Below, piece after piece: positions 1 to 64,000 of a stretch of 64,000 nt of DNA. This DNA comes from a candidate division FCPU426 bacterium (GTDB taxonomy: Bacteria > Oederibacteriota > PGYV01 > Palsa-1178). The first letter of the stretch is position 1; the number at the start of each line of letters is the position of its first letter. The stretch spans positions 800,001 to 864,000 of the forward strand of contig CAWIXE010000002.1 in assembly GCA_963840035.1 (NCBI GenBank), in the 5' to 3' direction. The translations under genes and the position numbers were made by a program. A model generated the notes under the pieces. It had not been told where the DNA came from, ran no database searches, and was given only the letters and a program-made list of their open reading frames with translations.

Positions 1-1768
1 CGGGTCCGTATAATCGTCTTCTTTTAGGGTTATGACAACCCCGGTATTCTTTTTGACCAGTTCAATTGTCTTTTTAATAACGGTAAGGTTGCGCAATCCC
101 AGGATATCGAACTTTATAATGCCGATCTTTTCAAGGGACTCCATCTGGTACTGTGTCATGTATCCCAGCGTGGATGTGCCGTCAGCTTCCACATCGCGCG
201 GAACCGCGAGCGGAACGAAATCAGTGAGCGCCGTTGGCGCGATGGCGACCCCGGCTCGCATGGGTTGAATCCTGTCTCAGCATACCTTCTATTTTCAAAG
301 CGTAGGTCAGTATTTCATCCGCCCATTTTTCGTTGTTTACAAAATTCCTGAAAGCTTCGTCTTTCAGGACGTCCTTAAATGATATTGTCGGGCCGTCCGG
401 CACCAGCTTGGCAAGCCTGTTTACGTCAAATAATTTCACGTCCAAAACCCTGCCTACGTCGCGTATGGCCTGTTTTGGTTTTAACTGCTGAAAAGTGGCA
501 ATCTGCGCGACCCTGTCCCTGCCGAATTTATCAACGATGAATTTGATGACCTTGTCGCGGTCATTGTCGGCAAAGTCCGAGTCTATATCGGGCGGGGATA
601 CCCTGTCCGGGTTAAGGAAGCGTTCGAACAGCAGGTTGTATTTAAGCGGATTGATGCTTGTGATGCCCAGGACGTATGAAACAAGGCTTCCTGCGGCGCT
701 GCCTCTGCCCGGGCCTACGGGTATGTCGTTCTCCCTGGCAAAGTTTATGATATCCCTGACTATCAGGAAGTAACCGGCGTACCCCAACTGTTTGATTATC
801 TTTATCTCGTGCTCGAGGCGTTCTGTCAATACACTCTCGGGGGCCGGGAACTTTTTCTCAAATAACTTGCGCGCCAGTTTCTCCATGGCGTCATCGTAGG
901 ATTTTTCCTCGCCGAGTTCATATGAAGGCATGTGCGGTTTTTTGTTTAACTGCAGCTCGAAAACGCACTTTTCCGCCACGTCAGACGTGCGCAGGAGCGC
1001 CTCTTCGTCATCCGGAAATGCCAGTTTCATCTCTGCCAGGTTTTTAAAATAGAATTCATCGGTCTTAAATGAGAGCCTGTCAGTTTCTGCCAGTTTTTTC
1101 CCGGTTTTTATGCATACCAGGACGTCCTGGGCTTTCGCGTCGTCCTTTGTCATGTAATGCGCGTCGTTTGAAGCCACCAGCGGAATGGACGTCTTTTTTG
1201 AAAGTTCGCGCAGGCCGCGGTTCATGATTATTTCTTCCTCAAGGCCGTGGTTCTGCATTTCCAGGTAAAAATTGCCTTCGCCGAACATCTTCACATACTC
1301 CTGCGCGGCGTGTAATGCCGCGTCAGGGTCGTTATTTATGATAGCCCTTGGTACTTCGCCCTGCATGCATGCCGAGAGCGCTATAAGGCCGTTTGCGTGG
1401 TCTTTAAGGAAGGCTTTGTCCACTGTGGGTTTGTAATAAAAACCTTCAGTGGAAGCAAAGGTGGCTATTTTCAGGAGGTTCTTATAACCTTCTTCGTTTT
1501 TTACAAGCAAAACAAGGTGGTTTTTTTCGCGTGATTTATCGGCGATCTTATCCACGAGATAGGTTTCCAGCCCGATAATGGGCCTAATGCCGGCGGCCGC
1601 CAGCGTGCTGTAAAATTCCACCACTCCGTACATATATCCGTGGTCGGTTATGGCGCATGAGTGCATGTTGTTTAAGCGGCATGTCTCAATAATGTCATCA
1701 AACCGGCACATGCCGTCTAACAGGCTGTATTTGCTGTGCAGGTGAAGGTGGATGAAGTTGCTTTTCAA
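1..1768 (-). CDS. dnaE: DNA polymerase III alpha subunit (5' part; runs off the window's left edge; apparent +1 frameshift at about 256)
   Basis: PHP motifs HLHLHSKYSLLDG, AITDHG, SNDAHY; GRGSAAGSLV; PPDIDSDF. Removing one base at CATGC[G]AGCC restores HAAGVAIAP...KFDILGLRNLTVI, open to position 1. Confidence 0.97.
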
Positions 1769-1927
1769 AATGTCTCCTTAAGTAAACTCAAAATTCAAAA
1801 GTCAAAACCTAAAAGCGGACCTAAATAAAAACTTTAACTAAACACAAATTATATAAAATATTACCACATTTGTTGTTTTTGTTAAAGCGTTAGATTGTGT
1901 CGATTGGATTTGTTTTAAATATGAATT

Positions 1928-1989
1928 GGTAGCCGCAGCCTTTAGGCTGCGTCGCGCCGGCCTTTCGCAGCCTTAAGGTTGCGGCTACC
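1928..1989. repeat. GTAG-type REP-like palindromic doublet
   Basis: GGTAGCCGCAGCCTTTAGGCTGCG ... CGCAGCCTTAAGGTTGCGGCTACC: two hairpin units in inverted orientation, overlapping the prmC stop codon. Confidence 0.7.
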
Positions 1990-2860
1990 GGAGCCTAAAA
2001 ACCAGCACCCTTTCCTTGCCTCTAAAATCATTAAACCCGCCTTCAAATTTCCAGCTGTCTGCCGGGAATAGGCGCTTTACGCGTTTACTCATGTTATCAC
2101 CTATTTCAACGGCTAAAAAACCGCCTTTTTTAAGCATCTTTGGTCCGCATTGGGCGAAGCGTTCATAGAAAGAAAGGCCCTGGCTTCCGTCCGTTAAAGC
2201 CATGCGCGGTTCCTGTAGTACCTCTTTTTGCAGGGTTTTTAGGGCCTTTAAGCGTATGTAAGGCGGGTTTGATACTATGAGGTCAAACCTGTGGTGATTG
2301 CGCCTGCAAAGGCTAAAGAAGTCGCCTTTCAGGGGTTTTAGACGGCGGCTCACACCGTGTTTTATAGCGTTGGTTAAAGTCAGGTTAATGGCTTTGGGGT
2401 TTTTATCAAAGCTGTAGAATCTGGATATCAGGTCAAGTTCCTTTAAAAGAGTCACAGGTATGATGCCTGAGCCTGAACCGCAGTCAGCGGCTATTGTCCC
2501 CGCCGGCAGGCTGCTTTTAAGGGATTTCACTGCGTCAATAAGCGCTTCAGTGTCGGGTCTTGGTATGAAGACGCCTTTTTTGACCATGAATTCCCTGCCG
2601 TAGAAACATTCAGAACCGGTTATGTACTGCAGGGGCAGGTGTTTTAACCTTGCCTGTATAAGTTTCATGAATTTTTTTTGGAGGGCTGCGGGGATTTCAT
2701 CCCTGTAGAGTGTATATAGTTTTTCCCGTGTAAGCCCCGACGAAAACAAAAAGATGGCTTCTGCCTCGCGGAAAGCCGAGCCGGAGTTACGGATGATTTT
2801 TTTAAGTTTTTCCCTGGCTAAAGCCAGGCACTGAAAATAAGTGGAGGGGTTCTTTTTCAT
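1985..2860 (-). CDS. prmC: Release factor glutamine methyltransferase (HemK/PrmC)
   Basis: PLQYITG, VFIPRPDTE, DCGSGSG SAM motif, SNPPY; downstream of prfA. Confidence 0.95.
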   Translation of the reverse strand: MKKNPSTYFQCLALAREKLKKIIRNSGSAFREAEAIFLFSSGLTREKLYTLYRDEIPAALQKKFMKLIQARLKHLPLQYITGSECFYGREFMVKKGVFIPRPDTEALIDAVKSLKSSLPAGTIAADCGSGSGIIPVTLLKELDLISRFYSFDKNPKAINLTLTNAIKHGVSRRLKPLKGDFFSLCRRNHHRFDLIVSNPPYIRLKALKTLQKEVLQEPRMALTDGSQGLSFYERFAQCGPKMLKKGGFLAVEIGDNMSKRVKRLFPADSWKFEGGFNDFRGKERVLVFRLR

Positions 2861-3396
2861 TTGCCCGGGCCCATGGATATTTTTTTAATGCTGACTTTAA
2901 TCCTTCCGATAATGCTCATGCGTTTATTGATGAGCCCTTTTATGAAATCGTTTTTGGCAAGGTCCATGGCTGTGCGTCCCGCTTTATTCATCCTGTCCGG
3001 GTGTGCCCCGGCCGAAAGCAGGTCCATAACTATGCCGTCATGTCCCATAATGGCCGCTTCCATAAGCGCGGTATTGCCGTCGTCGTTTGCCAGGTCAGCT
3101 TCAGCTCCGGAATCAAGAAGCAGTTTTGCGATATCGCGTTTTCCAAACCATGCCGCTTCTATTAAGGCGGTGTAACCCCGGGTTGATTGTATGTTGAGAC
3201 CTGCTTTGGAGTTTATGAGAAATTTGGCGGCGTCAAAATGGCCGCTGCGTACAGCCATCATAAGAGGTGTATGTTTATAAGGCGATAGGTTGTCGCGCGT
3301 ATTGATATCAGCGCCCTTCTCAATGCACTCCCTGAGGGCATCAAGGTCGCCCCGTCCGGCCACGTCAATGAGCCTATCATTAAGTTCGGATGACAT
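2857..3396 (-). CDS. Ankyrin repeat protein
   Basis: Repeats TPLMMAVRSGH, GYTALIEAAWFG, GNTALMEAAIMGH, GRTAMDLA. Start taken at ATG 3396 behind AAGGGG; the longer ORF-track start runs through heptamer repeats. Confidence 0.9.
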   Translation of the reverse strand: MSSELNDRLIDVAGRGDLDALRECIEKGADINTRDNLSPYKHTPLMMAVRSGHFDAAKFLINSKAGLNIQSTRGYTALIEAAWFGKRDIAKLLLDSGAEADLANDDGNTALMEAAIMGHDGIVMDLLSAGAHPDRMNKAGRTAMDLAKNDFIKGLINKRMSIIGRIKVSIKKISMGPGK

Positions 3397-3409
3397 ATAA
3401 CCCCTTTTA

Positions 3410-3495
3410 GGACAATTGACGATTGACAATTGTCTATTGACGATTTAGTTCTAAGTCCATTAATTGACAATCGACAATTGTTAATCGTCAATTAG
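3410..3495. repeat. Inverted array of 7-nt repeats (GACAATT/ATTGACA-like)
   Basis: gacaattgacgattgacaattgtctattgacgatt ... aattgacaatcgacaattgttaatcgtcaatt. Confidence 0.75.
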
Positions 3496-3498
3496 TCT

Positions 3499-4572
3499 TT
3501 AAGCCCCTTGTTCCAAAAGTTTCTGTTTATAATCCTGGTCCAGTTTTTCAAGGAAGTCGTCTATCTGGCCCTGCATAACAGCTTCCAGGTTGTAAATGGT
3601 AAGCCCTATCCTGTGGTCTGTGACCCTGTTTTGCGGGTAGTTATAGGTCCTTATTTTTTCGCTCCTGTCGCCTGAGCCTATCTGAGCTTTGCGGTTGGAG
3701 TCGAGTTTGGCTTTTTCATCGCCTTCGAGCTTGTTTTTAACCCTGGCGCGCAGGATGGTCATGGCTTTTTCCTTGTTCTTTATCTGCGACCTGCCGTCCT
3801 GGCAGTAAACTTCAAGCATGGTCGGAAGGTGGACTATCCTTACGGCTGATTCCGTCTTATTCACGTGCTGCCCGCCGGCTCCTGAGGCCCTGCAGACTTC
3901 GATCTTTAAGTCGTCCGGTTTCAGTTCGACGTCGACCTCTTCCTGTTCCGGAAGCACTGCCACTGTGGCGGCCGAGGTGTGTATCCTTCCGCTTGTTTCC
4001 GTGTCAGGCACCCTCTGAACCCTGTGCGTGCCGCTTTCAAATTTCATCTTTGCGTAGGCGTTATCGCCGCTTACCATGAAAATGATTTCCTTAACCCCGC
4101 CGATTTCAGTGGGCGCGGACTCCAATACCTCGAGTTTAAAGTTATGCGTGTCGCAGTATTTTGTGTACATTTTATACAGGTCGCCCGCGAAAAGGCCGGC
4201 TTCATCGCCGCCTGTGCCGGCGCGAATTTCCACTATCGCGTTCTTTTTATCATTTGGGTCCTTGGGAAGCATGGCGTATTCGAGCTCTTTTTCAAGCCTG
4301 GAAAGCTTGATCCTGCTTTCCTCTATTTCCTGCTCTGCCATCTGCCTCATCTCGGGGTCTTCTTCGGTGGTCAAAATATGCTGGGATTCCATCATGGCCC
4401 GTTCCGCTTTAATATAATCGTCAAACCTGTCCATGATGGGACGCAGTTCAGCGTGGTTTTTCATCTTGTTAGTATACATTTCCCTGTTTCCTATGGTGGA
4501 GCTTTCGGAAAGCTCGACATTGAGCCTCTCAAAAGTCTCCTTCATCTTGAGCAGTTTTTCCCTGAAAATCAT
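3499..4572 (-). CDS. prfA: Peptide chain release factor 1
   Basis: EIRAGTGGDEA, HRVQRVPDTE (PxT), GAGGQHVNKTESA, RTYNYPQNRVTDHR. Confidence 0.98.
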   Translation of the reverse strand: MIFREKLLKMKETFERLNVELSESSTIGNREMYTNKMKNHAELRPIMDRFDDYIKAERAMMESQHILTTEEDPEMRQMAEQEIEESRIKLSRLEKELEYAMLPKDPNDKKNAIVEIRAGTGGDEAGLFAGDLYKMYTKYCDTHNFKLEVLESAPTEIGGVKEIIFMVSGDNAYAKMKFESGTHRVQRVPDTETSGRIHTSAATVAVLPEQEEVDVELKPDDLKIEVCRASGAGGQHVNKTESAVRIVHLPTMLEVYCQDGRSQIKNKEKAMTILRARVKNKLEGDEKAKLDSNRKAQIGSGDRSEKIRTYNYPQNRVTDHRIGLTIYNLEAVMQGQIDDFLEKLDQDYKQKLLEQGA

Positions 4573-5555
4573 TATTTTTTGGCCTTCTTTGTTTTTTTAG
4601 AGTGCAGTTTAATATATTTGTTTTCAAGCGCAACCACCGTGTTTAAGGATTTAACCGATACTTCGACCATGTCCTTGTCCGGTTCTTTAGTGGTCAGCCT
4701 CTGGAACGCCAGGCCCGGGGCTATTAAGATCTTCATAAAGAAGTTGTCCCGGAATTTGTGCGAGAGCTTAAGTATCTCGTAGGATATGCCTATAATCGGA
4801 AGAAGCAGGGGTATTTCAAATAACAGCCTTTGGAATATATTAAGTTCCGCGGGAAGGAATATAAAGAAAATTACAAGGCTTATCGCCACAGTAATGATGA
4901 TGAACGCGGTGCCGCACCTCGGGTGCCTTGTGGAATATGGCTTAATGTTGGCGTATGTCAGTTTTTTTCCGTCTTCAAAGGCGTATATGCACTTATGCTC
5001 GGCGCCGTGGTACTGGAAGAGCCTTTTTACGTCCTCAAGCTTTGATATTGCCCAGACATAAAGAAAAAACATGAGAAATTTGAATACGACCATTCCCAGG
5101 TTGAAGTAAAACCTGTTAGTGTTTATCTCGGGCAGCACTTTGCCGATTAATTTATTGATGCCAAAAGGTATAAGGAAAAACAATACCAGGGCCATTACAA
5201 TTGCCAGCGCGATGGATATGATCATCTCCATGCCGTTGTCTTTTGCTTTTGCCTTTGCCCCTTTTTTTACGCCGTTCTTTTTATTCTCCGCGGCTTCCAT
5301 GTCTTTTTCCATCAGGTCCGCTGACCATGTAAGCGAGCTCATGCCCATGGACATGGATTCCCACATGGAAAGGATGCCGCGCATTAAGGGCCATTTCCAG
5401 AACTTGTGTTTTTCAGAGACAGAGTTGACAGTCCCGGATGTGACAGATATCTTTTTATCCGCGCGCCTTACCGCAATCGCGTAATAATGGGGCGACCTCA
5501 TCATGACGCCTTCAATGACGGCCTCGCCACCTACGTTGTATTGTGGTTTTTTCAT
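4572..5555 (-). CDS. DUF1385 (YqhQ-like) membrane protein
   Basis: VGGEAVIEGVMMR, FQYHGAEHK, HPRCGT, TTKEPD; usual position between rpmE and prfA. Confidence 0.9.
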   Translation of the reverse strand: MKKPQYNVGGEAVIEGVMMRSPHYYAIAVRRADKKISVTSGTVNSVSEKHKFWKWPLMRGILSMWESMSMGMSSLTWSADLMEKDMEAAENKKNGVKKGAKAKAKDNGMEMIISIALAIVMALVLFFLIPFGINKLIGKVLPEINTNRFYFNLGMVVFKFLMFFLYVWAISKLEDVKRLFQYHGAEHKCIYAFEDGKKLTYANIKPYSTRHPRCGTAFIIITVAISLVIFFIFLPAELNIFQRLLFEIPLLLPIIGISYEILKLSHKFRDNFFMKILIAPGLAFQRLTTKEPDKDMVEVSVKSLNTVVALENKYIKLHSKKTKKAKK

Positions 5556-5592
5556 TTTTGTCCTTTCGGTTAAAACAGATTTTTTAAATGGC

Positions 5593-5699
5593 TGTCATTG
5601 CGAGGAGCCGTTTTTGTTTCAAGGCGACGAAGCAATCCTGCTGTTGTTAAACGAGATTGCTTCGTCGGCGGGAGGCAAAAACGCCTCCTCGCAATGACA
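5593..5699. repeat. Palindromic MITE-like repeat (TGTCATTGCGAG...GAAGCAATC / GATTGCTTC...CTCGCAATGACA)
   Basis: Nested inverted repeats with matching termini TGTCATTGCGAGGAG / CTCCTCGCAATGACA. Confidence 0.75.
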
Positions 5700-5712
5700 T
5701 CAAAGCCCCTTA

Positions 5713-5769
5713 CAAAAAAACAACCGGTCCGGCACTTGCCGCCATAAGCAGCAGATACCGGACCGGTTT
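5713..5769 (-). terminator. Probable intrinsic terminator/attenuator after rpmE
   Basis: Stem AACCGGTCCGG...CCGGACCGGTT followed by a T-run on the minus strand. Confidence 0.6.
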
Positions 5770-5781
5770 ATTTAAAAAGTG

Positions 5782-6000
5782 CTAAGCTTCTTTTTTAGGT
5801 GCTGCCTTGCCTGCCCTTTTCCTGAATTTCTCGACTCTTCCGTCAGTGTCCATGAACTTCTGGACGCCTGAGAAGAACGGATGGCATGAGGAGCAAACTT
5901 CCACCTTTATGTCCCCTATCGTCGACCTTGTTTCAAACGAGTTGCCGCAGGCGCATGCTACCTTGGCATTTTTGTATTCCGGGTGAATTCCTTTTTTCAT
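5782..6000 (-). CDS. rpmE: 50S ribosomal protein L31 (Zn-binding, Cys-containing form)
   Basis: [30 protein letters not shown]. Confidence 0.98.
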
Positions 6001-6081
6001 TACCTGTCTCCTTTATGTTGTTTAAAGTCTTTTAAGCGGTTTTAATTGTAAATGGTAAAGGGCAAATTGTAAATAGTTTTT

Positions 6082-7335
6082 TTAGTCAATATTCATGGCG
6101 TCTATGAACGCCTTGTTGGTCTTTCTTTTGTTCATTTCCTCGTTTAAGAACTCGATAATGTCAACCGGCTTCATTTTGGACAGGAGGGCTTTCCTTAAGA
6201 TCCAGACCTTTTTAAGGGTTTCCTTTTCCAGCAGGAGCTCTTCTTTCCTGGTGCCTGACTTGCTTATGTCTATGGCCGGGAAGAGCCTTTTATCCGCGAG
6301 TTCGCGCGAGAGCAGAATTTCGCTGTTGCCTGTTCCCTTGAATTCTTCAAATATGACGTCGTCCATCTTTGAGCCGGTCTCTACAAGCGCCGTGGCTATG
6401 ATGGTAAGCGAGCCGCCCTCTTCTATGGCGCGGGCCGCTCCGAAGAACCTTTTGGGTTTTTGCAGGGCGTTAGAGTCTATACCGCCGGTTAAAACCTTGC
6501 CTGAGCTCGGCGCCACGGCATTATATGCCCTGGCAAGCCTGGTAATTGAGTCGAGCAGGATGACAACGTCTTTTTTATGTTCAACGAGCCTTTTTGCCTT
6601 TTCTATGACCATCTCGGCTACCTGTATGTGGCGTGTCGGAGGTTCGTCAAAAGTCGAGCTTACTACCTCGCCTTTTACAGTCCTTTCCATGTCTGTTACT
6701 TCCTCGGGCCTTTCGTCTATCAGAAGCACTATGAGGAATATTTCCGGGTGGTTCTCCGTGATTGAGTTTGCTATCTTCTGAAGCAGCACTGTCTTACCTG
6801 TCCTGGGCGGGGCTACTATCAGCCCTCTCTGTCCTTTTCCGAGCGGTGTTAAAAGGTCCATGATCCTCATCGACGGGTCTTTGTCCTTATTCTCAAGGAT
6901 AATATGCTGCTCGGGGTAAAGCGGGGTAAGGTTATCAAAGAATGTTTTGTCTTTGATTTTTTCCGGGTCATCGCTGTTTATGGTTTCGACTTTTAAAAGC
7001 GCAAAGTATTTTTCGCCTTCCTTGGGGGGCCTCACCTGTCCGGCGATCATGTCGCCTGTGCGCAGGTCGAACTTTCTTATCTGTGAAGGCGAGACGTATA
7101 TATCGTCCGGTCCCGGAAGATAGTTGTAATTCGGCGAACGGAGAAATCCGAAGCCGTCCGGAAGTATTTCAAGAACTCCCTCCCCGAAAATAAGCCCGTT
7201 GCTTTTTGTGTCGGTTTCGAGGATTTTAAATATGAGTTCCTGTTTTTTAAGGGTTGAGGTTTCTTCCAGTTTCAGGTCTTTCGCGATTTTCTGAAGTTCG
7301 GTGAGTTTCTTAAGCTTTAAATCCTGTAGATTCAT
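6082..7335 (-). CDS. rho: Transcription termination factor Rho
   Basis: [18 protein letters not shown], Walker [26 protein letters not shown]. Confidence 0.99.
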
Positions 7336-7452
7336 TGAATGTATTACCTCCTGGGGTAATTTGAGTTTTTTGTTATTTTAAAACATAACAAGCAGATGTG
7401 TTGGAAGACTAATTAGGGATTTTCCTCCTGGCTGACTTGTTTAACTGATATA

Positions 7453-7481
7453 AATATATATCTTTTTAGCCTGTTTGTCAA
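7453..7481 (-). promoter_or_regulatory. sigma70-type promoter upstream of rho
   Basis: Minus strand TTGACA-N17-TATATT. Confidence 0.6.
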
Positions 7482-7526
7482 CATAAAATAAAAAGTTTTA
7501 TGAAATTTCCCCAGACGTTTATATTA

Positions 7527-7601
7527 TGGTACCGCTATGGAGAATCGAACTCCAATTACAGGATTGAGAACCCCGTGTCCTAACCGTTAGACGATAGCGG
7601 C
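7527..7601 (-). tRNA. tRNA-Glu (anticodon CTC)
   Basis: GCCGCTATCGTCTAACGGTTAGGACACGGGGTT-CTC-AATCCTGTAATTGGAGTTCGATTCTCCATAGCGGTACCA: cloverleaf, T-loop GTTCGA, encoded CCA. Confidence 0.96.
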
Positions 7602-7670
7602 ACTTATTGGCTGGAGAAAATTTATCATAATAATATTTAACAGTCAATATCTAATTATATGAGATGATTG

Positions 7671-8021
7671 TTATTCTTCTATTATTTTATTAATGATTTC
7701 TTTGTCCTCTTCCTTAAGTGCCAGGAACTCCAGGCCGAACTGGTCCGCGTTTCCCTGTTTTCTCTGCCATTTGATCTCGGCAAAAGCTACAATCGGCTCT
7801 TCTTTTTGGTCTGTCTTAAACTCCACTTTAATTACATCGCCCGTAGTCCCTATGGAGAGTCCTTCTACCCTGACTCCGCCGGCGCTTAAATCCGTGCTTT
7901 TGCCTTCTTTTTTAAGGGCTTCCATGGAACTGTCCTTGGGCATTAACTTGTATTTGACGGTATATGAGACTGTTGCCCTCTTATGTTTCCTTTTCTCTAT
8001 GAACATATTCCCTTCAGGCAT
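7671..8021 (-). CDS. Single-domain PilZ protein (c-di-GMP receptor)
   Basis: EKRKHKR (RxxxR) and DLSAGG (DxSxxG), FGLEF. Confidence 0.88.
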   Translation of the reverse strand: MPEGNMFIEKRKHKRATVSYTVKYKLMPKDSSMEALKKEGKSTDLSAGGVRVEGLSIGTTGDVIKVEFKTDQKEEPIVAFAEIKWQRKQGNADQFGLEFLALKEEDKEIINKIIEE

Positions 8022-8116
8022 TTTTGTCCCCCTGCGTTATTTGATAACAATAAAATAGTATCATAAAACAGTGAAAAATCAAGGAATTGTTCCCTGTTTT
8101 GTGTTATATTATTCTC

Positions 8117-9092
8117 ATGAAAAATACAAACGCGGATAAAAGCTGTAAATACCACGGCCACGATGAAGCACACGGCCATGAACATGATCATGGCCAGGGG
8201 CATCACCACCATGGCAGCGGGGATGAAAAGTCGCTGTTAATATCCATAATCCTTAACTTTGCCATAACCGCCGCGCAGATAGCCGGCGGGCTTATATCGG
8301 GGTCGCTTGCCCTTTTATCAGACGCCTTTCATAACCTTTCTGACGCTGTTTCGCTTGTCATTTCATACATTGCCATATTAATTGGCAAAAAAACCAAGTC
8401 GGCGACCAAGACATATGGGTATAAAAGGGCTGAGATACTGGCTGCGCTGGCAAATGTGGTTACCCTGTTTTTGGTATGCGCTTATATTATTTATGAGGCC
8501 ATTATCAGGCTTCAAAAGCCGCAGCCAATTAATACCGGGATAATGCTGGCCGTGGCTTTTCTCGGGCTCTTAGGCAACGGCATATCCGTGCTGATGCTTT
8601 TTAAAAGCGCAAAGGAAAATATAAATATTAAAAGCGCCTTTTTGCACCTTATTGGCGATACGGTTTCGTCTGTCGGGGTAATTTTAATAGCGATTGTACT
8701 CCGTTTTCAGCCATGGTATTTTCTGGACGCTGTAGTATCGGTGCTCATTGCCGCATATATTATCAAAGAAAGCCTGTCCATATTTATGGAGAGCCTTAAT
8801 ATACTGATGCAGGGAGCGCCTAAAGGCCTTGATAAGGATAAAATAATTGAAAAAATAATTGCCATACGGGGAATTAAATTCAAAGACATACATCACATAC
8901 ATATGTGGGATATAACGCCCGGCAAAACCGTCTTTGACGCGCACATAGTCATAGACAAAAAAGAGCTCAAAAATACGGACAGTATTATTAAAAGGATTAA
9001 TAAGGTTTTAAAAGATGATTTTCACATAAGCCACTCCACGCTGCGAGCTGGAGTCAGGCGACGCGAGCCAGTGTAAGACTTGTGACCTATAA
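8117..9092 (+). CDS. Cation diffusion facilitator (CzcD/ZitB-like Zn/Co/Cd exporter) with His-rich N-terminus; +1 frameshift at about 9045
   Basis: SLALLSDAFHNLSD, TYGYKRAEIL, AFLHLIGD, DIHHIHMW. Removing one G in CTGC[G]AGCTG gives the canonical HSTLQLE...CKTCDL* ending at 9092. Confidence 0.92.
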
Positions 9093-9097
9093 AACCA

Positions 9098-9270
9098 ATC
9101 ACATATCCCAAATCACAAATCCCAAAGAAAAAGGAAATCGATAATACAATTTGATTATTCAAAAACTGTTTGTGATTTGATTATGATTTTTTTTGTGATT
9201 TGGGACTTGTGATTTGGGACTTGTGATTTGGGACTTGTGATTTGGGACTTGTGATTTGGGACTTGGGATT
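9098..9270. repeat. Heptamer-based inverted array including 5 perfect 14-bp tandem copies (TTGTGATTTGGGAC, 9193-9262)
   Basis: Left arm atcccaaatcacaaatcccaaa is the reverse complement of the right-arm units; lies between convergent genes. Confidence 0.9.
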
Positions 9271-9273
9271 ATC

Positions 9274-9627
9274 TTATTTGCCTAACAACTCTTCCAGCGT
9301 AGCCGCCTCTTCTTCCCTTAAGCCGACGAATTTTACGCCGAATTCATATTTCTTGTCTATCTTTTTAACCCACCTGACCTCGGCTAACACGGTCACATTG
9401 TCCTTCGGGTCAGTGCCGAATATTTCCACCCTGAGAATGTCGCCTGTTTCCGCCGGAACTACGCCGTCTAATTTAACGCCGCCAAGGCTTATATCAAGGG
9501 ATTTCCCGGGGCCTCTTTCGGTCTCCGCGCTGACCTTTTTTGGCATGACCTTATAGTGTATGGTTAATTCTTTTACCATTCTTATGTGAGTTCTTTTTTC
9601 GAGGTAAATTTTGCCTTTAGGTTCCAT
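9274..9627 (-). CDS. Single-domain PilZ protein
   Basis: EKRTHIR, DISLGG, EFGVKF; start at ATG 9627 behind GGAGG. Confidence 0.88.
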   Translation of the reverse strand: MEPKGKIYLEKRTHIRMVKELTIHYKVMPKKVSAETERGPGKSLDISLGGVKLDGVVPAETGDILRVEIFGTDPKDNVTVLAEVRWVKKIDKKYEFGVKFVGLREEEAATLEELLGK

Positions 9628-9680
9628 AGCGCCTCCCTGTCCTAACAAATATTATAATCAGCTTTACCGGAGATTTCAAG

Positions 9681-11315
9681 TTAATTCACCGTGTATTTCT
9701 GAATCTCCTGCGGAACATACCATTGTATCTGATTATAAAAGATTCCGGAGGCTTCCGGTTTAATATTCTGAACCCTTTTATGCACCGTTACAAGGCTTAA
9801 GGGCGAATACAGGAAGATGTATGGCGCGTCATCCACGATAAGGGCATGAATCCTATTGTAAATGGCGGCGCGTTTGACCGGATTAAATATGATCCTGCCT
9901 TCTTCCGCCAGGGTATCAACCTCCGGATTCGAGTATGATACAAAGTTAAACTCGCCTTCTTTTGTTTTTGATGAATGCCAAAGATCATAGCAGTCGGGGT
10001 CAAGCGACATTGACCAGCCCATTACAATCGCGTCAAAGTTCTTTTTGTCAACAAACTGGGTTATGAAAATATTCCAGGCTAGCACTCTTACTTCAGCGGA
10101 AATGCCGAGTTTCGACCATTGCTGCTGGGCAATTACCGCGATTTGTTCCCGTTGTTTATTTCCCTGGTTCGTATAAAGAATAAATTTGAACTTTTTTCCG
10201 TTTTTTTCCAATATTCCATCGCTGCCTTTTACCCAACCTTCACTTTTTAATAATTCCGCGGCTTTTCCGGGGTTGTATGGGTAGCCTTTTACTTTGTTAT
10301 TGTAAGCAGGTGTACCCGGAATAAAGGGGCCGGTTACCGGCTTTGCCAGCCCCAGCATGACGCCTTCAATTATTTCACCTGTATTTATCGCATATGAAAG
10401 AGCCTGCCTAACTTTTTTTGATGCAAAAAGAGGGTTTTTCATATTGAATCCGATATATGTATACTGAAAAGCGGAATAGGCGTATTTGTTAAATGAATCA
10501 TTAAATTCCGGGGACCCTGTCTTTTTCAGGTACTGGTCAGGTGAAAGCGACATCATATCGAGATTTCCTGACTGCAGGTTCATAAACTGTACTGACTGGT
10601 CCGGAATGATCCGGTACATTATTCCGGTAATATAAGGCCTGCCTTCGAAATAATTCTTGTTTGATATGAGTTCTATACTCTGGTTTGAAGTCCATTTTTT
10701 AAAGATATAAGGTCCGGTGCCGATTGGCTTTCTGGAAAACGGGGATTTATTCAGGTCTGTGCCCTTTAACAGGTGCGCAGGTATTATATATGTGGACTGC
10801 CATGTATCAAGCGTCGGAGCATATGGCTTTTTGTAACGCACAATCACAGTGTATTTGTCGGGAGTTTCAATTTTATCCACCATTTCAAAATATCCTCTAT
10901 AGGCGGTTTTTACAGACGGGTCCATAAATGAATCGTAGGTAAACTTAACATCATCGGAATTAAATTCAACGCCGTCCTGCCACTTGATTCCCCGGCGCAG
11001 GTGAAATGTTAATGTTTTCCCATCCCCTGAAATATCCCAGCTTTTTGCAAGTTCCCCTTCAAGTTTCAGGTTCTTATCATAACGGATGAGTCTTCCGAAG
11101 ACGAGCCCTATGATGTCAAAAGAAGCGGAATCAGAAGCAAGTACCGGGTTTAAATTTGCGGGTTCGCCTATGGACGCCTGTATAAGCATGTCACCGTACG
11201 CGGGTTTGTCGATAAAATCCTTTTTCAGGACGTAGGTTTGTTTGGGTTTGCATGATTGCACTATGATAATTATGAATATGAAGATAATAACAGCAAGAAA
11301 TTTTCTCATAGCCAC
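9681..11315 (-). CDS. Peptide ABC transporter substrate-binding lipoprotein (SBP family 5, AppA-like)
   Basis: Lipobox IVQSC, GELAKSWDIS, FNSDDVKFT, PIGTGPYIF, VRQALSYAIN. Confidence 0.93.
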   Translation of the reverse strand: MAMRKFLAVIIFIFIIIIVQSCKPKQTYVLKKDFIDKPAYGDMLIQASIGEPANLNPVLASDSASFDIIGLVFGRLIRYDKNLKLEGELAKSWDISGDGKTLTFHLRRGIKWQDGVEFNSDDVKFTYDSFMDPSVKTAYRGYFEMVDKIETPDKYTVIVRYKKPYAPTLDTWQSTYIIPAHLLKGTDLNKSPFSRKPIGTGPYIFKKWTSNQSIELISNKNYFEGRPYITGIMYRIIPDQSVQFMNLQSGNLDMMSLSPDQYLKKTGSPEFNDSFNKYAYSAFQYTYIGFNMKNPLFASKKVRQALSYAINTGEIIEGVMLGLAKPVTGPFIPGTPAYNNKVKGYPYNPGKAAELLKSEGWVKGSDGILEKNGKKFKFILYTNQGNKQREQIAVIAQQQWSKLGISAEVRVLAWNIFITQFVDKKNFDAIVMGWSMSLDPDCYDLWHSSKTKEGEFNFVSYSNPEVDTLAEEGRIIFNPVKRAAIYNRIHALIVDDAPYIFLYSPLSLVTVHKRVQNIKPEASGIFYNQIQWYVPQEIQKYTVN

Positions 11316-11317
11316 CT

Positions 11318-11352
11318 CAAAAAAAATCCCCGGTTTTTGAAACCGGGGATTT
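11318..11352 (-). terminator. Intrinsic terminator after secG
   Basis: AAATCCCCGGTTT...AAACCGGGGATTT stem followed by a T-run on the minus strand. Confidence 0.75.
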
Positions 11353-11421
11353 GCTTTTATTTGGGATCTGTGATTCCATGTCCGTCGAAGCTTCGCGAAG
11401 ACGGATGGGATCTGTGATTAA

Positions 11422-11778
11422 TTACTTATCAGCTTTAGGCTGGTTTGAAGCAGGCTGGGCCTGCTGCGCTGCCGGCTGGTCCGTTGCCGGTACTGCGGGC
11501 GCTTCGGTCTTCATCTTGTCCATGACGCCTTTATAACCGCCGGCCTTTTTGACCTGAAAAAGCGCCAGAAAGATCGAAGTGGTCATGAAAAGCACGGCCA
11601 GTATGATGGTTAAGCGTGTGATGAATGTCTTGCCTCCGCCCGAACCAAACATGGTCTGTGCCGCGCCCGCGCCGAACGCGAAGCCGACCTCAGAACCTTT
11701 CCCCGTCTGTATCAGAACAACAACTATGAGGAGGACTACGTTTATTACGTGTATTGCCCAAACGATATTATATAACAT
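11422..11778 (-). CDS. secG: Preprotein translocase subunit SecG
   Basis: Two TM helices, VLIQTGKG, AFGAGAAQTMFGS, TRLTIILA; follows tpiA. Confidence 0.93.
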   Translation of the reverse strand: MLYNIVWAIHVINVVLLIVVVLIQTGKGSEVGFAFGAGAAQTMFGSGGGKTFITRLTIILAVLFMTTSIFLALFQVKKAGGYKGVMDKMKTEAPAVPATDQPAAQQAQPASNQPKADK

Positions 11779-11796
11779 TTAAAACCCCTTCCCTAT

Positions 11797-12558
11797 CTAT
11801 CGATAGAATTTTACTATTGCTTCAAATGAGTCTGCCTTAAGCGCGGCTCCGCCAACCAGGGCGCCGTCAATGTCGGGCATATTCATCAAAGTCTTTGCGT
11901 TATCCGGTTTTACCGAACCGCCGTACTGTATGCGCACTGACTGCGCTGTTGCTTCATCATAAAGGGACGCGAGGGTCTCCCTTATGAATTTGTGTACTTC
12001 CTGGGCCTGGTCCGGCGTGGCTGTCTTTCCTGTGCCTATTGCCCATACAGGTTCATACGCTATGACAACGTTTGCCATTTTGTCCTTGGGTATGCCCGCG
12101 AGTCCGCCTACCACATGGTCTTTTACAACATCCTTCATGATTCCTTTTTCCCTTTCTTCAAGCTTTTCGCCGACGCAGAGAATCGGGAAAAGGCCGTACT
12201 CGAGGGCCATCTTCACTTTCTTATTGATATCTTCGTTTGATTCCTTGAAATACTGCCTTCTTTCCGAATGGCCGATAATGACATAGTGAACGCCTACGGA
12301 GCGCAGCATCAGCGGCGATATCTCGCCTGTGAAAGCGCCTTCCTGGGCAGCGTACATGTTCTGCGCGCCAAGCTTGATGTTAGAGCCTTTTACAATGGCG
12401 GCGACTGCCTGCAGGTCCACGTATGGCGGGCAGATGGCAACTTCGGCTTTGTCAGCCGCAACGTCCTTTAAAACATTTTTAAGCGAATTGGCAAGCTCTG
12501 CCGCTTCTGTTACGTCCTTATACATCTTCCAGTTTCCAGCAATTAACGGTATGCGCAT
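11797..12558 (-). CDS. tpiA: Triosephosphate isomerase
   Basis: IAGNWKM, IGHSERR, AYEPVWAIGTG, YGGSVKP. Confidence 0.99.
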   Translation of the reverse strand: MRIPLIAGNWKMYKDVTEAAELANSLKNVLKDVAADKAEVAICPPYVDLQAVAAIVKGSNIKLGAQNMYAAQEGAFTGEISPLMLRSVGVHYVIIGHSERRQYFKESNEDINKKVKMALEYGLFPILCVGEKLEEREKGIMKDVVKDHVVGGLAGIPKDKMANVVIAYEPVWAIGTGKTATPDQAQEVHKFIRETLASLYDEATAQSVRIQYGGSVKPDNAKTLMNMPDIDGALVGGAALKADSFEAIVKFYR

Positions 12559-12651
12559 TACAAAAACCTCCATGTTTTTAAGTGGTATGTGTCGTGTGCT
12601 ATGTGTTATGTGAAATTCACATACCACTCACCACCCGCCACTTAGCACGTT

Positions 12652-13872
12652 TTACTTATTCGTTAAAGCCGCTACTCCCGGCAGTTCCGTGCCTTCCATG
12701 AATTCCATGGAAGCTCCGCCGCCTGTGGATACATGCGTCATTTTATCCGCGAGTTTGAGTTTCTTGACAGCCGATGCCGAGTCTCCGCCGCCTACGACCG
12801 ACACAGCGCCTGAATCGGCGATTGCCTGGGCGACTCCGAGCGTGCCTTTTGAGAACTGGTCTATCTCAAATACGCCCATGGGGCCGTTCCAAAAAATTGT
12901 TTTTGATTTGGATATGATGTTCTTGAATTTTTCTATGGTGTTTGTGCCTACGTCAACGCCTTCCCATCCCACGTCAATTGAATCCCTGAGTACGGTTTTA
13001 TACTCGGCGGTTTTAAGCGCGGTCATAAAATCCTCGCCTTTTGCCGGGGTTTTGGCCACTACGTGGTCCAGGGGCAGGTATATGGAAACATTTTTGTCCA
13101 TGGCTTTTTTCATTATGTTTTTGGCTGTTTCTATTTTATCCTTTTCGCACAATGAATCGCCTATTTCGCGCCCTTTGGCCGCCAGGAACGTGTAGGCCAT
13201 GCCGCCGCCGATGATAATACCATCGACTATGTTAAGCAGGTTTTCTATAACCATGATCTTGTCGCTGACTTTTGCCCCGCCAAGTATCGCTATGAATGGC
13301 TTGCCCGGGTTGGCGAGAAGCTGTCCCAAAAATTTTAATTCTTTTTCCATAAGGAAACCCGCGGCGCATCTTTTAATGAACTTGCATACGCCTTCCGTGG
13401 ACGCGTGCGCCCTGTGAGCGGTTCCAAAAGCGTCGTTTATATATATCTCGCCGAGTGATGCGAGCTTTTTCGCGAATTCAGGGTCATTGCCCTCTTCTTC
13501 CTTATAGAAACGCAGATTTTCCAGGAGCATTACTTCGCCGTCCTGAAGTGAATCCGCCATTTTTTTGACATCATCGCCGATGCAGTCAGAAGCGAACTTA
13601 ACCGGCTTGCCGAGGAGTTCCGCAAGCTTAACCGCGACTACGTCCAGTGAGAACTCAGGCGCTTTCTTTCCTTTTGGCCTTCCTAAATGTGACATCAGAA
13701 TGAGCCTGCCGCCTTTTTCCATGACGTACTTTATGGAAGGAAGCGACGCGCTTATCCTTTTGTCGGAAGTAATGGCCCTTTTTTCGTCCAGGGGCACGTT
13801 AAAATCAACGCGCATGAGCACTTTTTTGCCTTTAAGTTCTCCGGAAAGGTCTTCAATAGCGAGTTTTGCCAT
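12652..13872 (-). CDS. pgk: Phosphoglycerate kinase
   Basis: RVDFNVP, SHLGRP, LENLRF, FWNGPMGVFE, STGGGASME. Confidence 0.99.
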   Translation of the reverse strand: MAKLAIEDLSGELKGKKVLMRVDFNVPLDEKRAITSDKRISASLPSIKYVMEKGGRLILMSHLGRPKGKKAPEFSLDVVAVKLAELLGKPVKFASDCIGDDVKKMADSLQDGEVMLLENLRFYKEEEGNDPEFAKKLASLGEIYINDAFGTAHRAHASTEGVCKFIKRCAAGFLMEKELKFLGQLLANPGKPFIAILGGAKVSDKIMVIENLLNIVDGIIIGGGMAYTFLAAKGREIGDSLCEKDKIETAKNIMKKAMDKNVSIYLPLDHVVAKTPAKGEDFMTALKTAEYKTVLRDSIDVGWEGVDVGTNTIEKFKNIISKSKTIFWNGPMGVFEIDQFSKGTLGVAQAIADSGAVSVVGGGDSASAVKKLKLADKMTHVSTGGGASMEFMEGTELPGVAALTNK

Positions 13873-13974
13873 GTTTTCACTCCTTATTATTGTTTCTTAT
13901 TAAATTCCAGAGGCGTTGTTCATCACAACGCCCCTGGTATCGTAAATTAGTAATCGGTAATTTGAAATTGGAAA

Positions 13975-15018
<1,044 letters not shown>

Positions 15019-15396
15019 TTATTATGAACGTGCTTAAATATCCGCTAAATTATATTATAATACTGAAATTTGTCAATATGAAACTGTCTTTGAACTTTAA
15101 ATCACAAAGAGGGATATCTTTACGTTTCTTTATGATTTAAGCAGTTTTATATGGCGTTTTATTAAACGCGAACTTAAACATTGATGCGATTCTTGTATTT
15201 TCACTTCTATGAAACCCACTGAACGATTTCCATTAAGACATGCAACATCGGCTTTGAAGGTATAATTGCCGTTGTTATATGAAGTATCACCCGCTCATTT
15301 TTTCTGTTTTCCAGAGTTGTGGTATCAGAAAAGACCAGTGAACCGTTATAAATCATTGTAATTAATTAGCCTAGTAATTTGATAAGATACCAATGG

Positions 15397-16428
15397 TTAT
15401 TTCTTTATCTCTTTTGCCTTAAGCAGCGATTTAGCTGCCAGGCATACCTCTTCGGCGGTGATTCTTTCCACCGCGTCCATATTCTTTTCACGGAATTTCT
15501 TTGAGCCGATATCAATGCCTTCCCTGATAAATTCATCCAGGTGGGATATTTTTATATGGCCGTCTTCTTCCTTATACGGGTGCCATTCAACCGGATTTTC
15601 AGGGCCGAATAGCGTTATGGTTTTAACGCCCAGGGCTGCCGCGATGTGGCGCGGCCCGGAATCGTTGCCGATAAATATCCTGAGTTTATTTAAAAAGAAA
15701 CCAAGCCTTAAAAAATCAAGCCCGCTGTAAAGTTTTGCTTTTTCACCGATGCCGGACACGATTATTTCGCCCAATGGTTTCTCGGCTTTTGAGCAGAAAA
15801 CAGCTATGTTATAGCCCTCTTCAGACAGTTTCCTTCCGGTTTCAATGAAGCGCTCTTTCGGCCACATTTTGTTCGGCCTTTTAGCGCCGATGCCGAAGCC
15901 GACGGTCAGGGATACGTCTTCATCGCCGATGTACCTGGTATAGTCTTCGTTCAGTATGAGGCGTGTTTTTTTCATTTCTTCCGTGATAGGGTCGAGTTTC
16001 AGCGGGTTTAATGTATCGAGGTCCCGCTCTATTATGGATTTCTGTGATGACTCCGTAATGCCGAGAGGAACCGAGGTAAAATAATCCCTGCCGCTGTGGT
16101 TGTGGACCAGCCTTAATTTGGCGCCGGATAAAAATGTGATAAAGGCGCTTCTCCATGTGGCGTGAAGGTTTACGGCAATGTCAAAGTTGTATTTTCTGAG
16201 CTTGAAAATGAGCCTGAAAAAGTCAAAAGGGTCGTTTTTATCGTATGTTATGACCTCTTTGACATACGGCAGGAGGTATTTGAAGTTCTCATATTCTTTT
16301 TTAAGGACATAAATTATTTCGGGGGTGGCGCAGTTGTGATCGAGCACTTTCAGAACGGGCGTGGAAAGGACTATATCGCCTATGTCGCGCAGCTTGATTA
16401 CAAGTATTTTTTTTATTGATTTTAACAT
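15397..16428 (-). CDS. Glycosyltransferase family 9 (LPS heptosyltransferase-like)
   Basis: LVIKLRDIGDIVLSTP, KMWPKERF, IGNDSGPRHIAAALG, LFGP. Confidence 0.92.
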   Translation of the reverse strand: MLKSIKKILVIKLRDIGDIVLSTPVLKVLDHNCATPEIIYVLKKEYENFKYLLPYVKEVITYDKNDPFDFFRLIFKLRKYNFDIAVNLHATWRSAFITFLSGAKLRLVHNHSGRDYFTSVPLGITESSQKSIIERDLDTLNPLKLDPITEEMKKTRLILNEDYTRYIGDEDVSLTVGFGIGAKRPNKMWPKERFIETGRKLSEEGYNIAVFCSKAEKPLGEIIVSGIGEKAKLYSGLDFLRLGFFLNKLRIFIGNDSGPRHIAAALGVKTITLFGPENPVEWHPYKEEDGHIKISHLDEFIREGIDIGSKKFREKNMDAVERITAEEVCLAAKSLLKAKEIKK

Positions 16429-16511
16429 TTATTCTTGTCTCCAGAGTGATCATGCTTTTAGGTATAAAGTTTAAGCTGTTAGCTTATAGCCGATATTGAT
16501 TTCCTGTTTTA

Positions 16512-16546
16512 CAAAAACAAAACCGCCCTTTTTATCGGGCGGTTTT
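16512..16546 (-). terminator. Intrinsic terminator
   Basis: AAAACCGCCC-N-GGGCGGTTTT hairpin with T-tracts. Confidence 0.7.
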
Positions 16547-16562
16547 ATGTTTTTACGGGTCT

Positions 16563-17342
16563 TTATGGTTTATACAGTTCGTAGTGGTCGTTTAAGAGTT
16601 TGTTAACCCTCTCGTCTTTAGTCCTGACCATGTCCTGATATTTCTGAACATAGCTTTCAAAGAGGTTGTTAAATTTATCAAGGTCCTTTTTCAGGAAGAA
16701 CATCTCTTCCTTGTTTGATTCGTGTTTTTTCATGACCTCGTCAGTGCGCATGATTTTAAGCCTGAATTTTCTGAGCAGTTCTTCCACCCTGCGCTGGTTC
16801 TTGCCCATAAGCTTATATTCTTCCTTGAATTCATTGTTCCATTCTTCGGCTAAGGCCAGCGAGTGTTCGGCGCCGTCAACCTTTTCTTCCCACGCGAATT
16901 CAACCTGGTCGCGTTTGTCTACAAGCCCTTCGGTGTGCATGGAAGCGACAACGCTTCCCATTTCATTTAAGCTCTTCATGAAGTCTTTCCTGAAAGTGGC
17001 CTCATAACGTACAAGGTCTTTTTTAGACCTGTTTATCATGGATTTGGTATCGGTTAAAGCCTGCCAAACTTCTATTTCAGGGGTTTTGAATGAATAATTA
17101 GGCGTTGATGTGGGCACCGGAGTTGAGATAAGCGATTCATCATCAAAATGAACAGCCTCTGTACCGGGCCCTTTTGCGCCGCCTAAATTAACCTGGCCTT
17201 TTTCGCTTCTGCTGGTGCTGGGCGCTTCGGATTTTTTTTCTTCTTTTTTAGGCGAAGGAGCGCCTCCGTGCGCGGCATATGCGGATGAAGAAATAAAAAC
17301 AATGATTAGCAACGATACTGCGTATTTTAATACGGAACGCAT
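16563..17342 (-). CDS. Secreted coiled-coil hypothetical protein
   Basis: Signal peptide ending SSAYA, Pro/Thr linker, helical charged C-terminal half; GGAGG RBS. Confidence 0.75.
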   Translation of the reverse strand: MRSVLKYAVSLLIIVFISSSAYAAHGGAPSPKKEEKKSEAPSTSRSEKGQVNLGGAKGPGTEAVHFDDESLISTPVPTSTPNYSFKTPEIEVWQALTDTKSMINRSKKDLVRYEATFRKDFMKSLNEMGSVVASMHTEGLVDKRDQVEFAWEEKVDGAEHSLALAEEWNNEFKEEYKLMGKNQRRVEELLRKFRLKIMRTDEVMKKHESNKEEMFFLKKDLDKFNNLFESYVQKYQDMVRTKDERVNKLLNDHYELYKP

Positions 17343-17462
17343 AAAACCTCCTGTTAAATATGAAGTATTTGTTATTTTAACGGACGTGGTGGGAATTGTC
17401 AATATGTATTAATTTGTGTAAGATATAATTAAAAAAAATAATTTAAAAAAACATATTTTATA

Positions 17463-17504
17463 TTATGAAAAAAGCCGGGGACATACCCCCGGCTTTTTTC
17501 ATAA
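17463..17504. terminator. Bidirectional intrinsic terminator
   Basis: AAAAAAGCCGGGG-N-CCCCGGCTTTTTT. Confidence 0.75.
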
Positions 17505-17556
17505 TATCTCACGTGTGAATAACACGCGCGTTTTAACTATCTGGTAGCAGTAATTT

Positions 17557-17889
17557 TTACTTAATTACCTCAACTTCCACGGTATGTGTTGTAATGGTAA
17601 CGAAACTCCCGATCATGGTTATAAGATAGTCAAGTACCGTCATTGTCGTCTTTACTCTGACAATTTCCTTAGGTTTTATCATATCACCTGTTGAATTATC
17701 AGTTATTGGGATTAATCCGTACAGAACGTAAAACACCATCTTCGACCTAGTGGTTTTTGCTTTTGGCTGTCCGTTATTGTCCGGAGCCAGAAAAGCATAC
17801 CCTCCTTTGCAGTTAATCTTTACAGTAGAACATGAAACAAGTGTAAAAGCAAAACAAAGCAGCAACAGAACCACTACAAGTTTCTTCAT
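17557..17889 (-). CDS. Bor/Iss-like small lipoprotein
   Basis: Lipobox LVSC; FYVLYGLIPI and ITTHTVEV resemble the Bor family. Confidence 0.65.
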   Translation of the reverse strand: MKKLVVVLLLLCFAFTLVSCSTVKINCKGGYAFLAPDNNGQPKAKTTRSKMVFYVLYGLIPITDNSTGDMIKPKEIVRVKTTMTVLDYLITMIGSFVTITTHTVEVEVIK

Positions 17890-17947
17890 TCCCGCCTCCC
17901 ATTTTTTTTTGCATTTTTTAACGCCCATCCTGATAACTTTATCCCGT

Positions 17948-18775
17948 TCAGAACGCAAAACCGATGTTTGTGCCTAAAGTTGGCAAAATAATCCCGAGTT
18001 TTACTTCCATGTCCCCAAATTTTATGAGTCCGCTTGTGATATATGCAAGCCCCACAATACCGTCCAAGGATATTCCGTTTTCAAAAATCCATCTGTAGCC
18101 TAGATGCGCCCCGGCAGACATTATGGAAACACTTGTTTTATTTTCAACCACTGTGCCATATGAATCAGAAACGGTTACATTTATATTTGCCCCGTAAAAA
18201 TAGCACTCCGGTCCAAAAAACAGCCCTGATAAAGCATTGCCGTCTATGAACCAGTTAATCCTGCTTCCAAGGTTATAACCAAAACCGGAAACTTTGCTGC
18301 CGGCGCTGGCAAGCGATAAAAATGACATTGAATAAGCTATGCCGCCTTCCACGCCGGCGCTTAAATGGCTGAATATACGCCTCTCATAATAAAGGCTGAA
18401 AAATCCTGACAGCAGAACTGACGGGTTTACTGCTATCATGTTTGACCTGTTTGCTGCCGGATTTGGCTGATTTTCAGACTCTTCCTTAATTCCCAATTTT
18501 TCTGCGTAATTGTAATATGACATAGATTTTTCGACCTGTCCTGTCTCACGCAAGCAATCTGCCATAGCGGAAAAATATTTCCCTTCTTTTGGCTTCAATT
18601 TTATCGCTGAATTGTAATATTTGATGGCATTCGCGCAGTTCCCCCTGGCAGATTCCTTTACACCGGCGTTATAATAATCTTCAGCGGTATAAGAAAATCC
18701 TGTTACGGGAATGGAAACAAATAAAATAATTATTATGATTAGAAATCGTTTTTTTTGCCCTTTTTGTATTATCAT
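17948..18775 (-). CDS. TPR plus outer-membrane beta-barrel (DUF3575-like) protein
   Basis: Signal peptide, one TPR pair, amphipathic strands (SLYYERRI, HLGYRWIF), C-terminal IGFAF. Confidence 0.7.
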   Translation of the reverse strand: MIIQKGQKKRFLIIIIILFVSIPVTGFSYTAEDYYNAGVKESARGNCANAIKYYNSAIKLKPKEGKYFSAMADCLRETGQVEKSMSYYNYAEKLGIKEESENQPNPAANRSNMIAVNPSVLLSGFFSLYYERRIFSHLSAGVEGGIAYSMSFLSLASAGSKVSGFGYNLGSRINWFIDGNALSGLFFGPECYFYGANINVTVSDSYGTVVENKTSVSIMSAGAHLGYRWIFENGISLDGIVGLAYITSGLIKFGDMEVKLGIILPTLGTNIGFAF

Positions 18776-18928
18776 ATGAATTATGTTATATGATTTCGAC
18801 TAAAATGTCAATTTGATTCGAATTACTTGATGTAATTAAAAATTTGGAATTGCGGAAGTTCTACGAGCATTTTATGATAAAAAGTGCATAAGCACACAAA
18901 AATTCTAAATTTTTAATTATTTGAATAT

Positions 18929-19129
18929 TTACATAGCCCTTTCTACGCGGTATACACACTCGTTATCTATCCAATCGTGTATTGAAGACTTGTTAAAACG
19001 CCAGCATCCGGAAACTTTAACGCCGGGAATCATGGAAAGGCTCAGGAGTTTGTAAACGGTGACAGGCTTTACTTTAAGCATGACGGCCACTTCTTTTATA
19101 GTGAGGTAATCGCTTGCTGCGCCGGGCAA
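18929..19129 (-). CDS. Excisionase-like HTH (HTH_17) DNA-binding protein
   Basis: YLTIKEVAVMLKV...TVYKL...IPGVKV..CWRF...IHDWI. Confidence 0.85.
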   Translation of the reverse strand: MPGAASDYLTIKEVAVMLKVKPVTVYKLLSLSMIPGVKVSGCWRFNKSSIHDWIDNECVYRVERAM

Positions 19130-19130
19130 T

Positions 19131-19505
19131 TTACATGGCCCTTGTTTGTGCTGTGATGTATTCGTTTAAATGCTCTGCGTCCTCTTCCTTCAGGGCTATG
19201 AAACTCAATCCTATTTCAAAGGTATCATCAGCTGAGGTTTTCTGGCACCATTGAACCTCGCAAAAAGCCTTTATTGATTTGGCGCTTGAGCTGACTACCG
19301 GAAGCTCAAGCCTGATTACATTGCCTTCGTTAATCTTGTGGGTTGTCACAAGGCATACTCCGCCTTTTGATATGTTTTTTGTTTTTGCGGTTTCATAATT
19401 AAGGGAGGCTCTTGGGTCGCTGTCCGAAAGAATCTTGTATTTTGCTTCTTCCATTATTTCTGCCCTGGTATCAATTCTTTTCTCCATGTTTCCCGCTGCC
19501 GGCAT
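19131..19505 (-). CDS. Single-domain PilZ protein
   Basis: EKRIDTR, NISKGG, EIGLSF. Confidence 0.88.
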   Translation of the reverse strand: MPAAGNMEKRIDTRAEIMEEAKYKILSDSDPRASLNYETAKTKNISKGGVCLVTTHKINEGNVIRLELPVVSSSAKSIKAFCEVQWCQKTSADDTFEIGLSFIALKEEDAEHLNEYITAQTRAM

Positions 19506-19556
19506 GCTGCTCGCCTCCTGAAATTATTTGAACTGGTTCAAATATAAAATATTATA

Positions 19557-19573
19557 AGCATTAATCGTGCCAA
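19557..19573 (-). promoter_or_regulatory. sigma54 (-24/-12) promoter for the PilZ-HTH operon
   Basis: Minus strand TTGGCACGATTAATGCT, with exact GG-N10-GC spacing. Confidence 0.8.
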
Positions 19574-19622
19574 GGATAGTTGTTGATAATATAGCGATTT
19601 ATTGAATGGAATGAGCGAAAAA

Positions 19623-19667
19623 TGTCCCTACAGGGCCTTTTTTGTGTTCCTTGTCCTTACAGGGACA
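19623..19667. promoter_or_regulatory. Tandem enhancer (UAS) sites for a sigma54 activator
   Basis: TGTCCTTACAGGGACA (TGT-N10-ACA, 19652-19667) and near-copy TGTCCCTACAGGGCCT (19623-19638), about 75-120 bp upstream of the predicted start. Confidence 0.6.
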
Positions 19668-21043
19668 ATATCATTGATGTTGTGTTTTTCTATCTTATTC
19701 ATTATCATTTTTCGGGTTATCCCCAGAAGTTTCGCCGCTTTCGTCTGATTGCCCTTTGTTTTTATAAGGGCGTTTACTATGGATTTTTTTTCGACTTCTG
19801 CCAGCGGAGCGTCAGCGGATATGCCTGAATCAGATTTCGTGTCAGCATAGCGTTCATATGACATGTTGAGCATATCCGGGCCTATCAGGTTGGTGTTTGA
19901 AACAACGATTGCTTCTTCTATTACGTTCCTGAGTTCCCTGATATTTCCGGGCCAGCCATATTGCATAAGCCTCTCAAGCGCGGAATCTGTAAATGTTTTT
20001 TCCTCCATGCTGTTGCGAAGGCATATCTCACGGAGGAAATAATTGGTAAGCAGGGGGATATCAGCTTTTCTTTCCCTTAATGGAGGCATGTGCAGGGATA
20101 TAACGTTAAGCCTGTAATAAAGATCCTCGCGGAAGCGGCCGTTCTCGATATCGGCTTTGAGCTCGGAATTAGTCGCGCTGATGATCCTTAAGTCCACAGG
20201 CCTGGATTTATTTGAGCCAAGAGGCTCAATCCTGCGGTCTTCAAGAACCCGTAATAATTTAGCCTGGACGCGGTAATTGATATTTCCTATTTCGTCCAGA
20301 AATATTGTGCCTTTGTCAGCGGCTTCGAATTTTCCCTGTTTCGCGGTGTAAGCCCCGGTAAAAGCGCCTTTTTCATATCCAAAGAGTTCTGATTCCTGAA
20401 GCCCTTCGGGGATTGCGGCTAAGTTCATGGATATCATCTTGTTGCTGGAGCGCTTGGACAGGTTGTGTATGGCGCGCGCGGCCATTTCCTTGCCTGTGCC
20501 CGACTCGCCGGTAATTAATACGGTGGAATCGGTCTTTGCTATATTGGAAATCTTTTTGAAGAGCTCACGCATTTTCTTTGACTTGCCTATCATGTTCTCA
20601 AATATATTCTCGCCGTGAAGCTCGCCCTTTAAAAGAGCCAGGTCTTCTTTTAGCTCTGTTTTTTCAAATATTTTGGCGATGGTCATTTTCAGTTCGTCAA
20701 AATTAAGAGGCTTCTGCAGGTAGTTTTCTATGCCAAGTTTCATTGCCTGTACGGCTGATTCCACGGTGCCATAGGCTGTCATCATAATTACCGAGACGGA
20801 ACCGTCTATTTCCCTTATCCGCTTAAAAAGTTCTATGCCGTCCATTTCCGGCATTTTAAGGTCCAGCATTATCAGGTGCATTGTTTCCTTGCGGAGCATT
20901 TCCAGGGCTTCAGCCGGCGATGACGCCGTATATACTGCGTAGTTATCCTGCGTCAATATGGCGCTTACGACCTTTAGGGTTGATTTATTATCGTCTATTA
21001 CCAGTATCCGCCTCTTATTCATCGTTTTTTTGCCTCTTTTCAA
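19628..21043 (-). CDS. sigma54-dependent response regulator (NtrC/AtoC family)
   Basis: REC domain (DD, LDLKMP), GESGTGKE, ESELFGYEKGAFTGA, FREDLYYRL, Fis-type HTH. Confidence 0.96.
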   Translation of the reverse strand: MKRGKKTMNKRRILVIDDNKSTLKVVSAILTQDNYAVYTASSPAEALEMLRKETMHLIMLDLKMPEMDGIELFKRIREIDGSVSVIMMTAYGTVESAVQAMKLGIENYLQKPLNFDELKMTIAKIFEKTELKEDLALLKGELHGENIFENMIGKSKKMRELFKKISNIAKTDSTVLITGESGTGKEMAARAIHNLSKRSSNKMISMNLAAIPEGLQESELFGYEKGAFTGAYTAKQGKFEAADKGTIFLDEIGNINYRVQAKLLRVLEDRRIEPLGSNKSRPVDLRIISATNSELKADIENGRFREDLYYRLNVISLHMPPLRERKADIPLLTNYFLREICLRNSMEEKTFTDSALERLMQYGWPGNIRELRNVIEEAIVVSNTNLIGPDMLNMSYERYADTKSDSGISADAPLAEVEKKSIVNALIKTKGNQTKAAKLLGITRKMIMNKIEKHNINDIVPVRTRNTKKAL

Positions 21044-21728
21044 GGGGGATTATTATGGTAAATTCAGAGCCTTTGCCGGGCGCTGATTTCACGGTTATCC
21101 TGCCGCCGTGTTTGCTTACAATTGATTTTGATATCGCCAGACCTATGCCCAAGCCCGATTCTTTTGTCGTATAAAAAGGGACAAATACCGATTTCATTTC
21201 CTTTTTTGTCATGCCTTTTCCGTTATCTTTAAGCGATATATACGCGTGTTTTTTATCCGCGTTTATTATAACTTCGGCCCTGGGATCGGTTATACCCGAG
21301 AGGGCGTCCTTGGCGTTTGAGAAAAAGTTAACCATGACCTGTCTCATCTGTTCAGGGTCTATATATACTTCAGGTATGTCCTTTTTTTTGATTGTTACCT
21401 TAATTTCCGCGGGAAAACCGTGTTTGGTTATCATTATCATGCCTGTGACAAAACTTTCCAGGTTGGTGGCCTTAAGTTTCAGCGTCATGCCCCTGGAAAA
21501 ACTTATGAATTCGTTTAAGTAGCGTTCAAGCCGGTTAATCTCCTCTATTATTATGCCTGTGAATTCCCTGATGTCGTTATTTTCCTTATATGTGTCGAAA
21601 AGGTACTGGCTGGCGCCTTTCATTGAGTTCAAAGGGTTCTTTATCTCGTGCGCAAGCGCCGCGACCATGCGTTCGGTGCGTTCATGCTGGTCGTGTGTGA
21701 TTTTTGTGTTTTTTACGGCTTTAGACAT
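21015..21728 (-). CDS. Histidine kinase lacking a sensor domain (HisKA + HATPase)
   Basis: AHEIKNPL, QVMVNFFSNAKDA, DNGKG, PFYTTK, GLGIGL; only about 25 aa precede the H-box. Confidence 0.92.
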   Translation of the reverse strand: MSKAVKNTKITHDQHERTERMVAALAHEIKNPLNSMKGASQYLFDTYKENNDIREFTGIIIEEINRLERYLNEFISFSRGMTLKLKATNLESFVTGMIMITKHGFPAEIKVTIKKKDIPEVYIDPEQMRQVMVNFFSNAKDALSGITDPRAEVIINADKKHAYISLKDNGKGMTKKEMKSVFVPFYTTKESGLGIGLAISKSIVSKHGGRITVKSAPGKGSEFTIIIPLEKRQKNDE

Positions 21729-22440
21729 TTTTCATCGCCTTAAGCATTTCTTTTATAGCCCTGTCAAGTCCTACCAATACCGCCCTCGCGATGATATTGT
21801 GTCCGGTATTTAAGTCCTCGATCTGCTTTATGGAAGCAATCCTCGCGCTGTTTTTATATGTCAGGCCATGGCCCGCGTTTACGCGCAATCCTAATGAAGC
21901 GGCGAGCTCAGCGCCCTTCTTAATTATGTTGAATTCCCTGTCAAGTTCCTTTCTGTTTTTTGCCGCGGCATATTTTCCGGTATGGATTTCTATGAAGTCG
22001 GCCCCGGATAGTTTTGAGGCTTTAATCTGGGCGGGGTCGGCGTCAATGAAGAGGCTGACAATAATTCCCTTTTTTTTAAGCTTTGAAACGACAGCTGATA
22101 TGTTCTTTAGGTTGCCTGCCACGTCAAGTCCGCCCTCGGTGGTCAATTCCCGCCTTTTTTCAGGGACGAGCGTTGCTTCGTCAGGCACCACCTGCAGGGC
22201 CCTGCGGATTACATCGGGTGCGATTGACATTTCGAGGTTCAGTTTTTTCTTTACAATTTTTTTTAGGCGTATCACATCGCTGTCGTTGATGTGGCGCCTG
22301 TCCTCGCGCAGGTGGACTGTTATACCCACGGCGCCTGTTCTTTCGACTATGCGGGCCGCGTCCACCGGGTCAGGCACCACATCGCGCCTGGCCTGCCTTA
22401 CAGTCGCCACGTGGTCTATGTTTACGCATAATTTAGCCAT
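21721..22440 (-). CDS. pdxJ: Pyridoxine 5'-phosphate synthase
   Basis: VNIDHVATVRQAR, HLREDRRHI, ELTTEGGLD, NAGHGL. Confidence 0.98.
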   Translation of the reverse strand: MAKLCVNIDHVATVRQARRDVVPDPVDAARIVERTGAVGITVHLREDRRHINDSDVIRLKKIVKKKLNLEMSIAPDVIRRALQVVPDEATLVPEKRRELTTEGGLDVAGNLKNISAVVSKLKKKGIIVSLFIDADPAQIKASKLSGADFIEIHTGKYAAAKNRKELDREFNIIKKGAELAASLGLRVNAGHGLTYKNSARIASIKQIEDLNTGHNIIARAVLVGLDRAIKEMLKAMKNV

Positions 22441-22441
22441 G

Positions 22442-22861
22442 TTATTTTTTCCCTTCCCCGGACTGGCTGTTGTTGGTTTTTTCAAACTCAATTTCAACCT
22501 GATAGGGTGTAATTGACTTAATATCAAGGCCCCTGGGAAGCGACACTATTACGGCCGGCGATATCCTGTAGATGTTCTTGCCTTCTTTGGCGGTTTTTAA
22601 GTTCAGGGTTACTTTTACATTTTTTTTGTTTATGTTATTTACTATGTCGCGCCTGCCGGTGACCATGACATCCACGGCGTTCTCAACTTTGTTGATCATG
22701 CGCATTTCCGAGGGAAAATTATTCAGCTCCACAGGCAGGTTCAATACGACAGTGAGGTTCTGCTCGCTCGCGATATAAAACCACAGCGTGACTGCCGCAA
22801 GAAGCGCGCCGAGCTTGTACTGCCAGTTCTTGAAAAACAACGATTTAAAAAATTCTTTCAT
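22442..22861 (-). CDS. CdaR/YbbR-like protein (single YbbR domain)
   Basis: NWQYKLGALLAAVTLWFYI anchor plus one YbbR-like domain, directly after cdaA. Confidence 0.82.
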   Translation of the reverse strand: MKEFFKSLFFKNWQYKLGALLAAVTLWFYIASEQNLTVVLNLPVELNNFPSEMRMINKVENAVDVMVTGRRDIVNNINKKNVKVTLNLKTAKEGKNIYRISPAVIVSLPRGLDIKSITPYQVEIEFEKTNNSQSGEGKK

Positions 22862-22873
22862 AAAACCCTCCGT

Positions 22874-22966
22874 TTAACTTAAAATTTAAAATTTAAAACT
22901 GAAAGTTGGATCCGATGTATTAATTTTTAACTTTCAGTTTTAAGCTTTAAGCTTTAAGCTTTAAGT
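22874..22966. repeat. Inverted array of 7-nt repeats (TTAAAAT/TTAAGCT)
   Basis: ttaaaatttaaaatttaaaactgaaagtt ... aactttcagttttaagctttaagctttaagctttaag. Confidence 0.75.
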
Positions 22967-22971
22967 TGTAT

Positions 22972-23748
22972 TTATCTTATCTTCGGCGCGTATAAGGACA
23001 GAATTTCCAGCAGTGTCTCGCCGTTTATGTCAGGCGTTATCTTTCCGCCTATGGCGAGCGATATGGATTTTCTCTCCTCGGACACTATTATCGTGATAGC
23101 GTCCGTTTCTTCCGATATTCCTATGGCGGCCCTGTGCCGCATGCCGTATTTTTTATCTATGTCGTCTTTTTGCGTCAGCGGAAGTATGCAGCCGGCCGCG
23201 GCGATCCTGCCCTCCCTGATGATGACCGCGCCGTCGTGCAGCGGGGATTTCGGGTTAAAGATGGATATAAGAAGCTCAGATGATGTTTCCGAGTCTATGA
23301 CCGTGCCTGTTTCAATGAAACTTTTCAGGTTTACTTCGCGTTCAAGTACGATAAGCGCACCGGTTTTCTTCTTGGCCAGTATTTCCGCGGTTACCTTTAT
23401 TTCCCTGTAAAGCTGGGCGTGTTCCTTAAATATGAATTTGAAGAACTTATTCTGGCCGAACTCGACTAAGGCCCTGCGGAGTTCCGGCTGGAAGACTATG
23501 ATAAAAGCGATAATCCATATGGCGGATAAGCCTGTTAATATCCATGACATGGTATCAAGCCTTAAAAGCCTTGAGACAAGGACAAGTACGAGTATTATTG
23601 CAAAGCCTTTAAGCATCTGTATGGCCCGCGTTTCGTGCAGGAGTATGAATACATAATAAAGGACAAACGAAACAAGTATGATGTCTATGACGTCGTTCCA
23701 TCTCATTCCCGAGAAAGTGCTGACTAATGTGGAAAAAAAGTTTTCCAT
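22972..23748 (-). CDS. cdaA: Membrane diadenylate cyclase CdaA/DacA
   Basis: Three TM helices, VFQPELRRAL, PLHDGA and GMRHRAA motifs. Confidence 0.96.
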   Translation of the reverse strand: MENFFSTLVSTFSGMRWNDVIDIILVSFVLYYVFILLHETRAIQMLKGFAIILVLVLVSRLLRLDTMSWILTGLSAIWIIAFIIVFQPELRRALVEFGQNKFFKFIFKEHAQLYREIKVTAEILAKKKTGALIVLEREVNLKSFIETGTVIDSETSSELLISIFNPKSPLHDGAVIIREGRIAAAGCILPLTQKDDIDKKYGMRHRAAIGISEETDAITIIVSEERKSISLAIGGKITPDINGETLLEILSLYAPKIR

Positions 23749-24605
23749 TATTTTTCCTCCTTTTTGCGGTAATTGGACACGGCATAGGCCATGTCCGCTG
23801 TCTCTTTCATTTCCTTAACGTCATGCACCCTGATTAAATCCGCGCCCTTTGCCACGGCTATAGCCACTGTCGCGGCCGTGCCGTAAACCCGTTTGTCAGG
23901 GTTCAAATTAAGCACTTTCCCTATGAGGGATTTGCGCGAAGTCCCCAAAAGCAACGGGACGCCAAATTTTTTAAAACTATCAAGGCTGTCGAGTATCTCA
24001 AAGTTGTGTTTTAGCGTTTTGCCGAAACCGATTCCCGGATCGAGTATAAGGTTTTCCTTTTTTATCCCGGAAGCCAGCGCGGCTTTTATGCGCTCTTCAA
24101 AGAACAATAATATATCATTCACCGGGCCTTTTTCAGAGTACACCGGGTTGTCCTGCATTGTGCCCGGGGTTCCCAGCATGTGCATTATTACGTAGCCAGC
24201 TCCATATTCAGCGGCGACATTCATGATTTCGGGGTCGATAGTCCCGCCTGAGATGTCATTTATTATGGAGGCGCCCGCTTCAAGGGCTTTGCGGGCTGTT
24301 TTTGATTTGTAGGTGTCGGTTGATATCAGTGCCTTAGCTCCCGCTTTAACAAGCCCTTCGATTACAGGTATAACCCTTGCGGATTCCTCATCAGCCGGGA
24401 CGCTTTTTGCCCCGGGTTTTGTGGATTCCCCGCCGATGTCTATAATATCAGCGCCTTCTTTTTCCATCCCGAGCCCGCGCGCGATTGCTTTTCCGGCATC
24501 AAAATATTCCCCGCCGTCAGAAAAAGAATCCGGGGTTACGTTTAGTACCCCCATGATAAGGGTGCGGTTAAGGGAAAGCTTTTTACCCCGGCAAATTAAT
24601 TCCAT
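23748..24605 (-). CDS. folP: Dihydropteroate synthase
   Basis: MGVLNVTPDSFSDGG, DPGIGFGK, SRKS, IRVHDV. Confidence 0.98.
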   Translation of the reverse strand: MELICRGKKLSLNRTLIMGVLNVTPDSFSDGGEYFDAGKAIARGLGMEKEGADIIDIGGESTKPGAKSVPADEESARVIPVIEGLVKAGAKALISTDTYKSKTARKALEAGASIINDISGGTIDPEIMNVAAEYGAGYVIMHMLGTPGTMQDNPVYSEKGPVNDILLFFEERIKAALASGIKKENLILDPGIGFGKTLKHNFEILDSLDSFKKFGVPLLLGTSRKSLIGKVLNLNPDKRVYGTAATVAIAVAKGADLIRVHDVKEMKETADMAYAVSNYRKKEEK

Positions 24606-24716
24606 CCCGCACCTCCTTAGACTGCAATTACTAATTTATGATTTCTAATTTCTAATTGAATACAAAAACGCTAACACCGCTGTCTTTGTCTCTGTTTCTA
24701 ATTATAAATTAGAAAT

Positions 24717-25295
24717 TTACTTGCTTATCAACTCCAGCGCTTCTTTCCTCGTTGACTCGTTCTTCCTGAATATGCCGCGTATCGCGGATGTTATCATTTT
24801 TGAGCCGGGTTTTTTTACGCCCCTCATGGTCATGCACAGGTGTTCCGCCTCTATAATCACAAGCACACCCAGCGGGTTTACTATTTCCATCATAGTGTCG
24901 GCTATCTGCGATGTCAGGCGCTCCTGAAGCTGAAGCCTTTTGGCGTATAACTCGACTATGCGCGCCAATTTTGACAATCCCAGAAGCTTGTTTTTCCTGG
25001 GGATATAGGCTATATGCGCTTTGCCAAGGAACGGCAGCAGATGGTGCTCGCATACCGAGTAAAACGGGATATCTTTTAAGATGACCATCTCGTCATGTTC
25101 CTCGGTTTCAAATATCTTTACAACGTCTTTTACATCCTTGCCCGTGCCCGAGAAAATGTCTTCATACATGTCCGCCACACGCCGCGGTGTCTCTTTTAAA
25201 CCCTCGCGGTTTATGTCGTCGCCTATCGCCTCTATTATCAGCCTTACAGCCTTTTCTATGGCCGGTTTATCAAACGCTTTTTTTCTTTTTGCCAT
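24717..25295 (-). CDS. folE: GTP cyclohydrolase I
   Basis: [38 protein letters not shown]. Confidence 0.98.
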
Positions 25296-27114
25296 TTTTA
25301 GCATACTCCAGATACATTTTTTCGTACTCCGGCCCCTCAAGAGTCTCTTTTTCGATAAGGGCTTTTGCCACTATGTCCAGGAACTTCCTGTTGGTCTTTA
25401 AAAGCTTGGTAGCGTTCGTATAGGCTTTATCAATAATGGATTTGACTTCCTCATCGATCAGCTTGGCGGTATCCTCGCTGTAATTTTTTTCTTTCATGAA
25501 ATCCCTGCCGAGGAATACTTCCTGCGAATCTCCGCCCCAGTTCACCATGCCGAGTTTTTCGCTCATTCCGTATTTGCAGACAAATTCATGCGCCATCCTG
25601 GTGGCGTTTATGATGTCGCTTGCGGAACCGGTGTCGGTTATCTTATAAACCAGCACGTCAGCTGCCCTGCCTCCCATGGCCATGGTTATGGAGTTTATGT
25701 ACTCTTCCTTTGTCATGTTGTATTTATCCGTAGTAGGCACGACCCATGTTACGCCGAGAGTCCTGCCCCTTTGTAATATGGTTATTTTATGCACTGGGTC
25801 TGTACCCAAAAGGAACCTGTTTACTACGGCGTGTCCGGCTTCATGGTAGGCTACGCGCAGTTTTTCCTTGTTGGTCAGTATCCTGCTTTTCTTTTCCGGC
25901 CCCGCCCAGACCCTGTCGCTTGCTTCTTCAAGTTCATTCATTGATACTTCCTGCTTATTGTTCCTTGCGGCTAAAAGAGCGGCTTCATTTATAAGGTTGG
26001 CAAGGTCGGCGCCTGAGAAGCCAATGGTCTTGCGCGCAACTGCGGTTAAGTCAACTTCCTTTGCAAGCGGTACTTTTTTAGAGTGTACTTTTAAGATCAT
26101 TTCCCTACCTTTTAAGTCGGGTTTATCCACCACTATCTGCCTGTCAAATCTTCCCGGCCTTAATAATGCCGGATCAAGTACGTCAGGTCTGTTTGTCGCA
26201 GCTACTATTATAACGCCTGTATTTGTCTCGAAACCGTCCATTTCAACAAGCAGCGCGTTTAAAGTCTGTTCCCGTTCGTCGTGTCCGCCGCCCATGCCTG
26301 CGCCGCGATGGCGGCCGACAGCGTCTATTTCGTCTATGAATATTATGCACGGCGCGCTGCGTTTTCCCTGTTCGAAAAGGTCCCTGACCCTTGCTGCGCC
26401 AACGCCTACAAACATCTCAACGAAATCAGAGCCTGATATGGAAAAGAACGGCACTCCTGCCTCGCCTGCGACGGCTCTGGCCAAGAGTGTCTTTCCGGTA
26501 CCCGGAGAGCCTAACAACAGCACTCCCTTAGGAATTTTGCCTCCGAGTTTCTGGAATTTTTTCGGTTCTTTTAAGAAAGCTATGACTTCCTGAAGTTCTT
26601 CTTTTGCTTCATCAACACCCGCGACATCCGCAAATGTAACCTTTCCACCGGGTTCCGCAAGTTTTGCCTTGCTTTTTCCAAAGCTCATGGCTCCGCCGCC
26701 GTTTTGAGAGCGGTTCATAACAAAGAACCAAAAAATGATTATCAGTATGAAGGGGCCCCAGGTAAAAAAGAACATTTTTAGCGCGCCGCCAAAACTGGTA
26801 ACCGGGCCTTTTGCCGTTATTTTTACATTTGCAGCATGCAGGATTTTATATAACTCCGGGTCTTCCACCGGTGAAGTCGAAATGTATTTAATCTTATCTT
26901 TTCCTGTTCCTTCCAGGTTGTTCAGCCCGTCTTCGTTCTTTGAAATTATGACATCGCTTATTTCGCCTTTTTGAACGGATTCCAAAAACGCGGAGTAAAC
27001 GACTTTTTTTGGAGGTTCTTCTTTCATGTATTTCAAATTCATGTTGTAAATAAAAATTATGGCCACAGCAATAAAAATCCAGAATGAAATTGAAATATTG
27101 TTCTTGTTTTTCAT
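25270..27114 (-). CDS. ftsH: ATP-dependent zinc metalloprotease FtsH
   Basis: Two TM helices, [30 protein letters not shown]. Confidence 0.98.
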
Positions 27115-27275
27115 GTAAAAAGTCTCCTTTTTCACCAAACGAAATGCCAATTGTCCCAAAAGGGACATCGGGAAGAATATTTTATAATAAAACAGGGTAA
27201 AAGACAATAGTTATATAGTATAAATGATTGGTTGGTGTTTTGTTTGAATTACTAATTACCAATTACTAATTAGTT

Positions 27276-28350
27276 CGGTTCTAACATTTAACGCAACACT
27301 TTGATAGGATTATACTTTCAAAGGAGGCGTTAATAATCAATGAAGAATCCGAACTACAAGAGGTTAAGTTTCGAAGAACGGGAAGAAATTAGCAGGTATT
27401 TAGCAAGTGGTCTAAAAGCTGGCCGAATAGCAATGTTGATAGGTAGAAATAGAAGCACCATAACGAGAGAAATAAGAAAGGGTTTTAAAACAAATACATA
27501 TCGCGCGGTACAGGCGAATAATAGAGCCAAAAGAAACGCCAAAAGGCGAAGGTTCGGAAAACGTAAGATAGATAAGTGTAAAAGATTAAAAAGGTTCATT
27601 GAAAAGCATCTCTGGTTAAAGTGGTCACCGGAACAGATTGCAGAAAAATTGAAAATAGAGTATCCTACGGACATGGACATGAGAATATCACCCGAGAGTA
27701 TTTATGCATATTTGTATGTGAAGCCCAAAAGCCACTTGAAAAGAGAAGCTGCTAAAGCAGTTTCGGCAAAAGCATTCCAGGCGGTTTAAAAGGAATGCCA
27801 GAATGACCGGAATTGCAAAGGATTTAGAAGATATAACAAGCATAGATGAACGGCCTGCGGAAGTTGAAACACGAGAGATTCCCGGACACTGGGAAGGCGA
27901 CTTAATGATTGGCAGACTTCGGCAGTCAGCCATCGGAACGCTTGTTGAAAGAAAAACAAGGTATTTACGGATTGTCCGGTTAAAAAACAGGACGGCAAAA
28001 GAAGTCAAGAAACAATTTGAAGCTACGTTTAAGAAACACCCTAAACAACTTAGATTGAGCATGACATATGACCAAGGCAGAGAAATGGCGGATCATAAAG
28101 CTCTAAGTAAGGCGTTAAATATTAAGATATATTTTGCGCACAAGAGAAGCCCGTGGGAACGTGGAACAAATGAAAACACAAATGGGTTAATACGGCAGTT
28201 TTTCCCTAAAGGCACAGACTTCAATAAGATAAGTTTAAAAGAACTCAGGTATGCAGAAAGACTGTTAAATCAAAGACCCAGAAAAACTTTGGGCTGGAAA
28301 ACACCCGAAGAGGCGTTTTATCAAGATGTTGCGTTAAATACTTGAAACCA
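27276..28350 (+). mobile_element. IS30-family insertion sequence (ends approximate)
   Basis: Terminal IRs share ATTTAACGCAACA / TGTTGCGTTAAAT; AGTT present on both flanks; IS30 transposase inside. Confidence 0.9.
27340..28345 (+). pseudogene. IS30 transposase with a +1 frameshift at about 27746 (possibly a sequencing error)
   Basis: LSFEEREEI, STITREI, WSPEQIA; then GHWEGD, TYDQGREM, SPWERGTNENTNGLIRQ. Deleting one A gives the continuous LKRELLKQFRQKHSRR. Confidence 0.88.
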
Positions 28351-28449
28351 AGTTACTAAATATAACGCTTCGCGTATATTATAATAAGTGCAACAGCACA
28401 CCTTAATCAGTAATTGGTAATTAGTAATTATTAATTTCGTTCTGAAAAA

Positions 28450-28938
28450 TTAATCCTCGTGATGCTGTCCGCGGGGGTTTGCGATTTTTGTTTTTAACAG
28501 TTCGTATTTGGCGCTTTCATTTTTGACGATATTATCAAGCACGCCGTTGACAAAACTTCCGGATTTCTCATCCCCAAAGCGTTTTGCCAGCTCTATGGCT
28601 TCATTAATAGTGACTTTATAAGGAATGTCATTGCGGTAAAGCAGTTCGGCAACGCCTATCCTTAAGATATTCCTGTCAAGCGACAGGATGCGGTCATATT
28701 TCCAGTTCTTAAGGTATTTGGGTATTATTTCATCAAGTTCCTTCAGGTTATCCGTGACAGTCTTGACCAGTTCCTTTGCAAATTCCTTTGACTTGTCGAT
28801 GAATTTTTCCTCAGAGCCCAAATTCTGCATGGAATATGTGTCGATAAACTCCTCGATTTCCAGCGGAGTGCTTGCTGCGATCTCTACCTGATACAAACTC
28901 TGAAGAGCGATGATGCGTCCCGCACGTCTGATTCCCAT
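28450..28938 (-). CDS. nusB: Transcription antitermination factor NusB
   Basis: [40 protein letters not shown]. Confidence 0.96.
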
Positions 28939-29036
28939 TAATACCTCTCAATTTTAAATTTTCAATTTTGAATTTTAAATTAGAATCAAAGACCTGTTCG
29001 GCATTTAATTGAAAATTTAAAATATAAAATTTAGAA

Positions 29037-29498
29037 TTAGATTTTATCTATTAGATCCGTCATTTCCAGCGTCGAAAGCGCCGAGTCAAAGCCTTTATTC
29101 CCGCTTTTTACCCCTGCCCTGTCTTTTGCCTGTTCTGCGGTGTCAGCGGTTATTATGCCAAAACCTATGGGGATGCCCGAGCTAATGCTCAGAGAAGCGA
29201 TGCCCTTTGTAACTTCCGAAGCGATGAAGTCAAAATGAGGCGTTTCCCCGCGGATGATGACGCCGAGAGCTATCATTCCGGTATATTTCTTCTTTTTAAG
29301 TATGTTTGAAAGCGCTGTGGGTATCTCGAAGGAACCCGGAGTCCAGTAAACATCGATGGAAGACTCAGCCACGCCATGCCTTACCAGGCAGTCTATGGCG
29401 CCGTTAAGAAGATTTTTTCCTATGGCTTCATTGAACTTTGATATGACTATGCCGAATTTCTTGCCTTTGCCGATGTAAGAGCCTTTGATTTCCTTCAT
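29037..29498 (-). CDS. ribH: 6,7-dimethyl-8-ribityllumazine synthase
   Basis: PGSFEIP, GVIIRGETPHFD, GNKGFDSA. Confidence 0.98.
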   Translation of the reverse strand: MKEIKGSYIGKGKKFGIVISKFNEAIGKNLLNGAIDCLVRHGVAESSIDVYWTPGSFEIPTALSNILKKKKYTGMIALGVIIRGETPHFDFIASEVTKGIASLSISSGIPIGFGIITADTAEQAKDRAGVKSGNKGFDSALSTLEMTDLIDKI

Positions 29499-29532
29499 GT
29501 TAATACCTCCTGTATGTTAATGATAATAATTC

Positions 29533-29561
29533 ATAATAACAGTGATTTGGTGCGGTGTCAA
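29533..29561 (-). promoter_or_regulatory. sigma70-type promoter of ribH-nusB
   Basis: TTGACA-N17-TATTAT with a TG extended -10. Confidence 0.7.
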
Positions 29562-29562
29562 T

Positions 29563-29595
29563 AAAAATAGCCGTCCCGTTAATCCGGCTAATTTT
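29563..29595 (-). terminator. Probable terminator of the giant-protein operon
   Basis: TAGCCG...CGGCTA hairpin followed by TTTTT on the minus strand, just after the stop at 29620. Confidence 0.55.
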
Positions 29596-29619
29596 AAAAA
29601 GAATCTAAAGTTCAAAGTT

Positions 29620-29725
29620 TTATTTGATTATAACGATTTTTTTTACAACCTTATTTTTACCTGCAACAATCTCATAAAAATATGTGCCGTTTCCCGCCCA
29701 TTTACCCGCGTCATTTCTTAAGTCC
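29620..29725 (-). pseudogene. Orphaned 3' end of a secreted-protein gene (T9SS type-A CTD/FlgD-like C-terminus)
   Basis: Reads (W)DLRNDAGKWAGNGTYFYEIVAGKNKVVKKIVIIK*, starting exactly at the element boundary; too short for the ORF track. Confidence 0.8.
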
Positions 29726-29753
29726 TGTCCTGCCTGTCAATTATTGTCACTTT

Positions 29754-30803
29754 TTACCCCGCAAATTGGTTGACATTTTGTTCTCCGGATTTGATCAAAC
29801 ACAACCCCATATCTACAACTGATTTTACCACGGCCTTCCTCACAACGTCAAGTTTATCCAGTCCCGGTATTTTCTGTTTTTCAATTTCCGCAATCGCATT
29901 TTCAGCTTTTTTAATTAGCTCATGCTTTTCTTCGTTTTTGTATATTTCTCCGTTTTTGAAAACTTCAGCGCTTGTTTTGCCGTCAAATATACGCCGCGGC
30001 ATTTCGTGATTAATCTCATAAATCGCTCTTTCAAATTTGGCGTATACTTTTTCGTAATTTAACCCTCCTTTTTCAGTTTTCAGATATTTCTCAAATATCT
30101 GATTTTCGCGCTCCAGTTTCCCGTTGAAAAGCGGATAATGCCCGGGGCTGGGCATCGTGAGAATCTCTTTTTCTTTCAAATAACTTATTAATACTTCGTT
30201 CTGAAACTCAGAACCCCTGTCAGTTTTAACCACAAGCGGTTTTATTCCCTGCTCGTTCATCACGCGTTCAAGCAGGATTTTCGCCTTTTCACCGGTATTT
30301 GAATAACTCATAATCCAACCAAGCACACACCTTGAGTACTCCTCAAATACCAGCTGAACATACACATACCCTTCTTCGCAGCGTATTTTAATCGTATCTA
30401 GCGCCCAGCTGACATGCTTTTTTAGCCATTCAACTGACTTGTACTCTTTCTTTCCCGCTTTTTGCTTTTTCCTGGGCCCAAAATACTCATAAACTATTTT
30501 TGCAACGCTGCTTGGCGATATACCCGCTTTTATTGCCAAAACATAATTAGTTGATATTTCCGAAAACCTCCGTTTTAATTCCAGCACCCGGAGTATTGTT
30601 TCACCAGACAAGGCCCACGGCGCATGTTTCGGCCCTGTCTTTTGGGGTTCCAGGGTATCTTTCTTTTTCCACGCATAATAATACTCCCTTGGAACCCCGA
30701 TTGAATCAAAATACGCCTTTATACTTCCTCCGTTTTGTACGGTTTCTTCGGCACTTCTGAGTATATTTCTTTTAACACTTTCCGCATATTGGCGTTTTTT
30801 TTT
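29754..30803 (-). CDS. IS3-like OrfB (rve/DDE), reached by -1 frameshift from OrfA
   Basis: WALDT, EEYSR, KTDRGSEF, NGKLER. The -1 frame is open from the A9C run (KKRQYAESVKRN...WALSGETILR); the stop lies inside the IR. Confidence 0.82.
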   Translation of the reverse strand, partial: KKKRQYAESVKRNILRSAEETVQNGGSIKAYFDSIGVPREYYYAWKKKDTLEPQKTGPKHAPWALSGETILRVLELKRRFSEISTNYVLAIKAGISPSSVAKIVYEYFGPRKKQKAGKKEYKSVEWLKKHVSWALDTIKIRCEEGYVYVQLVFEEYSRCVLGWIMSYSNTGEKAKILLERVMNEQGIKPLVVKTDRGSEFQNEVLISYLKEKEILTMPSPGHYPLFNGKLERENQIFEKYLKTEKGGLNYEKVYAKFERAIYEINHEMPRRIFDGKTSAEVFKNGEIYKNEEKHELIKKAENAIAEIEKQKIPGLDKLDVVRKAVVKSVVDMGLCLIKSGEQNVNQFAG

Positions 30804-31225
30804 GCGCCGTCTTCATCGTTTTTTTCAAAGAAGCTCGTTGCTTTCCTGGCTATCTGCAGTTCCTGTGTCGCCTTTTTCTTTTCTTCCTCCAGTATCCGGA
30901 TCTTTTCCTCCAGCTTCCGCTGTTCTTCCTGCGCCTTTGTCACTGTTTCCCTCAGATCCTCTTCCTTCACGTAGTTCTTCGGCTTCCTGCCTCTCTTCTC
31001 CGTCTTCAGGAACGCCCTGGCTATCCCTTCCAGCGCTATTTTCTTCCACTCCCGGAACGTCTCCCTCGATATATCCATCTCCTCGCAGACCTGTTTCACC
31101 TTCTTTTCCTTTGCCATTACTTTCAGTACTGCCTGAAACTTCACCTCGTATGGGATTTCCCTGTAGTACTTCGTGGATTTCTGTTCCATCATTTCCTGCT
31201 GAATTTTCTCCTGTTCCATTTTCAA
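30719..31225 (-). CDS. IS3-like OrfA (HTH plus coiled coil)
   Basis: YEVKFQAVL...KQVCEEMDISRETFREWKK HTH, leucine-zipper-like LEEKIRILEEEK, ending near A AAA AAA AAC. Confidence 0.82.
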   Translation of the reverse strand: MKMEQEKIQQEMMEQKSTKYYREIPYEVKFQAVLKVMAKEKKVKQVCEEMDISRETFREWKKIALEGIARAFLKTEKRGRKPKNYVKEEDLRETVTKAQEEQRKLEEKIRILEEEKKKATQELQIARKATSFFEKNDEDGAKKNANMRKVLKEIYSEVPKKPYKTEEV

Positions 31226-32399
31226 TTACCCCCTTATTTTCTTTATTTTCCTTTTTTTCCTCCACTGCATCTAACCCCTCAACCATAACACTTCCTTCTT
31301 TTGCTATTACCCGTATTTCTTTTCCGCCTATTTTTCCGATTAAATACATAGGCTCTTTTAATTTTCTCGGGTCAACAATTAGCGCGTCTTTTACCATTCC
31401 TGCCCCTTTTTCCATAACTTCACGCACCGACTTTTCAACGCTGAAAAACCTGTCAGCAGGCAGTAACCCATCAATCCCCTGATGCGGCCTTTTGAAGTTA
31501 TACCATTCCACCCATTTTCCTATCTTTTCCTGCGCGTCTTCAAAGCTGGATATCGGCTCTTTACTTAGTAATTCCTGGTACATATTCCGCCAGAGCGATT
31601 CAACTTTTCCGCAGGTTTGGGGATGATACGGCCGGCTTCTCAAATGGCTTATTCCGCTTCTTGTAAGGAATTTTTGAAATGTGCTTTTCCCCCTCCAACT
31701 GGCAAACTGCCTGCCGTTATCAGTAAGCACTTCTTTTGGCATGCCGTACTTTTCTATCGCGTTTTTTAGCACATCCAGGACCCTGTCGCTGGTTTGGTTC
31801 CGAAATACCCCTATACTGACGACAAACCGCGAATAATCATCCAGACATGCTATTACATATATCCGGTACAGCCCCTGCAGCATAAATGTCATTATATCCA
31901 TCTGGTACATGTCGCCGGGTTTGCTTCTTTCAAAACGCTGCGGTTCCTTTTGACTATTTCCATGCCGCAGGCTTTTTTCCTGTACCATTGTTGCTGTCTG
32001 AGGGTCGGTTCGGAGGACTTTTTCAATACCGTCGCGGCATACTTTTACGAACTTATTGCGCATCAAATAATCCCCGATTTTCTTAACTCCAATTCCGGGA
32101 TTTTCCAGCTTTAATTTGACTATTTCCGCTTTTACCGCTTCCGGTACTTCCTGCGCTACTTTGCCGCCGCGGTTATCTTCCAGCCCCTCTTCACCGCCTG
32201 TTTTGTACCTTTCTTGCCAGCTTTTAAAAGTACCGACGCCCATTCCATACCACTTACAGAACATAGTAATAGGCGCACCTATCTGTTCAAATTCTTTTAG
32301 CAGTTTTAGTTTTTCTTCTTTTGAGTAGATTTTACCGGCGGAGTCGCTTTTTGTGTATTTTCTCTTTCCCTTTTCTTTCTTTTTCTTCATGAACCACAT
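30825..32399 (-). CDS. IS481-like transposase (HTH-HTH-rve) with a long tail overlapping OrfA
   Basis: KSWQERYKTGGEEGL, YQMDI, LDDYSRF, LTDNGRQF, HPQTCGKVE, WYNFKRPHQGI. Confidence 0.9.
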   Translation of the reverse strand: MWFMKKKKEKGKRKYTKSDSAGKIYSKEEKLKLLKEFEQIGAPITMFCKWYGMGVGTFKSWQERYKTGGEEGLEDNRGGKVAQEVPEAVKAEIVKLKLENPGIGVKKIGDYLMRNKFVKVCRDGIEKVLRTDPQTATMVQEKSLRHGNSQKEPQRFERSKPGDMYQMDIMTFMLQGLYRIYVIACLDDYSRFVVSIGVFRNQTSDRVLDVLKNAIEKYGMPKEVLTDNGRQFASWRGKSTFQKFLTRSGISHLRSRPYHPQTCGKVESLWRNMYQELLSKEPISSFEDAQEKIGKWVEWYNFKRPHQGIDGLLPADRFFSVEKSVREVMEKGAGMVKDALIVDPRKLKEPMYLIGKIGGKEIRVIAKEGSVMVEGLDAVEEKKENKENKGVIENGTGENSAGNDGTEIHEVLQGNPIRGEVSGSTESNGKGKEGETGLRGDGYIEGDVPGVEENSAGRDSQGVPEDGEERQEAEELREGRGSEGNSDKGAGRTAEAGGKDPDTGGRKEKGDTGTADSQESNELL

Positions 32400-32490
32400 A
32401 TATTTTACCTCCTCTTTCGTTGAATTTCCAGAGGTAAAATGTCAACCTATTTCAATGGGTTAGCAGTTATGATAATTGACGGCTAGGATA

Positions 32491-35400
32491 ATGAAAAGCG
32501 CCAGGTCATAACTGCCGTTTGCCAGCGATGATATGTCCCACACAGCCAGTTTGCCGCCGCTGTTTATCTGCATGTTCTTTGCAGTGGTTGTCACGGCGCC
32601 TCCGGTGTATTCCTCTGGCAGTTCCAGATATGTGTATCCTTCATCAGGATTTCCGTTTTCATCCATAACCACATAGTCAGACGGCCTGTATCCGAGCATA
32701 TATCCCCTGAAAGCCTCGCCGCCGGTGGCGATCCCGGTCACTGCAAGAGTATCACCGTCTGCCTCCGCGTTTAACACCATATCATCAGAGGCGGCTTTTC
32801 CGCCTATCTGGTTTATCTGCGGCACTATCCTTCCTTTTACTATATAGCACGTGCCGGCGCATTCATTGCCGAAAACATCCTGAACGCGTATTTCCGCCCT
32901 GTAAACGCCGTCAGGTACATATCCGTAACCGCTCCCCATATCGCCCATGCCGTCCCATGTGATGCCGTTAACCGGCGCTGAAAGCACACTGCGGTATTGT
33001 GAAGTATTCGCTGTATCCGTCAGGAAGTTATAAAAATAATATTTTTCTCCCCTGTACTCGTCTATGTCGCCGTATATGCCTGAGTAGCGCAGGGTTATGG
33101 CTTCCTTTTTTTCTATGCCGTCGTATAATTCCCTGACGACCTTTCTCTGCGACGGATTGCTTTCATTTGTGGTAATTCTTACATCAGCGTATACATACTT
33201 TGAAGTGGCTGCCATGGGCGTAAAGTATATGGCTGTGCATGTCCTGCCCTTTGACTCCTCTTCAGGGTTGAAAATAAACGGAGAGGCATACGGAGGGTAG
33301 CGCAGTACAGGCGGTTTGTCTGCCGGAAGAAGATAGTACTTTCCTTTTGCCTGAGCCACCTTTGTCATGGCAGTATAAGCGCCGGCAGGCTTCTGCGTCC
33401 CGGCTATGAGCGCCCTTGCTGTGGTGGTGACGCACTGCGCGCCGCATGTATTGCTCTCTGTCTCGTTATATATACCCAGATTATCAGCGATTATACTTTT
33501 TGCCTTTGCCTTTTCATCCGCGTACACATAATCAGCCGAACCTGATGACAATCCAAATATGGAATCAAGCCCGGGTATGTCAAGGTCTTCATCAGTGTAT
33601 CTTATGGTTATCTGCAGAGGCTCCGCATTATCGTACAGCAGTGTTGTATCCAGCGCGGGATATATGCCGTACTTGGATGTTATGGCGCTGTACATATCCG
33701 ACATAAGCGGCGGGCTGCAGGGTATGTTTTCAGAGTAGACATTTACGTACTGTGTATCCTTTACTTTCCACGCAGGAACAAAAAGCTCAAACTTTATGTA
33801 CGGGTCTGTCACTATGGTGCCTGCCGTGTTTGATACGTCTATAGGCGTGCCTATGGTCAGCTGCGCCCTGTCAACTTCCGCGTCCGCGCAGTCAGAGACG
33901 TAGTCATATCCCATGTTCACGTCGCTTATGGTAGTGCGTATGGTGTACTTGCCGTAGAGCCTTTTTGACCACACGTCCCATGCGGTCATAACCTGAAATA
34001 ACGGCCCTTCTTTCCTCTGATTTGAGGCTGTTATGCCGCCGTCAGTAGAAAAATATGTGCAGGAAGTATTTGCTTTATCTATCCAGCCGGGCGCGTATTC
34101 CATGCGCCACTCGCTTAGCTTTAGCGCGTCAGCGCCTCCCATGGCTGTGATAAATGACCTTCCGGTATATCTGCTTTTAAGCTTAAACCTAAACTGCCCG
34201 GAAGCGGGCACTTTATTGTCTGTGATTTCAGACCCGTTTATATCTGCCATGACAAGGTCAGGGTTTATAGTGTCGTCAGGATAGGTTACCCTCACGTCTT
34301 TTCCGCCGCATCCGGCCGCGGTTATGACATCGCTCATGGCGCTTTCCCCGAGCCGTGCTGAAAGGAAATTAATGATACCTCCGCCCTGAGCCGCGATACT
34401 CGCGCCTATCCCGAACAAGCCGTTATCATATGCCTTCCACTTGTATGATGTCATGGGCACAGCGCGCGAGCCGTCCTGCGGGAAGGATGTACCTGCAAGG
34501 TATGCTGTGAATTTCTTTTCCACTGTATACCCTCCGGCGTTCATGGTCCAGACATTTATGTTGTTTTTCCCGGCGTGCGGCAGGGGTATGTCCAGCGCCC
34601 AGTCAGCCTTGCCGCGCTTGCCGTCTGCCGTGGTCATCAGGGTGGTGTCTATTTTCAGGATTGTTGTTACCACCGGGCCGTTATCAGCCTGCCCGTACAC
34701 CTGTATGAACTGCGGGAAGTAATCAGAGGCCCACCCTTCCACATGCAGTATGGCCCTGTCAGTGCTTACCCCGCGTATAGCACCATCATAACTCTCCAGC
34801 GGCTTTTCCGCCTGCGGCCTGTAGGGATAAAAGACCCCTATTTCACCCGGCTCATCTATATCCTTCATAATCTGCTCGGGGTTCATCTGCTGACCCTTAC
34901 CGTAGCTTAAGGAACTCAGCATTTCATTTAGCAGTTCACCGAGGAACGGTATGAAATCAAGCTTTATGGGTATGGGCAGTTCCAGCTTCGGGAAATCAGG
35001 AAGTTTTAGTTCCTTCATTATTGCCGTGCCTTTTTTCGACACCTCATCACGCATGTTTTTTATAACCGGATTGTCGCTTCCAAGCTGATTTTGCACTGTA
35101 TTCAAGAGATTTCCGGGTTTTGTATTAAATATTGAAACTATTATTGGCCCTATGTTTGTAATGCCGCTTGTTATTGGCTCAGGTACATAGTGTAACATTT
35201 TCAATAAATCACCTATCAGACCCATCATTTCTTCATCCAGTGTCACAGGAGCCTTATCAGAACCGCCGCTTGCCTTTATGGTAAGTCTTTTTAGTTTTGA
35301 AAGGTTCGCGGATACAGCGGATAAATTCCTGTTACTGAATGTATCAAGCCATTTCCCGCCTTTTTGTATATCACTCTTTGTGCCGTCATACTTTTCTATA

Positions 35401-38400
35401 TAGTCTGCCACCTTTGTAGCCATGTCCCATATCTCTTTTTCCCAGTCTATGTCTTTTAAATCAGGTATAGAACTTGATTCACAACCGCCCAGTATGGACT
35501 TGGTTACAGTCTCAGAGCTTATCATGCTCTCTAACTGACTTGCTGTTATTTTATTTCCGCCAAACCCGGGAAAATTATTTCCACCCGGTATTTTATCTGT
35601 CAGTTTATCAAGCTCTGATGCACCTGCTTCCATGGCTTTACTTACTGCCCCATCTACTGCTTTAAAAGCATAGGCTTTTATGGTTCCCTCTGCCCATGTC
35701 TTGCCGTATCCGATGGCCCCCTGTAAAAGGTACTGAGCAAATCCCGGATTAGAAGTCATCTGCAATCCGCCAAGCAGAGCCATGCCTATGCTTACCTTAT
35801 TTGCTATTTTCTGGAATTCCATAACCCTGTCTATGGCTTCCTGATCTATCCCGCCCGCGCCGAGAAATGCGCCCGCGATGGCCACGCTTGCCAGGTCATC
35901 TGCCATTTGCATGTTATTTGTATTTCCCATGCCGTTGGGGTCTGTTAAGTAATTTAATACAGCGTTTCCGGACATACCGTCTGCTATTATCTTTGAGTTT
36001 GCGGGCGTATCTTCTGCATTGCCTTTTGGCATTATCATGTTCATAGCCCCGTCTAAGCCGGTGTCTATGGTATCACACGCGTTAAATTTTATATTATCAA
36101 GACCTTTGCTCATGTCGAGCTTGACGAAAAGAAGCTGGGGCGGTTTTACCCCCCTGAAATTCAGGCTTAAGTTAAACATCCCGGATAACTGCTTCCATAC
36201 ATCCGGCCCCTGAAGCTTATCAGGAAACCAGGCTATCTTCCACTTGGATAAATCCAGCCCCCATTTAAGTCCGCGTAAATCAGGCCGTGGTATTGCTTTT
36301 AATATCCCGGACAAATCAGGAACCTGCATACCAGGTATCCTGAATAACTTCCACAAATCAATCCCCGATAACTGCGGTAATATGCACAAATCCTGCCCCT
36401 GGTCATTTTTTAATCCAAGGTCACTTATAAAAGAAGCTAGCGTTGCCCCTGAAGCTATTTTCCCCGCCACAAAATCCGCGCTTTGCATGTTCACGCTTTT
36501 TAATCTTAACTTGTCACTTTCAGACATACAGGACAAATTGAGGTTGGGTAGCAGGTCTTTAATCGCTGCAAGAAGATCAAAACTGCCGAAGTTGATGTTA
36601 AGTTTGCTTAAAAGATCTTTCCAGTTTATTTTTAAGTCAGGAGCCTGGAAATCAAGGTTAAAAGAACTTGAGACCGAAGTCCCGGTTAAGGGTTTTACGA
36701 TACCTGTGTAATCCTGTCCTATTTTTTCAGGGTCAGCATCCGCGGATTTTATCATTGAAAATATATTAGTTTCATCCGAGCCAAGAACGCTGTGCTCATA
36801 CCCTTCCGCTTCATATAATCCATTATCTTTAAGTACAGGTGATTCTACAACTTGATCATTGAATGCCGCGTTATATTTGTCACTTACCTGCACGGCCAAA
36901 ACAATCGGGATAGACTCATTATTTTTAACGTTCGAGAGCAAAGAATCATATTCGGCTTTAGATATTTTTCCTTGGATTATTTCGGGGTATTCAGGATTAT
37001 TTTTTATTACATCGTATTTTATTATAGGTACTTCGTTTGCTTTTGGAAACTTTTTGTTCTTTAACGTTATTAATTTAGCGCTTAACTCTTCAGTAAAATA
37101 CAATCTTACGTCTAGGACGTTTTTATTGTCAGCACCTTTTGGCGGCTTTGATGCTTTTACACTTCTCAAAAAAAGATTGTTTTCAAATTTTACATTACCC
37201 CATTCAATCTGATAAACCGGATTACACCCCTGCATTATTTCAACCCGTTTTAGATAAACAGGACGCCACTTATAAAACTTTTCCAAGATGTCCTCTTCAG
37301 ACCAATTTTGGTCGCTTAGATACATAGCCCCCCCATGCGCTCATACCGCATTTGGAACCATTTAATAAGTCCGGCGGAACAGCTACGTCTGCTTCATCGA
37401 CAATATTTTCATGCAGATATGATTGAGCTTGTTTTATGACATTTTGTGAGCTTTGAATTATAGTATTTTTTGCGTTTTTCCCGGTTGAGTATCCAAATAC
37501 GTTAGTTAATAAATACGGAATTACCACTTTGTCATAGACACGCGTTCTTTTGAAATCATCTTTACTCATCAGTATTTTATTGAACCAAAAAGCCTTAACG
37601 TAGTATCTGATGTTTCCGTCCTGACTGATGGGCTTTGCTATATCATTTATGGCAAGGTTTATTAAATCCTTTGTTTTACTGCTGCCATAAAATGTTTTAT
37701 AAGGGATATAGTATTTCTGGCTGTCAGTATAACCATTTACTTTTATGTCCACATCAGAATTATTGTATGATTCATGTAATAATAAAGTGTAAGCCGCAAC
37801 AGCAAGCGCTTTAAAGCCATTTAAATATTTCGTGTCAGAAAAATCAGCATCACCAACCAGCCCATATAGTACGCCTTTTAAGTAATCTCTGATATCAACA
37901 TTCAGTATTTCAGGAGACGGAGTCGGTATAGGCACGCCAGTCTGAACAACCGTCGGAGTAATTGTTCCTGTTTCAATACTTGTAGCCGATGAACATGGTG
38001 TTAATAACACGATTTCCGTCGATTCTTCCGTAGGTATTTGATGCAGATCTTTAATAATGACTTTGTTCAGATAAAATACTGTTGCTGTCGGTGTTGGCAC
38101 AGTCGGGGTTGTAGTGCCGGACGGAGTTGCAGTGATTTTGCCTGAATATAAAACGAATTCTTTTGGCACTATAACAATTCTATGATTAGTATCCGCCCCG
38201 CCAAGATTAGTTTCATCTTGATCCTCCTCTGACATTTTGCTCTCATAACTCAGCCATTTTCCGTCAGAAGTTCTTTTTGCAACAGTCTCTGGATCCCGGT
38301 CAAGTTTATCCTGCATAAGACTATGTGCTTCTACAAATAAAAAATATTTGTCACTATATTTCCTCGCTTCTTCATCTGACAACTCACAACTCCCGGTCCA

Positions 38401-39660
38401 TTTAGTATATACCGTGCCACCGGCATCAACCTCCATCGGGTCGAACCAGCCATCAACAGAATCCGGTTTAAATTCGACAGTAAATTTACTATCCTTAGCA
38501 TTTTTTTTAAGACCAACTGATATTTTCTCTTTTCGCCATTGGCCGTAGTATTTTACAGTCATTGCCTTGCTAAAAAACAGTGTAATTCTGATTTTTCCCG
38601 AACCAATATTTCCTGTTTTAGTAATGCTCATAGGACCGCGGGCGGTTTCTATTCCGTTCGAGTCTTTCGTTACAGGCCATTCAGCAGCATACACAGTCTT
38701 CCAGTCTGCAGGGGTTTTGTCAACTTTATTAAAATCTTCAAATGTTATCTGTTCTAATTTCACTTTTTTCAAATATGGCGGGGACATACGTCGTGGTTTG
38801 TAATTTTCACCGCCATCCGATCTTTCTATATTGCATGATTCATAGTTTGCATTTGTTTTTAGTGTATACGCGCAATTAAAGACCCTCGGCATATTTCCAG
38901 ACAAATACTGATTATCAGAAGCATCTATCGTGTTTAAGGTATTTGCACTTGGTGGCTCAATCGCAATCGCAACATGATTTTTATTAGCTAACGGCCTTAT
39001 TATTAAGTCTCCGGGTCCTATTTCATTCCACATTAAGGGATCAGAAAAAATATCATTCGCAAGATGTCCTACCCCCGGATGCCATGCAATTCCGTTGGTC
39101 TTTACTATCAATGGAATTCCATAACAATTTGCAACAAGTCCTGAACAATCAATCCCGGTATAATCATACATTTCATATTCGCCATTAATCGGCGGACGAT
39201 AATTTGGATAAGGAGGATTATTTACAAGGTTCGAATCGTAAATTACGTTATATCCTCCCGCAAGACATTGCGGCCTTCTATTTGGAGTTAGGTTTGATAA
39301 CAATTTTCCGCCAGTCAGTTGTCTTCCGCCATCGCCCATGATTTCAAGCGAATCGCGCAAACCATAGCCATATGGGACGCCTGTATATAAATATCCTGCA
39401 GGAACTACATTGCCGGAATTATCAACCGCACCGACACCGTCGGGGAAGAATGGAAAAGGTGTAGCATTATTTCTATCACTTCCATCTACATTGGAAATGT
39501 CAGCATGCAATGTATTTGTAAACACCCTGGCGTTTGTTATGGAACACTTCCATTTATGATCACGGTAGCTTTTTGCCACTTCAACGACGTCATTCCCGTC
39601 TTTGGCAATTAATTCGCTACAAAACACACAAATCAGAAAAAAACTTAATAACTTTCTCAA
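32491..39660 (-). pseudogene. Giant secreted multidomain protein (NlpC/P60, duplicated novel domain, degenerate SpoIID-like, degenerate alpha/beta-hydrolase, Ig/FlgD-like); split at a G7 tract (37328-37334) and truncated by the element
   Basis: Signal peptide; GIDCSG...NHVAI; YLKGVL...KALAVAAYT. G6 instead of G7 fuses the two ORFs through GMSAWGAMYLSDQNWSEEDILEKFY (SpoIID C-terminal motif). Also ITWDGMGD...VPDGVYRAEI and WDISSLANGSYDL. Confidence 0.8.
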
Positions 39661-39674
39661 AAAAACACCTCGGT

Positions 39675-40871
39675 TTATTTATTTACTTTGGATAATTTTA
39701 TAATTCTTAATTTTGCCATACAGTCTTCACTTAAAGGCTTCCAGCATACGCTTTGCACCAAAAAAATTGTTCCATTATCATCAATAGTACCGTTTTCATT
39801 ATATTCTTCTGGAAAAATACCACATGGTCCTACCCAGTCCTTGCCCTTTCGAAACAACTCTGTTTTAATTTTTGAAATTAATCTGCCATCATTATTGACG
39901 ACAAAAATACCGCTTAAATCTTTGTCATTGCCAGTATATATATATACGTATATATTCCCGTTTTTGTCATACAGAGCACTATTATTGAGTGTTTGACACT
40001 GCACAAATTCAAAAATATCTTTTATTGATTCTATGTTAACTCGATAATTATTCTTGTTTTTTCCATAGGCGTTTATCGACGCCGTGTGTTTTGCCAGACC
40101 ATTATTTTCTTCTTTTTGAAAAGCTGTTTTACTAATTGTCCTTGAATATCCTAAATCCACAAATCCTTTTTTCATTTGTTTCGCTAGTTCGTCATTTTCA
40201 ATCTTTAAATCAACAACCCTGCTGACTAAACCAGCATCGTTTAGCACTTCTACAGTCCTATTAACAGAGTCATACAAATATATCGACCCGTTCTCAGCGA
40301 CATGTAACGAGCCTTTATTTATCATGGGTTTCATATTATCTGTTACTTTGTTCTTTTTTAGTTTATAAGGATTGCTTATAAATATTTGTTTCAAAAAATT
40401 TCCATTTAAATCAAACTTCTGGATTCTCGCATTGCCCTGATCAAGTATGTATATAAACTTGTTCGTAATTTCTACAGCAACTGCGCTATATATCAAAAAA
40501 GTACCCGGTGGGGTTCTGTTATTGCTTGTGTACTCATAAATATCATCATTATTTTTATCGTCCGACCCCATTATTGTCTTACCTTTATAATGTATTCTGT
40601 AACCAGCATCTTTTCCAACAAAAGGCGCGTCCATTATCACCTTGTAATCATACTGCACAGGCAGTTTTGTGTCGTCTATCTCCGATAAATTGAGATTTAC
40701 TGTTATTATCTCGCCATCCGAAGCTGTTCCTGTCAAACTATCGCCAGATGATACCAGTGTTGAGGTTACTGAAACGGCAGTAATCTCAGACCCCACAGCT
40801 GCCATCCTCCCCTGCGCCATAACAACCGCGCAAAGAAGCGAAATTATACAAATAAAAATGATTTTTTTCAT
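39675..40871 (-). CDS. Secreted NHL/beta-propeller-like protein
   Basis: Signal peptide; FIYILDQGNARIQKFDLNGNFLK, GSIYLYDSVNRTVEV, DKNGNIYVY. Confidence 0.75.
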   Translation of the reverse strand: MKKIIFICIISLLCAVVMAQGRMAAVGSEITAVSVTSTLVSSGDSLTGTASDGEIITVNLNLSEIDDTKLPVQYDYKVIMDAPFVGKDAGYRIHYKGKTIMGSDDKNNDDIYEYTSNNRTPPGTFLIYSAVAVEITNKFIYILDQGNARIQKFDLNGNFLKQIFISNPYKLKKNKVTDNMKPMINKGSLHVAENGSIYLYDSVNRTVEVLNDAGLVSRVVDLKIENDELAKQMKKGFVDLGYSRTISKTAFQKEENNGLAKHTASINAYGKNKNNYRVNIESIKDIFEFVQCQTLNNSALYDKNGNIYVYIYTGNDKDLSGIFVVNNDGRLISKIKTELFRKGKDWVGPCGIFPEEYNENGTIDDNGTIFLVQSVCWKPLSEDCMAKLRIIKLSKVNK

Positions 40872-40888
40872 GTTTCCTCCAGTTTTAT

Positions 40889-42040
40889 TTACGGTATATA
40901 TTTTAAAATTTTGCCTTTATTGCTCTGTCTGTACGCAACATATGGCGTTCCGCTATAAACTGCAAGCGAAACAAATTCAGAATAATTTGTAATACTACTG
41001 TCTGCAAGTTTCGTCCATATAGATTGCGCGTTGTCATATCTGTATAGTATTATTTGATAACTTTTTGCATTTGTCATTCCAAAAGCCACGTAAGGTATAT
41101 CATTGTATACATCAATACTAGCTTCGCTAACGTCAGATGATACGTCATTCCCAATTGTGTTCCAAGAACTATTTCCGGTATTATATTTAAATAAATTAGG
41201 CACTCCGACATCATCCGTTGCAAAAAATAATGTTCCATTATTTGACGACTTTATGGTTTGAAACAGAAACGATTCTGAAAAACCATTTGTTCCAATTGGA
41301 TTCCAAGCATTCCCGAGGTTATCAAAAGAAACCACCGAACATAAACCATCTGAATTGTTAGAATAAGAAACATAAGGTATATTGTTATATATATCAATCG
41401 CCGTATTAAAAACAGCCCCAGAAGTAATTCCCGGGCTATATAGCGCAGTAAAACTATTTCCTGAAGAATCAAATCTCATGACTGTTAGTTTATTTGAATT
41501 TGCGGCATCCTTGTAGGCGATAAATGGCGTGACACCATCTACAGCAAAGGAATTCTGTTCTGCAACCCCCGCCGAAAATCCGTACTTCCCCATTACAGTC
41601 CAAGTATTCCCAACACTGTCATACTTCATAACCGTCGCTTTTGAAGAGTTTGCAACGTCACTGAAAGCCACGTACGGTACTCCGGATGTGTCTAAATCCA
41701 TGCACACATAATCTGCCTCACCGGGTGATACCGCCTCGGCTCCCACCTGTGTCCACGCGCTTGCGCCGCTCACGAGCTTTTTTACCACGGCTTTCTTTGA
41801 CTGCCCTTCATCTTTATATGCCACATACAGCGTCCCGGCAGAGTCTGCTTTTAAGGTCACATACTTAACATCCGTATCACAGAACACCCCTCCGGCCACA
41901 GTCTCCCAGTGTACCGGCGTAGGTGAAGGATCCGCCGGAGGCGCTGCCGGGTTATTGTTCTTTTTCCCGCATCCAGGCATAAGAGCAACCGCGATAAATA
42001 CAACCAGTAAAACTATTATAACCTTGTTATTTTTTTTCAT
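40889..42040 (-). CDS. Lipoprotein with beta-propeller-like repeats
   Basis: Lipobox MPGC, Pro-rich linker, about 7 repeats of GxPYVAY/F..D..NS.KxTVMKY....W..VG. Confidence 0.8.
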   Translation of the reverse strand: MKKNNKVIIVLLVVFIAVALMPGCGKKNNNPAAPPADPSPTPVHWETVAGGVFCDTDVKYVTLKADSAGTLYVAYKDEGQSKKAVVKKLVSGASAWTQVGAEAVSPGEADYVCMDLDTSGVPYVAFSDVANSSKATVMKYDSVGNTWTVMGKYGFSAGVAEQNSFAVDGVTPFIAYKDAANSNKLTVMRFDSSGNSFTALYSPGITSGAVFNTAIDIYNNIPYVSYSNNSDGLCSVVSFDNLGNAWNPIGTNGFSESFLFQTIKSSNNGTLFFATDDVGVPNLFKYNTGNSSWNTIGNDVSSDVSEASIDVYNDIPYVAFGMTNAKSYQIILYRYDNAQSIWTKLADSSITNYSEFVSLAVYSGTPYVAYRQSNKGKILKYIP

Positions 42041-42050
42041 TTTCCCCTCT

Positions 42051-43169
42051 TTATTTTGTTTTCTTAACCTGCATCCATTTAAACTCCACAGGCGTATTTA
42101 TTTCGTGGTTATTTATTTTTGTTATTATGCGGCTTTTTTCATTTCCCATACCGGACTCAACTTCCGTCTCTTCCGGCAGTTCGATTTCCTTTTCGCCCTG
42201 TATTGTTTTGAGATATTCCTGATCCCCTTGGGCTGTGAGCTTTGGGCTCTGTTTTCTTATTTTAGACCGCTTTTTCCCCTTCACCCTCATATGCCCTATC
42301 TTCTCCCCTGCAAGGTTATACATCTCCTGCTCTTCCACCATACCTGTCTTCATGTTTATCTTTTCCACACGTTTTGCTATCATGCCGCGGATGGCTTTGT
42401 CTTTGCTTTTATTAAACCATGCCACAGACTGCTCTTTAAGGGTTTCTCCGGCTTTATTTTTAGCCTTTGAGCTTCTTACTTTTTCTATGGCCTTATCCCA
42501 TTCATCATTCATCTTGCCTGTTTTTTTGTCCGTGTACTCCACTTCCGCAAAGTCATCTTTATCTTTCAGAAACCCCAGTAACCCACTGCCGCCTTTTTTC
42601 CTGCCCTTTACTTTAACGTCGAGTTCATCGGTTTCTATGTGGTTAGTATCAAAGCGTGAGGCATACCCCGCGTCAGTAAAACTCTTCTTACCGAAAGATG
42701 TCCCTGCAAGCGCCGCATACACGCTTCCGCCTTTTCCGTATCCATTGAGCCCGCCGATACCCGCTATCTTCTGCACCTCAGCCTGTACATCCGCATCCGC
42801 GGTGACCCGCACATGCGAGCCGTCTGCCATGAGATAAGTAACGGACATATCGGAAGTATCCACCAGAAACTGCATGGTAAAAATTCCATTTGTTGTGACC
42901 ATCACCTTATTATTCCCGGCGTTGTCAGATTGCATGACGTAGTCATAAGATAAAGCCTGGCTCTTGCCGCCATATTCCGTCAAAGACTCCACACCCGCTG
43001 ACAAACTCCGCACATCACCGCTGTTTTGTGACTGCGCATCTATGACATCCGCCACAGTGTATTCGCCTTCGGCGTATGTGTTGGAGGATAACACGAATGT
43101 AAATACAAAAACAAATAATGCAACAGATAATGAAATATTTAAACGCTTTGATAAGTGTTTGACAGTCAT
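42051..43169 (-). CDS. Secreted protein, possible LolA-like/lipoprotein-sorting fold
   Basis: Signal peptide (TYA-E); the C-terminal KINMKTGMVEEQEMYNLAGEKIG...LPEETEVE...INNHEIN pattern resembles LolA-like proteins. Confidence 0.55.
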   Translation of the reverse strand: MTVKHLSKRLNISLSVALFVFVFTFVLSSNTYAEGEYTVADVIDAQSQNSGDVRSLSAGVESLTEYGGKSQALSYDYVMQSDNAGNNKVMVTTNGIFTMQFLVDTSDMSVTYLMADGSHVRVTADADVQAEVQKIAGIGGLNGYGKGGSVYAALAGTSFGKKSFTDAGYASRFDTNHIETDELDVKVKGRKKGGSGLLGFLKDKDDFAEVEYTDKKTGKMNDEWDKAIEKVRSSKAKNKAGETLKEQSVAWFNKSKDKAIRGMIAKRVEKINMKTGMVEEQEMYNLAGEKIGHMRVKGKKRSKIRKQSPKLTAQGDQEYLKTIQGEKEIELPEETEVESGMGNEKSRIITKINNHEINTPVEFKWMQVKKTK

Positions 43170-43352
43170 TTTTACCCCACCCTTTTGTGTGTCTTATTGG
43201 TTTTACCGCAGATAATTATATGATTTCAAGCAAGTTGCGTCAAGCAGTAATAATGATTTATATTGAGGAATAATTGTAAGGCACATTGGATTTTGACATG
43301 CTAAATTATAATATAAATGAATATTCTGAGATTTGCGATTTAAATTATTCGG

Positions 43353-45005
43353 TTAAAATCCGAGGAAATCATAAGTAATTATTCCTCCCGATATGTTAAA
43401 GACGTTCTTAAACCCGTTCTGCATGAGTATCCTCGCCGCGATATATCCGCGTATGCCAACCCTGCAGAATATGCCTATATTGGCCTCTTTGGGTATCTTA
43501 TCGAGGTTTTCCCTTAGCGAGTCCACGTGGATGTTTACCGCGCCTTCTACCGAGCCTTTTGAGAATTCCATAGGCGAGCGCACGTCAAGCAGGAAGCAGT
43601 TCCCTTTTTTGCATGCCAGGAATTCTTCCCATGATACATTTTTGACTGTCCCGTGCATGGCGTTGTCAGCCACAAAGCCGGCCATGTTAACCGGATCTTT
43701 GGCCGACGAGTACGGCGGCGCGTAGGCGTGCTCGAATTCTTCCAGGTCAGCCATGGTGCCATCCTTTGAAATATAGGCGGATATGACGTCAATGAGTTTT
43801 TCCACCGACTCATAACCCGCGCACTGGGCGCCTAATATCCTTCCTGTGTCGGGCGCGTAAAGCACTTTAAGCGTCAGCATGGTTGAGCCTGGATAGTAGC
43901 CGGCGTGGCTGCCGGGGTGTATCAGGGACACGGCGTATGCCATGGAGGCATTCTTCAGCTGTTTTTCATTGGCGCCGGTGCAGGCCGCTGTAATGTCGAA
44001 TATCTTTGCCACGGCAGTGCCTATGGTGCCTTTGTATTTATGCTGATTGCCGTTTAACATGTTAAAGGCGGCAATCCTTCCCTGTTTGTTGGCGGGCCCT
44101 GCCAGAGGTACGACATTGTATTTTTTTAGAATGGGATTATAAGTTTCGACAGCGTCGCCGACCGCGTATATGTCAGGGTCGGATGTCTGCATGAATTCAT
44201 TTACGGAAATGGACTTTTTTGATCCGAGTTTAAGGCCGCAATTCTCGGCAAGTGAACTCTCAGGCACAACCCCTATGGAGAGTATCGCCATGTCAGCTTC
44301 AATTGACTCATCTGAATCCAGGTTGACTTTCAGCGAGTGTTTCGCTTTTTCAAAAGATACTACTTTTGAGCCCACCTTAAGATCCACACCTTTTGTAAAA
44401 AGAACCTCTTTGATAATGCCGGCCATGTCCGGGTCAAAAAGGTTCAGTACCTGTTTTGTGGATTCTATCAGGGTTACTTTCATCCCGTGTTTATGCAGGT
44501 TCTCGGCCATTTCCAGGCCTATGAAACCGGCGCCGATGACGACCGCGCTGATGGGCTTTGATTTACTTATGAAACTCATAATCCTGTCAGTGTCCTCAAT
44601 GCTGCGAAGGGTGAAAATGCCGGGGGTGTTTATGCCCGGAAGTTCCGGAACCATGGGGTGCGCGCCCGGCGAAAGCAGGAGTTTGTCGTATTTTTCATCG
44701 TATTGCTTACCGGATTTCACGTCCATGACTTTAACGGTTTTTGTTTCCCTGTTTATGGATAAGACTTCATGCCCTGTCCTTACATCGACATTAAATCTGT
44801 TTTTAAATGATTCAGGTGTCTGGAGGAAAAGCGATTCGCGGGCCTTGATCTCGCCGCCTATGAAGTATGGCAGGCCGCAGTTGGCGAAAGATACGCAGCA
44901 GCCGCGTTCAAATACTATTATCTCTTCCTTTTCAGAAAGCCGCCTTAACCTGGCAGCCGTAGACATGCCGCCGGCAACTCCTCCAACAATAAGAAACCTC
45001 GCCAT
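43353..45005 (-). CDS. CoA-disulfide reductase with rhodanese domain (CoADR-RHD)
   Basis: GGVAGGMS, SFANCGLPY, GAGFIGLE, AYAPPYS, C-terminal DVRS...FCRVGIRG. Confidence 0.93.
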   Translation of the reverse strand: MARFLIVGGVAGGMSTAARLRRLSEKEEIIVFERGCCVSFANCGLPYFIGGEIKARESLFLQTPESFKNRFNVDVRTGHEVLSINRETKTVKVMDVKSGKQYDEKYDKLLLSPGAHPMVPELPGINTPGIFTLRSIEDTDRIMSFISKSKPISAVVIGAGFIGLEMAENLHKHGMKVTLIESTKQVLNLFDPDMAGIIKEVLFTKGVDLKVGSKVVSFEKAKHSLKVNLDSDESIEADMAILSIGVVPESSLAENCGLKLGSKKSISVNEFMQTSDPDIYAVGDAVETYNPILKKYNVVPLAGPANKQGRIAAFNMLNGNQHKYKGTIGTAVAKIFDITAACTGANEKQLKNASMAYAVSLIHPGSHAGYYPGSTMLTLKVLYAPDTGRILGAQCAGYESVEKLIDVISAYISKDGTMADLEEFEHAYAPPYSSAKDPVNMAGFVADNAMHGTVKNVSWEEFLACKKGNCFLLDVRSPMEFSKGSVEGAVNIHVDSLRENLDKIPKEANIGIFCRVGIRGYIAARILMQNGFKNVFNISGGIITYDFLGF

Positions 45006-45016
45006 TAGTGCCCCCT

Positions 45017-45131
45017 GAATTTTAAATTTTAGATTTTATATTTTAGATTTAATGTGCGCTTATGCGCGTATTATTATAATAAAGTGCGAAGCACATTAAA
45101 TCTAAAATATAAAATTGAAAATATAAAATTA
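45017..45131. repeat. Inverted heptamer array (TTTTAGA/TTTTATA) with a mini-hairpin core
   Basis: Arms ttttaaattttagattttatattttagattt / aaatctaaaatataaaattgaaaatataaaa around GCGCTTATGCGC...ATAATAAAGTGCGAAGCAC. Confidence 0.8.
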
Positions 45132-45135
45132 AGTC

Positions 45136-45399
45136 CTACCCGTTCCCCTTATATAAAAACTTCTGTATTATCACTATCATATTGCAGGTTATGGCAAAAC
45201 TATTTGCCAGGATCATCGGCATTTCCTTTAACATTATGCCATAAATGAGCCATAAAATCATCCCTAATACCAGCAGTACCGGCTGCCAGAGCGCCACGTC
45301 ATCCACTTTTTTTGTTACAAACCCCTTTATCATCTGAGGCATAAAGCCTATGGATGATAACAGTCCTGCCGCGTATCCGATAATTGTTACGTCTTTCAT
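45136..45399 (-). CDS. SemiSWEET / PQ-loop transporter
   Basis: 87 aa, 3 TM helices, GFMPQMIK, LWLIYG, MILAN. Confidence 0.9.
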   Translation of the reverse strand: MKDVTIIGYAAGLLSSIGFMPQMIKGFVTKKVDDVALWQPVLLVLGMILWLIYGIMLKEMPMILANSFAITCNMIVIIQKFLYKGNG

Positions 45400-45415
45400 G
45401 AAGTCTCCTTTTTTA

Positions 45416-45495
45416 GTGAGTGGCGAGCGGCGGGTGGTGATTAGCAGTCAAAATTGTTTCTGTCTGCTACCCACTACTCACCACTCACAACCCAC
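45416..45495. repeat. Inverted heptamer array (GTGAGTG-like)
   Basis: gtgagtggcgagcggcgggtggtgattagcag ... ctgctacccactactcaccactcacaacccac. Confidence 0.7.
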
Positions 45496-45498
45496 AGG

Positions 45499-48126
45499 TT
45501 ATGTGTATTTGTCCTTAAGCTCTTTAAGCCGCAGAAGCGCGTCTACCGGGGCCATTTTGTCCGGTTCTATTTCCTTAAGTTCTGATATTATCCTGCTGTC
45601 GGCTGCCGAGAAAAGATCCAGCTGCGCGGTATCGTTCCTGTTATCGCTGCCTATTTTGGCCTTGCCGTCTTTTGTATAATTGGCATTTTCGAGGTCCTTT
45701 AGGATTTTGTTGGCCCGTTTGATTATGGTGTCAGGCAGGCCCGCGAGCCTGGCTACGTGTATGCCGTAGCTTTTATCAGTGGAGCCCGCCACTATTTTGC
45801 GCAGGAATATTATCTTGTCCCCGTATTCTTTTACCTGAATGTTGTAATTTTTCACGCCGGGGAGGTTCTCTGCTATTTCCGTCAGCTCATAATAGTGCGT
45901 GGCAAATAATGTTTTAGCTTTTACATGGTCGTGAATGTATTCGGTTATGGCCCACGCAATGGATACCCCGTCAAATGTCGATGTGCCGCGGCCTACCTCG
46001 TCCAAAAGTATCATGGACTTTTTCGTGGCGTTATTTAGTATGTTGGCTGTTTCTATCATTTCCACCATGAAAGTCGACTGTCCCCTGGCAAGGTAGTCAG
46101 AGGCGCCCACCCTGGTAAATATCTTGTCTACGACCCCTATAGAGGCCTTTTTAGCGGGTATGAATGAGCCTGCCTGAGCCATTATCTGCAGGACGGCGGC
46201 CTGCCTCATGTATGTGGATTTACCCGCCATGTTGGGGCCGGTTATTACCATCACCATGTTTTCCTTGTTATCAAGCCTGATATCGTTTGGTATAAATTCG
46301 TTATAGCCGAGGTTCTTTTCTATGACCGGGTGCCTGCCGTCTTCAATATCTATCGCATCGCTGTCGTTCATTTCAGGCCTTATGTAATTCCCGTTTGCCG
46401 CTGCGGTGGCCAGCGATATCAGGCAGTCTATGCCCGCGACAGCCGCGGAAGCAGCCTGTATGTCGGGTATGTATGATGAAAGCTTCTCGCGTATTTCCGT
46501 GAATATTTTATACTCAAGCGCGGTTATTTTTTCCTGCGCTCCGAGAACCATGGATTCGTATTCCTTCAGTTCCGGCGTTATGAAGCGCTCGGCGTTAACC
46601 AGCGTCTGTTTGCGGATGTAGTCAGCGGGGACGCTCTTTAAGTTCGCTTTGCTTATCTCTATGTAATAACCAAAGACCGATGTGTATCCAACCTTAAGCG
46701 AGCCTATCCCTGATTTTTTACGCTCATTTTCCTGCAATGCGGCGATCCATTGCTTGCCTCCGGAACTTACCTCCTTGAGTTTCTTAAGTTCCACGTCAAA
46801 ATCCGGCTTGATTACGCCTCCGTCCTTAACCGATATGGGGGGCTCATCAACGATAGCGGAATCAATGAGCGTAAAGGCGTCTTTCAGTTTTGGCGCGTTA
46901 AATGATATGACGGATTTTACTTTTTTGTCAGGGATGTCTTTTATCATAGCCTCAAGTTTTTCAACGGCAAGGATGGAACGCTTAAGCGAATTTAAGTCCC
47001 GTCCGTTGACGCCCTGGCTGCCGAGCTTTCCGCTTATCCTTTCCATATCGGAAATTCCGCGCATTATTTCCCTGAAGTTCTCGCGGGTATCAGGCGAGTC
47101 CGAAAAGAAACCGACAGCGTCGAGCCTTTTGTTGATCGCGGTAATGTCAGTTAACGGGTTCTTCAGCCATTTTTTCAGTTCCCTGCTGCCCATGGCGGTT
47201 TCAGTGTGGTCCAGCACGGAGAACAAAGTGGTATCCGCGCCTTTTACTGCTGAGTCGGTTATCTCCAGGTTCTTTAAGCTCACGGCGTCAACGTATAATA
47301 TGTCGCCGCGCGAACGCAGTGAAAGTTTGTTTATGTGGTAAAGGGCGGTCTTCTGCGTATCGTACAGGTATGAAAGCAGGCTTCCTGCCGAGGAAATAAC
47401 CGCGCTTTTGCCCTCTATTCCGAAACCTTCAAGGTTTAAGACATGGAAATGATCCTTCAATTTTTCGTATGCCACGTCTTTCTGGAAGTTCCAGTCAGGG
47501 CACGGATTGATGTAGATGCGCACGCCGCCGGACTTAAGCCTTTCAACAAGGTTCTTTGAAAGCGTTTTGTCCCCGGCATATGATTCGGGGATTAGCAGCT
47601 CCACGGGCGCGATCTTTTCAACTTCGTCAATTATGCGGTCAAAATCACGGCCAAAGGCTGTTTCCTGGCAGAAAAATTCGCCGGTTGTAATGTCTATAAA
47701 AGCTATAGCCGCGGTTTCTTTTTCAACGCACAGCGACATGATGTAGTTATTTGTTTTTTTATCAAGGGCGGTTTCCTCAAGGACGGTTCCCGGCGTGACT
47801 ATTTTTATGATTTCCCTCTTGACTATTCCCTGAGCGTCCTTCGGGTCCTCCACCTGTTCGCATACCGCGACTTTATATCCGGCGGAAATAAGCTTATATA
47901 TGTAGGCGTTGGCCGCATGGAAAGGTATGCCGCACATCGGCATTTTCACTGTCCTGCCGTCGCCGGAGGAACGCGAAGTGAGCGCTATCTGAAGTATTCC
48001 CGAGGCTTTTTTGGCGTCATCCCCGAACATCTCATAAAAGTCGCCGAGCCTGAAAAACAATATGGCGTCGCCGGCCTTCTTTTTCACCTCTAAGTACTGC
48101 TTCATCATGGGGGTTAACTCGGTCAT
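45499..48126 (-). CDS. mutS: DNA mismatch repair protein MutS
   Basis: TPMMKQY, FRLGDFYEMF, TGPNMAGKST, DEVGRGTST, SYGIHVA, QLDLF clamp motif. Confidence 0.99.
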   Translation of the reverse strand: MTELTPMMKQYLEVKKKAGDAILFFRLGDFYEMFGDDAKKASGILQIALTSRSSGDGRTVKMPMCGIPFHAANAYIYKLISAGYKVAVCEQVEDPKDAQGIVKREIIKIVTPGTVLEETALDKKTNNYIMSLCVEKETAAIAFIDITTGEFFCQETAFGRDFDRIIDEVEKIAPVELLIPESYAGDKTLSKNLVERLKSGGVRIYINPCPDWNFQKDVAYEKLKDHFHVLNLEGFGIEGKSAVISSAGSLLSYLYDTQKTALYHINKLSLRSRGDILYVDAVSLKNLEITDSAVKGADTTLFSVLDHTETAMGSRELKKWLKNPLTDITAINKRLDAVGFFSDSPDTRENFREIMRGISDMERISGKLGSQGVNGRDLNSLKRSILAVEKLEAMIKDIPDKKVKSVISFNAPKLKDAFTLIDSAIVDEPPISVKDGGVIKPDFDVELKKLKEVSSGGKQWIAALQENERKKSGIGSLKVGYTSVFGYYIEISKANLKSVPADYIRKQTLVNAERFITPELKEYESMVLGAQEKITALEYKIFTEIREKLSSYIPDIQAASAAVAGIDCLISLATAAANGNYIRPEMNDSDAIDIEDGRHPVIEKNLGYNEFIPNDIRLDNKENMVMVITGPNMAGKSTYMRQAAVLQIMAQAGSFIPAKKASIGVVDKIFTRVGASDYLARGQSTFMVEMIETANILNNATKKSMILLDEVGRGTSTFDGVSIAWAITEYIHDHVKAKTLFATHYYELTEIAENLPGVKNYNIQVKEYGDKIIFLRKIVAGSTDKSYGIHVARLAGLPDTIIKRANKILKDLENANYTKDGKAKIGSDNRNDTAQLDLFSAADSRIISELKEIEPDKMAPVDALLRLKELKDKYT

Positions 48127-48145
48127 TAATACCTCTATGTATTTT

Positions 48146-48233
48146 TTAACCCTTATCCTTAACCTTATCCTTAGCTTTTGGATCCTTGATAAAGGGCTAA
48201 GGGCTGAGGATAAGGTTAAGGATAAGGGTTAAG
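48146..48233. repeat. Inverted array of 6-nt repeats (CCTTAA/CCTTAT)
   Basis: aacccttatccttaaccttatccttagc ... gctaagggctgaggataaggttaaggataagggttaagg. Confidence 0.75.
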
Positions 48234-48254
48234 GAAAGGAATCGTCAATAATAG

Positions 48255-49175
48255 TTACAGCTCGTCATCCTTGTTATTTATGCGTTCATTTTTTAATTTT
48301 TTTTCCATAAGCTTTAAGCCCTTTTCCACCTTCTCGCGCCAGACTGTGGCGGGGTACATTTCAAGCATGGACACGTATACTTCTTTTGCTATGCCGTACT
48401 CGCCGAGCTTGTAGTGCGCTTTACCCAGGCCGTAGAGGGCTTCTTCCTGGAAATGACGGTTTGATTTTACTATGTCGGAAAAGAGGGCTTTTGACACTCC
48501 AAAGTCCCCTTTGTCCATGAATGCCTGCGCGCGGTGCAGTTCTGATAAAGTGTATAAGAACATGTTATCATCCGACTTTGGCACGCGCTGGTAGCTTTCT
48601 ATGGCGTTGTTATAATCGTGCTTACCCATGTAAATGTGGCCGGAGTATATGGCTGCCCAGCTGTAAAACCAGTTGTCGCCCGGGTAATATTTAAGTATTT
48701 TTAAATAGTTTGCAAGCGCTTCGTTATTTTTGCCCGCTGTTTTATAAAGCGAGGCAATGTCAAAAAGCGCCATGACAGCGTACTCGCCTTTGGGAAATGC
48801 GGAAAGGTATGATTCGTATGCTTTAATGGCGGCGCTCTCTAAGCGCTGCGACGACCTTATCCTGCCTATGGCAAAATAGGCCTCTTCTGAAAGCGACGTG
48901 CCGGGAAATTTTGTGATGATGTCCTTATATTCGTAAATGGCGTCCTCCGGCTTGCCCATCTTTTCGTATACCTTGGCTGACATCAAATATGACATCCTGT
49001 ACCAGTCCGAGTCCGGGTAAAGCTGCCTTACTTTGATGTAAAGTTTTATGGCCTCGGGGTATTTTTTTGCCTGTATCATGAGCAGTGCCTGGGACATGGG
49101 ATCGGCGCAGAAAACAAATGACGGGATAATCAGTGAGAAAATGATCAGAAAAGAAAAGAGCCTCTTACTGTCCAT
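48255..49175 (-). CDS. Exported TPR protein (BamD/CpoB-like repeats)
   Basis: Signal peptide; repeated A..Y..I...YP.S/G motifs. Confidence 0.82.
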   Translation of the reverse strand: MDSKRLFSFLIIFSLIIPSFVFCADPMSQALLMIQAKKYPEAIKLYIKVRQLYPDSDWYRMSYLMSAKVYEKMGKPEDAIYEYKDIITKFPGTSLSEEAYFAIGRIRSSQRLESAAIKAYESYLSAFPKGEYAVMALFDIASLYKTAGKNNEALANYLKILKYYPGDNWFYSWAAIYSGHIYMGKHDYNNAIESYQRVPKSDDNMFLYTLSELHRAQAFMDKGDFGVSKALFSDIVKSNRHFQEEALYGLGKAHYKLGEYGIAKEVYVSMLEMYPATVWREKVEKGLKLMEKKLKNERINNKDDEL

Positions 49176-50271
49176 ATACCTTATACTCTATCTCGCGCTG
49201 GGTTTTTAAACCCTTAATGCGCTCTTCGGCCTGCTGGACATACATGTCCTGCATGTAATACTCATATATGACCCTGGAATAGGCTTCTTTCGCGTCCTTA
49301 TACTGGCCCGCCAGCTTGTACGTGTCGCCTATATGCATCGCGGCGCGGGGCGCCCATTCGGTGTCCTTGAATTTAAATTTAATGAGCTTATATTCCTTAA
49401 CCGCGCTTTTGTACCTGTTAGTCTGCGCGTAAAGCGAAGCCAGCTGGAACCTGGCCTGAATTTCCCACTGGGAGTTTGGGAAGTATTTGATTATGTTCTT
49501 GTAAATGATTTCAACCCTTTTATATTTTTCCTGTTTCATGTAAACCTGCGCCAGGCTCATGTAAGCCCTGATAGTATCCGCTTTGTCCGGTTTTTTGGTT
49601 ATCATGTCCTTATATATTTCGACGGCATATGCCCACTTCTCGAGTTTTGAATAGCAGCCCGCAAGCCTGTAAGCCGCCTCAATGGATATTTCGGCTTTTG
49701 GTTTCTCAGCCAGGACCTTCTGGTATTGTGTTATTGCCTTATCATACTGTTTTGAATACTCATACGCGTTGGCAAGCGAATACCTGATATCGTAAAGGTT
49801 CTTTGCTGTGGGATAGTTCTGTATTATTCTCTCCCAGATTTCGGACGCGCCGTCATAATCCTCTATGTCATAATACTTCCTGCCTTCTTTATATAGGGCG
49901 TTGACATCCTTTTCTATTTCTTCTTTTGTCTTGTTCGCTTCCTGTATGTTTGTTTCATTCGATTTGAACATTGATTCGCCCTGCGGTACGGGTGTGGGTG
50001 TTTTTATGGCGGAGTCCTTTGCCTGTATTCCGCCTGTGGCCTGAACTGTGGGTTCTCCATTATCGATGGCCGGCGAATCGCTTGACATGGCATTGGTCAT
50101 GGACCCGTCCATGGGAGTATTAGGGTCAGGCGTAGGCTGCACATCCCCGGCAAATATGTCGCCCGGCGTTACTGAAGATGTGTCTGTAAAAGCTTCCTGC
50201 TCATCAACGGAATATATATATAATGGCAAAACAAGGTTTAAAATAAGGCAAAAATAGAGTATTTTTTTCAT
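49165..50271 (-). CDS. Exported TPR protein (BamD/CpoB-like repeats)
   Basis: Signal peptide, Pro/Thr linker, about 6 TPRs. Confidence 0.82.
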   Translation of the reverse strand: MKKILYFCLILNLVLPLYIYSVDEQEAFTDTSSVTPGDIFAGDVQPTPDPNTPMDGSMTNAMSSDSPAIDNGEPTVQATGGIQAKDSAIKTPTPVPQGESMFKSNETNIQEANKTKEEIEKDVNALYKEGRKYYDIEDYDGASEIWERIIQNYPTAKNLYDIRYSLANAYEYSKQYDKAITQYQKVLAEKPKAEISIEAAYRLAGCYSKLEKWAYAVEIYKDMITKKPDKADTIRAYMSLAQVYMKQEKYKRVEIIYKNIIKYFPNSQWEIQARFQLASLYAQTNRYKSAVKEYKLIKFKFKDTEWAPRAAMHIGDTYKLAGQYKDAKEAYSRVIYEYYMQDMYVQQAEERIKGLKTQREIEYKVYGQ

Positions 50272-50393
50272 ACACTCTCCTTTTAATTAGTAAAAAGAGA
50301 TTAACATACCTATAGACGATTGTCAATTGTCTATTGTAAATGCCTCAATGAACTAACTGATTTTACTTTTATAGCATAAAAATGAGGATGCTT

Positions 50394-52403
50394 TTATAAT
50401 TTTATCGCTTTTAATAAGTTTGCAGGCGCATCCCATTCAGGCGTACTTTCAGCGGCTTTTTTCGCAAACTTACGAGCCGAACTCAGATCCCCCACGGAAT
50501 ATGCCCCTTCGGCAAGCATCATGCACCAGTCGGCCGTGATGAACATGGGTTTTTCTGTGTCAAAAAGCACCGGGGCCATTTCGTCTTTCGCTCCGCAGAG
50601 ATTCATTGCTTTCAGTTGTGTATACCTTAAAAATGTGTTCTTGAGCATTACGACCTTGTTGTCGACGGTACTTTCGCAGTATTGCGCGCATTTATTTGCG
50701 GTTTCCGCGTAATCCAGCGCCCAGTAAGACAGGTTCGTCTCTGCTATCTGTCCGGCCATTTGCTTAAAATACCATTTAAGCTCAGGGTTGCCCCTTAAAT
50801 CCAGGTCATACAGCACGATGGGCAGTCTGTGCTTGCTGTCATAATCATAAAAATACCGTTCCCTGACCCACGGAAAAATATCCCTGACCACATACCTAAG
50901 CAGCGAAGATGACGTGAATAATACCCTGTCAAAATCAGGGTTTATCTTTCCGTATACGCCTGCGGTATGCATGTATGCGGAATAATCGCCTATATATAGC
51001 GAAAGCGGCAGTGTTGTATTGATGAATATATATCCGCCAGGCTTGTACTTTTTATTTATGTATTGCGCCAGACCCGTATCCCTGTTGTCCGATAATATCT
51101 GCCTGTTCCAGTCCGTGAACATGTAAAATACCGAGTTAATCAGCAACAGTGCCGAGACGGTTATCACCGGGATAATGAAACGCGACCTTACTACGGCGGC
51201 CATGAAAAAACCCATGATTATAACAAGGAACGGAAGCACCATGATGTGTCTGGGGTGCGAAAGGCCGCTGATACACAGGGTAAAAAGCGAAAGAAAAAAG
51301 CCTGTTAGAAATACCCTATAAAGCCTGTGCCGAATATTAACGGCGCAGACTGCCAGCCCGCCCGCGAGCATGAACGCCTCGGTAAATGAAAGCAGCGCAA
51401 GCCTGTCGGTAAAGAAATAAGCATCCTTTAATGGCAGAAAGAAAAATGATGGCAGTCTGCCAAGCGCGGACATTATCCCCGCCGCGGGGCCTGCGCTGTC
51501 CGCGAAGACAGTCCTGCTTAAAGACCATGATAAAATCCCCTTGTTTGAAATGTATGCCAGCGCCGCGGCCGCCACGGCAGCCGTCAGGTACACCAGCGCG
51601 TATTTTATCCGGTCAATCCCGATTTCGCGCCTGTATTCAAAAAGAAGATAAAAAGAAAAAGGGGCCATTAAAGCCCATGATGTATAGGTGAAAAAACCTG
51701 TTAAAAACAGCGCCCCGGCGGCAGCAAGGAAAATCGTGTTGCGGCTGTTTATGTACTTAAAAAAAGTAAATAAGAATGCTGTCGTGTAGAACGGTATGAA
51801 TGAATTTCCCAGGACGTGGCGCGACGCATAAAACGCCCAGGCGCTGGACGCGTATAAAAAACAGAGGATGACGCCGAACTTTTTGTCCCGTATCTCTTTT
51901 CCGAGAAGGTATAGAAAGGCGGCCGTGGCGAGGGAAAGCAGCAGCGGAACGGCCCTTATTAATTCTATTCTGTGGCCGAATAACAGTATGAATACGGAAT
52001 AAACGGCTTCCGGAACCAGCGGCAGAGCGGCTCCCTGTCTTGTTGCGTACGTAAAAACACCTCTGTCACCACGCATTTTTGAGTAGGCATCAACGATATC
52101 GGTCAGTTCGTCAACTATAAAATCATGAGGGAAGCTGAGTATCCTGTAGAACCTCGCGAGCAATAACACCAAGGTCAGGACGGCAATCACAAAAAATAAC
52201 TTTTTTTCCTCTGCGGGACTGAGGAAATAGCCGTATTTTCTTCCAAAATAAAAGAGCGCCATAATGGCGGCGGCGCATGCGGACGCGGCAAAAATATTTG
52301 CCGCGAGATAAAGAAATACTCCGGTTAATAATATGGACGCAAATAAAGGAGCTGCCGCGTATTTAAAAAACAGCTCGACATCTGACTTTGTTTTGTCCAT
52401 CAT
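50394..52403 (-). CDS. GT-C fold membrane glycosyltransferase (ArnT/PMT_2-like)
   Basis: Many TM helices, IVDE motif after the first helices, RAVPLLLSLAT, periplasmic C-terminus. Confidence 0.75.
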   Translation of the reverse strand: MMDKTKSDVELFFKYAAAPLFASILLTGVFLYLAANIFAASACAAAIMALFYFGRKYGYFLSPAEEKKLFFVIAVLTLVLLLARFYRILSFPHDFIVDELTDIVDAYSKMRGDRGVFTYATRQGAALPLVPEAVYSVFILLFGHRIELIRAVPLLLSLATAAFLYLLGKEIRDKKFGVILCFLYASSAWAFYASRHVLGNSFIPFYTTAFLFTFFKYINSRNTIFLAAAGALFLTGFFTYTSWALMAPFSFYLLFEYRREIGIDRIKYALVYLTAAVAAAALAYISNKGILSWSLSRTVFADSAGPAAGIMSALGRLPSFFFLPLKDAYFFTDRLALLSFTEAFMLAGGLAVCAVNIRHRLYRVFLTGFFLSLFTLCISGLSHPRHIMVLPFLVIIMGFFMAAVVRSRFIIPVITVSALLLINSVFYMFTDWNRQILSDNRDTGLAQYINKKYKPGGYIFINTTLPLSLYIGDYSAYMHTAGVYGKINPDFDRVLFTSSSLLRYVVRDIFPWVRERYFYDYDSKHRLPIVLYDLDLRGNPELKWYFKQMAGQIAETNLSYWALDYAETANKCAQYCESTVDNKVVMLKNTFLRYTQLKAMNLCGAKDEMAPVLFDTEKPMFITADWCMMLAEGAYSVGDLSSARKFAKKAAESTPEWDAPANLLKAIKL

Positions 52404-52494
52404 TTATCCCCTTGTCGCTTTTTAGTAGGAAACATAATCTGACCAATGCCTGACTTACTCAGCCTGTTGGCTGCGGCTGCCATCGTCTTTCGTT

Positions 52495-54846
52495 TTAAAT
52501 CGTAACTTCAACCTTACAAGCCGTATTTTTTGACGGCGGTATAACCCCGCCCTCAACAGGTTTTCCGTCCACTTCAATGCCCTTTATTCCCCGCTTTACC
52601 GTAATGTCATACTCACAGCCGCGGAAGAACCTTTTAGCCTTAAATCCTGTCCAGCCGGAGGGTATTTTAGGGGTAATGGCAAGGCCGTTTAATGACGGTT
52701 TTATGCCAAGCATATACTGGGTGGCTGCCACGAACATCCAGGAAGCCGTGCCCGTCAGCCATGAATTGGCGCCTTCGCCCTTGTTAAGGGCGTCATTTGA
52801 AAATACGGTCTGACAGAAGACATACGGTTCGGTCTTTAAAATTTCCGCGTTGTCATTTTTCTTCATGGGAAGGATATTTTTATAGTACTCAAAAGCCGTC
52901 TCAGGCCTGTTTAACATGCATTCGGCCACAATTGCCCATGAGTTGGCGTGAGCGAAGATGCCGTTTTCTTTTCTTCCCGTGTTATACCTGGATATCAGGC
53001 CGAAGGTCTGGTCATATCCGTCAAATGGCGGCCATACTTTTTTTACGCCTTCTTCGGAGGCCAGGTATTTTTTGACGCTGTCCATACACATCATGGCGCG
53101 TTCATATGTGGCTATGCCTGATATGACGCACCACACCTGAGAATTCAGGAATATCTTCGCTTTTTCGCTTTTTTTAGTGCCGATGACCTCGCTGCCAAAG
53201 CCGCGCACATACCATTCGCCGTCCCAGCATTTTTCATTTACAAGCGCCGCCATGGAGTCGGCGCGCTGTTCGAATAATTTTTCATCGCCTTTTTTACCGC
53301 CGTATGGCACCAGCATGGTAAGGAGCCTTAAAGCGTATACATAAAGGCCTGCCGTTACCACGGATTCAGGCTTCTCGCATTCCATCCACAGGTGCAGTGT
53401 GTCGTTCCAGTCGGCGGTAAGTATCAGAGGCAGGCCGTTTGGCCCTTTCATGCGCTCGGTGTAATTGACCGCGTCCACGAGATGCTGATATACGGGAGCC
53501 TTTTTTTTCGAATCGGCATAACCGCATTCCTCTTTTAATAAGCCAAAGTCGCCTGTTTCGGCTATATATGAATATACCATCTGAATGAGCCATAAATGGT
53601 CGTCGGAAAAACCTTTTAAATCGCCCTTTCCGCCGTTCGGGAAGAACTGATGGTAGCAGTCGCCGGTTTCAAACTGCGTGGTGGAGAGTATCTGGAATAT
53701 CCTTTGTTTTGCCCGCTCGGGTATCTGCGCGTTGATGGCGAGGGTATCCTGGCACGAGTCGCGGGTACCCATACCGCGGCCTTCGCCGTTCTCGTAGAAT
53801 GATATGTAACGGGACCAGTCAAATGTGGTCTTGCACTGGTACTGGTTCCAGACATTGACAACCAGGTTTAAATCCTTATCAGGCGAATCCAGGCTGAATT
53901 TTTCCATATACCGGGTCCAGCCTTCCTTAACTTTTTTTAGGGCCGATTCCACGTTCGCGTTATCACTGTAAAAATTCCTCATGAAAGCGGCGTCCTCGGC
54001 TTTTTCCGCGAAACCCAGCGTAACTATAATTTCCCTTTCCTCGCCCGGGTCGAGCACTATGGATGACCTTAATGCGGCGCAGCCGTTGCCTCCGCGCAGG
54101 ATAGAGTTTGAAAGTGTTTCGGATTCCACTCCTGAGGGGTTTGATTCTGAGTTGTAATTACCCAGGAATTTGTCCCTTACACAGTCATAATCCATGACCT
54201 TCTCGCTTGTGCCCATAAAAGCAAAACCGCCCCTGTCGCCCACGTAGTTCGCGTTTGCCTTCATGTCAAAAGCAGGGTGCGGCTCGATGAAATTGTAAAG
54301 CACCATGTCGTTTTCAAAAGAACCCCGGGTTAAGTGAAGCGACCACTGGATGTTCCTGGATTCAGGCTCGCACCACATGGTGAATTCGGAATATGAATAA
54401 ATGGAGAGTTTTTTTATGGACGTGGAACGGTTTGCTATTTTTAAGCGCCAGATTTCGCAGTCATGGTCGGCCGGGACAAAATATAGGGTCTCAGTGACTA
54501 TGTCTTTTACCTGCTGGGTTATCACCGTATACCCCTGGCCGTGCCTGCACTCGTATGAATCGGGTTTTTTCATGACAGGCTGCCATGTGGGCGAGAAATA
54601 GTGCTTTGTTTCCTCGTCCTTGATATAGAAATACCTTCCGGGCCTGTCCACGGGCACGTTATTATACCTGTATTTTGTTATCCTGCGGTCGCGCGGGTCC
54701 TTGTGAAAAGAAAAACCGCCCGCGGCCTGCGATATGATGCCGCAATAACCGCGGAGGTTTGAGATGTAATTAATCCACGGCGTAGGCGTATCCGGCCTGG
54801 TAATGATGTATTCACGTCCGTCATTCGAAAAGTATCCGTAGCGCAT
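52495..54846 (-). CDS. GH94 glycoside phosphorylase (cellobiose/chitobiose phosphorylase-like)
   Basis: RPDTPTPWINY, GRGMGTRDSCQD, SDDHLWL, ADWNDTL, KENGIF, SWLTGTASW. Confidence 0.93.
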   Translation of the reverse strand: MRYGYFSNDGREYIITRPDTPTPWINYISNLRGYCGIISQAAGGFSFHKDPRDRRITKYRYNNVPVDRPGRYFYIKDEETKHYFSPTWQPVMKKPDSYECRHGQGYTVITQQVKDIVTETLYFVPADHDCEIWRLKIANRSTSIKKLSIYSYSEFTMWCEPESRNIQWSLHLTRGSFENDMVLYNFIEPHPAFDMKANANYVGDRGGFAFMGTSEKVMDYDCVRDKFLGNYNSESNPSGVESETLSNSILRGGNGCAALRSSIVLDPGEEREIIVTLGFAEKAEDAAFMRNFYSDNANVESALKKVKEGWTRYMEKFSLDSPDKDLNLVVNVWNQYQCKTTFDWSRYISFYENGEGRGMGTRDSCQDTLAINAQIPERAKQRIFQILSTTQFETGDCYHQFFPNGGKGDLKGFSDDHLWLIQMVYSYIAETGDFGLLKEECGYADSKKKAPVYQHLVDAVNYTERMKGPNGLPLILTADWNDTLHLWMECEKPESVVTAGLYVYALRLLTMLVPYGGKKGDEKLFEQRADSMAALVNEKCWDGEWYVRGFGSEVIGTKKSEKAKIFLNSQVWCVISGIATYERAMMCMDSVKKYLASEEGVKKVWPPFDGYDQTFGLISRYNTGRKENGIFAHANSWAIVAECMLNRPETAFEYYKNILPMKKNDNAEILKTEPYVFCQTVFSNDALNKGEGANSWLTGTASWMFVAATQYMLGIKPSLNGLAITPKIPSGWTGFKAKRFFRGCEYDITVKRGIKGIEVDGKPVEGGVIPPSKNTACKVEVTI

Positions 54847-55013
54847 GTCACCCTCCAGAACGTAATTTGGTAAAGTAAAAAAGTCAAAACTCAAAAGTCA
54901 AAAGTGATACACAAACAAGAACCGCCGTTAAAGTTAAGGGCATAACTATCCCAAGTAAAACAATGATCGTTTATAAATAAAAGCGATTACATACCTCTCT
55001 ATTTTTACAGTAT

Positions 55014-55727
55014 TTATTCTTTTGTAACACTTTTGACATTTGACTTTTGAGTTTTGACTTTAATTAGTTCCGGCTCTATGAGCCTCATGAACCGTATCCC
55101 CGCAAATATAAGCAGCGCGAGCATTATCACGGAAGATATTACAAGCGGCCACGGTATCATATGTTCGTCCTTGAAGTCTATGTACGCGTCCGTGCCTGCT
55201 ATATATATGAAAAGCCACGGCAGCATGGCGGCAAAAGAGCAGATTATATAAGGGATGAATTTCACCTTGGTCAGTCCGAAACCGTAGTTGACTAACTCCG
55301 CGGGTATGAACGGGATGAAGCGTATAATGGCGACCATGTACCAACCGTATTTTTCAGTGAGCGTTTCTATCCTTATGAAGAAAGGTTTTTTGCCAAGCCA
55401 GTCTTCCACCATGTCCCTGGCAAGGAACCGCGAGAGCACATATGCTATTGCGATGCCAAGCGTGGCGCCTGCCGATGATGCCGCAAGGCCGGAAAATGTC
55501 CCGAATACAGTGCCCGCGTATACTGTGAGGGCAATTGCGGGGACGCCGAAGGCAAAAGAGACGCCAAAGATGCCGATGAAAGCAAGAATGCCTAAAAATC
55601 CGTTGGATTGTATCCAGCCGCGCAGCAAGGTCAGCCTGTGGAAGATATGATAGTACTCAACCGCCCAGATGGCGGCTATCAAAATAACTATGAATACGGA
55701 AAATTTAAAAACATCGATTTTTTTCAT
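55014..55727 (-). CDS. TVP38/TMEM64 (DedA superfamily) membrane protein
   Basis: AGTVFG, GATLG, IRFIPFIP, NYGFGLT. Confidence 0.9.
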   Translation of the reverse strand: MKKIDVFKFSVFIVILIAAIWAVEYYHIFHRLTLLRGWIQSNGFLGILAFIGIFGVSFAFGVPAIALTVYAGTVFGTFSGLAASSAGATLGIAIAYVLSRFLARDMVEDWLGKKPFFIRIETLTEKYGWYMVAIIRFIPFIPAELVNYGFGLTKVKFIPYIICSFAAMLPWLFIYIAGTDAYIDFKDEHMIPWPLVISSVIMLALLIFAGIRFMRLIEPELIKVKTQKSNVKSVTKE

Positions 55728-55832
55728 GCGGTAATTATAGCCTAATTTGAGGTTTTTGGGTTATTTTTTTTGAATGAACGGCGGTTAAAGCGCGGTAAAG
55801 CGCCGTTCTCATTCCCTTTAGTTTCACTGGAT

Positions 55833-56585
55833 TTATTTGTAAGTAATGTATATATCGTCAATATACATGGAATAATCGGCGAAGCTAAGGCCCATATTTG
55901 TCAGGATGCCGAAAAAATCCGTATAAACTGCGTCAACAGCCGAAATAATGGTCGCGTCGGCTTTTTGCTCGTGCAGGTCATTGCAGGGTATGTCAATAAC
56001 TCCGGCGATAATGTCATCTTTTTCTATCGTCCATGAATAAGTGTCAGCTGTCAGGTCAAGCGTCATGGTTACATTATACCAGTCGCCGGCCGTCCAGTTT
56101 ATGCCCGGCGTATGGGCGGTATTTCCCGCCGAATAATAGCTGGTCGTACCGCCAAAGTCAAAATCAAGCCTCATCTTTTCCACCTGTTGCAGGTAAAAAA
56201 CAAACGCCCTTCCGCTCATGAGGAAACTGACGTTTACGTTAAAATTCACCTTAATAGTGCCGGCATTGTAAACGGGCGGAGATGTTATAAGGGCCTTTAT
56301 TATCTGCCTGTCATAGTCCTTTTTCTGGCTGTAGATCATAATGGATTTGTCGGCTGAAACCGAGGCGGTATTCGTCACCGGAAAATAAACCGCGTCGCTG
56401 GCGCTGAATACTGACGCCCTCGTCCAGTTTGCGGGTGTATTGCCGACAAAATCCGCGGTATAATAGTCAAAGTTTTCCCGCAGAAGAGGCATGCCTCCCT
56501 GAGACGAAACGGGATTGCTGTCAGAGCAGGAAATAAACAGTATTGAGACAACTATTGCCAGGCATAGTATCAAAAATTTTTTCAT
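55833..56585 (-). CDS. Hypothetical lipoprotein (beta-sandwich/lectin-like)
   Basis: Lipobox FISC; LRENFD...WYNVTMTLD...MYIDDIYIT pattern. Confidence 0.7.
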   Translation of the reverse strand: MKKFLILCLAIVVSILFISCSDSNPVSSQGGMPLLRENFDYYTADFVGNTPANWTRASVFSASDAVYFPVTNTASVSADKSIMIYSQKKDYDRQIIKALITSPPVYNAGTIKVNFNVNVSFLMSGRAFVFYLQQVEKMRLDFDFGGTTSYYSAGNTAHTPGINWTAGDWYNVTMTLDLTADTYSWTIEKDDIIAGVIDIPCNDLHEQKADATIISAVDAVYTDFFGILTNMGLSFADYSMYIDDIYITYK

Positions 56586-56695
56586 GTTCCCTCCCCGGGA
56601 TTTTTATGGCGATTATTATAGCAGAATGTAAAAGCACGGTCAATACGGGCAAATCACAGAAATTTTTTTTATCAGCAACAAACACGTGACAGCCT

Positions 56696-57376
56696 TTAAC
56701 CCTTTTTTTCACGCGGCAAATCCAAAATTTTGAATTTCTTTTTATGCGCGTCCCTTATTATGTAATATACCATGAAACTGATAACGGCTGCGAAAAAGCA
56801 CCACACCGATGTCAGGCACTTTGTGTAAAAGACGAAAGACACGAGAAATGAGGCTGCCATTATGCTGCCCAGCACATGCATCCTCCTGACGCTTGAAATA
56901 AATAGCGGCAGGATAGTGGCGGCCAGGTAGAATATCACCGGGTAGTTGCCGAAAGGCAGCCTGAAATCCGAAATGTACGCGATGTGCATGGAGCTTACTT
57001 CCGCGCGCGGGCCGTAAAATATCATGCCGTAAATATTAAAGAGCGCCACCACCGCGCCCACAATAAGCAGGGCCGTTAAAATTTTCTTCCTTGGTTTTTT
57101 ATCCTCGATTAACAATACGGATAGCGGGACTGCCGCGGGCCATACTATTTCCGCCAAAATTAAAAACAGGTATGTTGAGAAAGCCTGAATCCCGCCATAT
57201 CCGTGGCGCCCTATTGAAAGCCATAATATCCCTTCGGTGAATTGCTGCAAAGCGAAGAAAAGCGGTATGCAGGCGAAAACCATCTGCGCGGGTTTATGTA
57301 CCTTTTTAAGGGTTTCAACCCCGATGACCGTAAGCAACACCCCGCCGGTAAAACTAGCCGAAGCAGAAAAACACAT
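56696..57376 (-). CDS. Conserved membrane protein (DUF6629-like, MCFSASASF start)
   Basis: MCFSASASF, PLFFALQQFTEG, SVWCFFAA; about 7 TM helices. Confidence 0.75.
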   Translation of the reverse strand: MCFSASASFTGGVLLTVIGVETLKKVHKPAQMVFACIPLFFALQQFTEGILWLSIGRHGYGGIQAFSTYLFLILAEIVWPAAVPLSVLLIEDKKPRKKILTALLIVGAVVALFNIYGMIFYGPRAEVSSMHIAYISDFRLPFGNYPVIFYLAATILPLFISSVRRMHVLGSIMAASFLVSFVFYTKCLTSVWCFFAAVISFMVYYIIRDAHKKKFKILDLPREKKG

Positions 57377-57521
57377 AATTCCCCCCTGTGAAACCGTTTA
57401 GTGGCGTGCGTGCTCTTCCTGCATGGAATTACCGACAGTTTTTTGGAGGAGACGCGTTCTTCCTGTTAATGCCGATATGTATAACGTTTTAAATTGAAAA
57501 TTGAAAATTGAAAATCCGTAT

Positions 57522-57773
57522 TTACATATGGTCTATATTAAACCCCGGTGTCGCGTTCTTGAGTTTGTGGATGTGTTTGCATTTCGGGCATGTAATAATT
57601 ACACCCGGGCCGGCGTTTGTGACGGGTATTCCGGATTTCTTTTGTTCAAAAGTAGGCCCCGGTGAAGTAATCTTCACCTTGCCTGAAGTGCAACAACAGA
57701 AAAATATTGATTTAGCGGCGCTGCTTCCCCATAATGAAGCCGCTTTTTTAGGATATCCGGGACATTTTGCCAT
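57522..57773 (-). CDS. Small Cys-rich hypothetical protein
   Basis: GGGGTGG RBS before ATG GCA; CPG, CCC and CPKC motifs. Confidence 0.5.
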   Translation of the reverse strand: MAKCPGYPKKAASLWGSSAAKSIFFCCCTSGKVKITSPGPTFEQKKSGIPVTNAGPGVIITCPKCKHIHKLKNATPGFNIDHM

Positions 57774-57930
57774 AACCACCCCAATCTTTTTGCTTGCTTT
57801 AAATCATAAATATATTATACCTTAAAACCCGCGGATTATATACAGCTAATAAATACCCGTTATTGTATATAATCGTGTGTAAATTCATATTTGCTTATAT
57901 TAAACGTGTTAATTTTCTTCTACCACTGCT

Positions 57931-58019
57931 CCCCCCTCTCCTCTTAGGAGAGGGGCTGGGGTGAGGTGAAACCAATTGTCTTATTCCCCTCACCCTACCC
58001 TCTCCCAAGGGGAGAGGGA
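57931..58019. repeat. CCCTCTCC...GGAGAGGG palindromic repeat doublet
   Basis: CCCCTCTCCTCTTAGGAGAGGGGCTGGGGTGAGG ... CCTCACCCTACCCTCTCCCAAGGGGAGAGGG. Confidence 0.75.
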
Positions 58020-58086
58020 AAAAAGAACAAAACAATTTACACACAATTCTTGACAATATCTAAATACCCGGAATTTAGATAAAGCG

Positions 58087-58659
58087 TTACTCAATCTTAA
58101 TCCCGTATTTATCCAGCAGGCCCAGAACGCCCGGCAATGAAAATTTCGAGCCCTTTACCCTGTTTTGTTCCGGGTCTATGGAGTAGTTATAGGAGCTCCT
58201 GAAATCAGTCCCTGTAAGGTTTACTTTCTGGAAGATTGTGCGCGCCAGGTCGCAGTTTTCAAATAAGGCTTCAGAGAGGTCTGTTTCCTGGAATACGGCT
58301 TCCCTGACAGTACAGCCTTTAAAATGCGTTTTCCGCATCTTTTTTTTATCAAACCCGGCATATGAAAGGTCGCATTCGGTAAAGCTGACCGAAAACATGG
58401 AATCGCTGCAGGCGCTGAAAGCCACCCCGCTTAGCGAGCATCCGTTGAATTTAACTTTTTTTAAGGAGGTATTGTCCGGTTTTACCAGTTTCATGGAACA
58501 GTTATTAAAGGAACAATCCGTAAATGAATTGTTTTTCATGATACATCCCGACAGATCGCAGCCGTCAAAAACACAGTTCTCAAATTCGCAGGAAGTTATT
58601 TCCCCGTCTTTAAGCGCGAGTTTTTTAAATGTTTTGTTTTCATGCGTTTCATTATTCAT
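58087..58659 (-). CDS. Pentapeptide repeat protein
   Basis: Tandem xxFxx/xDLSx repeats, ending SKFSLPGVLGLL. Confidence 0.92.
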   Translation of the reverse strand: MNNETHENKTFKKLALKDGEITSCEFENCVFDGCDLSGCIMKNNSFTDCSFNNCSMKLVKPDNTSLKKVKFNGCSLSGVAFSACSDSMFSVSFTECDLSYAGFDKKKMRKTHFKGCTVREAVFQETDLSEALFENCDLARTIFQKVNLTGTDFRSSYNYSIDPEQNRVKGSKFSLPGVLGLLDKYGIKIE

Positions 58660-58718
58660 AGTAATCCTTGGCGTGTTTTTTAGATTTGCGTTTCTACCAA
58701 CCACTCACAACCCACTGC

Positions 58719-59417
58719 TCACCCTTTCACCGCATCACTGCTCGCCTTCATCGCCGTAATTTCAGTCAACCCGGCCGACTCTATGATGTCGTTTAAGACC
58801 CATTCCTTCTTGCTGCGTGTGAACTTCCACACTTCGGTAAACTTTTTTGCCTGCAACCTGCTGCCTTCGGTTACTGCGCCGGTCCTGTCGTCTATCATAT
58901 AGCTCAGCATGGAACCCTTCATCCTTACCCAGACTTCATCCCTGCTCGAGCCTTTATGGTCTATGATGTTTACAACCTGTGATGGCCCAAGCTTGATCTT
59001 TTCAATTATGTTCTTCTCGTGCCTTTTTTTCATGGCGTCAGTCTGCATTTTGTGAATCTTATAAAGGGCGGGGCTCATATGGCTTTTTGCAATGAGCTGG
59101 TTCCTTTTAGCCCACGCTTCTTTTACTTTCATAAATACCTCTGGAACGCGTTTTTTTATGAGCGATTCATCCCAGTATTTTTCATAGGTTTTAAGTTTTC
59201 CCATCAGGTTCCTGCATTGTATTTCCTTGCGCGCCACCATGAAGGTTATGGCCGCGGAGTAGCCTATAAGCAGGCCGTTCTTTATCCAGCCGAAAACCTT
59301 GCCGGCCAAAACAGCCCCGCCTATTACAGCGTCAGCCATGGCAAAAGAGACAACAATAAACACAAGCCCCACCAGCATTGCCAGATAAATAAAAGTGCGT
59401 TTTTTTGCGCCCATCAC
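58719..59417 (-). CDS. Tim44-like domain membrane protein
   Basis: Two TM helices, then FMKVKEAW...MSPALY...KFTEVWKFTR...WVLNDI. Confidence 0.82.
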   Translation of the reverse strand: MMGAKKRTFIYLAMLVGLVFIVVSFAMADAVIGGAVLAGKVFGWIKNGLLIGYSAAITFMVARKEIQCRNLMGKLKTYEKYWDESLIKKRVPEVFMKVKEAWAKRNQLIAKSHMSPALYKIHKMQTDAMKKRHEKNIIEKIKLGPSQVVNIIDHKGSSRDEVWVRMKGSMLSYMIDDRTGAVTEGSRLQAKKFTEVWKFTRSKKEWVLNDIIESAGLTEITAMKASSDAVKG

Positions 59418-59437
59418 AGACTCCTTAAATTTGCCGT

Positions 59438-62179
59438 TTATTTAAATATGATTTTTTTTAATTTAAGAGTGCCTTTTCCCTGGCTGCCCGGAATGGAAAT
59501 TTCTACAGAGCCAATGGACTGAAGGTCAAGAATATCATTGCCGTTCTGATTTCCCCAGTACATAAATGGCCTTATATCTGAAAGAGCTATAGTAACTATT
59601 TCCCATTTGCCTTTACCCGTATATTCGCCGGTAGTATATGTTTCGCCGTCAGCCCCGTTTTTACCCTGAAAAGAACCGCTTGAATCCTGATGTTTTGCTC
59701 CTGTCTCAACGAATTTCGCCACCCATATTATGTCTTTTGGAATAAACATCTCAAATTCAACCCTCTCATTGCCGTTCATATTGGCGCCGCCGGTTATGGT
59801 TTTTCCACCGAAATTTGGTAAAATGCTGATACCGCAGCCCCAGTCCTTACCGGTGTCAAAATCATATGTGACAGTTTGATCTTCATTTATGTATGGTTTA
59901 TTTTGAGCGCTTGAACCGTAAGAAGCGACAGACTCGCAATCGGCATTAAAGAAAACCCCGTTATTAATGCGTTTTCCTTTGCTGTAAGTTACCCTGTTAA
60001 CCAGAAAACTATAGGATGAAAAAGCGAGGGGGTTTTTGCCTTTCCAAATCGCGGGATTAGATGACATTATAAGTCCGCAATCGTTCATCATGCTTTTATA
60101 AGCAGTCGCTGTTTTTTTCGGGTATTTTTTTTCCAATACAGCGCACCAGTTCTGCTGTGCCTGCGTAAATCCTTCCGAAGCAGAAGCGGCCATTATCATA
60201 ACAAATATTTCTCTCCGGTAGGCCTTAAGCAGATAATCATAGTTTAAGAAAGGTTCTGTTGCGGTTTCAAAGAATTTATCTTTCATTTTTGCCGCATAAA
60301 GCATTTTCAGTTTTTTTGTAATTGCCGGGTTATAAAGGCCGTTGTCGCCGCGGCTTCTGTTAGCTATTATCCGGTCCAGAGTGTCATATGCCCTGATTTG
60401 CGCGCCGGAATTTTCGCTCTTATATATGACATTAAAAAGCGTATTAAAGGCCTCCTGCGCATTTGGGGCGTCAGGCTGGAATATTATCTCTTTAGCAAGC
60501 GTTTCAGCGGATTCATAGTCGTTTTCGGATTTTAATAAAAGTTTAAGGCGGAGAGTTTGCGCGCTGTATTTTGCGGGATTGTATGACGGAGCGGAGAGCG
60601 CAAAATCAAGGAGCTTTTTTGTTTCATTGTTTACCGTTCCGGAATCAGCTGTCATTAATTCGGCAAGATCGTAGGCGGCATAATAGGAATAATCATTTGT
60701 TTTTTCGGCAATGACGGATTTGAGAGTTATAATTGTATTTTCCATATCTCCGGAATCAAGGAGCGCGCATGCCTTTTTATAAAGGTACATGGACCTGTCT
60801 TCCGGAGTGATTGCCCTTCTTATGAGCTCATCATACGAGTCTACGGACTGTTTTATCCTTCCTTCAAGCCTGTAATTGTCAGCTGCGGTCAGCAGGTCCA
60901 GGTCCTTATAAAGTTTTCTGGTGTATATCTCGACTTTTTTAACCAGCATATTTCTTCCATAAAAGCCGAATTTAAATGTGCCGCCTTCGCCTTTTTTTAG
61001 TTTTTTTATCATTGCTTTCACAGGTTTACCCTGGTCGAGTTTAAATATAAGCACATCCCTGTCGTAAGTAATAATTATCCTGTGAACCGATCCGCTTCCC
61101 CGGAAAGGCTCAATCTTTGAAGCGGAGTCCTCCATTTTAAGGAGATGGTTTCCCGTGCCTGCGTTAAGAAGGGCAAATCCCGGCTGCAGTTCTATATAAC
61201 TGAAAAGCCCGTCCCACTCATAGTAAATTTTATGGCCGGACGCCGGATAATATGGCGTGACGGACTTCATGTCTGTTGCCGCCATGAAGTTCATGTAAGC
61301 GCTTTTTTTCTCGTTGCTCATTTTTAAATCAATGATTGCCATGAAGGGCTGTTTGGGCAGTTCCTTTCTTGGCCGTACGGGATTGTCATTGACAAGGAGC
61401 ATTTCCTTTTTTTTGTCGTCAAGTTCATAATCGTAACTGCGGATCCAGTTATTGTCAAACGCAGCTGTCGAATTCAGTTTTTCAGTTATCCAGGGAGTCC
61501 ATTTCTGCCTTTCAACAAGGTCGGCGGCATAAGGCTTCAAATAGATGAAGCCAAATACTATCACTGCCAGAGACGCCGCGAGTAATCCGCGTATGATTCC
61601 CTTTTTATATTTTTCTTTTCTGCGTTTATCCATGACAGCCCGGAAAACCTCATCCGTCGGATATATCCAGTATGCTTTGACAGGCTGCGGTATGTTCTTC
61701 AGGTTCAAAAGCCCTGTTTTTTCATGCCGTATGCCTTTTGGCATGGCAACAACATTAAAAAACTCCTCAGAAACACATATGCCGCCATGAGGCGCCTGGG
61801 ACTCAAGCCGGGATGCTATGTTTACATCATGGCCGAAAAGGTCGCTTCCCTTGCGCATGGCCTCGCCTGTATGAATGCCTATGCGTATGCGCTTTTGCCC
61901 TGCAAATTCTTTTTCCATCATACGCTGAATGGAAATGGCTGCGCCAAGCGCTTTCTCACATGATGCATATTCGGCCATGAATGAATCGCCGATAGTTTTA
62001 ACTACCCTGCCGGAGGAAGATTTAATTATTTTATTCAGGATGGCGTCATGTTTTCTGAGGAAATCCAGCGTCCCTGTCGGGTCCGCGCTCATCATGCGGC
62101 TGTAGCCGACAATGTCGGTGAACATTATTACGGCCGTGCCGGACGGATTTCCGGTTTTAGATGTGTTTTTTTTCCTCAC
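59438..62179 (-). CDS. Class III adenylate cyclase with TM helix and large extracytoplasmic region (TPR plus CBM-like)
   Basis: FTDIVGYS, KTIGDSFM, RIGIHTG, DLFGHDVNIASRLE; TM at about aa 195-213; C-terminal WEIVTIALSD...LDLQSIGSVEI...GTLKLKKI. Confidence 0.88.
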   Translation of the reverse strand: MRKKNTSKTGNPSGTAVIMFTDIVGYSRMMSADPTGTLDFLRKHDAILNKIIKSSSGRVVKTIGDSFMAEYASCEKALGAAISIQRMMEKEFAGQKRIRIGIHTGEAMRKGSDLFGHDVNIASRLESQAPHGGICVSEEFFNVVAMPKGIRHEKTGLLNLKNIPQPVKAYWIYPTDEVFRAVMDKRRKEKYKKGIIRGLLAASLAVIVFGFIYLKPYAADLVERQKWTPWITEKLNSTAAFDNNWIRSYDYELDDKKKEMLLVNDNPVRPRKELPKQPFMAIIDLKMSNEKKSAYMNFMAATDMKSVTPYYPASGHKIYYEWDGLFSYIELQPGFALLNAGTGNHLLKMEDSASKIEPFRGSGSVHRIIITYDRDVLIFKLDQGKPVKAMIKKLKKGEGGTFKFGFYGRNMLVKKVEIYTRKLYKDLDLLTAADNYRLEGRIKQSVDSYDELIRRAITPEDRSMYLYKKACALLDSGDMENTIITLKSVIAEKTNDYSYYAAYDLAELMTADSGTVNNETKKLLDFALSAPSYNPAKYSAQTLRLKLLLKSENDYESAETLAKEIIFQPDAPNAQEAFNTLFNVIYKSENSGAQIRAYDTLDRIIANRSRGDNGLYNPAITKKLKMLYAAKMKDKFFETATEPFLNYDYLLKAYRREIFVMIMAASASEGFTQAQQNWCAVLEKKYPKKTATAYKSMMNDCGLIMSSNPAIWKGKNPLAFSSYSFLVNRVTYSKGKRINNGVFFNADCESVASYGSSAQNKPYINEDQTVTYDFDTGKDWGCGISILPNFGGKTITGGANMNGNERVEFEMFIPKDIIWVAKFVETGAKHQDSSGSFQGKNGADGETYTTGEYTGKGKWEIVTIALSDIRPFMYWGNQNGNDILDLQSIGSVEISIPGSQGKGTLKLKKIIFK

Positions 62180-62369
62180 GCTGGCTCCTTTTATATTATG
62201 ATTAAATATTATAACATAAAAAAGACGCCTTACAGTTTTAATAATGCGGCGTTTTAATGGGGCATCCTGAAATGAGCGGTTTTGTCTTACTGCATGTTCA
62301 ACAAAATAGGCCGCTTTGCAAATTAAAAGCGTGTTTATGAAATTTGTGTGAGAATAATGCAGGCAAGTG

Positions 62370-63164
62370 TTAGCCGAGCTTTCGCAATACTCCGTTTATG
62401 GTCATGGGTTTTTTATCAACTATATCCACGGAACTCCACGCGTCCATCATGTATTTGTCAATATAAGCGTAAGGCAGATAACCATAGCCCTTGTCTCCCC
62501 ACTCTTCGCCCCAGCTGTTCTTGAATTTTACCATTTTCATCGCGTCATCATAACCCACCGGGCAGATGGCGTGGCCGCCTATTTCCCGTTCGCCGCGTTT
62601 TGGCATCGGCACTTTGCCTGTGCGGGTATTCATTATGCCTGAATAACAGATGATGCCGATAACGCAGGGGCCTTTATGCGCCAGGTTTAGTTTCAGCTCG
62701 TTTAAGTCGAGTATGCGGGCGTAGCTTAAAATCCTGTTCTTTTTAGCGTCCGCCAGGATCTTTCTGGAGGGCGCGTCAGGGCCGTTGTTATCATGGGGTT
62801 CATATCGCCAGTATTGTTCAAGGCACACACCAAGATTCTTCAAAACTTTCATTGCTATCCTTATCTGCGTTCCTTCGCTCTGCGGATGGCCGTCAAGTTT
62901 TTTGCACTCGTTGTAAACAAACCGCGGTGAGAGTTCGAGTGTCTTTTTATATTCGGATTTTTCCTGGTATTCCTTCATGCCCACGGTGGAAGCAAACCCG
63001 ACGCAGGTCCCTTCGTCGCCCTGGCTGCGCACCGGCGTCATTTTCCGGGTAAAATCGATTTTTTCAGGCAGTTTAATGAGCGGCAGATACGCCCTCATCA
63101 GATGGTCGCGGTCATCCCGCGTGTCTTTCTTAAGGCCGAACATTTTTCTGGTAATTTTAATCAT
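62370..63164 (-). CDS. Papain-like C1A cysteine peptidase
   Basis: QGDEGTC, GGHAICPVGYDD, KNSWGEEWGDKGY. Confidence 0.95.
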   Translation of the reverse strand: MIKITRKMFGLKKDTRDDRDHLMRAYLPLIKLPEKIDFTRKMTPVRSQGDEGTCVGFASTVGMKEYQEKSEYKKTLELSPRFVYNECKKLDGHPQSEGTQIRIAMKVLKNLGVCLEQYWRYEPHDNNGPDAPSRKILADAKKNRILSYARILDLNELKLNLAHKGPCVIGIICYSGIMNTRTGKVPMPKRGEREIGGHAICPVGYDDAMKMVKFKNSWGEEWGDKGYGYLPYAYIDKYMMDAWSSVDIVDKKPMTINGVLRKLG

Positions 63165-63340
63165 AATCCCCCCTGTGTTTCAGCAAAATTTTGTTTTCCC
63201 CTTGTATTTGCGATTATAACAAAAAATGTCAAAAGGTCAATTGTTTACTCTTCATATGCGGATAAAATAACTTGATTTATCGGAATTTTAGCGTATAATT
63301 ACTACCAGTTAAGTAGCATTTAAAACCGATGGAGGTTTTC

Positions 63341-64000
63341 ATGAAAAAACACGCAAATGTTTTTGCCGCCCTTATACTTACTCTGCTATTGATATCCTGC
63401 AAAGGCGAAACCGGAGCGACAGGCCCCTCAGGCGCGCCCGGTACCACTTTCCTTGCCCAGTTCCAGAATGGTTCCCTGCCCACTACGGCATACGGCGTGC
63501 AGGACACTTATATTAACGAGGCCAGCCCCGCGTTATCATACGGCGGATGCGATGCGCTTTATGTCGGAAAAGTATCCGGCAATTCACGGCATGCGCTTCT
63601 GCTTTTCGGGTTGACCAGCATACCCGCCGGCGCAAAAGTGACAAAAGCATTCCTCACTGTCACTCCTTGGGCTATCGGGCTGACAGCGACAATCGCAAAT
63701 GTATACGCCTGCACTGATTACTGGTTTATGGGATACGGCGGATGCTCCGGCGGGACGAAGAGTTATTCGTTTGACGCCGCGTGGGACGGCCCGTGGGCTG
63801 CGCCGGGCGGCGACAGGTCCCAGCCGTTAAGCGCGGCGGTAACGGTGTCCGGAACCATGTCAACAAGGTCGGTCACATTTGAGCTGAATAAGACCATAGT
63901 TCAGAGGTGGATTGATAAGGGTATAGTTTACGGCGACGCGCAGTCAAACCTCGGTATTATGTTAGCCCCGGTCGACGACTCAGCCACGGTATCATATTTC
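63341..64000 (+). CDS. Lipoprotein with short collagen-like repeat and DNRLRE-like domain (partial; runs off the window)
   Basis: GGAGG RBS; MKKHANVFAALILTLLLISC-KGETGATGPSGAPG...QDTYINEASPALSYG...RHALLLFGLTSIPAGAKVTKAFL. Not in the ORF track. Confidence 0.8.
   Translation, partial: MKKHANVFAALILTLLLISCKGETGATGPSGAPGTTFLAQFQNGSLPTTAYGVQDTYINEASPALSYGGCDALYVGKVSGNSRHALLLFGLTSIPAGAKVTKAFLTVTPWAIGLTATIANVYACTDYWFMGYGGCSGGTKSYSFDAAWDGPWAAPGGDRSQPLSAAVTVSGTMSTRSVTFELNKTIVQRWIDKGIVYGDAQSNLGIMLAPVDDSATVSYF

Follow-up and report, generated by a model that had tools for sequence, protein, structure and literature searches.

An insertion sequence family with two DDE transposases inside one pair of inverted repeats, apparently undescribed and likely to replace target DNA

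Can one insertion sequence carry two complete DDE transposases, and if it does, how does it move? In the current view, DDE transposases are homomers that attack their target in a paired, staggered fashion, with a short duplication as the result. The locus that raises the question lies in 64,000 nucleotides of a candidate division FCPU426 bacterium (contig CAWIXE010000002.1; this whole stretch is called the window, and its genome G000). The initial annotation, made from the letters alone, had read it as a single pair of imperfect inverted repeats (IRs) of about 55 bp around an IS481-like gene and an IS3-like orfA/orfB pair in the same orientation (Table 1).

Table 1. Features of the element and of its flanks (positions in the window)
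Feature	Position	Strand	Remarks
Whole element	29726..32490	-	2,765 bp; no target-site duplication; three identical genomic copies in different flanks
Left terminal inverted repeat (IRL)	32436..32490	-	starts TAT; ~55 bp; carries inner GGTTGACA box
Right terminal inverted repeat (IRR)	29726..29779	+	starts TGT; contains orfB stop and an outward TTGACA hexamer
tnp1	30825..32399	-	IS481-like DDE transposase, 524 aa
orfA	30719..31225	-	HTH and coiled coil; N-terminal portion of predicted OrfAB (Tnp2)
A9 slippery run	30795..30803	-	predicted -1 frameshift site fusing orfA to orfB
orfB	29754..30812	-	second DDE domain, DD(35)E; frame open 30812-29757
Giant host gene on the left, truncated by the element	32491..37325	-	remainder missing from genome
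Final 34 codons of a gene, on the right	29620..29725	-	resembles C-terminal tail of giant proteins

The 2.8-kb two-transposase element is real and recently mobile. Searching the genome for full-length copies with the same ends returned three, identical over 2,765 bp and diverging exactly at both ends; their identity makes them recent, and their divergence at the IR ends fixes the element boundaries independently. IRL and IRR are identical at 40 of 55 aligned positions, so that the single IR pair of the initial annotation stands, as does the gene layout that it described: ORF coordinates place the tnp1 start 36 nt inward of the left IR, orfA over the last 401 nt of tnp1, and the orfB stop codon within the right IR. 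An IS3 element nested inside an IS481 element is rejected, given the three identical whole copies and the lack of internal ends: as the initial annotation had supposed, neither internal IRs nor a duplication bounding an inner element were found within the element, the best internal match of either IR scoring 19-25, which is shuffle level (IRL against IRR scores 47), and matches in region 31181-31400 being likewise at shuffle level. For a diverged relative in the same genome (C2, ~1,596.9-1,600.0 kb), no IR pair could be detected.

The two enzymes are distinct. Tnp1 comprises two HTH domains, an RNase H core, a family-specific C-terminal beta region and a low-complexity tail that overprints orfA; in alignment its triad is QMD168 / TD227NG / KVE267 (D168/D227/E267, DD(39)E). 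It matches Pfam rve and falls just under the NCBIfam IS481 cut-off (NF033577, 218.7 bits vs 224), shares 30-31% identity with annotated IS481 proteins, forms a weak group with two annotated IS481 transposases in the FastTree tree (support 0.81), and in a fold search its predicted structure best matches IstA/TnsB. The orfB triad is ALD / TDRG / KLE (D139, D198 and E234 of the orfB frame), with a 35-residue spacing that most relatives share with the window (range 34-36). OrfB is above the cut-off for Pfam rve (42.4 bits) and far below it for both NCBIfam profiles (IS3 59 bits, IS481 61 bits; with the ORFs scored separately, orfB reaches 59 and orfA 30.8 bits vs the IS3 cut-off of 160), its predicted model (pLDDT 88.7) has retroviral integrases as best folds, and the protein also has additional HTHs as well as a C-terminal helix-strand region specific to the family. 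The orfA product matches Pfam HTH_28/HTH_29/HTH_Tnp_1. A -1 frameshift at the A9 run is predicted to yield OrfAB: the computed translation is a stop-free product of about 490 aa, most of the relatives listed have an A7-A10 run where the orfB frame starts or close by, and orfA and orfB share one frame in relatives such as L068, L083, L085 and L089. Pfam and NCBIfam profiling of the three ORFs returned only rve and HTH families, and no TnsA-type nuclease or TnsC/TniB ATPase.

The same three-ORF layout is found across many phyla. Tnp2 lies downstream at 41 of the 58 genome loci anchored on Tnp1, the rest being 10 loci that end too early, 4 truncated copies, 1 Tnp1-only locus and 2 distant IS481-like outliers; among 80 metagenome loci anchored on Tnp2, 67 have Tnp1 upstream and 13 contigs begin inside the element. 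The DDE triad is intact in 78/78 Tnp1 and 77/78 Tnp2 sequences, two frameshifted copies (L082 and L091) being excluded here and from the trees. Trees of the two proteins over 37 elements, after six near-duplicate loci were dropped, are congruent (Mantel r 0.954, permutation maximum 0.27; 20/34 splits common to both), and their six conflicts among well-supported splits all fall within one clade. Both transposases are under purifying selection (median dN/dS 0.15 and 0.29 over 366 pairs), Tnp2 evolving ~1.4 times faster than Tnp1; in the FastTree tree with outgroups the deep branches, which bear on fusion versus ancient duplication, are weak. The recurrent layout and congruent trees bear out one conserved two-transposase family, and the element appears to belong to a widespread insertion sequence (IS) family that co-inherits two intact DDE transposases. 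It is apparently undescribed, as the initial annotation had suggested: no description of a family with this layout was found in the papers searched. Annotation hides such a family, as pipelines label each of the two genes on its own, as IS481, IS3 or hypothetical.

The difference between the TGT and TAT ends had been offered as a sign of one enzyme per end. Across the family, the right end is TGT in 25/25 pinned elements and the left end is TGT or TAT, with one TGC; the argument fails because many members have TGT at both ends and because IS2, which has a single transposase, also has a TA-ended IRL (PMC3219604, in the part of the paper available to us). What does recur is the absence of target duplications, none above chance being found in 53 distinct two-flank elements at lengths up to 30 bp. 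Flank matches of 0/1/2/3/4 bp number 38/9/4/1/1, vs 36.2/12.2/3.6/0.8/0.2 expected from mismatched pairs; a 4-bp match at L146 and a 3-bp match at L118 are within chance and were rejected as duplications. The three G000 copies have none either, and a shuffling of flanks among them is rejected, their 9 left-right combinations matching over at most 2 bp; large flanking duplications were not found in their 200-bp flanks. By way of control, duplications of 15-16 bp are retained in 10/10 copies of two other IS families in G000. No target consensus was found beside the ends in 28 left and 62 right flanks. The missing duplications, like the kilobase deletions, are observations beyond the initial annotation.

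In the window, the giant gene cut by the element has a 57% identical homologue in genome G007 that runs 2,766 aa beyond the cut; tblastn finds no match in G000 for residues 814-2969 of this homologue, and the locus lacks at least 6.5 kb of the gene. The fragment on the right has no Pfam hit; the G007 homologue has a similar tail, G000 has a paralogue at 69%, and the fragment is followed by a gene that we take to be ribH-like. Empty sites allow two precise comparisons (1.9 kb and 7.7 kb) and a one-sided one. At L131 the element occupies the place of 1,917 bp, the empty site being itself an IS21-like element and the right flank only 28 bp long; a 229-bp miniature stands in for 7,698 bp against one genome and 7,695 bp against another, both joints falling exactly at its ends. 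Where the empty site is comparable, the flanks are colinear across a gap. Pfam domains are also broken at element ends, without continuation beyond, at L053, L059, L088, L094 and G000 copy C. Short-read assemblies can mispair flanks across multi-copy elements; L192 and L193/L052 have a common right flank and different left flanks, and the G081 copies have unassembled left flanks, so that left ends are not pairable with right ends among the G081/G062 copies. No usable empty site was found for L055 and L305 against relatives, or for L303 against G155 and G151, where alignments stop short of the joints. One DNA sequencing run, with a small share, and no RNA run were listed; the contigs of the DNA run contained two 150-bp pieces and no joints. 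Because the element occupies the place of kilobases of missing host DNA at the comparable empty sites, it likely moves by replacing DNA and not by clean insertion.

How might this occur? Abutting the right end to the left with no spacer creates a sigma-70 promoter with a score of 10 or more out of 12 in 33/37 end pairs of an Elusimicrobia-type clade (shuffled mean 6.7), which may point to a circle intermediate. With spacer 0, the promoter appears in 0/12 of the other end pairs; the score of the window element is 8.5 with this spacer and 10 with spacer 8. Control junctions of two like ends score above shuffles as well, and no real circle junction was found in the loci analysed. We hypothesize, with a confidence that falls a little short of even, that the two-DDE element moves via a circle followed by uncoupled joining of its ends. 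The full element would need both enzymes, each handling one end or one step; it would form a circle, as the promoter of that one clade suggests, whose two ends would then be joined to the host DNA separately, at points that lie kilobases from each other. Ends joined so far apart would let the element replace the intervening DNA and leave no target duplication, the deletion occurring in the same event as the insertion. At the level of sequence, the single IR pair, the intact triads, co-inheritance, selection, the missing duplications and, at comparable empty sites, the colinear flanks are shown, and they speak for this proposal. A bolder version, which we regard as possible but rather doubtful, would make the family a new transposition class. 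Its two DDE enzymes would form a heteromeric transposase, each of them joining one end of a spacer-less circle to a target site of its own, so that every move would swap kilobases of host DNA for the element; one-ended Tnp2 derivatives would have been retained next to RHS toxin cassettes, where they would serve as deletion machines.

Alternatively, insertion could be normal and make a short duplication, with one flank being lost very soon afterwards, in nearly every case, through intramolecular transposition (adjacent deletion) or recombination between neighbouring copies. This is not unprecedented: according to the part of Ngan et al. 2024 at hand (PMC11708052), 14/83 IS events in the LTEE were accompanied by deletions and lacked a duplication, with a new IS copy at the rearrangement junction, and the present family contains many one-ended remnants and truncated copies. 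Still, we consider this route unlikely. What is a minority outcome of single-transposase IS in that study is the apparent rule here, and some duplications should remain where none of the 53 elements has one beyond chance, among them the three recent G000 copies, in any flank combination, and two miniatures; all 69 non-deleting LTEE events made duplications (PMC11708052, same part).

Tnp1 might also move the element alone, OrfAB being accessory (for example in one-ended joining or deletion) or supplied in trans, with no obligate pair. The initial annotation would have given way had either transposase occurred alone with its own IRs, and this is found in part. A Tnp1-only element with both IRs and an intact ORF, without orfA or Tnp2, persists as the sole single-ORF lineage (L042, whose draft genome yielded no Tnp2), and ~11 short proteins related to its Tnp1 persist nested among tailed forms; the Tnp2-only clade (5 loci) has a single end and a variable upstream junction. 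These derived lineages count against an obligate enzyme pair, and the faster evolution of Tnp2 also fits an accessory role. Yet both solo groups are nested in the family and form a small minority of loci, the Tnp1-only form with both IRs is known from one locus whose left terminus is cut by the contig edge, and the Tnp2 triad is kept in all but one sequence, making it quite unlikely that Tnp1 suffices.

That the element merely patches pre-existing double-strand breaks or resected gaps, with no target cutting of its own, seems to us very unlikely. Such patching has been proposed for occasional IS5/IS481 events with large rearrangements and no duplication (PMC11708052, in the portion available), and the lack of a target consensus would suit it, but what is exceptional in those IS would have to be the sole route here, and two conserved catalytic triads suggest active strand transfer. 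Finally, chance nesting of an IS3 in an IS481 element, with the missing duplications as assembly artefacts, is scarcely credible: flank mispairing was seen once in short-read assemblies, but internal ends are lacking, the three copies are identical, the gene order recurs in different phyla and the trees are congruent, duplications are retained by other IS of this assembly, and the 229-bp miniature, which read pairs can span, shows its 7.7-kb gap against two genomes.

Replacement by paired enzymes, the reading that we favour, would set the family apart from known systems while borrowing from several. Tn7 has TGT...ACA ends, like most members of the family, makes 5-bp duplications and requires an ATPase and targeting proteins, and its TnsA is not a DDE enzyme; the present element resembles it in keeping two catalytic proteins, one of which (Tnp1) is predicted to fold like TnsB and IstA, and differs in encoding no ATPase. 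Tn554 and RIT elements carry several paralogous catalytic proteins each and make no target duplication, but these are tyrosine recombinases acting by site-specific recombination, and are not known to replace kilobases of target. IS481 elements normally encode one protein. The family comes near them in the Tnp1 sequence, which scores just under the profile cut-off, shares their TGT...ACA ends in most members, and departs from them in its three ORFs, two DDE domains and missing duplications, those of IS481 being 2-15 bp and mostly 6 bp (PMC10045372, as far as the part available goes). Like IS3 family members (IS2, IS911, IS150), it has an orfA/orfB overlap, an A-rich -1 frameshift window, DD(35)E and imperfect IRs; unlike them, it has a second complete DDE transposase upstream within the same IRs, so OrfAB is not its sole catalytic enzyme, and it lacks their 3-5 bp duplication (range from the same part of PMC10045372). 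Some members have a TA-ended left end, as IS2 does, and in one clade a circle-junction promoter comparable to that of IS2 is predicted (PMC3219604, accessible part), the predicted junction having no spacer where that of IS2 has 1 bp.

Two DDE enzymes, together with 2-8 kb deletions instead of duplications, break both expectations for DDE transposition, and three ORFs in 2.8 kb make a compact, testable system for how transposon ends are coupled. If insertion and deletion are one event, the family could underpin a DNA-replacement tool. It may also contribute regularly to the loss of genes and the fusion of gene fragments in bacteria of groundwater, sediment and soil. No family member was found among the plasmids searched (best identity 31%), the best annotated plasmid matches of OrfB being IS3 transposases at 23-31% identity, and one member was found among the viral contigs searched.

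The initial annotation proposed two DDE transposases sharing a single pair of inverted repeats, and this layout is confirmed: the left and right repeats agree at 40 of 55 aligned positions, no match of either one within the element rises over shuffle level, and both DDE domains match Pfam rve over its cut-off. Predicted models of both proteins show integrase-type folds. Tnp1 scores slightly under the NCBIfam IS481 cut-off (218.7 against 224) and orfB well under both the IS3 and IS481 cut-offs (~60 each); an A9 run with a -1 shift would yield an OrfAB protein of ~490 aa without stops. In the source genome (G000) the element occurs in three copies that match perfectly over 2,765 bp and have different flanks, and it moves as one unit. 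A fourth, diverged relative, whose three proteins are 66%, 29% and 34% identical, has its genes in the same order; a repeat pair flanking this relative was not detected.

Coordinates of the element, its surroundings, control families and solo forms
Feature	Location	Strand	Remarks
Element	29726-32490	minus	bounded by one inverted-repeat pair
tnp1		minus	524 aa; first DDE gene of the element
orfA		minus	168 aa; overprints tnp1 tail
orfB frame		minus	stop codon inside right inverted repeat
Giant gene remnant	window 32491-37325		cut by element; homologue in genome G007 has a 5,100-codon open frame
Control IS30-like families, G000	C1:231409-232619; C2:187586-188785, plus their copies		with target duplications
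Tnp1-only lineage	L042:1-1500		proteins P0052, P0054-P0057, P0059-P0061, P0063-P0065
Tnp2-only clade	L207-L211		own start codon; genomes G426, G126, G109, G253, G343

The element belongs to a large, real family. Scanning genome contigs with Tnp1 as the anchor recovered 58 loci, which carry the labels Elusimicrobiota, Planctomycetota, Bdellovibrionales/Bacteriovoracaceae, Myxococcales, Hydrogenedentota, Coatesbacteria and others; Tnp2 lies downstream in 41, the rest being contigs that end too early (10), copies that stop short within the element (4), distant IS481-like outliers (2) and one Tnp1-only element. In a Tnp2-anchored metagenome scan, whose patterns came from one clade and are blind to divergent solo forms, the best 80 of 128 matches had Tnp1 upstream (67) or sat on a contig starting inside the element (13). 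Tnp1 homologues form 555 clusters at E 1e-60 or better and the Tnp2 profile, at E 1e-30 or better, matches 824 clusters (50% identity), possibly with ordinary IS3 proteins among them; the viral contigs searched held one family member, the plasmids searched none. Longer members of 3.8-4.0 kb (L349, L351, L352) have extra room between the two DDE genes, possibly for a further ORF. Judged from sequence, both enzymes are maintained across the family: among complete pairs, two frameshifted copies excluded, the DDE triad is intact in 78/78 Tnp1 and 77/78 Tnp2 sequences, median dN/dS is 0.15 and 0.29 respectively (366 pairs), and the two trees of 37 elements are congruent (Mantel r 0.954, permutation maximum 0.27), sharing 20 of 34 splits, with six conflicts between well-supported splits, all within the Elusimicrobia-type clade of the family. 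In most of the listed members an A-run sits at the orfA/orfB junction, and in several orfA and orfB share one frame. Tnp2 forms one clade in a core-domain tree with poorly resolved deep branches, where Tnp1 falls beside annotated IS481 proteins with weak support.

The strongest result beyond the initial annotation is that copies mark deletions, not duplications. Across the 53 distinct elements for which both flanks are available, no target duplication exceeds chance: terminal matches of 0, 1, 2, 3 and 4 bp occur in 38, 9, 4, 1 and 1 elements, against 36.2, 12.2, 3.6, 0.8 and 0.2 expected from mismatched flank pairs. The nine left-right flank combinations of the three G000 copies match by at most 2 bp; as an internal control, two other IS families of that genome, called IS30-like by motif, carry 15-16 bp duplications in 10/10 copies, and two more show 2-4 bp matches at uncertain ends. 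PMC10045372 gives duplications of 2-15 bp for IS481 and 3-5 bp for IS3 elements. The element works like a hybrid of these families, yet has neither the single transposase nor the target duplication that define them. Tn7, Tn554 and RIT elements provide analogies; no description of this two-transposase layout was found in the open literature searched. Miniature derivatives of ~200-230 bp consist of the two ends only (L303:5307-5535, L305:718-914, L307:5255-5481), and the two with both flanks lack a duplication. Lying 1.4 kb from the two-transposase element, an IS30-family element (window 27260-28352; three G000 copies, amid short repeats) carries a transposase divided between two ORFs (27340-27789, 27803-28345).

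DNA is missing at the insertion sites. The G007 homologue of the cut giant gene (57% identical) extends 2,766 aa further, and its residues 814-2969 have no match in G000, a 98% complete genome. At copy C, one of the three, a UvrD-family 5' fragment stops at the element and no matching remainder of the gene was found; this fragment (G000:C1:344063-344262) shares 89% identity with the beginning of an intact paralogue (C1:496413), given which it may be part of an island. L053, L059, L088 and L094 each have a Pfam domain interrupted at one element end, with no continuation at the other. Two precise empty sites are available: L131 replaces 1,917 bp of an IS21-like element intact in L049 (the right flank alignment is only 28 bp), and a 229-bp miniature in genome G147, with both joints exactly at its ends, replaces 7,698 bp when compared with G536 and 7,695 bp when compared with G158. 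Genomes that carry the family also contain many one-ended remnants, 25-280 bp long (L293, L294, L295, L297-L302, L308). By raw count, four elements have RHS-core-like sequence at their right end or close to it (G000:C1:341098-341297, L031, L091, L094), and G000 has numerous intergenic tandem arrays with units of ~95-120 bp (e.g. C1:196423-197780, C1:378749-379792).

The likeliest reading, a tentative one, is that the element would be copied out as a circle whose two ends would be joined to the host uncoupled, at sites kilobases apart, Tnp1 and Tnp2 each serving one end or one step, and that host repair would remove the DNA between the joined sites. A normal insertion followed by a near-certain adjacent deletion is a less probable course, and somewhat more doubtful still is that Tnp1 is the sole mover and Tnp2 accessory. 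That the element patches breaks, as PMC11708052 proposes for IS, is improbable. An artefact is very improbable: short-read assemblies can mispair flanks across repeats (L192 vs L193/L052), but mispairing explains neither the three-contig genome, nor its internal control, nor the miniature.

Right ends begin TGT; the TGT versus TAT asymmetry noted initially does not generalize, because left ends begin TAT or TGT depending on the clade. The single-transposase IS2, too, has a TA-ended left end, used by its junction promoter (PMC3219604). When right and left ends are abutted without spacer, a sigma-70 promoter with 17-bp spacing appears in 33/37 Elusimicrobia-type end pairs (mean score 10.3 of 12; shuffled 6.7; same-end controls 8.8-8.9). 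In the remaining 12 pairs, which include the window element's, no junction promoter appears at spacer 0, and the fetched loci contain no real circle junction; a circle intermediate is therefore predicted for the Elusimicrobia-type clade and only extrapolated to the window element.

The initial suggestion that the enzymes split the work cannot be extended to mutual need, because Tnp1-only and Tnp2-only groups exist, both of which look derived. L042 carries both repeats with Tnp1 alone, and a search of its draft genome found no Tnp2; about eleven short Tnp1 proteins, most sharing the same truncated end, take nested positions among tailed forms and intermingle with them. In this lineage a putative consensus-like promoter (TTGACA-17-TATACT) overlaps the stop codon, directed outward through the right end. 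The five Tnp2-only genes (401 genomes searched) form one clade nested beside Elusimicrobia-type Tnp2; each has just one end-like motif before it, and neither a partner end nor Tnp1 was found within up to 75 kb downstream. This clade may represent a one-ended deletion device retained for toxin cassettes. By labels read off the sequence, the Tnp2-only gene has a rhodanese-like gene and a gene for a giant surface-type protein downstream of it in G126, G109 and G253, and one for a giant protein in G343. Upstream, G126, G253 and G343 have RHS-type or toxin-immunity-like fragments, and in G343 the end-like motif cuts such a repeat gene.

Follow-up and report, generated by a model that had tools for sequence, protein, structure and literature searches.

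The locus analyzed here appears to be a broken copy of a three-gene cassette coding for a LolA-like protein, a head-specific partner, and a giant protein, which would constitute an inverted polymorphic antibacterial system with predicted upstream immunity. Judging from sequence comparisons, the probability of this reading is about 0.6. The locus lies in the window, i.e., the whole stretch of 64,000 nucleotides from contig CAWIXE010000002.1 of a candidate division FCPU426 bacterium.

Operon layout and the broken giant gene

Four genes of the minus strand are arranged in one direction with intergenic gaps of 10, 17, and 14 nt by ORF coordinates. This confirms the tightly spaced co-directional operon described in an earlier note. 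A hydrophobic leader is found at the N-terminus of all four proteins, including the giant one, for which a signal peptide had been claimed. The features of the locus are as follows.

43215..43243, minus strand: candidate sigma-70-like promoter (11/12 consensus matches, 17-nt spacer; 46 nt upstream of the first gene)
42051..43169, minus strand: first gene, secreted LolA-like protein of 372 aa (Atlas 0.93 to PF17131 clusters)
40889..42040, minus strand: lipoprotein with propeller-type repeats, 383 aa (lipobox; weak Kelch/propeller matches in Pfam)
39675..40871, minus strand: partner gene, secreted NHL-type protein of 398 aa (NHL-repeat similarity, E 3e-17)
37297..39660, minus strand: 5' frame of the giant gene, 787 aa (signal peptide, NlpC/P60 head, Ig-like linker, apparently dead SpoIID-like domain)
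38776..39603, minus strand: predicted NlpC/P60 peptidoglycan peptidase head (Cys/His motifs, fold matches)
39145..39147, minus strand: Cys172 codon, head motif
38974..38976, minus strand: His229 codon, head motif
38923..38925, minus strand: Asp246 codon, head motif
38161..38775, minus strand: Ig-like beta-sandwich linker (model residues 275-481 match beta-sandwich folds, Z ~7; limits approximate)
37266..38076, minus strand: SpoIID-like domain spanning the frameshift (Pfam SpoIID, E 0.0016; limits approximate)
37328..37334, minus strand: G7 run with a +1 frameshift (one extra base; the ORF breaks here, relatives read through)
32491..37325, minus strand: 3' frame of the giant gene up to the insertion, ~1,610 codons (linker, helical/ex-lipase region, Ig-rich conserved stalk)
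34836..36128, minus strand: helical region, probably a degenerate alpha/beta-hydrolase plus a glycine-rich helical hairpin (positional equivalence with intact lipase heads)
32491..34835, minus strand: conserved stalk, first domain Ig-like (GC 51%)
29726..32490, minus strand: insertion element with DDE/rve transposases (rve and HTH matches), truncating the giant gene

The promoter is a consensus match from a search that returned 3 sites against 2.0 expected, which is weak evidence by itself. The first product is indeed LolA-like and secreted, as had been proposed; a relative of it matches PF17131 in Pfam with an E of 8e-4. Its gene was matched in 18 of the 99 phylum genomes and in relatives sits upstream of the partner and giant genes. 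The protein is likely a conserved cassette member and a candidate chaperone. In PDB sequence searches, neither the giant core nor the LolA-like family gave a significant match (best E 0.23 and 0.54, respectively). The second product does carry the lipobox of the propeller lipoprotein proposed earlier. It has many paralogous segments within its own genome and no blastp match at the relatives' loci, being an accessory protein outside the conserved cassette; the claimed four-gene unit thus stands as an operon in the window, but the conserved unit comprises three genes. The third product, the partner, is NHL-like and secreted, as suggested, and shows no sequence match to Tsi1, which is a beta-propeller. 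The GC content of the partner gene is 34.6%; partner and head are AT-rich (35-40% GC), as against 51% in the stalk.

The giant gene turned out to be split into two frames, 37297-39660 (787 aa) and 32460-37325 (1,621 aa), where relatives read straight through, and the insertion cuts it at 32491 after ~2,390 codons. Owing to the frameshift and the insertion, no single ORF encodes the protein of at least 2,390 aa claimed earlier. The element, presumably IS481-like, is 2.77 kb long and occurs in three genome copies at 99.96-100% identity; its terminal inverted repeats are imperfect and a target duplication is absent. Relatives extend ~2,700-3,200 residues past the cut point. Since the insertion removed the 3' end, the window copy lacks the CTD-type tail that had been expected of it; the protein is truncated and not exportable by a tail of its own, and the copy is a relic.

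The breaks could instead be assembly errors, the organism having an intact giant gene. The frameshift falls in a G7 run, an IS30 copy 10 kb away carries one extra homopolymer base missing from two other copies, and the truncation coincides with a three-copy repeat. For the +1 frameshift taken separately, assembly error rather than mutation has about even odds. However, a search of the 3-contig, 98%-complete assembly did not recover the missing 3' part of 8-10 kb, unrelated genes flank the other copies of the element, and truncated giants are common among relatives. An intact gene therefore seems highly improbable, and the truncation at 32491 is probably real. The contigs of one DNA run (0.09 share) covered neither the G7 run nor the insertion junction, and none of the sequencing runs listed is an RNA run. 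A CBM3-plus-tail fragment (G000:C1:639052-639645) was considered as the lost 3' end and rejected, because its downstream LolA-like neighbour follows another, shorter CBM3-tail gene in relatives.

Domains of the giant protein

The head at the N-terminal tip looks to be the only part of the giant protein with a catalytic appearance, as far as its residues tell. The NlpC/P60 Cys/His motifs noticed earlier are present (Cys172, His229, Asp246), and the Cys/His/Asp motifs are retained in the heads of relatives. The best fold match of the head model has a Z of 10.8 and an rmsd of 2.8 over 115 aligned residues. Of the top 31 matches, almost every one is an NlpC/P60 or CHAP-type cell-wall hydrolase (Z 7.6-10.8); the matches include LytE, CwlO, and MepS, as well as Tse1 at Z 8.1. 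Motifs and fold search together give the head a papain-like fold and a Cys-His-polar triad. A single-sequence metagenome scan and a longer-protein search yielded no relatives of the head. A complex prediction for the head and the 398-aa partner scored 0.01, which is evidence neither for nor against binding.

For the SpoIID-like domain, the earlier assignment is supported by the Pfam match and by a fold match to 5i1t (Z 6.8), but the catalytic residue is absent: Leu601 occupies the position of the catalytic Glu in the motif table, which was mapped by motif to E101 of C. difficile (PMC6221140). This Glu is missing from 18 of 19 inner SpoIID copies, the single one that retains it being that of P0076, and is present in all four motif-matched SpoIID head copies. 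The SpoIID match excepted, noise predominated in the Foldseek search with the 759-residue model. The claimed alpha/beta-hydrolase-like domain gives a weak profile match (hhalign probability 13-16%; E 6.7 for the window copy), and Gly450 stands at the nucleophile position. The nucleophile Ser of GxSxG is missing in 18/18 aligned inner rows and present in 5/5 lipase heads. The model of residues 330-1000 of the 3' frame (pLDDT 46.8) matched an Ig domain alone; alpha/beta-hydrolases are not among its listed fold matches, which is uninformative given the low-confidence model. An Atlas search with the same region reached 0.79 at best, a lead only. The helical region is a probable Ser-less lipase relic. 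Since both inner domains look dead, the giant would be a single-warhead protein and not the active multi-enzyme protein that had been proposed.

The 3' frame shares 35-54% identity with Goldbacteria-order relatives across most of its length, the stalk being the most conserved portion of the family. Of the Ig/FlgD-like domains named earlier, the Ig folds were recovered (Z 11.3 for model residues 490-615 of the stalk), but Pfam gives no FlgD match in the window copy; FlgD_ig is seen in relatives. No strong internal membrane helix was detected in the window copy. By eye, part of the stalk had suggested a ZU5-like autoprocessing domain; this was dropped, there being no Pfam match at E 1.

Head exchange and partner genes in relatives

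The giant family measures ~5,000-7,000 residues: within the phylum, Ca. Goldiibacteriota and kin, intact relatives have 5,100-5,800, and the longest frame has 7,010 codons. The stalk is present in 12 of the 99 phylum genomes, one of which has three copies. Five head types are found. NlpC/P60 heads occur in G000, G007, G022:C54, G014, G008:C196, L062, and G022:C92, and M23 heads in G022:C136, G008:C173, G037:C12, L055, L065, L066, P0073, P0076, and P0077. Glu-bearing SpoIID heads occur in G023, P0072, P0078, and L063, as well as in G039 by eye, and GxSxG lipase heads in P0087, P0089, P0090, and G042:C95b. An unnamed head family (P0081/G042:C95a, P0086, G027), which had seemed to resemble a double-psi barrel, has no match in Pfam, NCBIfam, or PHROGs. 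RHS, HINT, and filamentous haemagglutinin repeats were not detected by Pfam in the giant relatives.

The earlier expectation of variable N-termini on a conserved C-terminal scaffold is borne out by these heads, by a pair of copies in one genome, and by the stalk tree. G022:C54 (NlpC/P60) and G022:C136 (M23) are unalignable over their first 400 residues and 89-98% identical over residues 1001-2400, their stalks sharing ~95% identity beneath different heads. On the 13-row stalk tree, the one-clade constraint is rejected for the NlpC/P60 heads (p-AU 1e-55) and for the M23 heads (6e-5); for the SpoIID heads it stands (p-AU 0.13). Both alignments and tree thus reveal a variable effector domain exchanged on a conserved body, as in polymorphic toxins. 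Homologs invariant along their length and genes that do not co-occur had been named beforehand as contrary outcomes; neither was seen in relatives.

Twenty-six upstream genes were clustered after trimming 100 leader residues, whereas with leaders retained families were bridged by shared leader peptides. The 26-gene table omits the duplicates of the G007/G022 loci (L051, L054, L056, L057, L060, L061), the loci ending after the LolA-like gene (L052, L058, L073, L075, L077, L078), L053 and L059, and also the loci with an unassigned partner (G002:C85, G041, G042:C257/C337). No partner cluster mixes head types. The partner family of the window comprises 11 loci, with an NlpC/P60 head or stub behind all 8 whose head is known, and a second family has an M23 head behind 5/5 loci. 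For two of the seven M23 loci (G037:C12, L064) the partner does not fall into the M23 cluster, nor do the partners of SpoIID heads group together. An adjacent gene co-varying with effector type, another mark of polymorphic toxins, is therefore seen apart from these two M23 loci, and the claimed co-occurrence with the head holds for the directly upstream gene. The 398-aa NHL-type protein is likely the cognate partner of NlpC/P60 heads and, by this pairing, a candidate immunity protein or inhibitor. At ten further loci the upstream genes persist, with the giant reduced to a stub, cut, or missing. Among all the loci compared, several stem from closely related populations and do not count as independent, and target size alone would also lead one to expect that a 15-20 kb gene is lost and its 1-kb neighbours survive.

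The same heads admit another function, namely self-directed remodelling or a surface scaffold, where the head would trim the producer's own wall or matrix (for separation, dispersal, or large-protein passage) and the partner would be a regulator. LytE, CwlO, and MepS among the top fold matches agree with this, and most members of the NlpC/P60, M23, and SpoIID families are housekeeping autolysins, which favours it as well. Yet the stalk/core query has no match in 87 of the 99 phylum genomes, many of them near-complete, the giant is broken in a 98%-complete genome, heads with unrelated chemistry substitute for each other, and a sorting tail would put the head outside the outer membrane, away from the own wall. 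We consider self-remodelling very unlikely.

A feeding or predation adhesin-enzyme would open the walls of prey or dead cells, the partner being the producer's protection during periplasmic passage. Every identified head type is predicted to target cell envelopes, and two-step export demands self-protection irrespective of the target. Omnitrophota giant proteins are tied to prey wall digestion (10.1101/2023.11.21.568195), and Bdellovibrio is reported to shield itself from its own endopeptidases with a self-protection protein (PMC4686830). Nevertheless, patchy presence (12/99), multiple heads per genome, and frequent loss with partners retained fit an arms race better than core feeding; moreover, Goldbacteria are described as cellulose degraders (PMC7031533), and each protein seems to have a single active-looking enzyme. 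Feeding thus appears unlikely, less so than self-remodelling. The polymorphic toxin with N-terminal effectors, as the earlier note had it, is supported by the swappable heads and the co-varying upstream gene, but the window copy itself is frameshifted and truncated.

Export route and comparison with known systems

Conserved CBM3/tail modules are found at the C-termini of six relatives (G007, G009, P0071-73, P0076). G007 ends in CBM3, FlgD_ig, and TIGR04183, the latter at 36.9 bits vs. a cut-off of 23; the tail of G009 and P0071 is detected by Pfam. A signal peptide combined with a C-terminal sorting domain, as in type-A cargo, is accordingly present in G007, G009, and P0071 and absent from the window copy and from G023, which stops after CBM3 without a tail; P0080, P0083, and P0086 end otherwise or are cut. 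The claimed CTD-dependent layout is thereby recovered in intact relatives, but the tail is lost from the window copy. In the window genome, 33 ORFs finish in a similar tail. The genome check for T9SS-like genes proposed earlier revealed a SprA-like ORF of 2,177 aa (E 5e-21) together with four PorV-like genes, each of these matches lying below the curated cut-off; a SprA-like gene occurs in 92 of the 99 phylum genomes, whereas a search with the Pfam model SprA_N was uninformative. A search of the genome for the PorU-type peptidase PF01364 gave no match, the control being likewise silent. The search of the 98%-complete genome with PF05943, a T6SS sheath gene and single marker whose control was positive, likewise returned nothing.

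According to the antibacterial model, Sec would export the LolA-like, partner, and giant proteins. The giant would fold in the periplasm, where its head may endanger the own peptidoglycan unless bound by the partner, while the LolA-like protein may chaperone the hydrophobic helical region. PorV/SprA-like machinery would then read the C-terminal tail of the giant. Because the C-terminus would serve this export, the variable end must be the N-terminus. The Ig-rich stalk, anchored at the cell surface or on cellulose via CBM3, could extend the head to neighbours, the simplest targets being neighbouring cells with exposed walls. Recombination would insert new head-plus-partner cassettes after the LolA-like gene and ahead of the stalk, and the older heads that stay in place may decay to spacers. 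The route of the head to the wall of an outer-membrane cell is a point that counts against the antibacterial model, which gives no explanation for it.

A more far-reaching reading, which we put forward tentatively and with some doubt, is a new weapon architecture: a type-IX-like-exported, cellulose- or surface-anchored lance stacking N-terminal warheads, with a LolA-fold chaperone, swappable upstream immunity, one or more unnamed families of wall-lytic heads, and several new families of inhibitors. If so, each protein would record its disarmed warheads (lipase, then SpoIID, then NlpC/P60, M23, or fresh SpoIID). In the giant family, the accretion of domains and their decay would also be open to view.

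Classical polymorphic toxins share with the Goldbacteria family a large secreted multidomain protein, a variable tip on a conserved body, an adjacent cognate gene, orphan remnants, occasional inactive enzyme domains, and NlpC/P60 among the tips (PMC3482391). However, they have a C-terminal toxin and downstream immunity, whereas the Goldbacteria family has an N-terminal tip, an upstream partner, and a C-terminal trafficking signal; its variation is N-terminal and its C-termini are conserved. Polymorphic toxins being defined by C-terminal tips, the family appears to show the reverse layout at scale, and the C-terminal export signal would be the reason for it. No weapon is described for the phylum in the literature searched, where supplementary tables (PMC3482391, 10.1101/2021.10.19.465003) could list members.

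WHIX subclass II, the 'double-blade' T6SS effectors, similarly have variable N-terminal wall hydrolases, with NlpC/P60 and M23 heads, and an upstream signal-peptide gene for secreted immunity (PMC12135965). Unlike these, which travel as T6SS cargo and bear a second toxin at the C-terminus (PMC12135965), the Goldbacteria giant combines a signal peptide with an Ig stalk of 5-7 kaa and a sorting-like tail, and the T6SS sheath gene was not found in the genome. TANFOR toxins of Bacteroidota are large signal-peptide proteins with a proposed type IX route, antibacterial tips, and adjacent immunity, but have a fixed N-terminal domain, C-terminal toxins, and downstream immunity (PMC7073777). The Goldbacteria family, in contrast, is found outside Bacteroidota and has a sorting-like tail of its own; when window pieces and full G007 were scanned against NCBIfam, the TANFOR domain TIGR02542 gave no match. 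Omnitrophota giants are likewise very large exported proteins of uncultured bacteria with wall-degrading and adhesion domains, but have >10,000-30,000 aa, many membrane helices, and SecA-like domains (10.1101/2023.11.21.568195). The Goldbacteria family has 5-7 kaa, a swappable head, and a paired gene, falling short of 10,000 aa, and no Pfam matches to many transmembrane helices or a SecA-like domain were found.

In Pseudomonas aeruginosa, Tsi1 blocks the NlpC/P60 effector Tse1 (PMC3391265). This pair resembles head and partner in combining an NlpC/P60 wall peptidase, itself a fold match of the head, with a periplasmic partner; unlike the Goldbacteria giant, Tse1 is a single small injected domain (PMC3391265). 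For three classes of peptidoglycan hydrolase, the family would supply candidate pairs of effector and inhibitor, among them putative protein inhibitors of M23 and SpoIID enzymes, and the G022 genome may serve as a natural cross-protection matrix. Type IX cargo of Bacteroidota with a type A CTD is alike in the signal peptide, the C-terminal Por_Secre_tail/FlgD_ig, and the SprA-like and PorV-like genes, whereas in Goldbacteria the translocon and shuttle matches lie below curated cut-offs and export is predicted. The giant would be the first candidate conflict cargo for the Goldbacteria type-IX-like system.

The operon and its interrupted giant gene

Four co-directional, tightly spaced genes were described in the earlier note, and they do lie head to tail on the minus strand with gaps of 10, 17 and 14 nt. 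A near-consensus sigma-70 site is located ahead of gene 1.

Features of the operon and of the insertion element (G000, the window's own genome; C, contig)
42051-43169, minus: gene 1, LolA-like protein, 372 aa
40889-42040, minus: gene 2, lipoprotein, 383 aa
39675-40871, minus: gene 3, partner, 398 aa
start at 39660, minus: giant gene
29726-32490: insertion element, 2.77 kb, interrupting the giant at 32491; 3 copies in the genome
G000:C1:341298-344062 and 589168-591932 (approx.): its other copies

The giant had been put at no less than about 2,390 aa. The distance from its start to the element, ~2,390 codons, agrees with this figure, but the gene is cut by the element and consists of two frames (787 and 1,621 codons) split at a seven-G run (37328-37334). 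The frameshift falls within the C-terminal SpoIID motif, where relatives are uninterrupted, and may be an assembly error, since an IS30-type transposase 10 kb away (27340-28345) is likewise split by one extra homopolymer base; two other IS30 copies (G000:C3) are intact frames of 335 codons. Sequencing reads span neither the G run nor the junction with the element. Two genes for rve transposases lie in the element, together with an overlapping HTH gene. All three copies lack a target duplication, which suggests adjacent deletions. Beyond the element lie ribH and nusB, and the remaining ~2,700-3,200 residues present in relatives' giants were not found in the genome assembly.

In public records the hosts of gene-1 homologs are Ca. 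Goldiibacteriota. The giant's 300-residue core matches 12 of the 99 genomes of the phylum (G numbers), and a 1,000-residue query adds G008. Among 1.84 billion representatives, a profile search picked out 24 giant-family proteins, so the family is rare. Complete giants have 5,100 (G007), 5,302 (protein P0072), 5,485 (P0073) and 5,805 codons (P0076); with a separate head frame ahead, the giant frame reaches 7,010 (G023) or 6,246 codons (G039). CBM3 and FlgD_ig/Por_Secre_tail domains close the giants of G007, G009 and P0071, and those of P0072, P0073 and P0076 have the same tail. The CTD-type tail proposed earlier is thus present in several intact relatives, whereas the window copy is cut before it. 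The G023 giant stops after CBM3, that of G039 has an FlgD-like domain close to its end, and P0080, P0083 and P0086 have different ends or are cut.

Head exchange and the catalytic state of the giant

Variable N-termini on a conserved scaffold, as the earlier note expected, were found by several approaches. In a 250-residue sliding comparison of nine members with G007, residues 1-500 could be aligned only with the other NlpC/P60-headed member, and residues 1501-2500 retained 32-71% identity in all nine. Two G022 copies with an NlpC/P60 (C54) and an M23 head (C136) cannot be matched over their first 400 residues but are 89-98% identical over residues 1001-2400. On a stalk tree of 13 out of 27 rows, a single clade was rejected for NlpC/P60 (p-AU 1e-55) and M23 heads (p-AU 6e-5), both rejections owing much to the G022 pair, and was not rejected for SpoIID heads (p-AU 0.13). 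The heads are NlpC/P60, M23 (backed by HxxxD and HxH-type motifs and Pfam), Glu-bearing SpoIID, GxSxG lipase and one unnamed family; the end of a subtilase domain lies at the cut 5' end of G042:C45. At G042:C95, two complete cassettes that differ in their heads lie in tandem.

The unnamed family (loci L047 4496-5245 and L101 4380-5057; P0086) has a conserved Asp-Gly-Pro..Asp..Trp pattern, its own partner family and no match in Pfam, NCBIfam or PHROGs; it is a candidate new wall-lytic enzyme. The same short sequence ends the truncated giants of G012, G022:C62 and L062. Transposase genes, presumably of the IS200/REP-associated type, adjoin these cassettes in G012, G027 (twice), G039 and G042, and may drive head exchange or decay (L099 4220-5600, L098 9450-10100, the L062 giant end, L101, L102, L026, L107).

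The window head has the predicted NlpC/P60 fold and Cys172, His229 and Asp246. The SpoIID-like domain reported behind it is present, but Leu replaces the catalytic Glu, whose role is assigned from the motif and PMC6221140. This Glu is absent from 18 of 19 inner SpoIID copies (P0076 is the exception) and present in all four SpoIID heads matched by motif. G023, P0072 and P0078 are accordingly predicted to carry a live SpoIID ahead of a dead one. A helical region further in occupies the position of an intact lipase on the stalk in P0087, P0089, P0090 and G042:C95b. When 29 giant-family proteins and 9,140 genome ORFs were searched with a lipase-head profile, five family members took the top ranks (best E 7e-4, with E 6.7 for the window copy); the hhalign probability was 13-16%. 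The alpha/beta-hydrolase-like domain of the earlier note stands as a weak profile match, and none of 18 rows has Ser at the nucleophile position; the region is tentatively a decayed lipase head. We read the pattern as new heads being added while old ones decay, a reading well supported for SpoIID. Only the tip of the giant looks active, which leaves a single predicted live enzyme instead of a multi-enzyme protein.

The partner gene and upkeep of the cassette

The order conserved among relatives is LolA-like gene, partner, giant. The proposed four-gene unit is reduced to these three, as the relatives' cassette loci yielded nothing similar to the 383-aa lipoprotein, which belongs to a repeat family dispersed across the window's genome. 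In G009:C63 a Kelch lipoprotein takes the corresponding place.

The partners inspected have signal-peptide-like leaders. When 26 partner genes were clustered with 100 leader residues dropped, eight of the 11 members of the window family preceded an NlpC/P60 head or stub, two lay at contig ends and one had no giant. All five members of a second family are followed by an M23 head. The G039 partner pairs with that of G026, and two G027 genes fall together; two M23 partners, the SpoIID partners of G023 and L063, and the G042 partners remain ungrouped. No cluster mixes head types, so the suggested pairing of upstream gene and effector head holds as co-variation. Partner and head are more AT-rich than the stalk.

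At ten other loci (G022:C62, G022:C92, G012, G003, G009:C63, G026, G027 twice, L062, L063) the upstream genes persist with the giant missing, cut or reduced to a stub; the window is the eleventh. Target size alone could be enough for this pattern. At L103 5004-5765 (G026:C22) a SpoIID-like head start is joined in frame to a C-terminal FlgD-like segment, apparently through loss of almost the whole giant gene.

Export, function and known systems

The search for type-IX-like genes gave candidates: the window's genome has an SprA-like gene (2,177 aa), found in 92 of the 99 genomes, and four PorV-like genes, all matching below the curated cut-offs. It also has 42 FlgD_ig matches and 33 ORFs ending in a giant-like tail; no T6SS sheath gene was found in it. 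We infer that the giants are exported via a type-IX-like route. After Sec export, the partner would inhibit the head in the periplasm, and the giant would pass an SprA-like pore in a tail-dependent manner. Such a C-terminal export signal would force variation to the N-terminus and place the partner upstream. The head would then be displayed on the Ig stalk, fixed to the cell or, via CBM3, to cellulose, and would attack the walls of neighbours. Cellulose is the substrate described for Goldbacteria (PMC7031533). A feeding tool, with the partner serving self-protection only, is a less likely reading; self-remodelling seems improbable. We favour an antibacterial weapon with cognate immunity (probability roughly 0.6). 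The earlier interpretation, a polymorphic toxin or predation adhesin with N-terminal effectors, upstream immunity or chaperone genes and CTD-dependent export, appears largely right once corrected for the broken copy, the three-gene core and the single live enzyme.

The cassette may work like a polymorphic toxin system, yet in such systems the toxin is C-terminal by definition (PMC3482391), which the giant does not satisfy. Nor is it a TANFOR protein (PMC7073777). The nearest precedent is WHIX subclass II effectors, with N-terminal wall hydrolases and upstream immunity, which, unlike the giant, are T6SS cargo (PMC12135965). Other N-terminal and type-IX-linked toxin fusions appear in PMC12419801, none with this layout in the passages covered. 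Literature searches covering the main texts of open papers found no description of the family.

Orphan RHS-type C-terminal fragments adjoin insertion elements at G000:C1:340640-341308, 344814-345650 and 636369-636776; they give this genome a pool of polymorphic toxins of the conventional C-terminal kind as well. A second conserved Goldbacteria pair, a CBM3-plus-sorting-tail protein followed by another LolA-like gene (G000:C1:639052-640294; L116, L118, L119, L122, L123), hints at a general association between LolA-fold proteins and type-IX-like cargo. G000 has at least six further frames of >3,400 codons, several with sorting-like tails and two at contig ends. At G000:C2:872013-873509, 30 kb away, a 498-aa lipoprotein-like gene is weakly similar (E 2e-12) to stalk residues 913-1248.
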